DNA of 63,733 bases, counting the filler, from Pelomyxa schiedti (Eukaryota; Protista; Evosea), in assembly GCA_020536535.1 (NCBI GenBank). It is 8 parts of 8 records of this genome, joined end to end, with 100 filler letters (N's around TTAATTAATTAA, not from the genome) between each part and the next. Parts side by side here need not be neighbours in the genome. Positions count along the whole stretch, not along the records: positions 1 to 29,355 come from JAHLWZ010000200.1; 7 more parts are not named here. The stretch is one strand, 5' to 3'. Numbering within the stretch: position 1 is the first letter of the stretch; each line of letters opens with the position of its first letter. The translations under genes were made by a program, and so were the position numbers. Positions 1 through 63,733 of the stretch are shown here, in pieces. The notes under the pieces are model-generated. The model worked only from the letters and a program-made list of their open reading frames with translations. It ran no database searches and was not told where the DNA came from.

Positions 1-867
1 CGATCGCGACGCCGGCGTCGTGCTCTGTGGCCGCGGGGCCTCCTGGTGGCGCGGCGCGAGACGACAGGGCGAGCGTGGCGTCGAGCGTGATCAATATGAT
101 CAACAACAACATGGGGGGCAGTTTTGTGTCATTGCCGTACTGCGCCACTATGCTGGGACTGCTACCTACTTACGCGTTAGTTTTTTTTTCTTCTTCTGTT
201 TCTTTGTTTTGCTCGTTTAACGGTTTTTTTTTTAAAAAAAAAATTACAGATGTCTAACACTATTTTATGGAGTATCATTGTATGGACTTCATCTTCTGGG
301 GGCATGTGCGTTCGTAGTGGAAGCTAAACGAAAATCGAAATCACCTTCTAAAACCCCATTATCAATTACTGAGGTGGGAAATGAGGTTTGTTGATATTAC
401 CTTCACGCAAAGTGTACTGAGGAATGCCCAGGCAATTCCAAGATTTAGTTTTCTAGTCACCCTGGCTGTGGCAATTCATTGCTTTGGCGTTGTGACATAC
501 TTGCTCGTTCTTACAGGTTTGTGACGTATGTACACCAATTTTTTGTGCAACTCCACTCATGCCTCTCAGGAGAAATAATGCCCTATATGTTGCAAGCAAT
601 ATTTCCCATGTATATTCCCAGATTCATATGTATTACTCTGGTGGTGTTACTCCTATCACCATTTGCTTTTGTTGAAAGATTGGAGACACTGATGATTGCC
701 AGGTTTCCTCAACACTCCAAACACCTGAGGCATCTCATTTTAACCCAAAAAAAAAGTGTTGTGGTTGCTGTATCTCTTGGATACACTTTTTTCCTTGTTA
801 TATTTAAATACAACTCTGCCACTGTTCATCCGGATCTTCATTTATTCGCATGGCATTCTAAGAGCCT
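1..867 (+). CDS. Amino-acid transporter (Aa_trans/SLC38-AVT family), partial; near-identical copy of 5061-5935
   Basis: ASVASSVINMINNNMGGSFVSLPY...GL N-terminal motif; same exons and introns as the 4889-6783 gene; cut by the window start and the N gap. Confidence 0.8.
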
Positions 868-967
868 NNNNNNNNNNNNNNNNNNNNNNNNNNNNNNNNN
901 NNNNNNNNNNNNNNNNNNNNNNNNNNNNNNNNNNNNNNNNNNNNNNNNNNNNNNNNNNNNNNNNNNN

Positions 968-1968
968 AGGGTTGTAATCTCCTTATGCATCCTCTTAACG
1001 ATCCCTGGGAGCAAGGATGTGCCACCGGTCAAAACGATGTTGGAGTATGCACGCTGCCTGAGATCAACATTACACGCAGCGATTGAGTTGTAGCAGATCT
1101 CGTGTATGCCAACCTCATGCCTGCCAAGGATTGAGGGCTTGAACAGTGCCTCCGGACACCTGAACCTCTCGTTGCCAACAGTGATGACAGTCCCATCAGG
1201 AAGCTCATAGCTCCGCTCAAGTGACGACGGTTCTGCGCTCATCTCGGCGTCAAAGTCCAGGGCCACGTAGGCGTGCTTCTCCTTGATGTCACGTCCAACC
1301 TCGAGCTGCGAGTTGGTTACGGCCAGGACGCCGCGGCCATAGAGCATGTTCAGCATGTGGTCAGTGAGGTCGCGGCCGGCCAAGTCCTGCCTAAAAGTGC
1401 TGCTGGTGACCACGGCCCCCTCTTCAATCGAGGCGCTACAGGTTACGCCATCGCCGGTGAGCACCACGACTCCAGTGGTTCTGCATGTGGAGTAGAGAGA
1501 CAGAGGCGCCGGAAGGGCAACGAAAAATGCAGGTACGTTGAATTTCTCGAACATGACCTGGGTCATCTTCTCGCGGTTGGCCTTGGGGTTGAGGGGTGCC
1601 TCAGTGACCAGGACTGGGTGCTCCTCTGGTGCAACACGAAGCTCGGTGCAGAGGGCACAGTGTAATACCTTCTCCATGTGGTCCCAGCTGGTTACTATGC
1701 CGTGCTCGATTGGGTAGTTTAGCTTCAGGCAGTTTCGTTTGGAGAATGCCGAGCACCCAACATACAGCTCCGTGTCTACCGAATTAATGGGTCGACCAAC
1801 GATGGCCTGTGTGCAAACGGTGTTACAACAGAAGTATGGGCAGGAAGCGGCACACACAGGGAAAACAGCACGGGGACCGTCGTCGCCTGCGTATCCGGCC
1901 TGACACGTTCCTGTGCCGTTGTCAATAACGATTGCCTGCACTTCTTGTGGTTGTACAGCCGCCGACAT
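968..1968 (-). CDS. Divergent actin-like protein (3' end lost in gap)
   Basis: [77 protein letters not shown]; 51-nt in-frame GT-AG intron at 1807-1857. Confidence 0.92.
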
Positions 1969-2222
1969 CTTTGACCTTCAGGCGGTTTTCTGTTCCGTTG
2001 CAAATCAAACCGATCCGATCTCAGAAGCGGGTAAAAAAGGAGCGCGCTGGTGAATCTGAAAGAAGACTCCAGAACGACTTTTTTTTTCAGCCATAAGTCA
2101 TTTTTCTACCACACCCTTCCTCCAGCTCCCGAGGCTCAGAAACCGATTTGAACTTCAAAATACAGGAATTTCTTGGGCAGCAGAATTAGGGGATTTTATT
2201 ACACTCATAAAGGAAGGTACCC

Positions 2223-3617
2223 CTACCCGAGATGGGCCAGGGAGTGTGTGGGCCCAATATCCAGGGTGTAGGCTGGTGAGGACGCTCGGAGGTCGAGGAT
2301 CATCACACCCCCAGGGGGATTGGGCGCCGTTGGTGTGGCGGTGCTCGGGGCAAGAGAAACTACAAAGTCCGCTTTCATGTGCCACTGGGGAGGTGCTGTG
2401 GTTATAGAGGTTCCCTGGAATCCCGGGAGTGCTATTTCAAGAACTCTGGCAGAAGGCCCATTGAGGCGCCTGTCCAGCAGGGTGAATGACTCCGCGGCGC
2501 AGACGCCAAAGGTGGGTGACTTGGCTGGAGTGCAAAGGGAGTGAATTGTGCTGGTTTCCGGGAAGCGGCACTCCCACACAGGTTTTGTGGTGCAGCCGGT
2601 ATCCCAGAGACAAACTTGGCCGCGGTTGTAGCCTGTGAGGAAAGTATGCGTAGTTTCTTGGGGAGTGCCGCTAACCGCAATGCATACTGGGTGCATGTAG
2701 TCTGTGCCGTACTGGAACTGCTGCCGCATTCGTAGAACCAGTCCCTTCTTCACCTTTACAGTGGTTGGGGTAGTAAAGCCGGTGGATACCAGGTTTTGCT
2801 CCACTTCCGCAAAATAGGTACGCGTACCTGATGTTATCAATATGCCATTTGGTTTCAGAGCGTTGCACATGGCCCTGTAGTGGTGGTAGTTGGACCCAAC
2901 CCCTATCATCCTCGGGAATAGCGTGCCGTCGTGCCTCGACCGCCGGGCCGGCGTGGACCCCTTTATTCTCCACTGGCCAATGCAGCCCTGCTCTCCCATC
3001 GTCAGGACCGTCGACTTGCCCTCGCAGTCCAGCCCGCACACGCTCGACGCAGCCGCCGGCATGGCGCACGACTGCCTGCCCCTCTCAAAGTCGAACACCC
3101 GCAGCATCCCGGTCTCTCTGTCCACCGTAGCGCAGTACCTCCCCGCCGCCACGCTCACGCTCACGGCTCCGCCCGCCACTTTGCCGCCGCACCACTTGGT
3201 CGTGCACTTTGGGTAGGCGTCGAGAAGCACAGAGTCGTTCCAGTCCCACGATGGGATCCCCAGGGCCGTGCCTCGGTGCATCCCGCAGAAGAAGACCGGG
3301 CGGGGCCGCCACCAGGAGCTCCCCTCGGCGGTCGCGTACTTTCTGTGCTGCCAGCCGTCTCCAAATCCGCGCGGGGCCGAGGCCACCATCTGAATTATGG
3401 CTAGAAGAACGAACGGGGGGACCGCCCCCATTGGGCTCCTGGCGCCGAGCCGCGGGTGCGACGCGCAGGCGACCGCCAGGGCCACCGAGTCAGGGAGCCG
3501 AGACTCGATGAATCTGCTGCCGTCCCGCCCGGAGAGGTAGGACAAGTGCTGGCGAACCAACTTGGGCGAGGGGAGGTGCAGCAGGGGCTCGAGGGGCCTT
3601 CCGTGTATTCGAGGCAT
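2223..3617 (-). CDS. HPRLG/F-box-like motif protein with probable C-terminal WD40-like beta-propeller
   Basis: Long GC-rich ORF (open from 3686; first ATG 3617). ALAVACASHPRLGARSPMGAVPPFVLLAII is followed by WD-like strands (LRVFDF, CIGQWRI, VCLWDT, LLDRR, MILDLR). Confidence 0.7.
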   Translation of the reverse strand: MPRIHGRPLEPLLHLPSPKLVRQHLSYLSGRDGSRFIESRLPDSVALAVACASHPRLGARSPMGAVPPFVLLAIIQMVASAPRGFGDGWQHRKYATAEGSSWWRPRPVFFCGMHRGTALGIPSWDWNDSVLLDAYPKCTTKWCGGKVAGGAVSVSVAAGRYCATVDRETGMLRVFDFERGRQSCAMPAAASSVCGLDCEGKSTVLTMGEQGCIGQWRIKGSTPARRSRHDGTLFPRMIGVGSNYHHYRAMCNALKPNGILITSGTRTYFAEVEQNLVSTGFTTPTTVKVKKGLVLRMRQQFQYGTDYMHPVCIAVSGTPQETTHTFLTGYNRGQVCLWDTGCTTKPVWECRFPETSTIHSLCTPAKSPTFGVCAAESFTLLDRRLNGPSARVLEIALPGFQGTSITTAPPQWHMKADFVVSLAPSTATPTAPNPPGGVMILDLRASSPAYTLDIGPTHSLAHLG

Positions 3618-3741
3618 TGCCGGCCTCGGGGCATCATCGTTGGAGTCTGGCGAAGCGTTGTGATCCGTGGTGGTTGTCCCTAACAATTTTCTTGGAAAGA
3701 TGAGCAGATCTCGTTCTTACAATTGTGTGTTATTTATTTTT

Positions 3742-4620
3742 ATGGACGAGGTGCCGACGTGCTTACTACTTATCGACTGCCAGCAGGCATTCACTGTAGG
3801 TATGTCAAAAGTGTGAGGAAACTACCAAACTCATTCCCGCAAAAAAAAAGGAGGTTGGGCTGCTGGTTTTGGTTTCGACCAGGTCCCTCCTTTGAAAAGA
3901 GCGTTTGCAGCATGCAAGACTCTTCTGGCATCTGGAAAATTACAAAGCAAGCATGTAGAGTTAATCTGCACGAAATGCCCTTTTTGGAATCGGTAATAAA
4001 ACCCACTTTTGCCAATGAGACTCCTATCCAGCCTTGTCACATGCATTTGAAAATTTTCCTCAATCAACAGGTTTGATCTTGATTTTGATCCTGAAATTGA
4101 ACCTTACCTGGAGAAAGCACCTTGTTTCTTCAAACCCAACAATTCTGTCTTTGAAGCAAGAGGATTCCATGATTGGATGGTTGCATTCATCCGAAAAGTA
4201 TCAACACTTGCCACTACTACTACCACACACACCTCCCCATCATCATCTACCGCCAACAGCAATAATTCCACCCAACCAACAAGTTCACATCCACGGACAG
4301 AACCCCCAACAGCAGCAGCAGTGACAACAACAACAGCGAAAGGAAAAACCAAGCCAAGGCCAGTTGCGCGAGTGGTTGTTGGTGGATGCACACTTACCAG
4401 TTGCGTGAGGGTGTCTGCATGTGACCTCCAGGAGATGTTCTCAGGGCAGAGGCTGGAGGTCGTTGTGGACCTGTCACTGTGTGGTGCCAGGCGTGATAAC
4501 TACGAGATACGCGCAGGCCCACACCACGACGTTTTCCGCGAGGGGGAAACAGCTGTGGAGTGTGCCATTAGGACAATGAAGGAGTGTGGTGTCATTGTGG
4601 TTCCTGCATATCCCTGGTGA
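3742..4620 (+). CDS. Isochorismatase-like cysteine hydrolase (2 introns)
   Basis: Spliced product: TCLLLIDCQQAF (Asp), CFFKPNNSVF (Lys), VVVGGCTLTSCVRVSA (Cys), LEVVVDLSLC, AIRTMKECGVIVV; Thr/Ser low-complexity insert; alternative ATG at 3700. Confidence 0.78.
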
Positions 4621-4888
4621 AAGGTGGACTGTTTGCTCTGCCCATCAGCACACACAGAAAGCCTCCCACAATTTCCTCACGGCTTTGTTACTGTACACTG
4701 TGCACTGTGCTCAAACCTGCTGGATGTACTGGATTTAATGTCTTCCAGTGCCACACAACATTTTTTTCCCAAACACAAGGGGGACCAGATCCGGGTTTTT
4801 CTGTTAAGTAACAACAGGGTAATTGATGGGCGAACTGAGCCACAGACAAGTGGGCATCAAATCACAACCACAGACCTGCCACGTAGAC

Positions 4889-6783
4889 ATGCACGGCACC
4901 GGCATCGACGCCGACGCGTCTTCCGTCGCGACCACCGTCGACGTTGCCTTCGACACGGCCGGATCTGCAACCGCCGCGTCATCTTCTTCCTCTTCCTCTT
5001 CCTCTTCCTCATCGCTTCCGCCCACGTCGCCCTTCGAAGTGGAAGCATCGGTCTCGCCCACGATCGCGACGCCGGCGTCGTGCTCTGTGGCCGCGGGGCC
5101 TCCTGGTGGCGCGGCGCGAGACGACAGGGCGAGCGTGGCGTCGAGCGTGATCAATATGATCAACAACAACATGGGGGGCAGCTTTGTGTCATTGCCGTAC
5201 TGCGCCACTATGCTGGGACTGCTACCTACTTACGCGTTAGTTTTTTTTTTCTTCTTCCGTTTCTTTGTTTTGCTGGTTTAACGATTTTTTTTAAAAAACA
5301 AAAAAAAAATTACAGATGTCTAACACTATTTTATGGAGTATCATTGTATGGACTTCATCTTCTGGGGGCATGTGCGTTTGTAGTGGAAGCTAAACGAAAA
5401 TCGAAATCACCTTCTAAAACCCCATTATCAATTACTGAGGTGGGAAATGAGGTTTGTTTGATATTACCTTCACGCAAAGTGTACTGAGGAATGCCCAGGC
5501 AATTCCAAGATTTAGTTTTCTAGTCACCCTGGCTGTGGCAGTTCATTGCTTTGGCGTTGTGACATACTTGCTCGTTCTTACAGGTTTGTGACGTATGTAC
5601 ACCAATTGTTTGTGCAACTCCACTCATGCCTTACAGGAGAAATAATGCCCTACATGTTGCAAGCAATATTTCCCATGTATATTCCCAGATTCATATGTAT
5701 TACTCTGGTAGTGTTACTCCTATCACCATTTGCTTTTGTTGAAAGATTGGAGACACTGATGATTGCCAGGTTTCCTCGACACTCCAAACACCTGAGGCAT
5801 CTCATTTTAACCCAAAAAAAAAAGTGTTGTGGTTGCTGTATCTCTTGGATACACTTTTTTCCTTGTTATATTTAAATACAACTCTGCCACTGTTCATCCG
5901 GATCTTCATTTATTCGCATGGCATTCTAAGAGCCTGTTTGCATTACCATTGATGGCCTTTTCCTTCGACTTTCATGAAAATGTGACTTCCACAGCATAAT
6001 ATATTACAATTAATGAGGTTATTAAATTTCCTTTGAACCAATTTGCCCAATTACTTCTTGTAGTTCTTCACAGTTTACAGTGAGCTTGGGGCTCCACACC
6101 AAAAAATCAGAGCAAATGCAGTTGCGTGGATAACCCAGACTCTATCCCTCATTATTTTTGTTGCCCTTATTACTCTTGTATACTGTACGTTTGGAGATAA
6201 TACCCATGTGGACTTCCTTACAAACTGTATCGCCCACCGCTAACATTCAACCTATTCATATAACTTCAGATAATATCTCGATCACTGTTGTATTTTGCCA
6301 GTGGTTGTTCTTAGTATCAGTTATATGTTCAATCCCAATGCTGTTCTATCCAACAGCACAACTTATTACAAACCTCATCAACCACAAACTTCCAGACTGG
6401 CACCCTCAAAACAAGAGGCGGACCATCATTGTGTGGAGTTTCCTCAAGTATTATCACAAGCACTAATTCATCTTTCCCAGGGAACCTTACTTGTGAGCTC
6501 GTGCACATTAGCCATCGTTTGCAAAGAGCTCGATGTGGCATTCGGCTTAATGGGTGCTGTGGGGTCATCCACCATATGCTACATACTTCCACCCATCCTC
6601 TACCTCAACCTTGTGCTATTTCCCCAAACGCAGCAGTACAGTGATGAAGAAGAGCAACAATCAGACATCATTCACCACTCTCCATGGCGAGACAGGAGGG
6701 TGATAGCACCATGCTGTTTACTCGTTTTTGGTGTTGCCTTCCTGGTCACTTGTGTATCCAACATCCTGTACCACATTTTGTGA
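4889..6783 (+). CDS. Amino-acid transporter (Aa_trans/SLC38-AVT family), multi-exon
   Basis: SSVINMINNNMGGSFVSLPY, multiple hydrophobic TM exons, FGLMGAVGSSTICYILPPILY; stop at 6783. Confidence 0.88.
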
Positions 6784-6868
6784 GAAATCTTCGGCTTTTT
6801 TTTCCAAAAATTTGATTTTTGTTCCAACGCCTTTTGCACCACCACAACTTGTGCGTACCAAATAGACG

Positions 6869-8470
<1,602 letters not shown>

Positions 8471-8623
8471 TCCAACACTCTTTATTGCTTCAAAAGTAAT
8501 AATAACAAGAAAAAGAATTTCTAAAGTATTCGGGCTTCTTGCTCCCTTACTACACAAGTAAAACAACAACCATCAACACCCCAGCACACCTCACAGTGGC
8601 AGTTTCATCTTGTTGTGGGGATT

Positions 8624-9761
8624 CTAGAAGCACTTGCGCACAATGGCTGGCCCAGACTCGTTGTACTCCTCCTTGCTGATCCACATCTGCTGGAACGTGC
8701 TGAGCGAGGCAAGGATTGATCCTCCGATCCACACAGAGTACTTGCGCTCAGGTGGGGCGAAGACATTGATCTTCACTGTTGGTGCTAGGGCTGTCATCTC
8801 CTTATGCAGCCTGTCTGCAATCCCTGGGAACATGGAAGTGCCGCCAGAAAGAACGATGCTGCCGTACAGGTCCTTGCGGATATCCACGTCGCACTTCATG
8901 ATGGAGTGGTAGCATGTCTCGTGGATCCCGGACACCTCGAGGCCCAGTAACGATGGACGGAACAGGGCCTCTGGGCACCTGAACCTCTCGTTCCCGATGG
9001 TGATCACTTGCCCGTCGGGAAGCTCGTAGGTCCTCTCGAGGGACGAGGTGTCGGCGGCGGTAGTCATCTCGGCGTCGAAGTCCGGGGCGACGTAGGCGAG
9101 ATTCTCCTTGATGTCTCGCGCGATCTCGCGCTCCGCGGCTGTCGTGAACGAGTGGCCGCGCTCGGCGAGGATCTTCATCATGTAGTCGGTGAGATCGCGG
9201 CCCGCGAGATCTCGCCTGAGGACGGCGCTCGGGAGTGCGTAGCCGTCGTATACCGGAGTGGCGTGGGTGACGCCGTCGCCAGTGTCCAGCGCGATGCCGA
9301 CGGTTCGACCAGAGGCGCAGAGGGACAGGACGGCCTGGACGCCAAGGTACATTGCCGGGACGTTGAATGCATCGAACATGACCCGGGTCAGCTTCTCGCG
9401 GCTGGCCTTGGGGTTGAGGGGTGTCTCGGTGAGCAGAACTGGGCGCTCCTCGGGGGCGACACGAAGCTCGCTGTGGAAGGCGTGGTGCCATACCTTCTCC
9501 ATGTGGTCCCAGTTGGTGACGAGGCCGTGCTCGATTGGGTGGCTGATCGCGACCATGCCTCCTAGGTGGCACAGGGCCGCTTGTCCCACGAAGGTGTCGG
9601 TGCCGTGCATTCCTACAATGGACTTATGGAGTGGTGAGGGTACGAGAACAGGGATGAAACGAAACTGGAAAAACAGCACGAGGGGCAGAATCGCCAGCGA
9701 ATCCTGCCTTGCACATTCCAGACCCGTTGTCAAAAACGACAGCCGATGCATGTGCGTCCAT
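8624..9761 (-). CDS. ACT: Actin (divergent N-terminus, D-loop deleted)
   Basis: [30 protein letters not shown], 43-nt intron 9623-9665, then canonical actin to [41 protein letters not shown]. Confidence 0.95.
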
Positions 9762-9924
9762 GACTCGCCAGGCCCGTAACGTTCGGTTGATTTCTTCCCC
9801 GAAATCACCACCAGAAAAACAGAAGAATCAAACATGCAGGTGAATGGTGTCAGCCTTGGCTGTAGTGAATCGCTAACTGTTTTAATCCAGCCTACTGGCG
9901 CACCATCCAACGGCACAGTTGCTC

Positions 9925-12571
9925 ATGACGTCACGCCCCCGCCGTGTGCGTGCAGTGCCACTGTTGGCCGCGGCGAGAGGAGGTTCTTTGCAATGAAGTT
10001 CTCTTCTGAGGGCAATGTGCTCCAGTCATTTAGGGACTCTCAGTACGCAACGCCGTTGAGGAAATCTAGAGAGCTCGACCAGCAACCACATCGTATTTTC
10101 AATGCTGCAATCGATGTGTGTACCAACTTTTTTTTTGTTTTTGTTTTTGCTTGGAGTAACGTAAAAACAAAGAGCGGGAATGAAGTTGTTTTGATAGCAT
10201 GTGTTACGGGATGCAAGCAATTCTTCGGGTATGCAGTTATGCCGTCGAAGATCGTCGAGCCAGATTTATCTTCGTACCAAGGAAAGTGGCTCCCGCCTTT
10301 TACATTGAAGTGGTGCTGCAAGTGAGTTTCCAATCCAAACAGTGCCGGTCAAATTCAAACTGCTTTCAGGCTTACCACAGCATATAAATTTTCCGTCAAT
10401 TACTCCGATTTCGATTCCCGTATAAACGCACTGGATAAGTGGGGCCACCCGGTCACATTAACTCAAAACTGCCAAGAAATAGATACTGCAAGTGGTGCCT
10501 TACTGTGTGAGGCAATGGATAATGCGGCTTCCCAACAAAAATTATTTGAGACGGCTAAGAGACAGTACTTCACCGTTCCTGTGCGCTTACTCTGACACCG
10601 AACAGGGAGGAAGAAAGTCAAATAGAGCATTTTTACAAAACAAATGCAAGTGGCTCTCATCTATGGGACGGATTCCTTGAACGCCTTACTGCTGTTGGCA
10701 AAACTATTTTTGCCTGTCATGTAAGTGCGCATATATTTCCTTCCATTTAATCAATATCCACGAAACAAGTAGGTTGGTTCAAGAGCTTATAACCTTCAAG
10801 TAGAAACAAGTGATATTGACCTTATGGCAGTCGTGGCCTTTCCTGTGAAAGTGATTGTAGGCTCTCTGCCTGAACCAGTAAAACTTGTTATGAAAAATAG
10901 TGACAACATCAAGGTAACATTCAACCTTGCGCAAATGAGAACGTTACAATCCTTAGCCAGACTACACAGTAAATGAAGCACTAGCATTCTCAAATCTTAT
11001 TATAGCTGGAGATAGCAGATGCATTGAAATGTTTTTCCATGATCCAGGTCCTTCCTTCACTTTCGCTTAATCTTGATCACTAATCTTCTGCAGGCTCGGA
11101 GGCAGTAGTTTACTGCAGCGAGGAATGGTGCAAACTTCTTCCACACAGAGACTTATTCTTAACTCCAAAAATGCTCGAGAAGTATCTCCACGAAGTAGAT
11201 GGAATAAAGGGGTTTAAGAAACTGAATACCCTCACACTTTCAGTTTCCGAAGCAGATCCTGACTCTAAAGTTGTTGATATGTACCATTAAGATGTATTTA
11301 ACAACTTCAGGTAAAATTGTACAAATTGTTGTACATACTACACCGCCATTTGTTACTTGCTAAGCGGCTCGTAAATGCAGCCGCCCCAGACTCACTGAAA
11401 ATGGGGCCAAAGACCCCGTTCTCTGTCTTCTTTCGAGCTGACTCTGAAGAATATAACTTTCTTCAGAAAGTAAGACATGGTAGTATTCCATTCCAGGAAT
11501 TGAGCCAGGTTTAATTAGATGGAAATTTGCTGTTAAATTTAATTCCCCCAGATGCTTAGAGATGAGTTCACTAGGCTTACTAACATCCATAAAACCTGGA
11601 CTGACTGTGGGACAGACCCCACTCCTTTAGTTAATGAATGGCTTGTCAATGTCGTGCGGATACCAGAAATCCAACTGGCTCCTACAACACAATTTGTACA
11701 GTCACCAGAGCAGACGACCGCTAGAACAACGGTGACGTTGAGTACTCCCTCATCTCAAGAACAGGTGCCTCACCTAGAAGACATAAGTGCGATAAATGCA
11801 ACTCTACCTTCCGGTTCGAAATTACTCTATCTGGTCAACACGCAATTGACACAGTATCTCGTCTGTGGGACGAAGTACGCTGGTGTCTATGCTGCTTCAA
11901 CAAAATCTCAATTATCCATTCATCCATCACCCGAGTGCATCAAGAGCAGTTCCGCAACGATATATGAAGCTGAAAGGCTCTGCCAACTTCTGGCAACAGC
12001 AAACCCGAATGCCGTAGCATTGCTATTTGCTCGGAGTTCAGCAATTTTGGTTACATCCATGGAGTTTGACTTGATTTTATCCCGGCGGGAGCATTTTGTA
12101 TCCAAAGAAGTTGTAGACCGCATTCATCAACAAACAATGCAGCAGCAAGGGCGACCTGTTCATAAGCCCAGATTTGGGCAGCACCAACAGCAACAGCAGA
12201 AGCAAAACCAAGTACAAAAGTACACCCACCAAATGTCACAGCTGAATACCTCTGAGCCTGAGAAAATTCTTCCCACACCAAACTCCCCAGTCTCATCATC
12301 AGCGACTACATCATCCCCCAGCTCCCCATCAATACCTGCGTCAACCACAACAGCTTCAACTTCAACGGATTCAGTTACAACAGTAGCAACAAGAGCCGAT
12401 GGAATTGCGGAAACGGTGCAATCAACCACCGCAAATGATGGGGAGCTACTCCAGTGTGCAGCAAGAGTAACATCCACTACAGGAAAACTCCCTCTCACCA
12501 AGGACATTGACTTAGCCCCACTGACAGAATGGCTCTTGTGGCTCCGGGTTACCTTGTGCACAGCTTCTTGA
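9925..12571 (+). CDS. YTH-domain protein fused to two RlaP-like (PF10127-type) pol-beta nucleotidyltransferase domains, multi-exon; start uncertain
   Basis: YTH: RFFAMKFSSEGNVLQS...VVLIACVTGCKQFFGYAVM...GKWLPPFTLKW...NALDKWGHPVTLTQNCQEIDTASGALLC. NTase1: IFACHVGSRAYNLQVETSDIDLMAV...PDYTVNEA...CSEEWCKLLPHRDLFL. NTase2: YAGVYAAS...IYEAERLCQLLATANPNAVALLF...REHFVSK. Confidence 0.8.
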
Positions 12572-12825
12572 ATTAGTTAAATATTTAATACAAATACCAA
12601 CTATCCCTTTCTGGGGGTTCACACTCTGACACTTTTCTTCTTAGCACTGGCTCTAAGTCCCAAATTGTATTGCACTCTTTTCCAATTTCTAGAACCGTTT
12701 GGTACACACCATTTCCCTGGCACATTTCGTACTGGAGTCACGGAATCACGGCGTAAAAAAAAAAAAAGCCGAAGATAAGGCGAACCCAACAGATCCCACA
12801 AATTAAAGAAAGAGTAACGCGAAGT

Positions 12826-14576
12826 ATGGCAACGGGTGGGGTTACGTCGTGGAGTGGGAGCTGGATGCGGAGATCCAGCTCTTTTGTGAGTGTTGCGAGC
12901 AGTGTCGGCACCTCTGCCCTGCTGCAACACACTTCACGTAGCAAGATCGCTAAACGAAGTTTCACTTCGGGCTCAAGTGGCTCTGTATGGCACAGAAAAT
13001 CCTCGAGCGATGTGATACGCAACAGTACGCAGTTCGACTTCAGCCCGTTAGAAAGGTTTTTATGGGGGGACTCCACCCCAAGAAAACTTCCACTCCCAGC
13101 AAAACCCCTGGAACTGGACGAGACGCAACTGGCAGCATTGGTTGGCCACTTACCGTAGTCGTTTCTTTGACTCATTTGTTGTACAGCTGAGCACGACTGA
13201 TGAGCGTGTGGCGTCCAGCATGCACGAGTACGCTAAACGCGTTACTGACGCCATATTTGGCGACAAGGTGTGGTTCAGAGGAATTGTTGAGTTTTCCAAC
13301 GTCTGTGAAAAAAGTTGCCACTATTGCGGAATAGGGAGAGGGGTACTCTCAATCGCCATCTTCTTCTTTTTAACATGCCCAAAGGTTTCGAAAGTAAAAA
13401 GATATACTATACCAAAGAATGAAATTGTTGATTGTGCCCTGTTTGCACATAATCTGAAAATGGGTACAGTAATGCTACAATCTGGGGAGATATCCCACCA
13501 AGCACGAATTTCCTGGTTATCAGATGTCGTGAAAGAGATAGTATCTCAGACTTCACAAAGGTTACAGTGATGTTCTGCATGTTATTCTTACCTTTTTCTT
13601 TAGTGATCCTGAGGGCCGAGCCATTCGAGTCGCCTTATCTGTAGGCGAGCTCGCTCTTCCACAATACAAGCAACTCTATGATGCTGGAGCTCGCAGGTTG
13701 CAAAAATTTTCTTCGCCTACCTGTCTAACTTTTCTTAGATATCTTTTACGAATAGAATCCTCCAATCCAGATCTTTATAGTAAGATGCACCCTCAAGATG
13801 GCTCACATACCTGGGACAAAAGGCGGCAGTGTCTGAATAATCTCGCCGAGGTAACTCCTCTTCGTTTTGTCACTTGTCCTGATCTCCACTCCAGGCAGGA
13901 TTCCAGCTTGGGACTGGAGTTCTCATTGGCGTTCCAGGACAGAGATATTTGGACTTAGCTCGAGATCTCCTGTTTTTCCGTGAGATTGAAGCCGACATGA
14001 TTGGCATGGGCCCATACATTGTCGAAAAGGACACTCCTATGGGAATGCTTTGGGCAAGTCTCCACTCTGGGGAAACTGAGGAGCAGATTGTTGCCTACAA
14101 AAAGTGGTTATTTGAGCTCAGCACTAGGTAGAGGCAAGTTAAATGCAAAACCTGTCTTACAAGTCCCTAGGATGGTTTCTCTTGCTCGGATCCTCCTAGG
14201 AAATGTAAATATTGCATCTACAACTGCATTGGACACACTTAATCCAATCGGCCGAATCATCACCCTTAGTACTGCACCAGTACCGCAATGACCCAATCTA
14301 ACTATTCCCCTAAAAAGACAGAGGAGCAAATATTCTCATGCCCATCTTGACGCCGACAAAGTACCGTGAACAGTACCAGCTATACCAGGTGACACGGAAT
14401 TCTATGGGTTAGATAGTACTAACCCTACGGTACAGGGAAAACCCTCCATTCACGAGAATGCTGAAGAGTCCCGCCAAAAGATGATTGCACGCGTTTTAGC
14501 CGCTGGTAAACAATTGGCTACGGACCCTGGTGATCCCCCTCATTTTGCTCAGAAGACGTCAAAATCCAAACACTGA
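12826..14576 (+). CDS. hydE: [FeFe]-hydrogenase H-cluster maturase HydE (radical SAM), multi-exon, with Ser/Arg-rich N-terminal extension
   Basis: VWFRGIVEFSNVCEKSCHYCGI (CxxxCxxC), TVMLQSGE, LSVGE, RYLLRIESSNPDLY, GTGVLIGVPGQ, DMIGMGPY..DTP, NIASTTAL, GANILMPILTP.KYREQYQLYQGKP. Confidence 0.92.
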
Positions 14577-14650
14577 TGCATTTGTTACCCCTCTTTGAAA
14601 CAAAACACCCATAAGAAAAAGAATAAGCATAAGCATAACAAAAATGGTAT

Positions 14651-16767
14651 CTATATTGTTGATTTGGTGAATGAAACACGAAGGCATGAGCCACTCAAAG
14701 GATTCCCGTGTAGCTCCACAAGTGCTTTGATTGCTTCATTAACAGACCCCATCTGCACTAGTGCCATTTTTCGGTCCTTCTGGAAAAACTTTACCTGTTT
14801 TGTAAAGAGGGGAAAAGTGAGCAAAAAGGAGTGTGAGGTGGGTAAATAGAATTACCAACCTTGGTAACAGTGCCGCATGTGTTGAATAGCTCTGATAACT
14901 GTTCTTCTGTGACAGTGGGGGCCAGGTTGCTCAAATGAAGAGTATTGCCGGGTGGGCAGATGTGTGTCAGGTTCTTGGACCCCTGTAGGAGGGAATATCA
15001 ATTGTGGAAAAGTGGAAGGGAAGGTTTTTTTACCTTAATTTTGTACCGATGGAGAGGTGAATTTGTGAAATCTTTTGTAAGGTCATCAGGCTCAGTCGGC
15101 TTTGGAAGCACGATAGAGGTATACTTGGAGAAATTGACATTCATTGCTTTACCATAGAGTGTGACTCCATTAAGATTAAGCATGGCTTGTTCCCTGGAAT
15201 TTTAGTGAGGGGTGGAATTTGTTGTTGTTTGGGGACTGGGGAACTCACGCTTGTTGGTGGTCTGAAAGTTGAACAAGTGCAGTGTGTTTCTTATTGTAGA
15301 GTATTTTCACTCGGATTACATCACCATATACCCCAAACAATATGAATAACTTTTGGCATGTGATACTCTAGGGGGTATAAGAATGCTCAAAAAGAAGTTA
15401 TGTACCTCTGGAACTAGATTGGATACAATGAGAACAGATTTATCTGATGTGGACTCGAACATTCCAAATTGTTGTGGTAAACCCATGGGAATTCCGGTGG
15501 CAGCAGTTGCGTTATAGGCTGCAGGTCTTGGATCAAAGAAAGTTGCAGGTAACCCAACTGAACGTTGAGCCGAAAAATCGACTATTCCTTCTCAAAAAAG
15601 AGTGAGAATCACATAAACCACACAATGCAAGATACCTGAAACAGGGAAGAACGGCTTTGCTGCCATAGCAGGTGCAGGAGGGGGAGGTATGCTTGGTGCA
15701 GCAACAGTAAAATCTCTGGAAAATATCAAATGTGAAAGAAGATACTGTTTAGTACCTTGAGCGCTCGTTATTCATTTTGACAACAAGCTCTTGTAAGTTG
15801 GAATACTGGATTGTCAAGGTGCAGCACCCGTTATAGATATTATTCCCATCAAGTGTGTTTTTGGCATTACTTGCAGAAGTTACAGTACTCATCTCTATGA
15901 GACCTTGAAAGCCCGCTTTCTTGGAGAACAGAACAATTCTCAAAACACTGCCGAAACGGGAGAAAATGCTGTAAAGATCTTCAATGGTGACTGGGTAAAT
16001 AAGATTTGAAACAGTAATCAGCAAGATTTTATTGGCTTCCGGCTTCGCCGCTGTAGGGAGTTTGAGTGTGGATCCACACTCGAATTGATTACCTGTGTCA
16101 GAAGGCTCGGGAATTTTTAATTCGGTGTAACTTGAATACTGGAAATAAATGACTTGCCCTCTTATATTCGGAGGATACAAAGCATAGCATGCAATAGCGT
16201 TTGCGGCTGCATCATCTTGAACCATTTCTATAAAAGCCTGCCGTTTAGCCTGTTTTGGGTGGTTTTGTCAGAGTGGAAGGGGTGTTAAGAGCTGACCTTC
16301 AACAGCATGCAATTGCTGACAGGCCCAAAAGTACGAACAAGGCTTGTTAATTCCTCTTCAGTTGCATCACTGGGCAAACTCCTGCACAAAAACACGATGA
16401 GTGACACGGACCTTAGTGAAAAAAAAAAAAAAACAGAGTCAGAAAAGCCAGCGGACCTGACATGTAAAACCCTTGAAAAGCCTTCCAGCTTGAACTTCTT
16501 TTGCGCAGGAGCCTGAGCATCAGATGCCGAGGGCACTGCTGCTGCAGAACTCCCAGAAGCAGCAGACGATGCTGAAGAAGAAGCTGCAGCCGAATCCGAA
16601 GCAGATTGATCAGTTGATTCAGGGTGCTGTTGTGGCTGTGGTATTTGGACCTGGGAATCAGGGGGTGGGGGATGCTGAGCAACAGTAGGAGGTATAAGAA
16701 AGGGAAGTTCTGGTTCGTCTTGTTTGAGTGCAGGTTCTTGCCCAATGTATTCGATTCCGCGTTTCAT
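14651..16767 (-). CDS. PTBP: Polypyrimidine-tract-binding protein / hnRNP-L family (4 RRMs), multi-exon
   Basis: [103 protein letters not shown]. Confidence 0.9.
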
Positions 16768-17232
16768 GTTGTTGTGGTTTTCGCTTATCAACCGTCAAAT
16801 GTAGTTCGTAGGTGTTGGATTATGGGAGGATTGTTGGTGTTAATTGGAGGGGGAGGCCGGCAAGAGACTGAGGATGAGAGGAAGAAGAAGTAGTAGAAGA
16901 AGAAAAAGAAGTCGAGATTCTAGAGGAAGGTCGTGCCATAGGTAGGCACCAAGAAGTGAATAAAATAGAAATACGGCAAAAGTATTAGGTGCGACGGCGA
17001 CGTTAAACAAGTAGAGACAGGAAAGACAAGAAGAGGAAAGTACTACTGAAGGAAAGAGTCGAGAAAAAAGAAAAAAAAAGGAGCGAAAGAGGGGTGTTTC
17101 TTGGGTGGCTTGATTCTTTTTCTTTTTTGTTTTTTATCACAAGTGATGAAAACCCGAGATGGTGAGTGACATTGGGCGCCAAATGTGTTCGGACGAACCC
17201 CAGTTGTTGAAACGTTGTTTTGGTTAGTTACT

Positions 17233-17886
17233 CTAGAACAAGAAAAGGATGCACAGTAGAGGCAGCATAATAGTACCAAGTAGTACTGCTGATTTGCGGG
17301 CCCCACTGTTGCTGCATATAAACACCTCATATGTGGAAGAGAGTGGCTCCAAGTCACAAATGTCCAGCTCTGTCAATGTTGAATTGCACTCGGCGCAGCC
17401 TGATGTGCACTGCTCGATCAGCAGCTCGTTGTTTGCCATGCATGTTAACCGTGCAGAAATCCCTCTAGGAGAGTAGTACTCCACGCAGGAGGAATCCTCA
17501 AATGCCGCGGCTCCTTCAAACTCTCCAGTACAGTAAGATGAGGCGTACCCAAAGTACAATGCCGCAAACCTTACACGCGTCACATAGTCAAAGAGGAAAC
17601 TCGGGATACTTGTTTGAGAAGGTGGTTGCAAAATCAAAAGACTCTACACAGTGACAAGAATGCGAATAGCCCTCCTCTACTACGCAGGCAAAATCACATG
17701 AACAAGGAGTCTCCTCAAGCAAAGCAGCATAGAATACTGTTCCAGCACAGTCTTTTAAATGTTAGTGTGAGCAACTCGGCACTGGTTTCTACCCAGATCC
17801 TTATGGAATTCTTCCATGTGATATTCTGCTCTTACGCACTCCAATAATAAAGCCAACAGCGAGATCAAAGTCGCATGTATATGCAT
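17233..17886 (-). CDS. Small Cys-rich secreted or GPI-anchored protein
   Basis: Signal-peptide-like MHIHATLISLLALLLECVRA, Cys-rich body, hydrophobic C-terminal tail after SNSGA; introns inferred. Confidence 0.55.
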
Positions 17887-18079
17887 AGTGGATATTAATT
17901 GCTTTGTGATAACAAAGATCTCTCTTTCTTTACAAATAGTGATCACCAAAAATTAGTACGCCAGAGACAAGAGGGCAGGGGATTGGTGCCAACCAAACCA
18001 AAAAAAAAAAAAACGTGAAACTAATATTTATTATACACCGGCTATTGGCTATCAATCATTGCTAGCAAAAAAAAAAGGG

Positions 18080-20793
18080 TCAGGAAGATCCTCCTGGGAT
18101 CTTTGGCTTTGGTGGTATTGTTGGTCTTCTTTGGCTCCCAACAAGTGGCAGAGTATCGTGTTGTGTAGTAGATGATGGTGGGGATGATGAAGGAGGAGTT
18201 GGAGGTGTCTGTTGCTGGACGCTGGAAGATAGTTGTAATTGAAGTGGCATTGTGGGTGGTGGTCGTTTGGGTGGGGCTGGTTGTGCGGGTGTGAATTTTA
18301 CAGGAGAAGTTGTAGTTCCAGAAGTACTAATGCCGGTAGAGACTGCTGTCTGAAAAGGGTTTATGTTTTTAGTGTGGTTCATTTTTTTAATATCTATGTA
18401 TAAATTATCATAGACATAAACTTACAGTTGTAGGGGTTACAGGTTGACCTCTGCCAAGTTTGGTGTCACCTCCCCGCGGTGAAACAGGCTTTATACTTGA
18501 TTAACATCTTATTAACGACATCCAGTAGAAAAACCTTTGGTGGAGGCCTTGCAGGAGGTTTTGCGGCATTGGTCTATTGAAAACTGAGGGAAATAAGAAA
18601 GCTATTCCAGTTATACCTGAGGAGGTGCAACGCTGGAGTCTTCTCTATCTTCGTCATCTTCATCATAATCTTCAGAAGAGTTCTCGTTATCATTGTCCCC
18701 TTCACCCATCTCCTAGGATTGTGTTAGAGTTTATACACTCGAGGGCTTATTGTATAACTGCCAACTCACTCTCCATCCCACTCTGGAGAGCAGCATAGAG
18801 GGGAGAATGAGGAGCAACAACCAAGACAGAACGACTTGGAATATCAAATGATTGGGGAGACTGTAGGGAATGGGCAGAATGGGGAGTTGTGGATTGAGCC
18901 ACCAAGAAAGCTGGCTTTTGTGGAATTGGGGGAGTGGCAGTATGTGTGGTGGGGGGTGCAATGATGTTGTGTGCACGTGGTGTGTGGTGCGCTGTGGTTG
19001 TTGATGCTGGTGAGGGAGATGGTGACGGTGATGGCGATGGTGATGGTGACGGCGAACGTGGGTTTTGAGGTGTTTCCGTTGTCGCTCCATCCATTTTCGC
19101 TTCGCTTTCCTTGAGTAAAGACTTCTGTTCCCTGTTATTGGTTTATTGGATAGCGAAATGAACACGTAGGTTATCTACAGGAAAGCTTCGAGCCATTTGG
19201 TTTTCTCCTCTTCACTTGCACAACATAGGAAATACACCCCAATATCTGAATCCATGGTTTCATTCCGCATGAACTTGTCGATTCGGGTTATTTGTATGGC
19301 GTGCTTGCAATCTTATGCTATAAGATAACTACGACAAGAACTAGTACCTTTTGTATCCTCCACATTGGAGACATGTATTTTGTTCAGTAAACTGTTGCCT
19401 TTCAATCGCATCTTTCCTCCAAGAATTGACGGAGAGCAGTAAAGAAACTAGTAGTTGTAAGGCAAAAAACAATATTAAGTATAAGAACCAAATCATTGAA
19501 CAAAAAACAATGACAAGCAACGGATTTTCCAGCAGAGTACTTCATTAAACTGCCTTCTAAAACTAATCTCCGAGATGGGTGCACTAAATTCATGTGCTAT
19601 TTCTTACAGTTAAACGAATAGGAAAATCTGTTACAAAAAGAGTACTTTATGGCCACGAATTGTGCTGTTGATTGCAAGTAATCTTTTCAAATTATCAGAG
19701 TGCGATTTATTGTTGTTTATCTCGTCAACTGTTTTTTCCATCAGTTTTAATGCATTAGATATGTTTTGGTAGTCAGGGTGTGTAGCGGGGGTGTATTTTT
19801 TAAGCTCCTGGTAGCATCGGTAAATAAGATATCTTTTGAACAGAAAAACTACAAACTCGTAGAAGCAGTGGGTACTTAAGTACCCTTTGAAATGGCTTGA
19901 CCATGTAATCAAAAAGGTCCAAAGCTGAGGATGTGTTGAGTTCTTTGCACCTCTGTGGAAAACAGAAAATCAGACTGGGTTTTTTGTCTAATAATACAAA
20001 AGAGAGCCTTACTTGAAGAGTTGCACGAAGTTGTGTATCGGACTTGGTTAATTTTTTCAGTTGGTCATTTGCATCTTCCTTTAGGGAATAAGTATGGAAG
20101 CCAAACTACAATACAAAGCAAACTTACTTGCTGATTACAGAAAACGGCATAGAATTCTAATCTAGATGCCTGAAAGTCAATAAGACAAAGTGAAAAAGGA
20201 AACGTATAATAATACCATATTAAGTAAAGTAGAGCCAATTGCAGTGTCTGGATCTGTTGTGAGTTTTGTAGACAATTCATCAAACATTTCTTGATTGACA
20301 TTGAAGATACTCTCGGCGGTTGCAAGTTGTAGCATGAACACCTTTGGCAACACAGTAAGGAAAAAGTGTTAGCTTGACAAGGGAAAAATGAGAGGACTTA
20401 CTCCCCATTCTGGTGACCTATTATCACCAAACTTTGCCTTTATCGGCAGTACAAAGAAAGTGATCAGGGAGTACAAATCTGCATGCGGGAGTTTCAAAAC
20501 GAAATGGAACGAACAGCATTTTTCAGTTTAACAGTGAGCGTGGTTGTGGTACCGTCCAAATACTTCCTCTCTGTCTCTATGATTTCGCTGGCCACCAATT
20601 TTCTCATCCTCTCCATGTGTACTTCAGGCGGCTCGTCAGGATCAACATCGCGTTGTGCGCTTTTCAGGCTGTGTCTGTACGATATCCTCTTGATGGCAGA
20701 TTTGCGATGAACTCTCGTGAACGTGATTTCGGCGGGGTTGTTGTTACCACCAATCATGCACCCACGACTAAGGCTACGGAAAAAACTGGCCAT
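18080..20793 (-). CDS. RhoGEF (DH-PH) with Pro-rich C-terminus, multi-exon
   Basis: RKLVASEIIETERKYLD, LKKYTPATHPDYQNISNALKLMEKTVDEIN, LVHPSRRLVLEGSL, CFLFNDL, CASEEEKTKWLEA. Confidence 0.88.
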
Positions 20794-21186
20794 GAAACGG
20801 TGTCGGCCCTGCACTGCACGCCCAGATCTCACCTTCGCGATTATTTTTTTTTTTCTTTTCTTTTTTTTCGTGTTACGCTGATCGCCACGGGAAGTCAGAG
20901 TTGAAGGAGCCGGTAATTGATTGGAAGGCAAAAAACAAGGAACACCCGGAGATCCAAAACCTTCAGATCGGAAAAGTAGGAAAAACTGAGGAGTTTCCAC
21001 TAGAACGTCATCTAGCTGCTTTGTTGGGTGAAGCCTTGTGCAGAAGCAAGTTGGATAAGCCTGAGCCCATGAGTCTTATCAACAGGCACACCCTCACCCT
21101 TCAGGTAACAATTCCCAAGTAGTGCCTATTCACCATTAAAAAAAGCTGACCCCAATCTCCCTTCCCACCCCCCCCTCGGTGTTTGG

Positions 21187-22847
21187 TTACGCGGTAGTTT
21201 CGTAGTATCTGAGATATACCTGAGCATCAGGGAGTCCCAGCCCAGCCGCGCTCTGCAGCAGTGCGATTGCCTCCGACTGCAGCGCCTGCCTCCTCTGCGT
21301 CGACTCCGCCGCGGCTTGCGTCTGCGCGTCGGGCTCCGCGGCGGCCCTCAGCAGCTCCGCGGCGAGCAGGTGCATGGCCACCACGTCGCCGAGCCCCACG
21401 GCCCTCCTGTACATGGCCAGGGCCTCCTCGCGGCCGCGCGCCACGCCGCTGCCGTTGGCCGCGCACATGGCGTAGAGCCTCAGCGCCTCGGGGTTCCCGC
21501 GCCCCGCGGCCTCGCGCAGCAGCTCGGCCCCGGTGTGCAGGTCCTGCTCCCCGCCGGTGACCCCGCCCGTGTTCCCCGTGATGTAGCACAGCGCGATGCA
21601 GTTCTGCGCCGTCACGTAGCCGAGGTTGGCGGCCTTGGTCCACAGCACCACCGCCTGCTGGAGGTTGTGGTGCACCTCGAGGTAGAACAGGCCCCAGAGG
21701 TACAGCACCACTGGGTTCTCGGCCGAGCAGGCGCAGCAAAAGTGGCTGTGGTGGTGTTCCGAGAAGTCGCCGGTTTGTTTGGCCATCGGGCAGCATCGCA
21801 GGAGGAAGAACCTTTCGGTGAACTGCTTGGTGGTGTTGGAGGCGCTGCGGGCGTCGTCGAGCAGCGACTGCTGCGGGAACTTGAATGTGGGCTGGAATTC
21901 TGTCATTGCCGATGGTGACTGCGCGAGGCACGTGCTCAGTGTTAGCAGTGTTGGGATGTGCTTTGGTAGGCACTGAAGGGAACTGCGAAGCAGTTGCACA
22001 GACTCCAATAAATCGTTATTATGGGCCATTTGGAAAATGGCGTAATCAATGGTGAAATCTTGTGAGTTTATTAAGTAGCCAGGAAATAGAAGAAGAAAAG
22101 CTTACACATCGTGTAATCAATTATGTAACGTAGCATATCATTTGGTAAGATTTTTGCAGAACTGTCCTGTCCACATCGAGGGTGGGAGGCTATTATTTTT
22201 TTACTTCATATGATAGCCAATGAGGAAGAAGGCTGAACCTGTAAGAAAAGAGAGTGAACTCGAAAGAAATTGTGCCCTGCTGACTGGGATAGGAGCTGTA
22301 TGTGATGAGGCGTTGTCAAACGAAGGAGAAGGCGCATGAGTATTAGGTGGAGGAGGAAAATTTTGTGTTGCCAGTGTCCCCACAGGAGCAACACTGGGGG
22401 TGACCACAGATGCTCCTGTAGGTGTAGGTGATAAGGAACGCATTGGAGTGGAGGTGGATGCAGGGGGAGGAGGTGATGGTGATGTTGATCTGGCCGCAGT
22501 GGGAGTCCGTGAAGGGGGAGCAGAGGGTGTTGTGATTTGATTTCTGACAGCAAAAAGTGGGCCATTGCACTTCGACCTCACAGAGGTAGCACACTTTTCA
22601 TGGCATACAAATTTACAGTCCTTCGATGATTCGGTTAGAAACTCTAAATTTATTCTTTCAAGAACTAAAGAATAACAAACATACAGAACACTGAAAGCCT
22701 TGTTTGCTCCAAACACCCCACAAGAATCCTCCGCAAAATTCACACCTTTATAAAGTATCAGAAACCACGAGGGGGAAAAAAATTGAAAGAGAGCCACGCA
22801 CACCAAGTCGGTTTATTGAAATGCACCCTTGTGAACTGGTGCGACAT
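21187..22847 (-). CDS. C1 domain - Pro-rich linker - HPRCG/F-box-like motif - Sel1 repeats (single spliced gene)
   Basis: HQFTRVHFNKPTWC..CGGFLWG..KQGFQC.DCKFVCHEKC (C1). Splices in frame to SFLTASHPRCGQDSSAKILPNDMLRYII and on to Sel1 repeats (AVVLWTKAANLGYVTAQ, LLREAAGRGNPEA, YRRAVGLGDVVAM). Confidence 0.8.
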
Positions 22848-23088
22848 TGTTTCCCCTACGCCACCGCAACGACAACCCAAAAAACAACCGCCCCTTAGTG
22901 CGTTTCTTTTTTTGTTTTTTTCCCCCTTTTTGGCAGCCGTTTTTGATCTGATCGGACTTTGACCACTAACGAAAACAACGTACACTTTTTTTTTCCCCCC
23001 TTGAGCGCCGAGGAGGTTGTTGGTACCTTCTGTTCTCATTCAATTGCCACCACGCTCCCTTGGGAATCCTCACCTTCCAAATAATCCA

Positions 23089-25851
23089 ATGTCATCGCCT
23101 ACTCCCCCCACAAACACTCCCCCATCCACATCCACACCCACACCCACAGCCAACCCCACGACGCCGACCCCGACCCCCACGCCCTCTCCCACCCCAACCC
23201 CCATCGCCACCCCGCCGTCGCCCCTGCACCAGCGGCCGATCTCGACCACGGGCGCTGGGGGACCCACGGCCCGCCACTCCCACCTCTACCACGGGGTCCC
23301 CCTGCCCCCCACGCCCCCAGGCAGCAGCAGCAGCAGTAGCAGCCCCCTCGGCGGGGGTTCCGCCGAGTCCTGCACGCGAGACGCCGCCCACCCGCCGCAG
23401 CCGACTGCCCCCAGCTCCCCGCTTGTGGCCTCCCCCCTGGCCTCCCCTGATGGAGCCACTGCAGCGCGGTCGCCCTCGCCCTCGCCGTCTTCGCCATTCA
23501 CACCTTCACAGACACAGACACAGTCACAAGCGTGCGGTGCGAATGTTGTTGACATGTGTGCTAGCCCCAGGTTCATAAGGGGAGGTACATACTCTGCCAC
23601 CAACATTCCGCAGCCTACTACAGGCGGCACTTCTGCTCCTGCATCAGATAGAGATAGAACCACTTCAATTGGTGCTTGTGGTGGATGCACATCGACTGGC
23701 TGCAGCCGAGGTTCTGGTGGTGCCAGTGCTATGGGGGCGACTACTGCGCAGCAAAATACTTTGGTTCCGCTACCTACACTGCTGGATGAAATCAGGGACT
23801 TGGAACAGTCTTTGATTTCTCTGACAAACAAACGAGGTTTTCGTTACTCACTAACTTTTTTTTTTGTTGTTCCTTCGTTCCCTTTTTGTGTTTTTCGTTG
23901 CAAACTCATTGGAGTACTTCAGAAACCCTTCTGCGTGAATTGAAAGAGATTGACCTAGAGGAAAACAAGGTACTCTATCAACCTCAAATTGGTCCCTGTT
24001 ATTTACGCTCCTTGTAACAGCAAAGGGCTCTAGTTTTTTCCAAAAAGGAGGATCTGAGGCGCATAGCTTCATTTCAACAACCAAACTTCAGTTCTCCTCT
24101 CTTTGGTGGATTGCTGGGCTCCATGTCACATTATTTTGATCTCACAAATACTTTGCCAATGGTATCTTGGGATTGGACTTAGTTCAATGAGGCTCACTTT
24201 GAATAGATGAAAGTAATCAAGCACCCGTCTGCAACTGTTGTGTACTCGGCGATGAGCAACAATGCACAGGATCAAGATGTTTCTTTTCATGATGTGTTAT
24301 GTGGCCGCACCATCTCCACTTATCCCATGGACACAGTAAAAAATGAGCGGGTTAGTGGTTGTGACTGTTGTTTTTATTATGCTTCCATATTCTGAAAGGT
24401 GGTTTGGTTGAGCTATTCATTTTTATGCCTATTTGTAACCCATATGCACTATCTTCTTATATTTCTTGTAGATGGGAGATCCTGTTTGTGATAAATTCCA
24501 CATCCGCCTATGCATTGGAGGCAAAGCGTTTTTGAGCTTGGCTGATGGATGTAATTGTTCCATTGTGCCTTAAGTGTACTCAAAGTCGTTCACTAACATA
24601 GGCAATTGGGGTCATAGGCCAAAAGAAGCTGCATTAAGAGCATCTTTGAGTTTTGTGGGCTATCTATATGATAACACAGCGTTAGTGCATTTTGAGTGAG
24701 ATTCGATTGAAACTAAACGGGTTGTAGGACTCTCTCGACTATCCGAGAGTATGGTGCCCTGATGCTTCAAGCACTAGCAGAAGCACACAACGGTATAGTC
24801 ATTGATAAGAAAGACAAATGGGAAGCTGGAACCACAACCCTTCTGGGTCTAACCCTAGTTCCTGTGGTATGTTATTCTGTAATTTCTTATTCTTACCCTC
24901 ATGAACGTATGAAAGACCTGCAGTTCCAGTATGATTGTCAGATATTATCTCCTCCAATGACCGCCAAACAGGTCTTGAGTATGAAGAATGGGCTTGCATC
25001 ATCCTGAACATTGGTGATTGTAAGGTACATTGTTTTCCAGAACTGGAGCTACGACTCATTTTCGTTAAATTAGGCCTTCAAGTGGTCTAATAGAGAAAAA
25101 AAAATCACTGAGCTGACGTATGTGGAACCAGTGGCTCTTTGTGAGATGCAAATAATAACTAATCTTACTTGATGTCCCTCATACAGAACTGGAAATCGCT
25201 CAAGTCTCGATGCTTGTGATCCTGGGGGAAGGATAGGCCCATATACGGACACTGGAAGCCCTGATTTGCGAAATTTGTCCTTCTTTTTCACGGTGTGTCA
25301 GAAAGATGATGTCATATTTTGCATGAGGTATTCACCAGCAATAATATTCTCTTTCCTCGCCCTAAGCCGCTGTAGTGATGGCGTGCATGACAACCTGGAA
25401 GCATTGTCACTTGCAGTTGAACCTCAGACTCTGTGCCCAACGGAGTTCGCAGGAATAACTACATGGGAGGAAGCAATGCGGGTTAATCCCAGGCTTGCAA
25501 GAAGCACACATGACAACTTCATGTAAGATTCTGAATCCCAAACAAACTGTTTATTGGCACCGAACTGATTTGCAACTCCATAGGACAGAGAAATTGACAC
25601 AAATAGTTCTTGATGGGCAGTCAGAACCCGGGGAACTTGATGTTGTTGTCAGGAGAATTACCGACTACTGTACCAAAGTCACAGCACCCAGCAGGTATCC
25701 ACACATTATTTGTCCACCTAATGAGTGGCAAAGGTCCTTCATGGAGGAGAACCCTCAAAGAAAACTGCCTTGTGACTATAAGAACTTCCCAGGCAAACTC
25801 GACCACACGACGTGTATTGCTCTTAGAGTGAAGCCGTCATGGTTACCATGA
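23089..25851 (+). CDS. PP2C/PPM-like phosphatase-domain protein with low-complexity N-terminus, multi-exon
   Basis: GRTISTYP, GDPVCD, LADGCNWG, AGTTTLLG, NIGDCK, DPGGRIGP, PDLRNL, SDGVHDNL, FPGKLDHTTC. Confidence 0.82.
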
Positions 25852-26421
25852 CACCTTCTGTATTAAAAGTTTGAATGAAACAGTTTTTGGGAGAATTGGA
25901 CCTAAACAAAAATGTAGTGCGTTTCACACTTGAGTTCACTTGTTGTGATTTCCTGCCTTGTTTCCAACCCAAGGGATGATTGCATGGGACAGGCACAATT
26001 CCGGAGTGCGCAGCACGCTGTGCTTATGGGCTGCTGAGTGAAATTCTGCCGTTCTGTGATCTCCTCTGGCGAACCTTACGCTACCAAGTTGTTGCTGTGC
26101 CCTGTTAACTCGCTAAAGAACTATGATACTTAAGGGGTTCTGTTATTCTCCTAACTTTACATTATTCCTGAGCCTGGGTGATGGTGACGTAACATCTACT
26201 GTGGCTTGGTAGATATCCTCCCAGGATCCCTCTCACAGCTCTTGAGGGATATAACAGCCCGGAAACACCGTTGTTCCCGAGTCCACCCTCACACTGCAAG
26301 TTGATGGCGAACCAGTTTATGCACGAGGATGCAGCGGTTCTTCAACACAAACAACACCAATTGAATTGAAATGTGTTTTGTTTTTCGTATTCCACACAAA
26401 ACGCTTTATGGGAATTCCCAG

Positions 26422-28520
26422 CTAGAAAGTGTCAGAGTCTTGGAGTGAACCGTCATCGCCACCAAACGCGGTAGACGTGATGTAGCGCGACGCGTCCAGC
26501 ACCTCGTGGCTGCTGACGCAGTGCAGAACCCACTCATGGGATACCGGTGCCCACCCAGTAGCGGCGTGTACCTCGTTGGCGTGGCCGGCGGCGCCCGAGG
26601 CGTGAGTGACGACGTGGACGGTGGCAGTATGCCCTCCTTGACTAGTCACTGTGCCGTCTGTGATGAGTTGAGATATAGAGACAGATATAGTGTGAGGAGA
26701 GTTTGGTTTGATTTGATTTGATTTTAAATATTTACGGTAACTTACCTCTTAGTTGGGTTATGCTACCTGGGGCTGGTGGGCATTCGGTGAGGACTGTTCC
26801 TTGCCCATATTTGACCAGCTCCGCGAGGTGTTCACCAACCTGGAAAAAGATACGCGTCAGAATCGCCGGGATTGGAAAGAAAAACCTTGTGGAAGTTCTC
26901 AGGAATGCTGAAGTAAAACAAATGATCGGAGAATAGGCCTTTGGCAGCAGCAGAAATCATTCTTTCTTTGTGTAGTCTTCCTTTCATTGGAGCTCCAATA
27001 GCATTGGGATCGCCACTGGCTTCGTACCTGTTAATGGTTAAGCTCCTTTGTTGAGACACAAAGGTGATCACCTGGCCTCATCCAACCACCTTCCGGCTTT
27101 GAAGCTGTCAATCACCCATTGATAGGAAAGAATCCAGCATCCAGCAAGAACACCACATGCATACTTTAGAGTCATTTTCTGAACCCTCTGTGTTTCCGGG
27201 TGAACTTCAGTCACAATGTGAGTCACCTCTGAGCTCATTGTACACACAACTTTGCCTCCACATTTACTGGTAGTCATCCTGAGGTGCGAGTGTACAGTGT
27301 CACGCTTGTCATATTGAATGGAAGTTGACACAATTACAATGTTCCTCCTGGCACAAGTAGTTTGCATTTGCAGTGCGGATTTTGGTTGTAAAAGCTCGGG
27401 CTGGTTGAATACTGGTACTTCCATCTGCGTATGTTGAAAGCCTGTCGCGAAGGGTGTTAGTGATAGAATTTAGATTTCTTTACGTACCTCTGTCGGATAC
27501 CTCAGGCGCTTTCCCAAGAACAAACTCCTAGGGTGAAGATAAGTCTACGTATGAAAAGTTTAGTGCCTAAAGTTCACTAACAATGTCGCTGAATTGACAC
27601 TGAGTTTCCATATTCAACTCGTCTTTGTGTTTCATGTAGAAATCTCGAATTTCGGAGAGTGTAGTAGGCCTTGTCTTGGATGCAATAGTCCTTATTGTGG
27701 CTGCAACGGTCCATAAATCAGTTGTGTTTTGAATGGCAGTTGGTCCAATTGCTGAAGATTTCAGCCACGATTCAACTGTGGGAAACGATTGACTCTTTCC
27801 TTCGAGCAGGCCAGTCTCTGATACAGTGACTCGGTGAGGAAGGCATAGCCCATATCCAACATCTTGGAATTTAACAAGGAGAGAAATGAAACATGAAGGA
27901 ACATACAGTAAATTTTTTCGGCAGCAACTACCAAACTATTGTCAATCAAGTCCTTGAGAGATATTTGTGGAGGAGATACAGAACCAACAATTTCCGCGGC
28001 TGTTGTTCCTTCACCACTTGACACTAGCACTTTGAATTACCCACAGAATTGTCAGGGGAAAACAAAAAAAAAAAAAAAAAAGGCCAAAAACGGGGTGCAC
28101 ACAGTGGGGCAATGGCGAATTGGGACCGAGGCACAATCCACTACTTTTGATATCAGTCATTGCCTCATGGTCTTCGTCGTCAATAACCACCACATTCCTG
28201 TTGTTGTCCATGTTGTCATGTGTGGCACCGTTGCTCTCCTCAACCATAATAGTGACCCGCTGTCGCACCGATATACAAATAAAGGGCCAATATCATCCCC
28301 ACAGCAAAGATGTAAAAAAAAATATGTGCGCATTGCGTGGCGCGTGTTATTTTCAAGTTTTCCTTCGTAAGCTCTTCATCTCCAAACAGACACCCTCGTT
28401 TGTTCCGGCTTTTATCTACATCATGCCAAGAGGAGCACACCACACAAATAGTAGAGAGGAGCACAAACAGAAAGAGAGGAAAAAAAAGCACCACACAAGC
28501 ATTCAATTCGGGAAATTCCA
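26422..28520 (-). CDS. Tandem-BRCT protein (BRCA1/BARD1-type C-terminus); 5' exons and start uncertain
   Basis: VTHIVT...TLKYACGVLAGCWILSYQWVIDSFKAGRWLDEARYE, GAPMKGR, GLF, second repeat ending PVSHEWVLHCVS. Confidence 0.75.
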
Positions 28521-28729
28521 ATTTGGGTCAAGCAGGCCGTTTGGGAAAAGAATCGAATTCCTGGGAAGGAAAGGCGCACATAAATAGATCCCAGTAACAA
28601 AACACAATTAAATAAAAACAAAGTGGTGGTGTGGTGGGAGGAAGTAGCATGCAAGCAACAAACAGTATCAGCAAATTCCTGCCCTCCACAGCGTGACCAG
28701 CATCCCCATTTTCACACTGACACCCACAA

Positions 28730-29235
28730 AACATGATTCAGCATCCACCATCATAACACAACGTGATTCAGCACCCACAAGCATCACAAAAACAAAACTT
28801 GATTAGCATCCACTCTCACAACACAACGTGATTCAGCACCCACTGGCATCACACAACAAAAACGTGGTTCAGCACCCACCATCATCACACAACGTGATTC
28901 AGCACCCACAAGCATCACACAAACAAAACGTGGTTCAGCATCCACTCTCACAACACAACGTGATTCGGCACCCACTAGCCTCACACAACAAAAAACGTGG
29001 TTCAGCACCCACTGTCATAACACAACGCGATTCAGCACTCAATTCACATCACCAAGCCCATCCCATTCCCCTCACCCACACCATAATACACACAAAACGT
29101 GATTCAGCACCCACCGCCATTACACCACCAAAACGTGATTCCGCATCCATCATAGCACAACGTGATTCAGCATCACATAAACAACAACGTGATTCAGCAT
29201 CCACCATCATAACACAACGTGATTCAGCACCCGGG
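28730..29235. repeat. Minisatellite: about 15 units with core AACGTGATTCAGCAYCCA, alternating ~30/~36-bp units
   Basis: Read directly; the inter-core segments recur (CTCTCACAACAC, CAAGCATCACA, CCATCATAACAC). Confidence 0.9.
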
Positions 29236-29355
29236 CATATCTGGATCAATGGGCGGTGATTTTTTTTCCCGATCAAGTTCCTGTAAACGGCTCTGCCCCG
29301 TTTTTTTGGGCGGTGATCCAGTCAAAAAGCTGTGAAAAATCACTGCCCGGGGCGG

Positions 29356-29455
29356 NNNNNNNNNNNNNNNNNNNNNNNNNNNNNNNNNNNNNNNNNNNNT
29401 TAATTAATTAANNNNNNNNNNNNNNNNNNNNNNNNNNNNNNNNNNNNNNNNNNNN
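29356..29455. other. Artificial contig linker (N-run with TTAATTAATTAA); also at 35628-35727, 42612-42711, 47834-47933, 50508-50607, 56805-56904, 59413-59512
   Basis: Identical 100-nt format each time; the 12-mer gives stops in all six frames. Confidence 0.97.
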
Positions 29456-29774
29456 TTGGTCGTTGTTGGTGGGGTCTTCGAACGTCCAGACAAACGTCCA
29501 CACAAAACCATCAACATAACAGAAAGGAACACAAAAAACCCCGAGTGACGCTGGACCGGCCGAGTCCGGACCGGGGCAGGGGGTCCAGGGGGAGGGGCGG
29601 AGCCCCGTCCCCCTGGTGGGGTGCAGGGGCGAAGCCCCGCCGGGGGGCAGGGGCGGAGCCCCGCCAGGTTCTAGGGCGGAGCCCTAGCACCCCCACAAAA
29701 AAAAATCCACCATCACCCTGTCCTCTCCCATCACCACATCATTTCCCAGAAATTTTTTGGCGATCGTTTCCTTC

Positions 29775-30108
29775 ATGTTGCGGAACCTCCGTCGTCGCAC
29801 CAACTGTGTGTCGTTGTTGTTGCAGCTTCTTCTTATTTGTTTCCTTTGTTGTAGCTCGCCATCTACAAAACTTGATTGAAATTGAGCATCAACTTCAGAG
29901 GGAGGTTGCCAGTGACCAACATCATGAGCGTAGGCAGAGCCGTCACCATTACTCAGATAGTGACACTGATGTGAATGATGATTATGTGGAGGAGGAACAA
30001 CTGCCACATCATCATCCTGTAGCGAATACTGACGTTCACACAGCTGTGGATTCGAGAGCCACAGCACCAGCACCAGCTACTACAACAGCAACCACAACAG
30101 CAACAACG

Positions 30109-30160
<52 letters not shown>

Positions 30161-33100
30161 CCACAGCCAACACAACAAACATAATGAACACTGAACCAAC
30201 TGCAACAGTGACAACCACCTTCCCCTCATCGTTTCACATCCCAACAGACACTGAAATTCGACACCATCGACGCATTGCCCACCAAAATGATTGCCGTGTG
30301 AATCATAATCAACACATTTGGACAATTCGATCTGATTTTCACTGTGAACATTGTGGCTCTACAGTCCTAGGAGTCTCTTCATCAAACTTTTGTTGTCAAG
30401 CACACCCTGATCGATTTCCAGTGAATCTTAACAATTTTTTTTCATTTCTTATTTTTATCCAGGAATTACATGCACTTCCTGAAGTTATTGATACCTTTTT
30501 ACAATCCTGTCACAGTCATAGATCAGATTACTCTCGTGCATACAATGGTATATTAAATTTCACAGCAATTGGTACTTTTCACAGTGGAGAAAACCTACAA
30601 AAATAATGTATTTTTAGGTACTACAGGTATAAATTCACATTTCTTTGGACCTCCTCGAGGAATACAGCAAGGGCTGTATGCAATTCATGTTGGAGGAATG
30701 GTGTATCATAGGTTTTGATTGTTTTACCTTTTTTTTTCAAAACAAAACAAATTGTTAGATGTCTTGCTTTAGATGTGAACACAAGCCCCATGCAGATTTG
30801 GGCTTTTTATGAACCCTCTGCGATTCAACATAACAACAACATCAATGAGGAATTATTGCATCAATTATATCAAGCCTTAGAGGCTATCAATCCATTTGTG
30901 CCTGGGATTCGTCAGTTACAATATGAAGAAAGACACAACACTCTGCCAGAGAACATGCGTTTGAATTTGCAGTATCAAGAGAACCACAGTGACATCTTAG
31001 CATTGATAACCAATGTCACTGAGCCCCGACAAGGCTTTGTTGTGTTTTATGCTCACCAAGCTGATCAACCACACAATGGAGAGCAAATATATGTTAATAA
31101 TTTGAATGCAATGTATGAAACCTTGCAGTATCCATTATTGTTTCCGTATGGAGAACCAGGGTGGTCATTGCAAAGCACTGCAGCTGCTGAAGATGAGCAC
31201 AGTAACAACACTTTGTTGCAGTACACCAGATTCCGTATTTTACATGACCCAAGATTCAGAGGCACTGCACTTGCACAACAGTGGGTACTTGATCAATGGT
31301 TCCGTATTGAAGATCAAAGACTAGACTACCAACAAAACCAAAGCAACACACGCCTTGCCACTGTTGATGAGTTTGTTGCAGCTGAATCTGAAGGTCTCCC
31401 TACAGAACAGATTGGACGCAGAGTGTTTCTAACTAGCTCCTTTGTGGGAGGTTATCGCTACAAACAGCTCAATTTAGAAGATGCCATGGCATTGGTGTAT
31501 ACCCGAGGGCCACCAACATTTATGATTACATTGACCATGAACCCCAGGCACCCTGAAATACTGGCACACATTGGACCTGAAGAGACAGCATCCACACGCC
31601 CTGACATTACTGTTCAAGTTTTCAAGCTTTTACTTCGAGGTACCATTGCCAGAATTCGGACCACATTTGGCTCTCATCTAAATGGCATTTCATGGCTGTT
31701 ATATGTCATTGAGTTTCAGAAACGTGGTCTTCCTCATTCCCACATTTTGATCAGGACAAACCAAGCACCTTCACTGTCTCAACTGCCCACTTTTATTTGT
31801 GCGGAACTACCAAATGAAGCAACACAGCCAGTGTACTTTCAGTTGATCCACAGCCAAATGGTCCATCATTGCACAGCATCTTGCTCTCCCAATGGTGGGC
31901 ACTGTAGGCGTAGGTTTCCAGGCCAAATCACGCCACAAGCATTTATTGATGACCATGGGTACACTCACTATCGCCGCACATCTGTTCAAGACCAATATGT
32001 GGTTCCACATAACAGAGAGTTGGTTGAGTTCTCTCAGTGTCACACAAATGTTGAGTTACTCACAGGTGTCAAAGTTGTTGCTTATGTTTTCAAGTATTGT
32101 TTCAAAGGTGCTGACACAATACGAGCCTCAATTGATGATGAAATCAGTGACTACAAAACCTTTCGCTACTGCTCAGCAATAGAAGCTCATTGGCGAATAT
32201 TTGGCTATGATATGACTTCCAAGAGTCCCTCTGTGATTAAGCTTCCTGTGCATTTGGAAAATCAAAATTATATACTGTTTTCTGCAAACATGGCAAATGC
32301 TCCCAGACATGTGCTGGATGCTCTTCAATCAACTGGGGTGTCTGCTCTTGAGGTGTACTTTGAAGCAGCAATGCATTGTCCCATCATTGCCACTCGAAAC
32401 AGGATTCAAGCACTGAGGTATGATGAATTCCACATGCAGTTCATCTTTGAAGCACCAGGTCCCACTGCAAGAAGACTTCCTGAGTTACAACATAGTGACA
32501 CTGCTTGGACCATTCAAGTTGGTGGGCGCACTGTTTATGTGCATGAGAGAAGTCGTGGGGAACGTGTTTGTAGACTGCAAAAAGCATTTCCTAATGCTGG
32601 GGAAAGATACTACTTGAGGTTAATTCTGAGACACCATCCCTGTCACAGTTGGTTGCATGCTCGAACTTGGCTGAACCAAGAGTACCCCTCATTCCAAGCA
32701 GCAGCACGAGCCATTGGATTGTTGGCTTCTATTAATGAGTATGAAGAAGCTTTCCAAGAAGCAATTGGCAACAGTGCTTCTCCTCAAGAACTCTGAGTTT
32801 TACTGGCAATTTTAGCTGTGGATGGTGCCCCTATTGCTGCTTTATTTGAAACACACCGTGTGCTTCTTGCTTCTGATCTGGCAACCAACTTGATTGGCAC
32901 TGTTGATGATGTAACTGAGAGAACTAATTTGGCTGACAGGCACCTGCGCAGAATCCTTTGGGAAATATTTGCTTCATATGGCAAGTCTATTCTGAGTTAT
33001 GGTCTCCCAGAACCAGATGAACTTGATGAGCATGGCCACACAGAGCTGGAGAGAGAACAACACAGTGATGACTTAAGACAACTACACAATTTTGTCACTG

Positions 33101-35316
33101 AAACAAGGGAATGCCTGAGTGAGGAGCAGACACAAATAGCAGCACACATTTTGCAAGCAGCTTCTGCAGACCACACGACAGCACACTGTTTCTTTATTCA
33201 GGCCAAAGCAGGATGTGGGAAGACATTCCTGGCTCGGTATTTGTTATCCTCCTTGAGATTAGAACACCAAGTTGTCATTGCCTGTGCTTCTACAGCATTT
33301 GCTGCTCGACAGTATGAACGTGGAGGTACAGCACACATGGTTTTTGGAATTCCAGTGCAAAAAAATCTGGATATTGTTTCTCCTGACAGAATAACCTCCA
33401 ACATAGCACTCAACAGTCAGAGGGCAGCATTGCTTCGAGCCACAACAGTGATATTTTGGGATGAGATGCCCATGGCAAACAAAAGAGATGTGGCTGTTGT
33501 GGATGAGCTACTGAGGAGTCTGCATTCAGATCATTCTATCCCATTTGGGGGTACTGTTTTTGTAGGCATGGGAGACTTTGAACAAATACCCCCTGTGGTT
33601 CCTGGAGGAACAGAAGAAGACATCATCTCGAGTTCCATAGTCTCCAGTTACCTGTGGAGCCATTTTATGGTGTTGCATCTGACTCATCAGTTCAGGGCTG
33701 CCAGCGATCCTCAGCATCGTGACTTCATCAATTCCCTGGGTGATGGCTCTTTTCCATTGTACCATGGACCAAATGAAGAAGTGTACAATGTGGCATTGCA
33801 GAAAAGTGTGGAAGAACCCTACAGGTTCACACAGTCTCTTGGGGAGGCTGTTGCTTTTGCCTTTCCTGACTTGGGAAACATGTCAGCAGTTGTACAAAGA
33901 AGAATATTGTGCCTTAACAATGAGGCTTGCACAGAGATCAATTCAATGTGCTTGCACCATATTCCAGGATCTGCCTCAGTGGAGAATGACATTGTTTCTT
34001 TGTACAGTTCAGATGCCATTTCTGGGCAAGGACAGGACTGGGTCCTAAATGCAGTTGGTGAGCAGAACAGCCCAGGACACATGGAGTGGCTTCACTTACT
34101 CTCTGACTACAGTGCACCTCCTCATGAGCTACAATTGAGGGTGGGAGCATTAGTAATGTTGATGAAGAATCTGTCAATTCAAGATGGGCTCACAAACAAT
34201 TCTGTTGCCATAGTGTGCCACATTTCAACCAGGATAATTGCCATTGAACCTGTTGATATTGTTACTGGCCAACTGTGTGGCAGATTGTTTCAAATCTCCA
34301 GAGTTGTGTTCCAGTTTGTAGTCACTAAAGCACAGGCTGGAAGAGGGATTGATGTGGAAAGAAAACAATTTCCTTTAAGACTGGCTTATGCTGTAACTAT
34401 CCACAAAGCTCAAGGACTCACTTTGTTACAGGGGGTAATCGATTTGAGACATTTACCTTTCACTCATGGCCAACTGTATGTGGCTATGAGTTGCTTTCCT
34501 ACAGCAGAATCTGTATGCCTTTTATGTGGCCCAGATGCTGTGCATGAGAGAGTTGTTTTGTCCAGAAATATTATCTTTCTTCGGCTTTTGGAAATGGTTC
34601 AAGGTCACAGACTTTACCCAGGGGAGCCAAATAGAAGACAGCATCTTCAACTAAACAGTGTGCACTTCACATCAAGCCGGGGACACTATCAGCAACAGCA
34701 AAGATATTCTTTTGGATTAGTGACTGCTGCTTTAACCAGAGGAAGAAGAGGACAAGGAAGAGGAGGACAAAGAGGAGCAATACAAGGAAGAGGAGGACAA
34801 AGAGGAAGAAGAGGAGGACAAAGAGGACAAAGAGGAGGAAGAGGAGGAAGAGGAGGACAAGGAAGAGGAGGACAAAGAGGAGGAAGAGGAGGAGCAGACA
34901 ATTACAGGGAATTTGCCTTTAGACATCAAACACACAGTCGTTTTTTGATGCCTCTACTAATTGAAGCATTACATTTGGGGGGTGTGCACATTCCATCATA
35001 TAACCCAGAACAATGGGGTGATCCAAATCAGTGGCGACATTGGTTTCCACATTGGCAAGTATGGGCACAATCTTTGGTTGATAACAACCCAAACTTGAGG
35101 GGAGAGGGTGGAAGTAACCTGGTGCAGGCAACTGGTGCAAGGTTGCATCTTGGTGAACGCCTTTATTTTCCTGCACAGCTGCAAGATCAGTTCTATGACA
35201 ATTTACCTGAGGACATCCAACTTGAGCTGGACCAAGCTGGATATGTAGCCGCAGCAGCACATTTTCAGTTTCCACAAGCCCAAAACCCTTCAAATCAAGA
35301 CACCAATCTTCCTTAA
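29775..35316 (+). pseudogene. Helitron Rep/PIF1-helicase gene with 5' introns and one in-frame TGA (32794-32796)
   Basis: CEHC..FCC Zn motif; Rep: FMITLTMNP, IEFQKRGLPHSHILI (HUH), YVFKYCFKG (Y2). Helicase: AGCGKT, WDEMPM, GDFEQIPPV, QFPLRLAYAVTIHKAQGLTL, HGQLYVAMS. Confidence 0.9.
30080..30180 (+). repeat. (ACA)n trinucleotide repeat encoding poly-Thr in the Helitron N-terminus
   Basis: Read directly. Confidence 0.95.
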
Positions 35317-36171
35317 TCTGTGAACAACAAAATTTTATTGGATTTTTTTTGGACTTGCTGTCCGCGGCGCAAGCCAGGACCCCATTCTTGTCCCCTTAAA
35401 CTTCGGAGGGGATAGGCTCCGCTCCCTTGGGACAGTTGTAGGAGTTACAATCGTCATCACCTCAGAGAGTTCCACAATCTCATCTCCCCAGAAATGCGGA
35501 AAGAGACTTTGCTGGGATCTGAGCCGATCTGCTCCTGCTGCAAAGGGGGAAAAAAAAAAAAAAAAGAGGCAAAGTCTCTTTACAACTGCGTTTTAACAAA
35601 AAAACAAATAACCAACTGTGTTGCACTNNNNNNNNNNNNNNNNNNNNNNNNNNNNNNNNNNNNNNNNNNNNTTAATTAATTAANNNNNNNNNNNNNNNNN
35701 NNNNNNNNNNNNNNNNNNNNNNNNNNNTAGATAACTCGAGTTTTGGCCTAATGGGTCCTGTTTTTCACATCGAGTTTACCCCAGATAACTCGAGTTATTT
35801 CCCTTAAAATTCGATAAATAGGGGGTTAGCCAGAGTTTGGTCCATTGTTTGTTGTCGCCCGTCTTGATCACCGATGATCATTCTGTTGGAGTCTGGATTT
35901 CGCATAAACAAACAAATTTGAAGAACACAGCGGGGGAAAGAAGTGTCAAGGCCACGACTGGGAGTACTCCTAGAATGGCCGACAAACAAAGGTGGCACAC
36001 GAGATCCGAGATCTTCTTCTTCGTGCCAAATCGGAGGAGGCAATGACGACTTGCACTGCCTGAGCCAAAGTTTCCCGTGAGACCGATTGGAGTGGTGGTG
36101 GGTGGCCCAACAAACAACATCAGCAGGTTGGCTCGTAGATCTGATAAAACTGGACCAAAATCAACGTAGTC

Positions 36172-36700
36172 ATGCAAATGGACAATGGTGCTGCGGCGGA
36201 CAAGGCGGCGGCGGCGGCGGCGGACGAGGAGAGGCTATTTGCGGAAGAAACAACCTTCGTTATTGCAATGCTCAAAGTGGCGGAGCCCCTCCTTACCAGC
36301 TTCGACCCAGATTGGAAGGAAGTCACTGACTACGACGAGTACGACAGCGATGACTTCGAGGGTGCCGACTACGCGGACGTCCGCACCCTCGAAGCGTTCA
36401 CCGACGAACTAATAAGAAAAGGGCTGCCGTTGAATCCAGAGTTGTTTGTTCACCTCCCCCAGGGTGTGCCCGTAGATCTCGAGAACCGCCCAGTTGATGT
36501 GCGCCAATTACCCTTTTTCTTCTTTTAGTTCTTCACTTACCCACTCAAGGTGTTGCGACATTTGTGGTCATCCTTTCCAATTGACGAGAGGCATCACCTC
36601 GTGGAGAAAGTATTACGCGCTGGCTTCCAGAAGTGGAGGGATCAGAAAAGTCCGGTACTGCTGCCCCTTTCAATGAATGCCTTGCATTTACGTCATCTAA
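36172..36700 (+). CDS. Small acidic hypothetical protein with possible Cys-based metal site; 3' end uncertain
   Basis: Coding-like GC-rich exon (MQMDNGAAADK...), probable intron, then CDICGHPF...RYCC. Confidence 0.5.
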
Positions 36701-36875
36701 CCACATTCGAAGATTCCCTCTGATTCTGCACATCCTACGACTGGGACTACGACTACTACTACAACTGCTGCTGCTGCTGGTACTGCTCATACTGAGGTCC
36801 ACTCCCTTACTGCACCGATCTCTGGAACAAATTCTGCTGAGAAATTATCGGTAAAAGCAGTTCCCATTCTTTGAA

Positions 36876-38489
36876 TTGGTCGTATCTCTTACTTGCTCTA
36901 ATTTACAGTGTCCTGCCACAGATGCCCACCAGTCGCTCCATGGTAGTGAAAACACGGACAGAGAGAGGGACAAGGCTAGGGGCAGAGATAGGGGCCGGGA
37001 CAGGGATAGGGACAGAGAGAGGAACAGAGACGGGGATAGGGGCAGGGGTAACAAAGAGAGGGAGAGAGAAGGGGAGAGAGTTAAAGGAAAATACCAAGAG
37101 AGTGTGAAACAGAAACAGAGACAGAACAGAACCAAAGAGTGGAGTGATAGAAAATACCGGAAAGATCAGCTCCAACACAGCAATGGTCATGGCAAACCAT
37201 CAAGCACAGGAAAGCGCCCCAGAAGTGAGATGGAGAGTCAAAATTGTGATGAAGTAGCACTACAGCCAATGAAGCAAGTATATGTTGTGCGTTATCGACT
37301 GCGAGTCAAGGAACAGCTTCTTGCACTTGCCACAGCGCTGCACAGACGATGTGGGCAAAACAGTCCAGCCAGGATTCTTACAGGCCATGCTTTGCAGTAT
37401 TTGTCAGATATTTTCGCTCCTCACGACCGACTCGCGGTCTGCCTCGTACTGGATAAGCCTAGGAGCATGGTATTCACCTTTGGGCTCTATCAGAGGGCCA
37501 TGTCGATGGCGACAGGCGTCGTTGGGAATGCCACAACACAGCCTACTTCACGCGTGATCTCCGTGTCTCCCTCGTTCCACATCGACTGCATAAAGCGGCA
37601 TGACTATAGGAATAAGTCAGAGCTGCACATCGTCGACATCGTGACCAAAGAAAAGAAGGGTGCGATCGAAGTAAGAAACACCAGAGCACCTACCACCGCC
37701 AACAGCAAGTGGTGGGTGGTGTGTGATGACTCGAGACTTCATGTGATGAATAGGCTGGAGAGTTCCCACCGGGTCTCGTCGTTCGAATTTCCTGCTTTCA
37801 TGGACAACTGCTGCTCTGTTTCATTTGCGCAGCATGACTGCGATTGCGACCTTCTTGCTGTGGCTATTCAGAGAGCTCCTACTGAGCCTCTGACCTTGTC
37901 CCTCATTGACCTGAACAACCCAGTCTCATGCGAGTCATCGTCATCGTCATCGTCACCGTCACCGTCACCGTCACCGTCACCGCCGGTCGCTTTCGTGAGC
38001 CAGATCCATGTCGCACTTCCATCAGGACACGCCTACCGTGGGGCTGTCATCTTGCCCAAGGAGACTGGTGGCTTCACATACATCATACACACAGGTGTCA
38101 GTGGTGCAAGTGGGACGGTTCATATAATGAACGAGACAAGTGAAGTAGTCCGCAAGCCAATGCAGGGCGTGATGGCAATTTCGCAGCTCAACCAAAGGAA
38201 TGTGGTACTCGCCAGGGACGCGGAGTATGAGATTTGGGACTGTGAAAACCTGAAGGAGCCAACAAGAGTGGTTCCGTACAGACCTGGAACCTGGCTTGTC
38301 GTTGCCGAAGGTGGCAGCCTGCTACATATATCCCGAACCTCAATAACAGTAGTAGACCCAGACCTAGACTCGGTAACTCCGTTCTACACCGATCCAAAGC
38401 GTGACAGGGATCAAGGGACCATAATGCAGCTGTCATTTCCGGAGGCATGTGAGACCACCCTGAGGCATGTCCTTACTTCACATCTCTGA
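36876..38489 (+). CDS. HPRCG-family protein (RD-repeat N-terminus, beta-rich body); start uncertain
   Basis: EQLLALATALHRRCGQNSPARIL; ANSKWWVV; LSLIDL; ISQLN; YEIWDCENLKEPTRV; AEGGSLL. Confidence 0.78.
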   Translation: MVVSLTCSNLQCPATDAHQSLHGSENTDRERDKARGRDRGRDRDRDRERNRDGDRGRGNKEREREGERVKGKYQESVKQKQRQNRTKEWSDRKYRKDQLQHSNGHGKPSSTGKRPRSEMESQNCDEVALQPMKQVYVVRYRLRVKEQLLALATALHRRCGQNSPARILTGHALQYLSDIFAPHDRLAVCLVLDKPRSMVFTFGLYQRAMSMATGVVGNATTQPTSRVISVSPSFHIDCIKRHDYRNKSELHIVDIVTKEKKGAIEVRNTRAPTTANSKWWVVCDDSRLHVMNRLESSHRVSSFEFPAFMDNCCSVSFAQHDCDCDLLAVAIQRAPTEPLTLSLIDLNNPVSCESSSSSSSPSPSPSPSPPVAFVSQIHVALPSGHAYRGAVILPKETGGFTYIIHTGVSGASGTVHIMNETSEVVRKPMQGVMAISQLNQRNVVLARDAEYEIWDCENLKEPTRVVPYRPGTWLVVAEGGSLLHISRTSITVVDPDLDSVTPFYTDPKRDRDQGTIMQLSFPEACETTLRHVLTSHL

Positions 38490-38829
38490 GTTTGCTGCTT
38501 GAGATTCCTGGCCACCAAGGTAGGAGGACCCTATATGCACCCAACAACATCTGACCAAGTAACCTACCTCAGTAAGGCACACACAAACCTGTCGTTTTGG
38601 TACTCCACCAACAATGCATAAAAATAGAATGAACGCAGTTTCAGGGCTCCCCAAACAAAAAAAAAAAAAAACTTTTTTTTCCCCTCATTGTTCTTCTTGT
38701 GTGTTCCGGATATGGCGTTGGTTGTGAAATTGAACTGTGGTTGCGGAGGGTCTGTCTGTGTATGATAGCGTTGGTTGGTGCTTGTGATTGGTGATTGCAA
38801 ATGATATAAGAGAAAGAGTGGATATAACT

Positions 38830-40410
38830 TGCAGCCAAAGATTTCATTTGAACTTGTGGGTTGGGTTTCAGGTTGTGTCTGTTATGATGAGTGGTGGCCG
38901 CTGCGGTGTTGTGGTTTCTGCTACTACAAGTGGTTGTGGTGGGTGTTGTGCCCGGTACTTGTTGGGAGATCTCCATTTTGTTGGTTGGGAATACTGGTAG
39001 TCGTATTTAATCCTATGTGATGTGAGTCCTTTAAGGTGGATGGATTGTATTGGAATCTTGGGGACGATAGTGGTTGTTTGGATTTTGGCCTGGGTTGGTA
39101 AACCCAGTGCCCCAGGGACTTCCACACGCGCTAGTTCCGACGGGAGCGTTGAGGTGTGGAAATTATAAAGCCCTACTACTATGGTTTTGGCCGCCGCGGT
39201 TTTGGCCGAGTCTGGGGAGTTGGGATTTGCATTGAGTGGGTTCAGTTTCAGCTCTTGCCGGAGTTCCGAGTTATGTTGACACCTGTTTAGGATGTGTTTT
39301 ACTGTCTCTGAGGTGTGAATCGCATCCATGCCGGCAAGTCGACGCCTACGTTACATACATGGGCCATGCGATTGTTAAGGGGTTTCATGTTGGTTGCCAC
39401 CGAGAGGAGTTGGTTCCGGATTAAGGGGGGGGGGGGGTCATTCCTGGGGTGTTGAGGTTTCTAACTAAGTTTTGTCAGTTGGTTACCGATGGTGTCGTAG
39501 TCATGGCGGTGTTGAGTTTGCGATGCAAAGACTGTGAGGAGTGTCTCGAAGAGGAGCGGAGAGAGGGGGCATCCTTGCCGGACCTTCTCCCCTCTTCCCA
39601 GTGGGAAGTGAATCCCTGAGGGTAGGTATGCTTCGGTGTTCTGCATTAGGTGTGTGTGATCACGTTGATCCATTTTTGGGGCATTCCTACATGCTCCAAA
39701 ATGTGAATAATGGGCGTTCCGATCAAGGTTGTCGTGGGCCTTGGAGAAATCGGTGAAGAGGGGTTGTGCCGGGACTTTATAGTGCTTAAGAACATAGTAG
39801 TTATTTGATACTCGTCGATTCCGGTGGTCCCTTTCTTCCACTTTGGGAAATGGAAAGAAAAAGGGAATCGTTGAAATGATCTGGGGCAGGGTGTTCTGAT
39901 AGCCAATAGAACATGGCTTCTTCACTTGAGGATAAAAGTGGAGCCCAAAATTCCTTTGTGGATTTCATCTTTCCTCTTCGAGTTGCAGGTGAGGTTGTTG
40001 GTAGTAGCGTCGGTCCAGCATTTGAGCATAAAGGGTACTTTTGGTTGGTATCTCAGGGAAGGGGGTATGTCTCTTCTTGGGGATCTTGCTTGATGTTCAG
40101 TTGGGTTTTAACTAGATCTGCCACTTCTTTGTTGCTTTCGATAATCCTCAGAGCTTCTGGTACTGAGGCCTTCTGTAGTTTAAGGAGTACCCAGAGGGTG
40201 TCCTGTTGTGTGTTGTTTTTGTTATTCATTGATCAATCTCTATTTTCCTCTTGCTGGGCAAATGGTTTGTGTAACCAACTTGACTTCACTCAGCCATTTT
40301 CATTTTTTTGGTTACAAGTTTCAAAAAACAGTGTGTAAAGACCAACTTTCCAACTGGGGATGGCTGATGCGGATGAGAGGTCTGTTTGTTGAAGATAGGC
40401 TCGTCGCCTA
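38830..40410 (-). mobile_element. Decayed non-LTR retrotransposon (L1/Tx1-like ORF2 remnant)
   Basis: Frameshifted RT motifs DFSKAHDNLDR and VRQGCPLSPLLF; YADD/FADD region missing; C-terminal zinc-finger remnant ETVKHILNRC. Confidence 0.8.
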
Positions 40411-40412
40411 AA

Positions 40413-41770
40413 TCACATAATTGCCGTCAGCATTGAGCTTCGTACAGAAAAGGAGGTCAAACTCAGAAAAGAAAGTTCCCATGAAAGTCCCTCATAATTC
40501 GCATATTCCTCAGTATAACACTCACGTCGGAGCCCTTTGGTTTTATTCAGCCACTTCCTTACATAAAACAGTGAGCTACTTGTCTGGTTTATGGCATCCA
40601 CGCACTCACCACCCAAAGTATCACATGTCAGTACTGTTTGACTTCCAGTTCTTTCCTCAATCTGAATAACGAGCTTCCCACTCACCTCCTTTGGATCAAT
40701 TGGGCCCAACAAAAGCACCAGGCAACGCTCACCGCTCTTCTTCGTGAGTGCCAACACTGATAGTACTTTGGTTGCATAGCTAGTTGTGATTGAAGTGACT
40801 TGAGTGAACGTCCCTGTTGACCATGTGCGGGCTATGTCCAAGAGCCTGAATTCTAGTACAGAAAGGCTGGAATTCTTGTATTTCTTGGTTTCTAGAACGA
40901 CAGCTTCATCGGGTACACACTTGTTAAACCAAAAGCACTGCTCGTACGTAGTTGCTCCGGGAAGAGAAGAAATAGCACGTGCAGTGACACCACCTTTGCT
41001 CTCTATTTCCTCTTGCTGCTTGTGACTCTGCCAAAGTGGTGCAACCAGAATTGCATCTTTGAGACCGTACTGCTCCATGAACAGCCACCTTCCATTTGTC
41101 CAGAAGTTGGCATGTCCGGCAGACCTCCATGACGTCACTCTCTTGCCAGTTGCAATTGAAACGAGGTCGAAGTTTTTATATGCGCCGTCCGGGTCGTGGA
41201 GAGTTAGTACGTTGCCGTCGTTGACGCACACGACTTGGCAGTTTGGCCTGCAATCTCTCCAGCACAGGACGTTGCTAAGCAGTGAATCCATCAGCGGCAT
41301 GTAACGAAACGTCATGGCCGTGCCGCCCCTATGACCTCGGAGACAGAAAGCTTTGCTGGGGGGTCTTGATCCATCAGCCATTCCCACACCACCTTCACAC
41401 CCAGAACAAATTGCCTGCTCTGGCTCCGGCCGATGATGCTTTTGCCGGAACGAGAGGAAGAATGGGAACAAGAAGGAGGAACTAGAAGAGTGCAGTTGCA
41501 ACCACAACGAGGGTGAGCGGACATCAGCAGCGCAACGAATTGGTCGTGCATATTCAGCGGAGACCAGGAGGACATTCCAATAGGGAGCTCTGACGGCACC
41601 GCCGGCGATGAGATGGCAGAAAACGGCTGTGACATTTGCTCGTTTGGGTTGTGGTTGCTGTGGATGGTTCCTCGGCGTTGCGGCTTCGATGCGTTGGTTC
41701 GTGGCTTCTTTGCTTTAGGCGACTGGGGCGAGACGCGGTTCTCGACGGCATTGGCGTTCTGGGCCGACAT
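40413..41770 (-). pseudogene. HPRCG-family protein, apparently frameshifted near 41320-41350
   Basis: ORF 41312-41770 has DQFVALLMSAHPRCG...VWEWLM; overlapping ORF 40413-41507 has TNGRWL, PDEAVVL, FRLLDIARTWSTG, INQTSSSLF. Confidence 0.65.
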
Positions 41771-42230
41771 CGGCCATTACAACAAATCGATTAAAAGGAA
41801 ATCTACCCACAATCCTTGATCGAAAAAAATTCAAAATAATCGAAAAAAGATTTAAATCTGATCCCCTTGTACAAGCCATTGCCAATTCCCGTTCCACAAC
41901 TGACCCTGTAAAAATTTAGCTTACCCTCGGAGGGTGTCGGACCCACTCATTGTGCTTGGTATCATTTTTGCCTTGATTCCACTTTGGTGTATCAGTGTCT
42001 CCCCATTTTTTGAGAAGTATCATACGAGTTACCCCAAAGTATCAATTCACAACGCCATCCGATGGCGAGGGTAATATTTGGTTTCCGCTTTACAATGATA
42101 AAAACAAAGTAACTCCTGTGCGATGCATTATGGGATGCTTCCGCTTGGAATTGTACCTTAGGTGCACCTGGGCTTCTTTTCCCTTTCTTTTTTGCTCTTT
42201 CTGGTGTTTGGCGAGGCAAAAGGAGGGTTT

Positions 42231-42611
42231 CTATAAAGATTTTAGGCTTAGACTTCGAGGGCAGGTTCTGGGAGGCGTGGGTTGGCGGAGCAGCCAGGCA
42301 GCAGTCACAGCATCATAAATATCCACATATGATTCCCCTTGGAATGCAATGAGCCCATTTCCGCACTCCACAGCTGTATCACTCCCAATGTGGAAGACGT
42401 GGCATGGTTTGGCAAAATCCTCAGTTGAGAACAATTTGAGAGTCATTAGTTCTGTGCTGTTGCCGGCGCCGTTATTGGTGTCTTTGCTAGTGTTGATGCT
42501 GGTGTTATGCATCGGTGGGATTTCAAGGAAGTGGCACGAGTCTACCTTCTGGGGCCGGGATTCACAGGTCCTCAGGACTGTTACTGCCTTCCCTTCCCCT
42601 TTGGTAGTCAG
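42231..42611 (-). CDS. C-terminal fragment of a probable HPRCG-family protein (5' part beyond contig end)
   Basis: QKVDSCHFL...KPCHV...ECGNGLIAF..YVDIYDAVTAAWL resembles the C-terminus of 42712-44057. Confidence 0.5.
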   Translation of the reverse strand: MTTKGEGKAVTVLRTCESRPQKVDSCHFLEIPPMHNTSINTSKDTNNGAGNSTELMTLKLFSTEDFAKPCHVFHIGSDTAVECGNGLIAFQGESYVDIYDAVTAAWLLRQPTPPRTCPRSLSLKSL

Positions 42612-42711
42612 NNNNNNNNNNNNNNNNNNNNNNNNNNNNNNNNNNNNNNNNNNNNTTAATTAATTAANNNNNNNNNNNNNNNNNNNNNNNNNNNNNNNNN
42701 NNNNNNNNNNN

Positions 42712-44057
42712 ACTCCAACTTTGGCAACATTGAAAGACATGGACATGACTTGGGAGCCAGAAGCAGCGTCCATAACCTGGAGTCTGTTCCCTGTGGTGAC
42801 AATCAGTAACCCGCCACCACATAAAAAGCTGCACTGCTGTTCCTGGAATTCCATTCTCCTGAGTGGTTCATGGGTGTTGCCGACATCCCACACCTCCACC
42901 GAGGTATCTGCAGTGCGCTTTCCTCTGCCTTGGACAAGGAAACGAAGGCAGAAGAGAGAGGAATCCACTTGTGACACCTCACACTTGCCCCTGTGTATCA
43001 CCGTCCACCTTCCAGTCTGAATCTCCACATGCACCACAAGCTGATCTTTCAGAAATACCAGCGCCACATCGCCACCATCACCATCACCATCACCACTGCC
43101 ACCACTTCCTATCTCGTCGACGAGCCTGTAATTCCTATGCTGCTTCTGTTTCTTCAAATGAAATGCCCTCATTCCCAGTGACATTCCGGCTTCAAACCAC
43201 TTCCACCCCTCAGGAAGTGCCTCATTTGGAAACCGGATCACGCTCACAACAGCAAGGCTCCTGGATGTGAATGTCCTCCTGAGGTCCACCAGTGCAATGA
43301 GCAACGATTCATTTGGGTGGTCTTGGGCAAGCAACACAACCTCATCACTGAAGCGCCTGTAGTTGGCAACATGCACGAGATACCACGGCGGTGCCATCCT
43401 GGCCATGGTCTCGTGGGGCTCTGGTGCCTCCAAGTCAACCACCACTATCTCGCCACCCACCCGTGAACGGAGGATCATCCACCTGCCGTGCACAATGGGA
43501 AGAAGGTACCTGTCCCATTCAGCCCCCCTCAGTGCCAGCTTCCTGGGCCAGTCATGGTAGTTCCCTTCGCCGCAACTAGACTGCCTTGAGAGTACAAACA
43601 TGTCCCTGCTCGGGCTATCCCACGTCAGTACCATGTTCTCAGAAAGTACGCGATCGGCTGAGTCTCTGCCCTTGGGCGGCGCGAGGGGCGCGAGGGGCGC
43701 GAGCACGGGCGCCGAGGTGACGCCCAGGGTGGCCGGCGACACCCCGAACGCGAGCACGTGGTACGGCTTGTGGTGGCCCTCGAAGACGGCCACGCGGAAG
43801 CTCCGCTGGAAGAAGCACGCGTCGCGGACGGCGGCGGCGGCGCGGGGGTCGCGGAGCCACAGGAGCCGCGCCGGGCTGGCGGCGCCGCACCGCGGGTGTC
43901 CCGCGCAGGCGAAAGCGAGGAGCTGATCGCGGGCGTCCAAGACGATTGTGGGTTGCATCACCAGCCAACTTGTGCTGGCACAGTTGCGGGAACCATCCGT
44001 CGCGAACGACCCTTCGGGAAAACGGGACGCTGCGTGGCTCCACCTGAACGCCATCAA
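42712..44057 (-). CDS. HPRCG-family protein (3' end at contig edge)
   Basis: RDQLLAFACAGHPRCGAASPARLL; VHGRWM; SDEVVLL; IALVDLRRTFTS; VSQVDSSLFC; VEVWDVGNTHEPLRR; CGGGLL; VMDAASG. Confidence 0.8.
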
Positions 44058-44371
44058 AAGGGTCGGTGGTCAGGGTTGTTATTTCAAGTACTTGGCAAGT
44101 ATCGTTTGAAATTTCGTTGGTGAGCACCTTGATTTCCCCTAAATCAAGGTGAAAATAGCCCTTGTGTGGCGCTCACCTGTGAGTCGTTGTTTCCCAAATA
44201 AAGGAGTCACAAAGCTCATTTTTTTGCGAAGGCACACTACTTGTTTATTGACCCAAGTACTTGTTTATCTGGGTTTTACTAAACAAGCACCGTCAAGTAA
44301 CTTGAATAACAACCCTGTCGGTGGTTGTTCTGTGAAAACGCGTTTCATCCACACCGCGAAGACAACCGGAG

Positions 44372-47300
44372 ATGGCGACGACGCATTCCGTCGTGAACGT
44401 GAAAGACCACAGTGAATCAGGGACCGGGCTGTATACGGGCCGCCTTGTCGACAACAAACGGGACGGCCACGGTGTGTGCTGGTGGCCGACGACAGGGGAG
44501 CGGTACGACGGCGAGTGGCGCGACGGAGCCCGGCACGGCCGGGGCACCCACAAGCGGTCCAACGACCGCGACGTGAGCGAGTGCGAGTGGCACCAGGGGA
44601 AGAAGGACGGGTGGGGCCAGTGGCGCGGCCCAGACGGCGAGGCCTTCGAGGGGCTGTACCGCGGCAACCGCTGGGCCCGCGGCCGCTGCCTCAGCCCCGA
44701 CGGCACCCTCAGGGACGGCGACTGGGCCCAGGTGCAGACCGGCGCCAGCAGTTGCTGCTACCAGATGCAGGGGTGGGGTGTCCAGAGGAGGAAGATCCAA
44801 GGATTAATCGGCCCACGAGGCGAATCCGACCCCACTGCCGCGACGAGGACGATGGAGACTGTGTATGAGGGCGAGTGGGACAGGCACCTGTGGAATGGCA
44901 GGGGCACGTGGAGGTCCCCTGGAAACTTCGCGGGAAACATCTATGATGGAGAGTTCGACCACGGCGTGAAGAGCGGTTATGGGAGGATGGTGTTTGGCCA
45001 GAGCAGGGAGGGAGGTGGCATGTACGTTGGGGAGTGGAAGGACGACGTGTTCCACGGGAGGGGCGTCAGGATTTGGGATGATGGGACGAGATACGACGGA
45101 GATTGGGAGCGCGGGAAGGAGCACGGTGGGGGCACGAAAACTTTCGCGCGAGACGGAACCACGCTCGACGGTGATTGGGACATGGGGGCGTTCAAGTGCG
45201 GAGCGAAGAGGTGGCCAAACGGCGATGAGTTCATGGGTAACTTCAAGGAGGACGGCTCTGTGGAGGGATCGGCGCAGTTCAAAAACTGCGAGGGCCGGGT
45301 GATAAACACCGGCGCGGGAACGCTGGAGAAGGGTGACATTTTCAAAGAGCGCGATGGGAGAACTTACTTCCTTGGGTGCGGGGGAAACAGCTTCGTGGTC
45401 ACCCACATGAATGTGTTGGCGAGTGAGAATGGCCAGCTAAAACATGGTCTGGAGCAGCTGTTGGAACAAAATCAAGCTTTAGACGCGAAAGTGAAGAGAT
45501 TGATGGAAGACCTGAGTATTGCGGAACATAAACTCGATGAACAGATAAAGCGTGTGTGCTCAACCATTCACCTCAAGATACAATCCTCACAACTCATTTC
45601 TTCTCTTCCGCAGTTTTGAGTGTTCAAAAATCCGAGTTCAACAAGCAAAAAGAATGTAAGAATCATCGATCGACTTCCAATCGCTAACAACAACAACAGG
45701 TTTCAGCCACGTTCTGCAACATATGCAACAAGGATTATGGGTAAGATCTATCTTGCCAGCTCAACGACAAGAAACCGGGAATGAGTGCACAATGAAGGAG
45801 GTTTCCGTCACATTGGAAAGGCACAACATCACGTTCCGTGAAGCATTTTGCTGTTTGTGCCCATTCGACAAGGTAAACCAAACAATTGTTATAGTAAAAC
45901 AAAAGCTGAACTTCGAAAAAGGTTGTGAAGATGGAAATTGAAAAGAGGTTTGGAATTGATGAAAACCACCAACTTGTCTCTATTGTGTCCGGAGCTAATA
46001 ACTTCGATCGCGAAGAAGTGGTGTCAGGGACATCGTTGACATTGTTTCACTTGTTGCCAGGTTTTTCCCATCCCCGGTTCTTCCTCGCTCTCCCAACCTC
46101 GCACCAAACCCCAATCCAAAACGACATTTTCTTCCGCAGCAAGTGAAGACCACCACCTTCAGCTGCAGGTGAAGGTGAGGATTACACCGGTGTTGGACAT
46201 CCAAGAAGCAGACCTGATTCTTTCGTGTCCGTTGGGGAGTGGATCGTATGGGACGGTGTTCAAAGGAAAACACGTTCCAACATCGAGGGATGTTGCAGTG
46301 AAGACGCTTCATGACGCCATCACCGAAACATACAGTGTTGACCATTTCCGGCTTGAAGCGGAGGTTTGTTGTCACTACATGCCAAAACACAAACCCAAAA
46401 ATTAAACTCTAACACATAGATCGTGAGTGGGTTGAGGCACCCCAACATTGTAAAATGCATTGGCACGTGCACTGGGGCAGACGGGAAACTAATGATCGTG
46501 TCTGAACTCATGTGTTGCAGTCTCAAGCAGCTCCTTCAGCAGGTTTTTTTTCCATCCGCACCTCCCCCAATATAATATAATTTCAATTATAAAAACCAAA
46601 AACAAAAACCCAGAAACATCTGAAGTTTGTGGAAGTTGCGGCAATTGCACTTGGGATTGCCAAGGGAATGGATGCCCTCCACAGGTGTTCCAACAACTTC
46701 CTTCCAATATTTAATTTTTACTTTTTAATTATTTTAAAACAAAAAAAAAACTACCACAAACTTCCTGGTGGACAACAGGCAAAATTACATGCACAGAGAC
46801 CTGAGTGGTAACAACATCCTTTTGGATTCAAAGGGAACCCCAAAAATATGTGATTTCGGTGTGTAGTGTTTCTTTTTACCCTGGACTGCGGCAGTAAACC
46901 ACACAACAAACATAATAAATAACACAACAAACAAACAAAAAGGTGTGTCACGTGTAATGAATTCTCGAACCATGCAAGCATCAATAATGCAAAGCAAAGT
47001 GCCCGGGACACCAGGGTACATGTCACCTCAGATGTTCACCGGCAATTACACTTTGAAAGGTTTCGATTCTTCTTTCATTTATTCGCCCTCTCAAATAAAA
47101 TGCCAAGGGGATGTGTGGAGTTTTGGGATTCTGACCACCGAAATGATCCATGGTGCGTTTGTGGACTGTACTTTACACACGACTCTTGCACAGCAAATAG
47201 CATTCCTGAATGAACAGAAAAGGTTGTTTTCACCACCAGAAGTTGAAGGTTTGAGTTTCCGACAATTAAACTATTTGCCAATCAACCAAAATATCAATTA

Positions 47301-47833
47301 ATCACACATATTACAGAAGTGGACAATCTTTCCCGGGAAGCCACTGAATCCACGGTTGTGTGCTGCCTGAGCAGGAGGAAAGAATCCCTCCGCACTGTGG
47401 AAACCCTCCTTCGCTCTCCTGATTCTCCCTTGTTCGTCATGTCCGGACCTAATAATTCCGCTACTACCGTTGGAATTGGGGACCTTGGTACAGCAGCGGA
47501 ACTACTGCTCCTCGTTGTTCAGTCATGCCTCTCAATTTGCGGTATGTATTTTATGTTTTAGTTCATCATTAACCATCTCACAGAGAGGAACCGGGTTCCA
47601 TTCACAGTGATCGCACAGGTACTCCACTGTTGCTGCGCATCTGCAGCAATCACCACCATCACACTCTCCGCCTCATCATCATCACCCTCGGGAGGTACCA
47701 CTCCTGCGACTGTGATTACACAGGACCAAGTGAATGAAAGTATCACACAGTGGCTGTCATCACTCGCTCCTGCAATATCATCCGCTTCCACTTGTGGTTC
47801 TCCCTCACAACGACACCAACCAATACCACAACA
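44372..47833 (+). CDS. MORN-repeat / coiled-coil / TKL-type protein kinase, multi-exon, 3' partial
   Basis: Repeated YxGEWxxxxxHGxG; LGSGSYGTVF, VAVK, HPNIV, HRDLSGNNILL, KICDFG, GTPGYMSPQ, DVWSFG. Confidence 0.9.
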
Positions 47834-48227
47834 NNNNNNNNNNNNNNNNNNNNNNNNNNNNNNNNNNNNNNNNNNNNTTAATTAATTAANNNNNNNNNNN
47901 NNNNNNNNNNNNNNNNNNNNNNNNNNNNNNNNNAGCCACACTACTTCTTTGGTTGCCTGTGTGCAGTACCACCCCACAAGTATGTTCAGCTCTTCTGTTT
48001 ATATCTTGTTCTAACTTCTACAGGTGTCCCTGTTGTTATTATTTCCACTGGTCTTTAAGACAAGTTGATAGGAACCCAAACAATATGTACTGGTACGCTC
48101 ACCCTGTATGGCTTCATTCTCACTAGCACCTAGGAACAACCACGACAGCTGAGGACGGGAACAATTAGTGAGAAGCGGCCCTGGGGTTGCTCATTTGCCA
48201 GCACACATCCACAACCCCAAGCAGTCT

Positions 48228-48488
48228 CACGGCACGGCACGGCACGGCACGGCACGGCACTGCACCGCACCGCACGGCACCACACCGCACGGCACCGCAC
48301 CACACGGCACCGCACGGCACGGCACAGCACGGCACAGCACGGCACGGCACGGCACGGCACCGCAGCGCACGGCACCGCACCGCACGGCACCGCACCGCAC
48401 GGCACGGCACCGCACCGCACCGCACCGCACCGCACCGCACCGCACCGCACCGCACCGCACGGCATGGCACCGCACCGCACGGCACCAC
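48228..48488. repeat. Pentanucleotide microsatellite (GCACG/GCACC)n
   Basis: Read directly. Confidence 0.95.
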
Positions 48489-48699
48489 AATTCACTTTTG
48501 TTCCCAATGACTACTTTTCTCAACTGTCTGTTGCGAACCAGCAGCCTCCTCACACACAACTTCAAACCACAACCACCCAGTGCAGACTTGCACCTCCACC
48601 AGGTTGTGTTCCAGGCTGCCCTTAAAACAGTCAGACAGATCGATCTATCAAAACAATCAAATTGTGTGAAAAGAGTTTCATCAAACATCCACCATCCCA

Positions 48700-49175
48700 A
48701 AACATCCACCATCGGTCGAGACCACAAAGCTCATGGAGGGGGAAATCCAATAAAAATGTCAACAACAGCAGCCTTTCTTTTGGCGTGGTTAGTGTTGGTG
48801 AGTTTTGTGTGTACTCTTCATAATTAATTTGTAAACAGACCAAGTCTGATGCCTCACACAAACAAGTTTATACATGTTGCAACTGGAGAGAGATATAAGT
48901 TACCTCTAGCTTTTTTTGAGGGCACTCTAACAGAAGATGGGTTTTACATTTGGATCTCTTTATTTCTGTTGCCAGCAATTCAAGGACAACACCAGGTTAT
49001 TATCATGGACAATTGCAGCTCCCACCTATCCACTCGTGTTCATTCTTTAATTGTCTTAGCTGGACATACCCTTTTACAACACCCAGTAGGCTCCCCAGAC
49101 TTTGCACCAATTGAGGGTATAGTATTTTCCCAGGTTAAGGAAACACTTCGCAAATGGTGGTTCCCTCTCTTATAA
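48700..49175 (+). mobile_element. Tc1/mariner-IS630 DDE transposase fragment
   Basis: VIIMDNCSSH...HPVGSPDFAPIEGIVFSQVKETLR matches DNxxxH...PxYSPDLNPIExxWxxxK. Confidence 0.8.
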
Positions 49176-52100
49176 TTTCAATCTTTAGTTTTGTCAAAGG
49201 GGAGAAGCTCCCCCTCCCCCAGCTACACACCCCCCCCCACTCCCTTGGAATTTGAGCAAAGCTGTAGAAAAATCTGCCTGAATGATAACACCAAACCTGG
49301 TTTGTTTTATTTCATTTTGATTCTTTTTTTGACTTGTGCACAAGGTTGCTAGATTTTTTGTTCTCTGTCATTACTATATACCTTCTGAAGTTGAATACAT
49401 TCCTACTTTGTAGTACCTTCCACAAAACCCACAACTAAGCTCCTGCCAACCTAGTCAGGCTTTTGCCAATGAATCAGGTTTACAGAACCCAGGAAATAAC
49501 ACCCAAAAAGCACCAAATTACAGTCAAATTGCCACTCTGTGGTTGATATTGTGTAAAAATCCTTGCTATTTTTGTTCAGTTGAGTGTCATTTTTTTGTGG
49601 AAAACCTTGGTGTTCAAAACAAACAGTTGTGTTATGTGGCACTTGTTTTAATGTATGGGCCTTAAAACAAGTGTTTCCAGCAACACAAGGACAGAAGGAT
49701 TTTTGGAAAAGAATCAACCTTGTGATGCAGCTGGAATCCAGAACTTCACAAGTAGGTATGTATGATTCTCATGGCTCTTTACTCTATGTACTTCAGCTAT
49801 ACCTCCATCAAAAAGTACAACCACATCATGCTTGGCAAAGGAACACAGATCTTCATGTGATTGCACTTGGTGGATATTTTGAGAAATGCTGAGGCATTGG
49901 GAGTCAATGGTGGTACCACCATTGAAAGGGTCACCCTTTCATTTGCCGGAATAAAGCCTACACCCCACTAAATGATAGTAAGGAAAAAGTAACTCATTAC
50001 ACAGAACAATGACTCCATGTGTTATTAACTTAGGTTTAGGATTGTAATAATAATGAAGAGGCAGAACAGTATAAAGCAGAAATACACACTATTGAAGAGC
50101 CTGAACCAAATGCAGGGAACACAGTTGGAAGGTGTAGAGAGTAATGAGTTCCACCAAGTGCAAGCAGCTTGTGAAGGAGGAAGTGCTTTGGATCCAATTT
50201 CAGTGGACTTGAAAACCGAAAAATCAGCAGGCACAGTGTTGGGCACCCCTGTTGGAATTCCCTGAGGAAACAAATCAGTGCCGTACCATTGTTCAACCAT
50301 GGGCTCACACAAATGGGACTCAATGACACGGGAGGTAATCCACTCAACAACAGTCTTCTGCTTGTCAGATTCACAGGAGTAACTGCAGCAGCGATAGTCA
50401 GTGGCATCTCTATTGGTGTGTCAGTTTATAGGGTAGTGATTATAATGTAGTAAAAGACCTAGCCCCAGTGATAAATAAATGTAAGTTACTAAGGCGCTCA
50501 TGCCCAANNNNNNNNNNNNNNNNNNNNNNNNNNNNNNNNNNNNNNNNNNNNTTAATTAATTAANNNNNNNNNNNNNNNNNNNNNNNNNNNNNNNNNNNNN
50601 NNNNNNNTTGGCGAGCCTGAGAGCTGCCTCTGCGTCTACGTCGTGGTGATGCGAATGATGGTGTTTGTGTGTGCTGCTCGTACTGCCGCGGTGCGACGAA
50701 ACGGTACTTGCCATTCGGTGAAACAAAGTTTCGGTAATCAAAAAAAAACCCGGTTTCCAGCTGACAGGAGACTGTGCCCAAAAAATAACCCCGCCGGCAC
50801 CGAATTATGGGCGGTAGCTTCTCTGGAAAGGTAACGGAATTCGACTGGCAAGTCGTGTAGAAAATCAGTTAGAGGAAGTTACGAGAAATGCCAAAAAGTG
50901 CCACTCAACAGGTTTGATTGTTTGTGTTACTGTCTAACAAGGAGGAAAGAACAATCAACTTCTTTTTACTTCCTTGTCTGGTGTTTTGGTGCTGAGGTGT
51001 GCCTTCTTTGTTGTTGTTGTTGGGCATTTAACAGCCAGCCATCCACCAGAATTAAGGACCAACCCCACTGCCACTGCTTACAGAACACACAAACAGAAGA
51101 AGAATGTGGTGTGGCTGGGGATGTTGGAATGAGGGACTGTAATCTTTTTGTGAGTTAGGCTATCTTGAAACTGGAACTGTAACGCTGTGTTACGCTTTAT
51201 GGTGATTTCCGCCGTATTCCGCGTCTGTGACCTATAGTTACATTGAATTTTCTCGGCTCTGCATGCTCGGATCGGAATGGGATTCACACGTTTTGAACAA
51301 CTCTAGTAGTTTCAATTTCATTTATGCCGCCATCTTTTTGAGTTTGTAAGAGAGCACTTGGCATTCGACGAGAAAAGAAGGTGAAAGCAAGAAAACAAAC
51401 CAAAAGTACAGTAGTTGCAAGTCTCAAAATTCTGCGTCGTGAGAGAGAGTATGTAAGGAAAAAAATGTATATTCCTGCAAAAAAACAAAATATACCTTGA
51501 AGAACACCAAGGTGCAGTAAATGCTCAAAAACTACTACGGTAGTTGCAGTTGCAAGTCTCAAAAATTTCTGCGTCGTAGTTCAGGAAAAAATGTAAAAAA
51601 AGCAAGAAAAAAAATACCTTGAACCGTCAGTACTGCAGTTTTGCAAGTCGTTCGTGTTGGGTTTTTTTTTTTTTTTTTTTTTTGAATTTAACCAAGAACA
51701 GAAATACCAACCACAAGGCGGCGGACCCATATGGGGAGGCAAGTGAAGCCCCAGGCTCCAGGCCCGACCATTCCGAATGGCGGTGCGGTTTCTGTGATGG
51801 CCGTATAAAAGTGAGATTAACAATACGGGGATCGACGAGGTTCCCCGCCTGCGACGGGTCCGACAGGTGCCTTGACAACGTCAAGAAGGCCCTTTTGTCG
51901 TGTGCCCAGGCGTTTTTTGTTCTCAAAAAATGGTTTGTTATTGTTGTTGGCTCCCTCATTATCGATTTGTTTTGATGACAAATCGCTACTCCCAGATCCA
52001 ATTTTTTTTCTTCCGTCCGAATCTTCAAGATCCATTTAAGTTTCTTACATGGAAGCCCAACTGGAATAACATCCAATTCTATCAGAGCTGAAAACCCTGG

Positions 52101-52209
52101 TGCCTGCTAATGACAGAGTTGTCGCTCTGATAGAATTAAATGGCTAGGAGATTGATCGGGCTTCCACGAAACTCAAGAAGTTCGATTGAGTTTTGTCATC
52201 AACAGCCGA

Positions 52210-53861
52210 ATGGCGTTTTTTGCAGTGAACGAGGAACCACCGGGCCTGGTAACAGGTACCTAATACTACCCATCATAATTCCGCCTTAATGAAGGTCTCT
52301 ACAGTCGAAGTTTTTGTGTCGAAGATTGAGCCCACTGCGGCCTCGTCGTTGTTGAAGTGCGATTACCTGACATACTCCTTTGTTCTTCCCTGACATTGCT
52401 ATTTTTTGTTTGTTTGTTTGTTTGTTTGTTTGTTTGTTTGTTTGTTTGTTTGTTTGTTTGTTTGTTTGTTTGTTTGTTTTGTCCTTGTTTTCAACAGAGT
52501 TTTGGACAAGCACTACCCACTATCTGAATTCAAGCATCTAAAACGAGTGAAGAAAACAACAGGTTCTTCCGAAATTGATAATTGTATAATTAAAAGGCAC
52601 AGGCCCTGGTGGAGCAGAACTGTATGTACTACTTTTCTCCAAGGAGGCTTTCAGCTCTAGTTGCAGTGTGTCAACCACTAAAGCGGCTTCCCATGCTGAA
52701 GCTGATGTGGGTGCCACACTACCTGCACAGCTCCAGCAGTTCTCTTCATTGCTGCACCCACAGCTATATGCGGTTCCGAAATACCCACCACCTTCACGCG
52801 AGAGGCTGGCTGAATGGAATGCCATGTGGCCCTGCACATTTCATGATGTACCAAGGTGTGTCAACACTGAGACTCGCACCCCCAACACAAACAAAATAGG
52901 CACTGTTGTGCTGGACTCCCATCTTAAAATGTGTGTGTGCTCTGCGCACTTCACAGGCAGACCCCCGAGGTGGACACTTTTACGAGCGATGAAATCGAGT
53001 CAATGAAACGTTACATGCAAGAGGCTTTGGCACAGGCACTTCTCGCCAAAGAGTTCAAGCAGGTGTTTTCCCCTCTCCAAGTTGCTTGTAGTGTCTGACT
53101 TATCATTCATTTCAAAAGCGGCCAATAGGGGCTGTTGTGGTGGACCCAGAAACAGGGCGAGTGCTTGCTTCTGGGTTTGATCACTCTGTATTATGTACCT
53201 CTTGTTCAACCACATCTTCGGCAATGGTCCAACAACTGCCCAACCAAAATGCCAGTAACCTGGAGGAAGAGGTTAACCCTCCTCCCCCAAGCGGCACATC
53301 CCAAACAAACTCGGCGGCACACACTGAAGCAGAGCCCCTTCCTTCACAGGCAACCGTCTCGGTCTCAACTCCAGTAACAGCAGTTTCTTTCCAACCACAT
53401 CCACTTCATCATGCTGCCATCGTTTGCATTGAGGAAATCAGCAAGCACCACTTAGAAAAAGACACGGAGGTTTGTATTTCCTTCTCATCCCAAATCTTTC
53501 TTTCTTACAATGGTTTTCTTCAGAGTGACGACTATGTGTGCACAGGCTATGACATGTACATTACCAGAGAACCGTGTGTAATGTAATTCTCCCAATCCAA
53601 TTCCACACAACAAAATTCTCATCGCCCTTGCGTGTGTTTGTATTACCATCCAATATCTCCATTTCTTACCTGTTCCACAGGTGCAGCATGGCAATACTTC
53701 ACTCCCGGTTCCGGCGTGTTGTATATGGCACATCCAACCCAATCCTTGGTGGCCTGCACAGTCACTATATGTTACACACACAACGCTCACTGAATCACCA
53801 CTTCCAAGTCTACAGGGGACTCCTTTCCAAGCAAATCATTGACACCATTGGAGATCTGTGA
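52210..53861 (+). CDS. ADAT3: tRNA adenosine-34 deaminase non-catalytic subunit, multi-exon
   Basis: FKHLKRVKK, VPKYPP..WNAMWP..FH, IGAVVVDP, HPLHHAA (no catalytic Glu), [34 protein letters not shown]. Confidence 0.93.
52404..52480. repeat. (TTTG)n microsatellite in an ADAT3 intron
   Basis: Read directly. Confidence 0.95.
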
Positions 53862-53956
53862 ATCCATGATGAACAAACAAAAAAACAAAGAATTCAAAGC
53901 GGTTTTCATGGAAAGAACTTTTCGTGCACATCAAATCAATAACCAAACGCCACAAG

Positions 53957-54358
53957 ATGCCCCTGTTCGGCCGTAAGCACAAAAAAGGTGACGACGCTAA
54001 GGGAAAGGACAAAGGCAAAGACAAGGACAAGACCAAGAAGAAGAACAAGAAAGATGACAGTGATAAGAAACATAATCACCACGACGCCACGGGGACGTCG
54101 TCCTCGCCCCTGATCAATACTGACGGGACCCCCGCATCTCCCTCTACTCCCGCGAGGTCTTCTCCAGATATTACTACGACCACCACCTCGTCGGCTTCTT
54201 CTGCTTCGGCTTCGGCTTCGGCCTACGCCTCGGCTTCCGCGACGCCGCCGATCCCGCCGTGCCAGATCATCAGGAAGGCGCCGAGCCGCAGCAACCTCAA
54301 GAAGGCGCAGTCCGCGTTCGCCAAGGCCATCACGCGCACCATCATTGGGACTGCCCAA
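53957..54358 (+). CDS. 5' exon of a Lys/Asp-rich hypothetical gene; continuation not seen (abuts a transposon end)
   Basis: MPLFGRKHKKGDDAKGKDK... with coding-like GC-rich codons. Confidence 0.55.
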
Positions 54359-56804
54359 GTGTGCACACTTTTTATCGGGTTTATTAGTTTTCTCAGTCCA
54401 GAGACGAGGAACTGAGACGGAAAAAAAAGGCGTTTTCTACAAGACCATCGGCCACGGGGTGCAACCGTTTGCAGGACTCAGCGTGGGCTGGATGCTGAGA
54501 ACAGCCAAAAACCTAATTTTTTTTCCTTTTCGTTTGTGTGCACACCAAATGAAGGGGAAAAAAAATTCCCCCGATCGCGGGGTGTGCACACAGTTTGCAG
54601 CACGCCAACGGCCAACAGACACACCAATGTGCTTCCCACCCCAAAAAAATCAGGCACAGCCTGGACCATTTTTTTGTTTTTGTCGATTTGGGTCCGATCG
54701 GACTTTCTACACTCTTTCATGCGCGATATGATTCGGTCCTGAATGCTTTGTGATGGTGTTCAGGACCGTGTGTGTTTGAGTGCATTTTCTTATACTTAGT
54801 GTTAAGGGCTTGTTTCTGCGAAAAGTGAAAGACAACAATCGATTCTCAAACACCTGATCTGGGGTGGGATCCCTTTTCTCGGTGGGCTCTGTATCTGGTT
54901 TGGTAGGTTGTTTGGGAGGGCAGTTGGGTTGTTTGAGAGTGTTGTTGTTTCTTCCTTTTTTTCTGTGTGGGTGTTTCTGGCTGCTGATTGTCAGGCTGCA
55001 AATGTGAAGATGGTGGGGAATATCCCTGAGGGTGGTGAAGGGATTGAACTCCTACTTGTGGAGTGGGAAGCTGTTCCATGAGAGATGGAGGTGGTGGTGT
55101 TTGGGGAATGGATTGTGGTGGAGTTGGAGGATGAGGAACAGGCAGTGGTGGAGGAATAGGCTGTTGTGGTGTTTGTGCTGGGGTTGTTGAAAGGGTTTCA
55201 CCATGGAAATCTAGTGTTTCTTGTGGCACAGGAACATCTGTACTTGAAGGTGGAGGACGCTGTGCAGATGAATAAATAGGACATTGTAGAGAGAGACACT
55301 GTGAGGGAACAATGAAAGATTGGGAAGAAACTGAAGAAAACATTGTTGTTGCTGGATGTGGTAACACTGTGTGATTCTGGTGGATATCAGTCTGCCATGG
55401 ATCAGGAGGCTGTTGAGACATTGGTTGCAGTCCAAACTCTTGATTTCCAGACACCAGAGCATGAGGTAGATTGACAGAGATCTCCTGTCGTTTCCTTGAA
55501 TTTGGGTGTGCATGAGCATCATAAAAATGCCATTGCTCAGTCCACTTCACTTGTTCAGAGAGGGTCAATTTTTCTTTACTAGCTTTCTTTTTAGCAAGTT
55601 GGAACTGTTCCAGAGAATACTGAGTTGAACTCTGGTGTATAAGATCACACAAGGTAATGATATTACCTTTGGTTGGAGAGAAACTGTCAGAAGCAGCTGC
55701 TGTTGGTGAAGAAGAGGCATGTCGAATTGGAAGCATGTTGTTCAATAGGTTCAACATTTTTCCTTCCAGTTGGATATTGCTAGATTGTGGGGCAACCTGG
55801 AGGACAGTATCTAACAAGTTGAAGGAACTCTCCACCTTCTGTGTGGAGATTGGTTGTGTGAAGCAATACTCTTTGTGGAATTTGTCTAGTGCTCCATCTG
55901 GGGTGATTTTCACAGTTCAGCATAGAGCTGAGGCATGGTGGCATCTCACCAAAAATTTGTGTATCTCCTCCACAGGGGTTTGGATGATGCTGGAAAAAGC
56001 GGATTTCATCCTCTCTGATTTGGATAACTTGCCTTCATTGGTGTGAATAAGCAACTTGGCAACAGTATAGCATGAATCATCATCTCCCAATGCAACCATG
56101 ACCTGTGGAAAACTTGTCCAAGGATCAAAGTATTCCTTGACAGCAGTGTCATAGGCTTTGAGGAACTTGTTACCCATCCCTTGAGCTTGGGAAGGTGTGT
56201 TGTTTTGGGAAATTGCTCATGACCACCATGTTTCTCCAGATCCTCTTGCATGTCTCCAAGCTTCCCTTTCCACTCTTGGATCTGGGAGATGGTTAAAAGA
56301 AGGAAGGAGTAACTGTGAAACAACAACTTTCTTTGGAAGTAAATGTGCCTTAAATGATGCTGGCAAGTCAGGTGCTTCTAGCCACTCAGTGAGTTCAATG
56401 TGAAAGGGAGCAAATTCGTAGAGAAAAGAAAGCTGCAGAGTCTGGTTTTTTAACCAAGCAATCATAGTGGCACAAGTATCTCTCAAAGAATGGCAACTGC
56501 TCAGGTAGTGTGAATTGATATGCTCAAAAAAAAGGAGCAACTGTGGAATTCTCTCTTCAACCCAAATAGCAGCTTTGAGAACTGTAAGCCAACGTGTGGG
56601 TATTGGTTGTGGAATGGTTGTCTTGTCTTTCACTTTTTGGTGTCTCTCCTCACATAAACTGTAAAAATTGGTTGTTGCTTCAGTGAAAATCCAGTAAATG
56701 TGGTACAGCATTGCAACAGCATTTGCATTTGGGGAGTTACGGGGACAGGCACCTGGTGTGTGTTTCTTTTGAGAGATGTTAAACCCTTGAGTCATTCCAT
56801 GAAG
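54356..56804 (-). mobile_element. Divergent hAT-like DNA transposon, 5'-truncated at contig end, transposase disrupted
   Basis: IPQPIPTRWLTV (TRW motif) and ISTQKVESSFNLL (resembles SxxxERxFS); ORF broken into 3-4 pieces; candidate end CAAGTGTGCACAC with repeated GTGCACAC motifs. Confidence 0.6.
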
Positions 56805-56904
56805 NNNNNNNNNNNNNNNNNNNNNNNNNNNNNNNNNNNNNNNNNNNNTTAATTAATTAANNNNNNNNNNNNNNNNNNNNNNNNNNNNNNNNNNNNNNNN
56901 NNNN

Positions 56905-59293
56905 CAGGGGTGGATTTTGATCGAGTTTTCATGAACCTGAGTCAATAAGCAGAAGTTTGTGAGCTAATGAGCGCTCACAAACTTTTCAACTTCCTGGAAG
57001 GCAGTTCATTTTCTTCGAATTCATCACCATCACCGGCTTATATTCCTGACGGTTCAAGGAGGAAAATAATTAAATAACAACTTGTGATGAGTACCAGCAT
57101 CGCACCTTGGCCACCTCAGCGCCGCAAGCGTAGCAGAGCCTGGAGGCATTTTCAAGAAGTGTCTGGTGGCAAAGTGCAGTGTGTGTTGTGCTCTCTGCGT
57201 TTCGACTACAAGAAATCCACTTCATCAATGCTGCGTCATCTCCATGATGTTCACTCAGAATTAGTACTGTGGTTTTTCTTTTGACTGTTTTACACTGTAA
57301 AGGAGCCTTGTGAGCCAACATTGTCAGACACTGCCAAAGCTAAGTTGAATCAAAGCCTTGCACAACTCATCTGCTGTGGATTTCAACCATTTTCCATTGT
57401 GGAAAATGCTGCATTTCGTGGATTTGTGCATGAGTTAAATCCTGCTTTTACACTGCCCACTAGAAGTCACCTAAGATTGACTCAAGTCCCACTACTGCAC
57501 AGCGAAGTGATGGACCAGGTACACATCACAGCTATTCGAAAATTTATGAGTATTTAGATAAAACATGCTCTGGGTAGTACACAATATGCTAGCATTGAAG
57601 TGGATGCATGGTCATCAATGTTTTTTTCCTTTTCCTGTACCCCTTTCTTCACCTCAATCATAGCAATTCCCAGAGCTACTTCGGGGTGATATTTCATGTC
57701 ATAACTGAGCAGTGGACACCTTTGGAGTTTCTTGCTGGAGTGCAAGTCACCACTGATTCCACAGCTGATTCTTATGCTGCGTACATTGCATCCCTATGCA
57801 ACATCTGGAGTTCACTCAAAATATTTGCCTTCAACTGTGATGGTGGCAGCAATGTGAAGGCTACTGCACAGCAACTGAGGTTCATGCAGATACCTTGTGG
57901 TTGTCATTTATTACAGCTCACTGTGAAAGCGTTATTGGAGGTAAGTTTCCTCAAACCAGAATAATGTTAATACATATTCATAAAGAAACAAATTGTTGCC
58001 CCTCTATTGCAAAAAGTGAAGCAGACCACGCACCACTTTCAAAGCAGTAATAAAGCTGCTCAGACTTTGTATAACCACCAAATTACTGCTAAACACAAAC
58101 AGCTGAAAGTGGTAAATAACAACCTCACTCGATGGAACAGCACTTACAAAATGCTGCTACGGTTTTCACTCTTCCTTCTTTATTGAGATTAACTATACAC
58201 AGACTGCAAGAGATTGCTCAGGATGTGAATGCCGTACTGAGAGCTGAAGGCTTGTTCCACCTAACTCTTTCTGACACATCTCTCAGCCAAATGAGTGAAT
58301 TGCTGCAGTGCTTACATCCGTTTTATGTTGTTACTCAGAGACTGGAGGCTGCAGATGCCACTATCAGTTGTATCCTCCCTTTATTTCGTGGAATTGAAAG
58401 AACATTATCTCAGGTTGGCCATATCCCTTCCTTTCTATCCCTTAATTATTCACAGCTCCAGGGGTCATCTACTTCAGCAGCAATGACCCAATACCTGACA
58501 GTGCTCTCTGAGGACTTCTCCCCACGCTGGAGACAGGCCTATCATGCTGAGAATGTGCACAACCTCTTGGTTGTGGCAACCTTTTTAGATCCACGTTACA
58601 AAGACCGCTGCTTCACACCTGCTGAGCGTGCAGAGTGTAATGATAAACTTGCAACTGTTGCTCAGTGTGTTTTCCCAGCATCTCACTTTCACTCACACTC
58701 ATGTAGTGTTGGACTTACAGAGCCTCCTATATTACCTGCAAGCCAACAAGTGTACAAACAAATCAGTGATAGTATTGACTGGTTTTCCAATCAGCCAACA
58801 GATGATGAGTTGACCAGATACCAACGTGTGAATGATGTCCCTCTAACTATGTCCCCAATCAAGTGGTGGCACCAACACCAGTGTGTCCTTTTCAAAGCTT
58901 CTTTAAGAACTTACATAATACACTAGCCAAGATTTTCCAAAACTAGGATCTCTTGCACACACATTCTCTTGTGTCAGAGCCAGCACAGCTGCCATTGAAA
59001 GGGTGTGGAGTCAAGCAGGACTGCTCTGTTGTAAATTACGAAGCCAATTGCACCCACACACATTAGAGCAGATGCTAATGACAGGGTTTAACGCAAAAGC
59101 TCTACACAACATGGCCACATTCAATAAAGAGTGATTCTTTTCACAAATTGCCACACATTACATTGGTATCGAAAGCCTCCTTCCTAAAATGGACCACGTT
59201 CCTTGAAGTTGATAACTAATGAGCGCTCATGAACTGTTGATTTTGCTCACTAAGATCTGTAGTGAGTGTGAGCCGCTCATAAATCCACCCCTG
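56905..59293 (+). mobile_element. Complete hAT (Ac/ZBED1-type) DNA transposon, 2389 bp
   Basis: Perfect 13-bp TIRs CAGGGGTGGATTT (56905) and AAATCCACCCCTG (to 59293); subterminal CTAATGAGCGCTCA at both ends. Confidence 0.93.
57087..59134 (+). CDS. hAT transposase with BED finger, multi-exon
   Basis: SRAWRHF..VQCVLC..STSSMLRHLHDVH; VDAWS; CDGGSNV; PCGCHLLQL; TRWNSTY; TFLDPRYK; KWW..FPKL; ASTAAIERVWS. Confidence 0.88.
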
Positions 59294-59528
59294 ATGCGTT
59301 GGAGTTTGTTTTTGTTGGCTACCGCTTCGAAGAAAAAGGTGATCTGAATCCGAATCAGTGATGATTTCGAACTATCGGTCGAACTAAGGTCTTGCTTTCC
59401 CGCAAAGAGTCANNNNNNNNNNNNNNNNNNNNNNNNNNNNNNNNNNNNNNNNNNNNTTAATTAATTAANNNNNNNNNNNNNNNNNNNNNNNNNNNNNNNN
59501 NNNNNNNNNNNNTGCACAATCCCCACGT

Positions 59529-62153
59529 ATGTCATCAGCACCTCAACTGTCTATATCTCCACAATGCCCGCCTATCATCCCAGAGGCCTCCACCTCACCT
59601 ACTACAAGTACTACACCTCCTCCCTCTTCTACTAGTCCATCGTCCAAGACATTTCCAGTTGCACCTATTGCAATTCCTAGTTCCTCCAGAACTATTATTG
59701 CTTCAGCCTCACTATTGGTCTCTCCTCGAATTTCCCCCCCTTTAAGCAGAACCACCTCAGTTACTTCAAACATAGCCCTCAGTGTCGTCTCTCAGACTCC
59801 AGCTTCCACAACACCGCCTTCCACATCCCCAACTTCTGCGGCTGCCCTTATAAGCTCCGGTAGTACTTCATCCATATCCGGTTCAAACAGCCCACAAACT
59901 CCCTCTGCCACACGCCTTTCTCCCCGGGTTCCAGGTATTGTGATACGACCGCTATTGAATCTAGGAAACACTATGGAGGGAACTCCGAGGATCAATAAAC
60001 CCGAGAACACACCCAGGGTAGTTGAAAGCACTCCGAGACCAAAAGCTTTTTCAAGAAACACTCTACAACGACTCACGTTTTCCTTGACTGTGTACAAGAC
60101 AAGCTTATTAACAATAAAATGTATCAGCATACTGTCAACTAGTTCTCACAACTCCTTTAGTCCTCTCGGGAATAAATATCAGAGGACAAAAAGGAAAACC
60201 TATAAGTGCTTTTTGCACAGTGACTGTCATCGATCCTCAAGCAGTACCGCAAGGAACAATTCGAAAACAGAAGGCAAACAAAACTGATTGTGTTTCTGAG
60301 GGGAATACATGGTATTTTTGATCGCATTCGTTCATTCTTATAATTTATTCACAAGGAACGAGGATATTCCTACGTAAGCCCATAGATCGAGTTAGTTGTC
60401 TGAAGGATTTATTTTGTCAAACAGGGAAATTTCCTCAACAGCAGAAACCGTGAGAATTGAAGTTAAAGGGCACCGAAAATTACAAAAAGATGAACTTGTT
60501 GGAACAATTGATATCCCTGTGTACCGACTGCACGACTTCAAGTGTGATTCCAGATTACACTTCCGTTCTTAAAGGAAAAATACAGCACACCCACAGTGCT
60601 CCCCATACAACCAGTTAAAGACAGCAAAGCTTCTGGTGAAATTGAAATCGTTTGCACTTTTGTTACTGCCCTTGAACGAAACGAAGATCTGAGAATAACG
60701 CGACTGTATTACGATACATTATATTCTGTAATTGTGTCATTCAATTTCAATTCCATCCAATTGTCTTTCTAGATATTAATAGAGCCTGAGCTTCTTATGA
60801 TCATTCCTATCTGCACTTCACTCCAGAAGAAGTGTGATGATTCTATGGGCATAGCTCTTGTTCGCTTATTTAATAAGGAGAACCTTGCATTACCTTTTGT
60901 GGTTACCATGCTTTCAGAGGAAATTTCTCGGGGACTCCAATGTAGACACCCTATCTTTCAGTTAATTGTTTTTGACTCCATGAAAGATGTTGCCACTCTA
61001 CTAAGAGGCGATACAGTATCAACTCGCCTATGTGCAAACTACTGCAAATATATAGGATATCGATATTTGGTGAATACTATTGTACCACATGTAGAATTCA
61101 TTTTAGATAATACTAGTCATTATGAAGTGGATCCGGTACTTGCCAGGTTTTTATTTCCTCCCATAATACTTTTATTAAACCTTGGGCAGCCCGGAAGATA
61201 ATTTACAAGAAAACGCCGCAAATTTAGTTTCAATCTGCACGAACATTGTCAACTCGATTGTTGCATCAGTAGCCACAATTCCAAGGTATCTATCCTTTCC
61301 CTAGTGAAACAAAATGGAAAAAATACAGGAATGTGAAGGTTCTATTATCAAATTTGAGGTCTTATGTTGACAAAATCGGCCACCCTGAGTTGTCACCAGT
61401 GGTCACAGTGGCCATTTTCTTCCTCCGTTACATCACACCAGCAAGTAGGCTACCTTCTTATTTCATAGTTCTTTAACTGTTATTTCAGTCCTTTTCCCCG
61501 AGCAGAACTTTTTGACTGAAAGTATGTACCTTTTGAAACACTGATGTTTACACAAACATCTTCACTTAAGGGGATGTATCACCCGAAGCTCGTCGTATGC
61601 TTATGCTCATTACAAAAGTGATACAAAGCCTTGCAAATCCCGCCAGACAACAGTAAAACTTCTGATCAGGAATCAATAGAATTCAAACCATTCTACACAG
61701 GGAGGAATCACACGAGCCCGCCATGGAACTAGTTCTACCACAGATAAGATCACTGCGACCCGCAGTTGAACAATTAATTGATGATCTAAGTGTATGGTCT
61801 CAAGAACTTATTATGTCTCATTCTCCTATTCAGAAACCTTCTCCAACTGGTGGCCCAGACGAACCACATTCACAAATTAGTGACGAAGACTATCCCTTAT
61901 TCATGTCCATTGTGATGCGGAAAATTGCAGAAAACCGCACCATTGTAGAAAAAGCTATCACCTCACAACAATTTTCCACCGAGGAAAAGGCAGCCAAAGT
62001 TCTAGTATGTTTTCATTTTCGCCATAAATATCCAAATAACCATAAAAATTAGAAAGACTTTGCTGCATTAAATGGCGTTATAACTGAGCAACAGAGGGTA
62101 TGCTCCTTTGTCCTTTGTTCCTTAACATTAACAACTTGTAGATGTACTCATAG
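59529..62153 (+). CDS. C2-domain RasGAP with Ser/Pro/Thr-rich N-terminus, multi-exon
   Basis: C2-like exons (KDELVGTIDIP, SGEIEI); TLLRGDT arginine finger, IGYRYL, YEVDP, FFLRYITPA, RRMLMLITKVIQSLAN. Confidence 0.88.
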
Positions 62154-63620
62154 AAGAGAGGAAAACACGGAAACAAAAAAAAAAAACTACAAACTGTATG
62201 AGGAAAAATCCTCACAAAAGTAAAAGAAATTACTGTTTCTTTACGTTGTCCAAAACATCCATCACTGCCCTAGTGCAAAATGAGAATTGCCTTGTTGATG
62301 TTGTGGTTCTCTTTTTCATTGGTGTTGTTGGGGTGGTTGAAGTTGTAATTGTACTTGGGGGTGTTGAGGTTGATCCGGTATTTCCGTTGGTGACTGATGG
62401 TGTATTATGTTGGCTTATTTCCGAAGCGGGAACATCCTCAAGCTCTGGAGGCAGGAAGTGAAACAGAGGAGGCTTGGTGGGGCAAATAGGGGGAGCACTT
62501 GACATCAGTGTTGCGGAGGGTTGTGAAATGTTTGAAGCTATCCATCGGATGAGGTGTCTGAGGTGTTTGTTAGTGTGTTGCATTTTTATTTGTTTTGGTT
62601 CGTTTTTGTTTTCTTGAGGGCATTACGGTGCCACGGCGGAAACTACATAGCAGTATCCAGTCTTCTTGGCGGAAATTGTAGGAAGGTCATCAACATTACA
62701 CCATTTGATACTCTGACAAGTTCAATTTTAGTGTTGCTTCATTCCAGAATGAAGGTTACACTAATTTCTTTTCTGACTCTGGGATTGAAATGTGCCTCAT
62801 CTTCTATGCCCGGGACAATGAAGAACGTTTTGTTTCTGTGTGATAAAGATGGCGTTCCAACCACTATTTTGGATGTTATATCGTAGCCTGTTTCTTCCAG
62901 CACCTGGCTTGGGTAAGGTGCTACAGAAGAGAAAAATAAGGATTACTTCTCTTATGGCACATTCTTTGGCAGATTCATCTTTGTTAACTTTTCCTTTGGG
63001 GAATCCCCATGGTTTCCCATCGTATCCCTTGACCAGCACACACTACAAGCAGTGACTCCAACAATGTATAACGATAATACTCTGCCTACCTTATTGCACT
63101 CGCGATTTAGCATTATGGCACCATAAACAGGAACAGCAGTTTTGTATCTGCTGAATTCCCGAATGATTGTATCAGACATTGGAAAATAGGGGCGTAACCA
63201 TGGGCAGTACAAGAAAACTACATCATTTCGTGGTCAATGCTTTTGTATTTAACCCCAATCACACTGAACCCTCAACCCGAGAAAAAAAAGGGGGGGGGAA
63301 AAAAAAAGAAAAACTACAGCACAGGAGACTCACGTTCCCTTGCGAAATTTTGGAGGTTGTAAGGCGGGAGGTTGTAGAGTGACTGGTACATGTCAACGTA
63401 AAACCAATATGCCTCCTCCACAAGGAACCCTATGCGATGGAACGACGAGAGGTCCTCGGGCGGCATGTTTACGATGAACCTACTCGCCAGGTCCTCCATC
63501 ACCTGCTGCATTTTTTTTTGGTCTTTCGGTTCTTTGATTGTGGTTTTTTTTTTGTTTCCGTGTTTTCCTCTCTTCTATGAGTACATCTACAAGTTGTTAA
63601 TGTTAAGGAACAAAGGACAA
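62108..63620. repeat. About 79-bp near-perfect inverted repeat (62108-62186 and 63543-63620) flanking Dcp2
   Basis: TTGTCCTTTGTTCCTTAACATTAACAACTTGTAGATGTACTCATAGAAGAGAGGAAAACACGGAAAC(A)nC and its reverse complement. Confidence 0.93.
62230..63511 (-). CDS. DCP2: mRNA decapping enzyme catalytic subunit, multi-exon
   Basis: Box [27 protein letters not shown]; [11 protein letters not shown]; Nudix [28 protein letters not shown]. Confidence 0.95.
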
Positions 63621-63733
63621 GGATAAGAAGAAGGAGAAAGGGAAGAGGAAGCGGGCCAAGGATAAGGATAAGGACAAGGGGAAGGACAAGGGCGGGGAGG
63701 CTGGTGGAAGCACTGGGGCAGCTCATGACAAGT

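Follow-up and report, generated by a model that had tools for sequence, protein, structure and literature searches.

A divergent YTH domain joined to an RlaP-family nucleotidyltransferase and its degenerate copy in the amoeba Pelomyxa schiedti

To our knowledge, proteins that carry a YTH domain act as adaptors that recruit other factors, and the one member we know of that also carries an enzyme is YTHDC2, an RNA helicase. A rather different arrangement is found in TUT4 and TUT7, which hold an inactive nucleotidyltransferase (NTase) module beside an active one in a single polypeptide, the inactive module recognising substrate or partner and the product being a short 3' tail. Mmi1 of S. pombe, a YTH protein devoid of enzymatic domains, works through the recruitment of decay factors. 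Its function need not depend on m6A, which sets a precedent for a YTH fold that picks out RNA by sequence (PMC6005420). The RlaP enzymes (PF10127), finally, were first characterised in late 2025, in the role of accessories to bacterial RNA repair; in a 2025 preprint, two bacterial RlaP proteins extend RNA 3'-OH ends, but not 3'-phosphate ends, by one or two NMP, an activity that needs three conserved Asp residues (PMC12776372). Here we describe Pelo_2589, publicly annotated as hypothetical, a gene of the anaerobic amoeba Pelomyxa schiedti whose product joins a YTH domain to an RlaP-type NTase and a second, degenerate copy of it.

The window, that is, the whole stretch of 63,733 nucleotides (filler included) that was analysed, carries the gene with the following structure.
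9834-12571, plus strand: whole gene Pelo_2589, 788 aa, nine exons and eight introns, its spliced translation matching the public protein exactly
9834-10115, 10173-10321, 10370-10564, 10606-10720, 10773-10913, plus strand: exons 1 to 5
10957-11047, 11094-11269, 11311-11508, 11552-12571, plus strand: exons 6 to 9, with the stop codon at 12569-12571
10116-10172, 10322-10369, 10565-10605, 10721-10772, plus strand: introns 1 to 4, GT-AG
10914-10956, 11048-11093, 11270-11310, 11509-11551, plus strand: introns 5 to 8, GT-AG
10565-10605, plus strand: intron 3, 41 nt, phase 2, at the junction between the YTH half and the enzyme half
9834-9977, plus strand: the annotated protein's first 48 residues

All eight introns are short (41-57 nt) and bounded by GT-AG, and their removal joins the nine exons into one open frame, so that the initial annotation, which had proposed a single reading frame restored by GT-AG splicing, is borne out by eight introns and a translation identical to the public protein. 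Intron 1 might also be drawn at 10118-10156, a placement that was rejected for the annotated 10116-10172, which has the support of a phase-0 intron in the orthologue described below. From the sequence it is uncertain whether the N-terminal 48 residues are genuine: no ATG lies between 9834 and 9993, the orthologue starts only 6 residues ahead of the conserved RFF strand, and a second allele has an ACG>ATG change at 9934, within this stretch. The neighbours of the locus are a divergent actin gene (ATG at 9761, minus strand, 72 nt from the Pelo_2589 start codon) and an ORF with a CX3CX2C motif, and Rfam gave zero matches across the whole window.

The same three-module architecture occurs in a second organism. 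An orthologue on a 497-kb metagenome contig (locus L012) has a 654-aa open frame that is 44% identical to Pelo_2589 and colinear with it end to end, and all eight introns, one of them GC-AG, sit at identical positions and phases in the two genes. This bears directly on the idea that neighbouring YTH and NTase genes were wrongly merged, or that the locus is a decaying pseudogene. The genome was annotated with Augustus, PASA and EVM, together with single-cell transcriptomes (PMC8887013), and an ab initio model at this locus could have been built without transcript support. The shared architecture and the eight matching introns of the orthologue nevertheless make a merged gene model unlikely, and the linking intron 3 itself is kept in position and phase in the second organism (L012 10681-10717). 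Retention of intron 3 would bring in a TGA at 10593 and exon 4 contains no ATG; the enzyme half could not be translated alone, since its first Met, M265, comes only after the catalytic GS and DxD. As for decay, the second allele departs from the window at five synonymous and four non-synonymous sites, none of the four lying in a domain core, at two intronic sites and at 9641, outside the gene, and it carries a 3-nt in-frame deletion, the single indel; the frame is intact in both alleles and in the orthologue. Nor is the locus a contaminant, because contigs of four DNA runs (one sample, one study) carry it unspliced, as genomic DNA. We give merger or decay very little credence, and a single, intact, intron-rich nuclear gene with a three-module product is part of the overall account towards which, as set out below, we lean.

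The first of the modules is the YTH domain.
9978-10520, plus strand: YTH domain, residues 49-194, Pfam PF04146, with introns 1 and 2 inside

A full YTH-like domain had been proposed at about 9975-10520, and Pfam PF04146 agrees, scoring 50.9 bits (gathering score 22.1) on residues 50-194 and covering profile positions 2-135 of 135; exons 1-2 alone scored 35.9 bits, and a six-frame genome search 39.6 bits. Single-sequence searches with the YTH region found no canonical YTH protein, phmmer against the PDB returned nothing relevant, and BLAST found no similarity to the canonical YTH gene of P. schiedti itself. A profile built from the two species, on the other hand, matched 33 PDB sequences, every one a YTH domain (best 4u8t, E 4.6e-6), with true m6A readers (MRB1/Pho92, CPSF30 and YTHDF1-3) at the top and Mmi1 among the weakest matches (E 0.7-1.3). 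Pelo_2589 shares a full-length YTH domain with YTHDF1-3, YTHDC1, Pho92/MRB1 and CPSF30-L, and is predicted to share with YTHDC2 the joining of this domain to an RNA-acting enzyme in one chain. It differs from the known YTH proteins in that its partner is an NTase, not a helicase or a low-complexity effector region, and in its tryptophan cage, which is altered in Pelomyxa and largely gone in the orthologue.

The state of this cage matters for what the domain might recognise. Mapped by alignment only onto W411, W465 and W470 of YTHDF1, the cage positions appear to be occupied in Pelomyxa by Tyr, by Ser (with a Tyr one residue later) and by Trp, and in the orthologue by Trp, Pro and Arg; the equivalent of YTHDF1 D401 would be Asn in Pelomyxa and Tyr in the orthologue. 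In YTHDC1 we take the cage to be W377/W428/L439, with Asn at the position of D401. It may be that an aromatic cage lets the YTH domain recognise m6A or some other modified base, so that 3'-nucleotidylation is steered to modified RNAs, a reading to which Pelomyxa lends some support with aromatic residues at two of the three positions (Tyr for W411, Trp for W470), a Tyr beside the third and the Asn at D401; the best PDB sequence matches are m6A readers, and the genome has MT-A70-family methyltransferase genes, which may serve RNA or DNA methylation. However, the alignment does not yield the three-residue aromatic cage of an m6A reader: the Pelomyxa W465 equivalent is itself Ser, and the cage is not conserved in this protein family, because the orthologue has Pro and Arg at W465 and W470 and Tyr at D401. 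In YTHDF2, Ala in place of the corresponding Trp residues abolishes m6A binding, and in Mmi1 the YTH fold can bind unmethylated RNA via another surface. We consider a modification-directed enzyme of this kind improbable, and m6A guidance by Pelo_2589 looks doubtful; the modification-guided reader of the initial annotation, with a cage of Y/S/W in one species and W/P/R in the other, is not supported as a conserved property.

The enzyme half begins with a domain whose catalytic residues are intact.
10655-11674, plus strand: first RlaP-type nucleotidyltransferase domain, residues about 226-490, with NTase core, helical domain and C-terminal helix
10773-10820, plus strand: catalytic motif GS-x9-SDxD, with G249-S250 (10776-10781), D261 (10812-10814) and D263 (10818-10820)
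10960-10962, plus strand: D296, candidate third catalytic carboxylate, aligned with a nearly invariant Asp of RlaP

The GS-x9-SDxD motif lies exactly where it had first been noticed. G249, S250, D261, D263 and D296 match nearly invariant G, S, D, D and D columns of the family and are kept in the orthologue, and on these residues the domain is apparently active. Its membership of PF10127 is at the edge of what Pfam detects (24.2 bits against a cut-off of 23, over profile positions 19-55 only), and is more evident from hhalign against RlaP proteins (98.4% probability, E 5e-15), from a family HMM of 57 phage RlaP proteins (40.3 bits) and from language-model neighbours, all of them PF10127. AlphaFold, given an input alignment of RlaP proteins that leans towards the RlaP fold, returned a model with pLDDT 87.4 and pTM 0.83, while a run with a 7-row alignment (pLDDT 49) was discarded. 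The predicted fold consists of an NTase domain and a C-terminal helical domain with a terminal helix closing it, and it resembles PF10127 cluster models, with both sides of the comparison predicted, at TM 0.71-0.84; one alignment spans 226 residues at 2.9 A (TM 0.71/0.84), to a cluster whose members are 100% PF10127. BLAST found no similarity to the four better-scoring PF10127 paralogues of the P. schiedti genome, and hhalign found no match between the helical domain and the C-terminus of protein P0006.

Set beside RlaP proteins such as PfRlaP of Pseudomonas fluorescens and NrdC.11 of phage T4, the first domain has in common the GS...SDxD motif and the third Asp, the modelled core, helical domain and closing C-terminal helix (TM 0.84 against a 229-aa cluster model), the NPN-type and R(D)LFLS motifs, and a similar size (about 265 aa in Pelo_2589). 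It differs in being eukaryotic, intron-split, very divergent in sequence (Pfam 24 bits) and flanked by an N-terminal YTH domain and a dead C-terminal duplicate, and no RNA ligase gene, RtcB or other, adjoins it. The genome does have an RtcB ligase gene, on another contig, and the lack of a ligase neighbour carries little weight, because a eukaryotic gene is not expected to follow operon logic.

Might the substrate be something other than RNA? The transferase could transfer its nucleotide to a protein, to a small molecule or to DNA, or could make a nucleotide signal, with the YTH domain regulatory or localising, and such reactions are known from other pol-beta NTases that share the two-domain fold. 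The nearest solved structures (Foldseek TM about 0.4, VIA-align Z 7.5-8.7) all belong to other NTase families, namely the aminoglycoside nucleotidyltransferases ANT(4'), AAD(9) and LinB, the Hailong HalB oligodeoxyadenylate synthase, and the DrrA and GlnE adenylyltransferases; no RlaP structure was matched in the PDB copy searched. RlaP activity, moreover, has been shown for two Pseudomonas enzymes only (PMC12776372). Nonetheless, the domain falls in PF10127 and not in those families by sequence profile, by language-model features and by predicted-structure match alike, an RNA-binding fold fused to an enzyme points to RNA, and PfRlaP and PaRlaP left DNA unmodified (PMC12776372), so that we rate a non-RNA substrate as a decidedly slim prospect. 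Because bacterial RlaP adds one or two NMP to RNA 3'-OH, RNA-end nucleotidylation by Pelo_2589 is plausible by analogy, and it can reasonably be inferred.

The remainder of the chain holds the second copy.
11822-12196, plus strand: second, degenerate RlaP-like domain, residues about 540-664 (a C-terminal helix further on also belongs to it)
12140-12484, plus strand: Gln/Ser/Thr-rich low-complexity insert, residues 646-760, about 115 aa, inside the second domain
12497-12568, plus strand: conserved C-terminal segment ID...L..WL...R, from the two-species alignment

Described at first as a copy at about 11815-12125 that keeps its motif blocks and has lost GS and DxD, this domain is recovered at 11822-12196 by the family HMM (35.1 bits, where the best of 2000 shuffles reached 6.9 bits) and by hhalign against RlaP proteins (94.9% probability, E 4.3e-8), and it matches the first copy directly (E 5.8e-5; tblastn cross-match E 1.3e-6). 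The GVY, YEA..LL..NPNA..LLFA and R..F.SK blocks are indeed kept, while GS is missing and all three carboxylates are replaced, the catalytic positions aligning with G555, K557 and S583; the orthologue has Lys at the third. The proposal of tandem NTases holds in that two copies are present, but a Ser/Thr/Gln-rich linker parts them and the second is interrupted by the insert, which is mostly missing from the orthologue. By eye only, the C-terminal segment resembles the helix segment ..LVNEWLVNVVR of the first domain. An inactive module beside an active one recalls TUT4 and TUT7, which differ in having PAP/Cid1-type NTases, the opposite module order and zinc knuckles in place of a YTH domain, and no sequence relationship between them and Pelo_2589 was detected.

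The account that we favour, with moderate conviction for the whole, is that of a YTH-targeted RlaP 3'-end transferase with a dead partner domain. The architecture has behind it the public gene model, the identical introns of the orthologue, the profile comparisons and a confident structure model. The YTH module, a divergent form of the m6A-reader fold whose methyl-adenine cage is not conserved, would act as an RNA-targeting module; the RlaP-family pol-beta NTase, with its catalytic residues intact, would extend the 3'-OH end of the bound RNA by one or a few nucleotides; and the duplicate, which has lost every catalytic residue and kept structural motifs, would most likely be a pseudo-enzyme partner that binds substrate or acts as a scaffold. 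Repair or marking of the 3' ends of a selected class of RNA would be the likely outcome. The structure of the gene, the identity of its domains, the catalytic residues kept or lost and the recurrence of the whole arrangement in a second organism are shown directly, and it is the RNA substrate, the 3'-terminal addition and the roles of the YTH and dead domains that we infer here. In these terms the initial annotation was right about the YTH domain, the intact RlaP NTase, the degenerate copy and the one spliced gene, and it is m6A guidance, as a conserved feature, that falls away. A bolder and quite speculative picture, which we think has a small chance of being correct, is a natural reader-writer fusion in which the YTH domain reads an RNA mark and the attached RlaP rebuilds or tags the 3' end; in that same doubtful picture m6A would be the mark in Pelomyxa, its relative would respond to something different or to a sequence motif, and the dead second RlaP copy would pair with the first within the chain, as a pseudo-dimer that influences which substrate is chosen.

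Relatives of Pelo_2589 are scarce: beyond the orthologue, none was found in protein libraries of 1.8 and 5.8 billion sequences. The full-length protein matched only itself among 5.8 billion proteins, and an exhaustive search of the YTH piece against 1.84 billion representatives gave itself, a fragment of the orthologue (P0002) and one spurious repeat protein (P0003), which was set aside. Exon 9 alone had zero homologues and no usable atlas neighbours, and P0006 had no related loci in bacterial genomes. The sole match of a metagenome scan (L014) proved to be a prokaryotic MNT/HEPN pair beside cas genes, and not an orthologue. In the literature we found no description that combines YTH with an RlaP nucleotidyltransferase, and the combination of YTH, RlaP and a dead RlaP copy was found described nowhere.

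Practical reach is limited for now, with only two sequences known and neither organism tractable. If the fusion reading is true, it would mean mark-guided editing or repair of RNA 3' ends in a eukaryote, by an enzyme domain related mostly to bacterial and phage proteins; and should m6A not be what the YTH domain reads, the protein is still a useful natural example of the YTH fold reused for another ligand. A YTH-RlaP chain would be the first YTH domain to deliver RNA directly to a 3'-end nucleotidyltransferase, and would offer a compact, testable model for the way in which terminal transferases owe their specificity to RNA recognition modules. The gene also shows how a mostly bacterial and phage enzyme family was remodelled in an amoeba, by duplication, inactivation of one of the two copies, fusion and the entry of introns.

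The part of the window that carries the gene (1-29355) is contig C200 of the P. schiedti assembly, which amounts to 52.4 Mb in 5337 contigs. According to the genome paper, this is the single-cell genome of an anaerobic amoeba, with gene models from Augustus that were refined by PASA and EVM with single-cell transcriptomes, 7.43 introns per gene and GT-AG boundaries in 98.4% of introns (PMC8887013). In three-frame translation of 9900-12700, the coding stretches switch frame at short GT-AG intervals, and the inferred removal of eight introns of 41-57 nt leaves nine exons in a single frame that begins at 9834 and has its stop codon at 12569-12571.

Introns of the YTH-RlaP gene in the window
10116-10172, + strand, intron 1
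10322-10369, + strand, intron 2
10565-10605, + strand, intron 3, between the YTH and enzyme halves
10721-10772, + strand, intron 4
10914-10956, + strand, intron 5
11048-11093, + strand, intron 6
11270-11310, + strand, intron 7
11509-11551, + strand, intron 8

The translation of this eight-intron model is identical to P0001, the 788-aa public protein that NCBI names ‘hypothetical protein Pelo_2589 [Pelomyxa schiedti]’, and this database record was the query for all full-protein searches. An alternative first intron, 10118-10156, was dropped, since 10116-10172 is favoured by both the public model and the orthologue. That orthologue emerged from an exhaustive search, which returned a fragment (P0002) and through it L012, a locus within a 497-kb metagenome contig that P0001 matches colinearly across the entire protein in tblastn. 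The L012 gene has eight introns with positions and phases as in the Pelomyxa gene, and its spliced frame has 654 open codons and 44% identity to P0001. Might two genes nevertheless have been merged in the model? We consider this very improbable, since the intron linking the YTH and enzyme halves is kept at the same position and phase in L012, and the enzyme half has no usable start codon of its own: its first in-frame ATG, M265, is downstream of both GS and DxD, and this half could thus not be translated alone. Retention of intron 3 would bring in a TGA at 10593. The sixth L012 intron (11148-11186, by eye) has a GC-AG boundary where the Pelomyxa intron has GT-AG, and the two loci have no neighbouring genes in common, L012 having a SIP1/gemin2-like gene upstream.

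The single Pelomyxa gene was found in four sequencing runs of one sample, as unspliced genomic contigs, and in three of the four (X2-X4), 12 substitutions and one deletion within 3.2 kb (9600-12800) mark a second allele or strain. Inside the gene there are five synonymous substitutions, four non-synonymous ones (outside the domain cores) and two intronic ones, and the twelfth (9641) lies outside it; the deletion, at 11676, removes 3 nt in frame. The change at 9934 (ACG to ATG) creates a start codon nearer the YTH domain.

The YTH-like domain proposed in the initial annotation is borne out by Pfam, at 50.9 bits over the entire profile (residues 50-194 of P0001) and at 35.9 bits from exons 1-2 by themselves. 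Judged by its sequence, it is very divergent. Single-sequence searches with it matched neither a solved YTH structure nor, among 1.84 billion protein representatives, any canonical YTH protein; a two-orthologue YTH profile matched 33 PDB sequences, every one a YTH domain, with MRB1/Pho92, CPSF30 and YTHDF1 at the top. In the profile alignment, the places of YTHDF1 W411, W465 and W470 are taken by Tyr, Ser (then Tyr) and Trp in Pelomyxa and by Trp, Pro and Arg in the L012 orthologue, and that of D401 by Asn and Tyr, respectively. The cage residues thus differ between the two proteins, and the cage is therefore not conserved in this small family. The suggestion of an m6A reader finds no support as a trait shared by both proteins: aromatics fill part of the Pelomyxa cage, and m6A binding is conceivable there, but the cage is not kept in the orthologue, where such binding looks unlikely. 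An m6A-specific version of YTH-guided 3' extension is, to our minds, doubtful. The genome has MT-A70-family genes and one further YTH gene, of ordinary YTHDF type (C116:68985-69453; L008 1501-1966), whose three cage positions are all Trp, and this is the ordinary candidate m6A reader.

The first enzyme domain is only just visible to Pfam, whose RlaP profile gives P0001 24.2 bits against a cut-off of 23, over profile positions 19-55 only. A two-orthologue profile of the domain reached P0006, a PF10127 protein of a Rhabdochlamydiaceae bacterium (hhalign probability 97.4%, 110 columns), and scans of viral contigs yielded 80 loci encoding proteins of the P0006 subfamily, four sampled members of which score 49-87 bits with PF10127. 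Against five viral-locus RlaP proteins, hhalign gave 98.4% (E 5e-15). With an HMM from 57 such proteins, the total for P0001 is 81.4 bits (maximum 6.9 in 2000 shuffles), with 40.3 bits at residues 241-355, weak colinear similarity to the helical domain at 429-464 and 35.1 bits at 581-664, in the second domain. By language-model features, residues 225-500 fall among PF10127 clusters (score 0.96). AlphaFold gave pLDDT 87.4 and pTM 0.83 from a 63-row alignment, and pLDDT of only 49 from a shallow one; the model superposes on that predicted for a 229-aa actinobacterial RlaP cluster (226 residues, 2.9 A, TM 0.71/0.84). No RlaP structure was matched in the PDB copy searched. The solved structures resembling it, at modest scores (TM about 0.4, Z 7.5-8.7), are other two-domain pol-beta transferases, namely ANT(4'), 3c18, HalB, AAD(9), LinB, DrrA and GlnE, and such neighbours (ANT(4'), HalB, DrrA, GlnE) lend something to the idea of a non-RNA acceptor, which we think quite unlikely. 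G249-S250, D261, D263 and D296 align with the nearly invariant catalytic columns of the family and are also retained in the orthologue.

Both copies of the nucleotidyltransferase are much as first described, one intact and one degenerate. A two-species profile of the second domain matches RlaP proteins (94.9%, E 4.3e-8, 94 columns) and the first copy (E 5.8e-5), and the Pelomyxa first copy cross-matches the L012 second copy in tblastn (E 1.3e-6). GS and all three carboxylates are gone: G555 and K557 occupy the DxD aspartate positions, and the third is S583, or Lys in the orthologue. Its NPNA is nearer the family consensus than the equivalent GDSRC of the first copy. A Gln/Ser/Thr-rich insert of ~115 aa is mostly missing from the orthologue, and a C-terminal segment, ID..L..WL...R, is conserved in both.

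Four further PF10127 loci lie on contigs C1267, C1531, C816 and C1041, none with a YTH match on the same contig. The first three fit Pfam RlaP far better than the window gene, C1267 and C1531 looking nearly identical, and C1041 is just below cut-off; BLAST of the window gene against the genome's four better PF10127 genes found no similarity. The IMG/VR loci (L019-L098) represent a large phage RlaP subfamily of about 310-400 aa, which includes P0006, matches 145 viral stretches and has a ~130-aa insert separating the NTase core from the helical domain. L014 (26-3436), a prokaryotic sediment contig, encodes a minimal 196-aa nucleotidyltransferase (wHTH + NTase) that overlaps a HEPN-like gene, flanked by cas3-like and cas4-like genes (three by eye); it was rejected as a relative, being unrelated and sharing the ETSDIDLM motif only.

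Around the gene, two actin genes lie within 29 kb, both in GC-rich stretches (56-60% vs 39-47% background): 838-1968 (-), with 308 bits to Pfam Actin, and 8624-9761 (-), divergent and interrupted by a short intron, whose ATG at 9761 is only 72 nt from the annotated YTH-RlaP start, on the opposite strand. At 6295-6783 (+) an exon matches Aa_trans, a family of amino-acid transporters, with 30 bits. The ORF at 13142-13570 (+) has EFSN followed by a CX3CX2C motif (C-EKS-C-HY-C) and presumably resembles a HydE/biotin-synthase-type radical-SAM enzyme; Pfam on this exon alone found nothing at E <= 0.001.

Precomputed annotation of Pelo_2589 gives YTH only, and our literature searches found no publication combining YTH with PF10127 or RlaP and nothing relevant on fusions of YTH domains with nucleotidyltransferases. 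Two YTH-RlaP members were found, although fusions with a canonical YTH could have escaped the searches used. The component domains are of known kinds; their joining in one protein, with one active and one dead copy, seems to be new. According to a December 2025 preprint (PMC12776372), two Pseudomonas RlaP enzymes use only RNA substrates, which they extend by one or two NMP at a 3'-OH but not at a 3'-phosphate end. Their preferred substrates are broken tRNA mimics, three conserved Asp are required, and a cleft is formed by the NTase domain, the helical domain and a C-terminal closing helix. The P. schiedti genome encodes RtcB, the ligase that bacterial RlaP assists, at another locus. By analogy, the first domain of Pelo_2589 would add a short 3' extension to RNA selected by the YTH domain, while the dead duplicate may help to hold that RNA.
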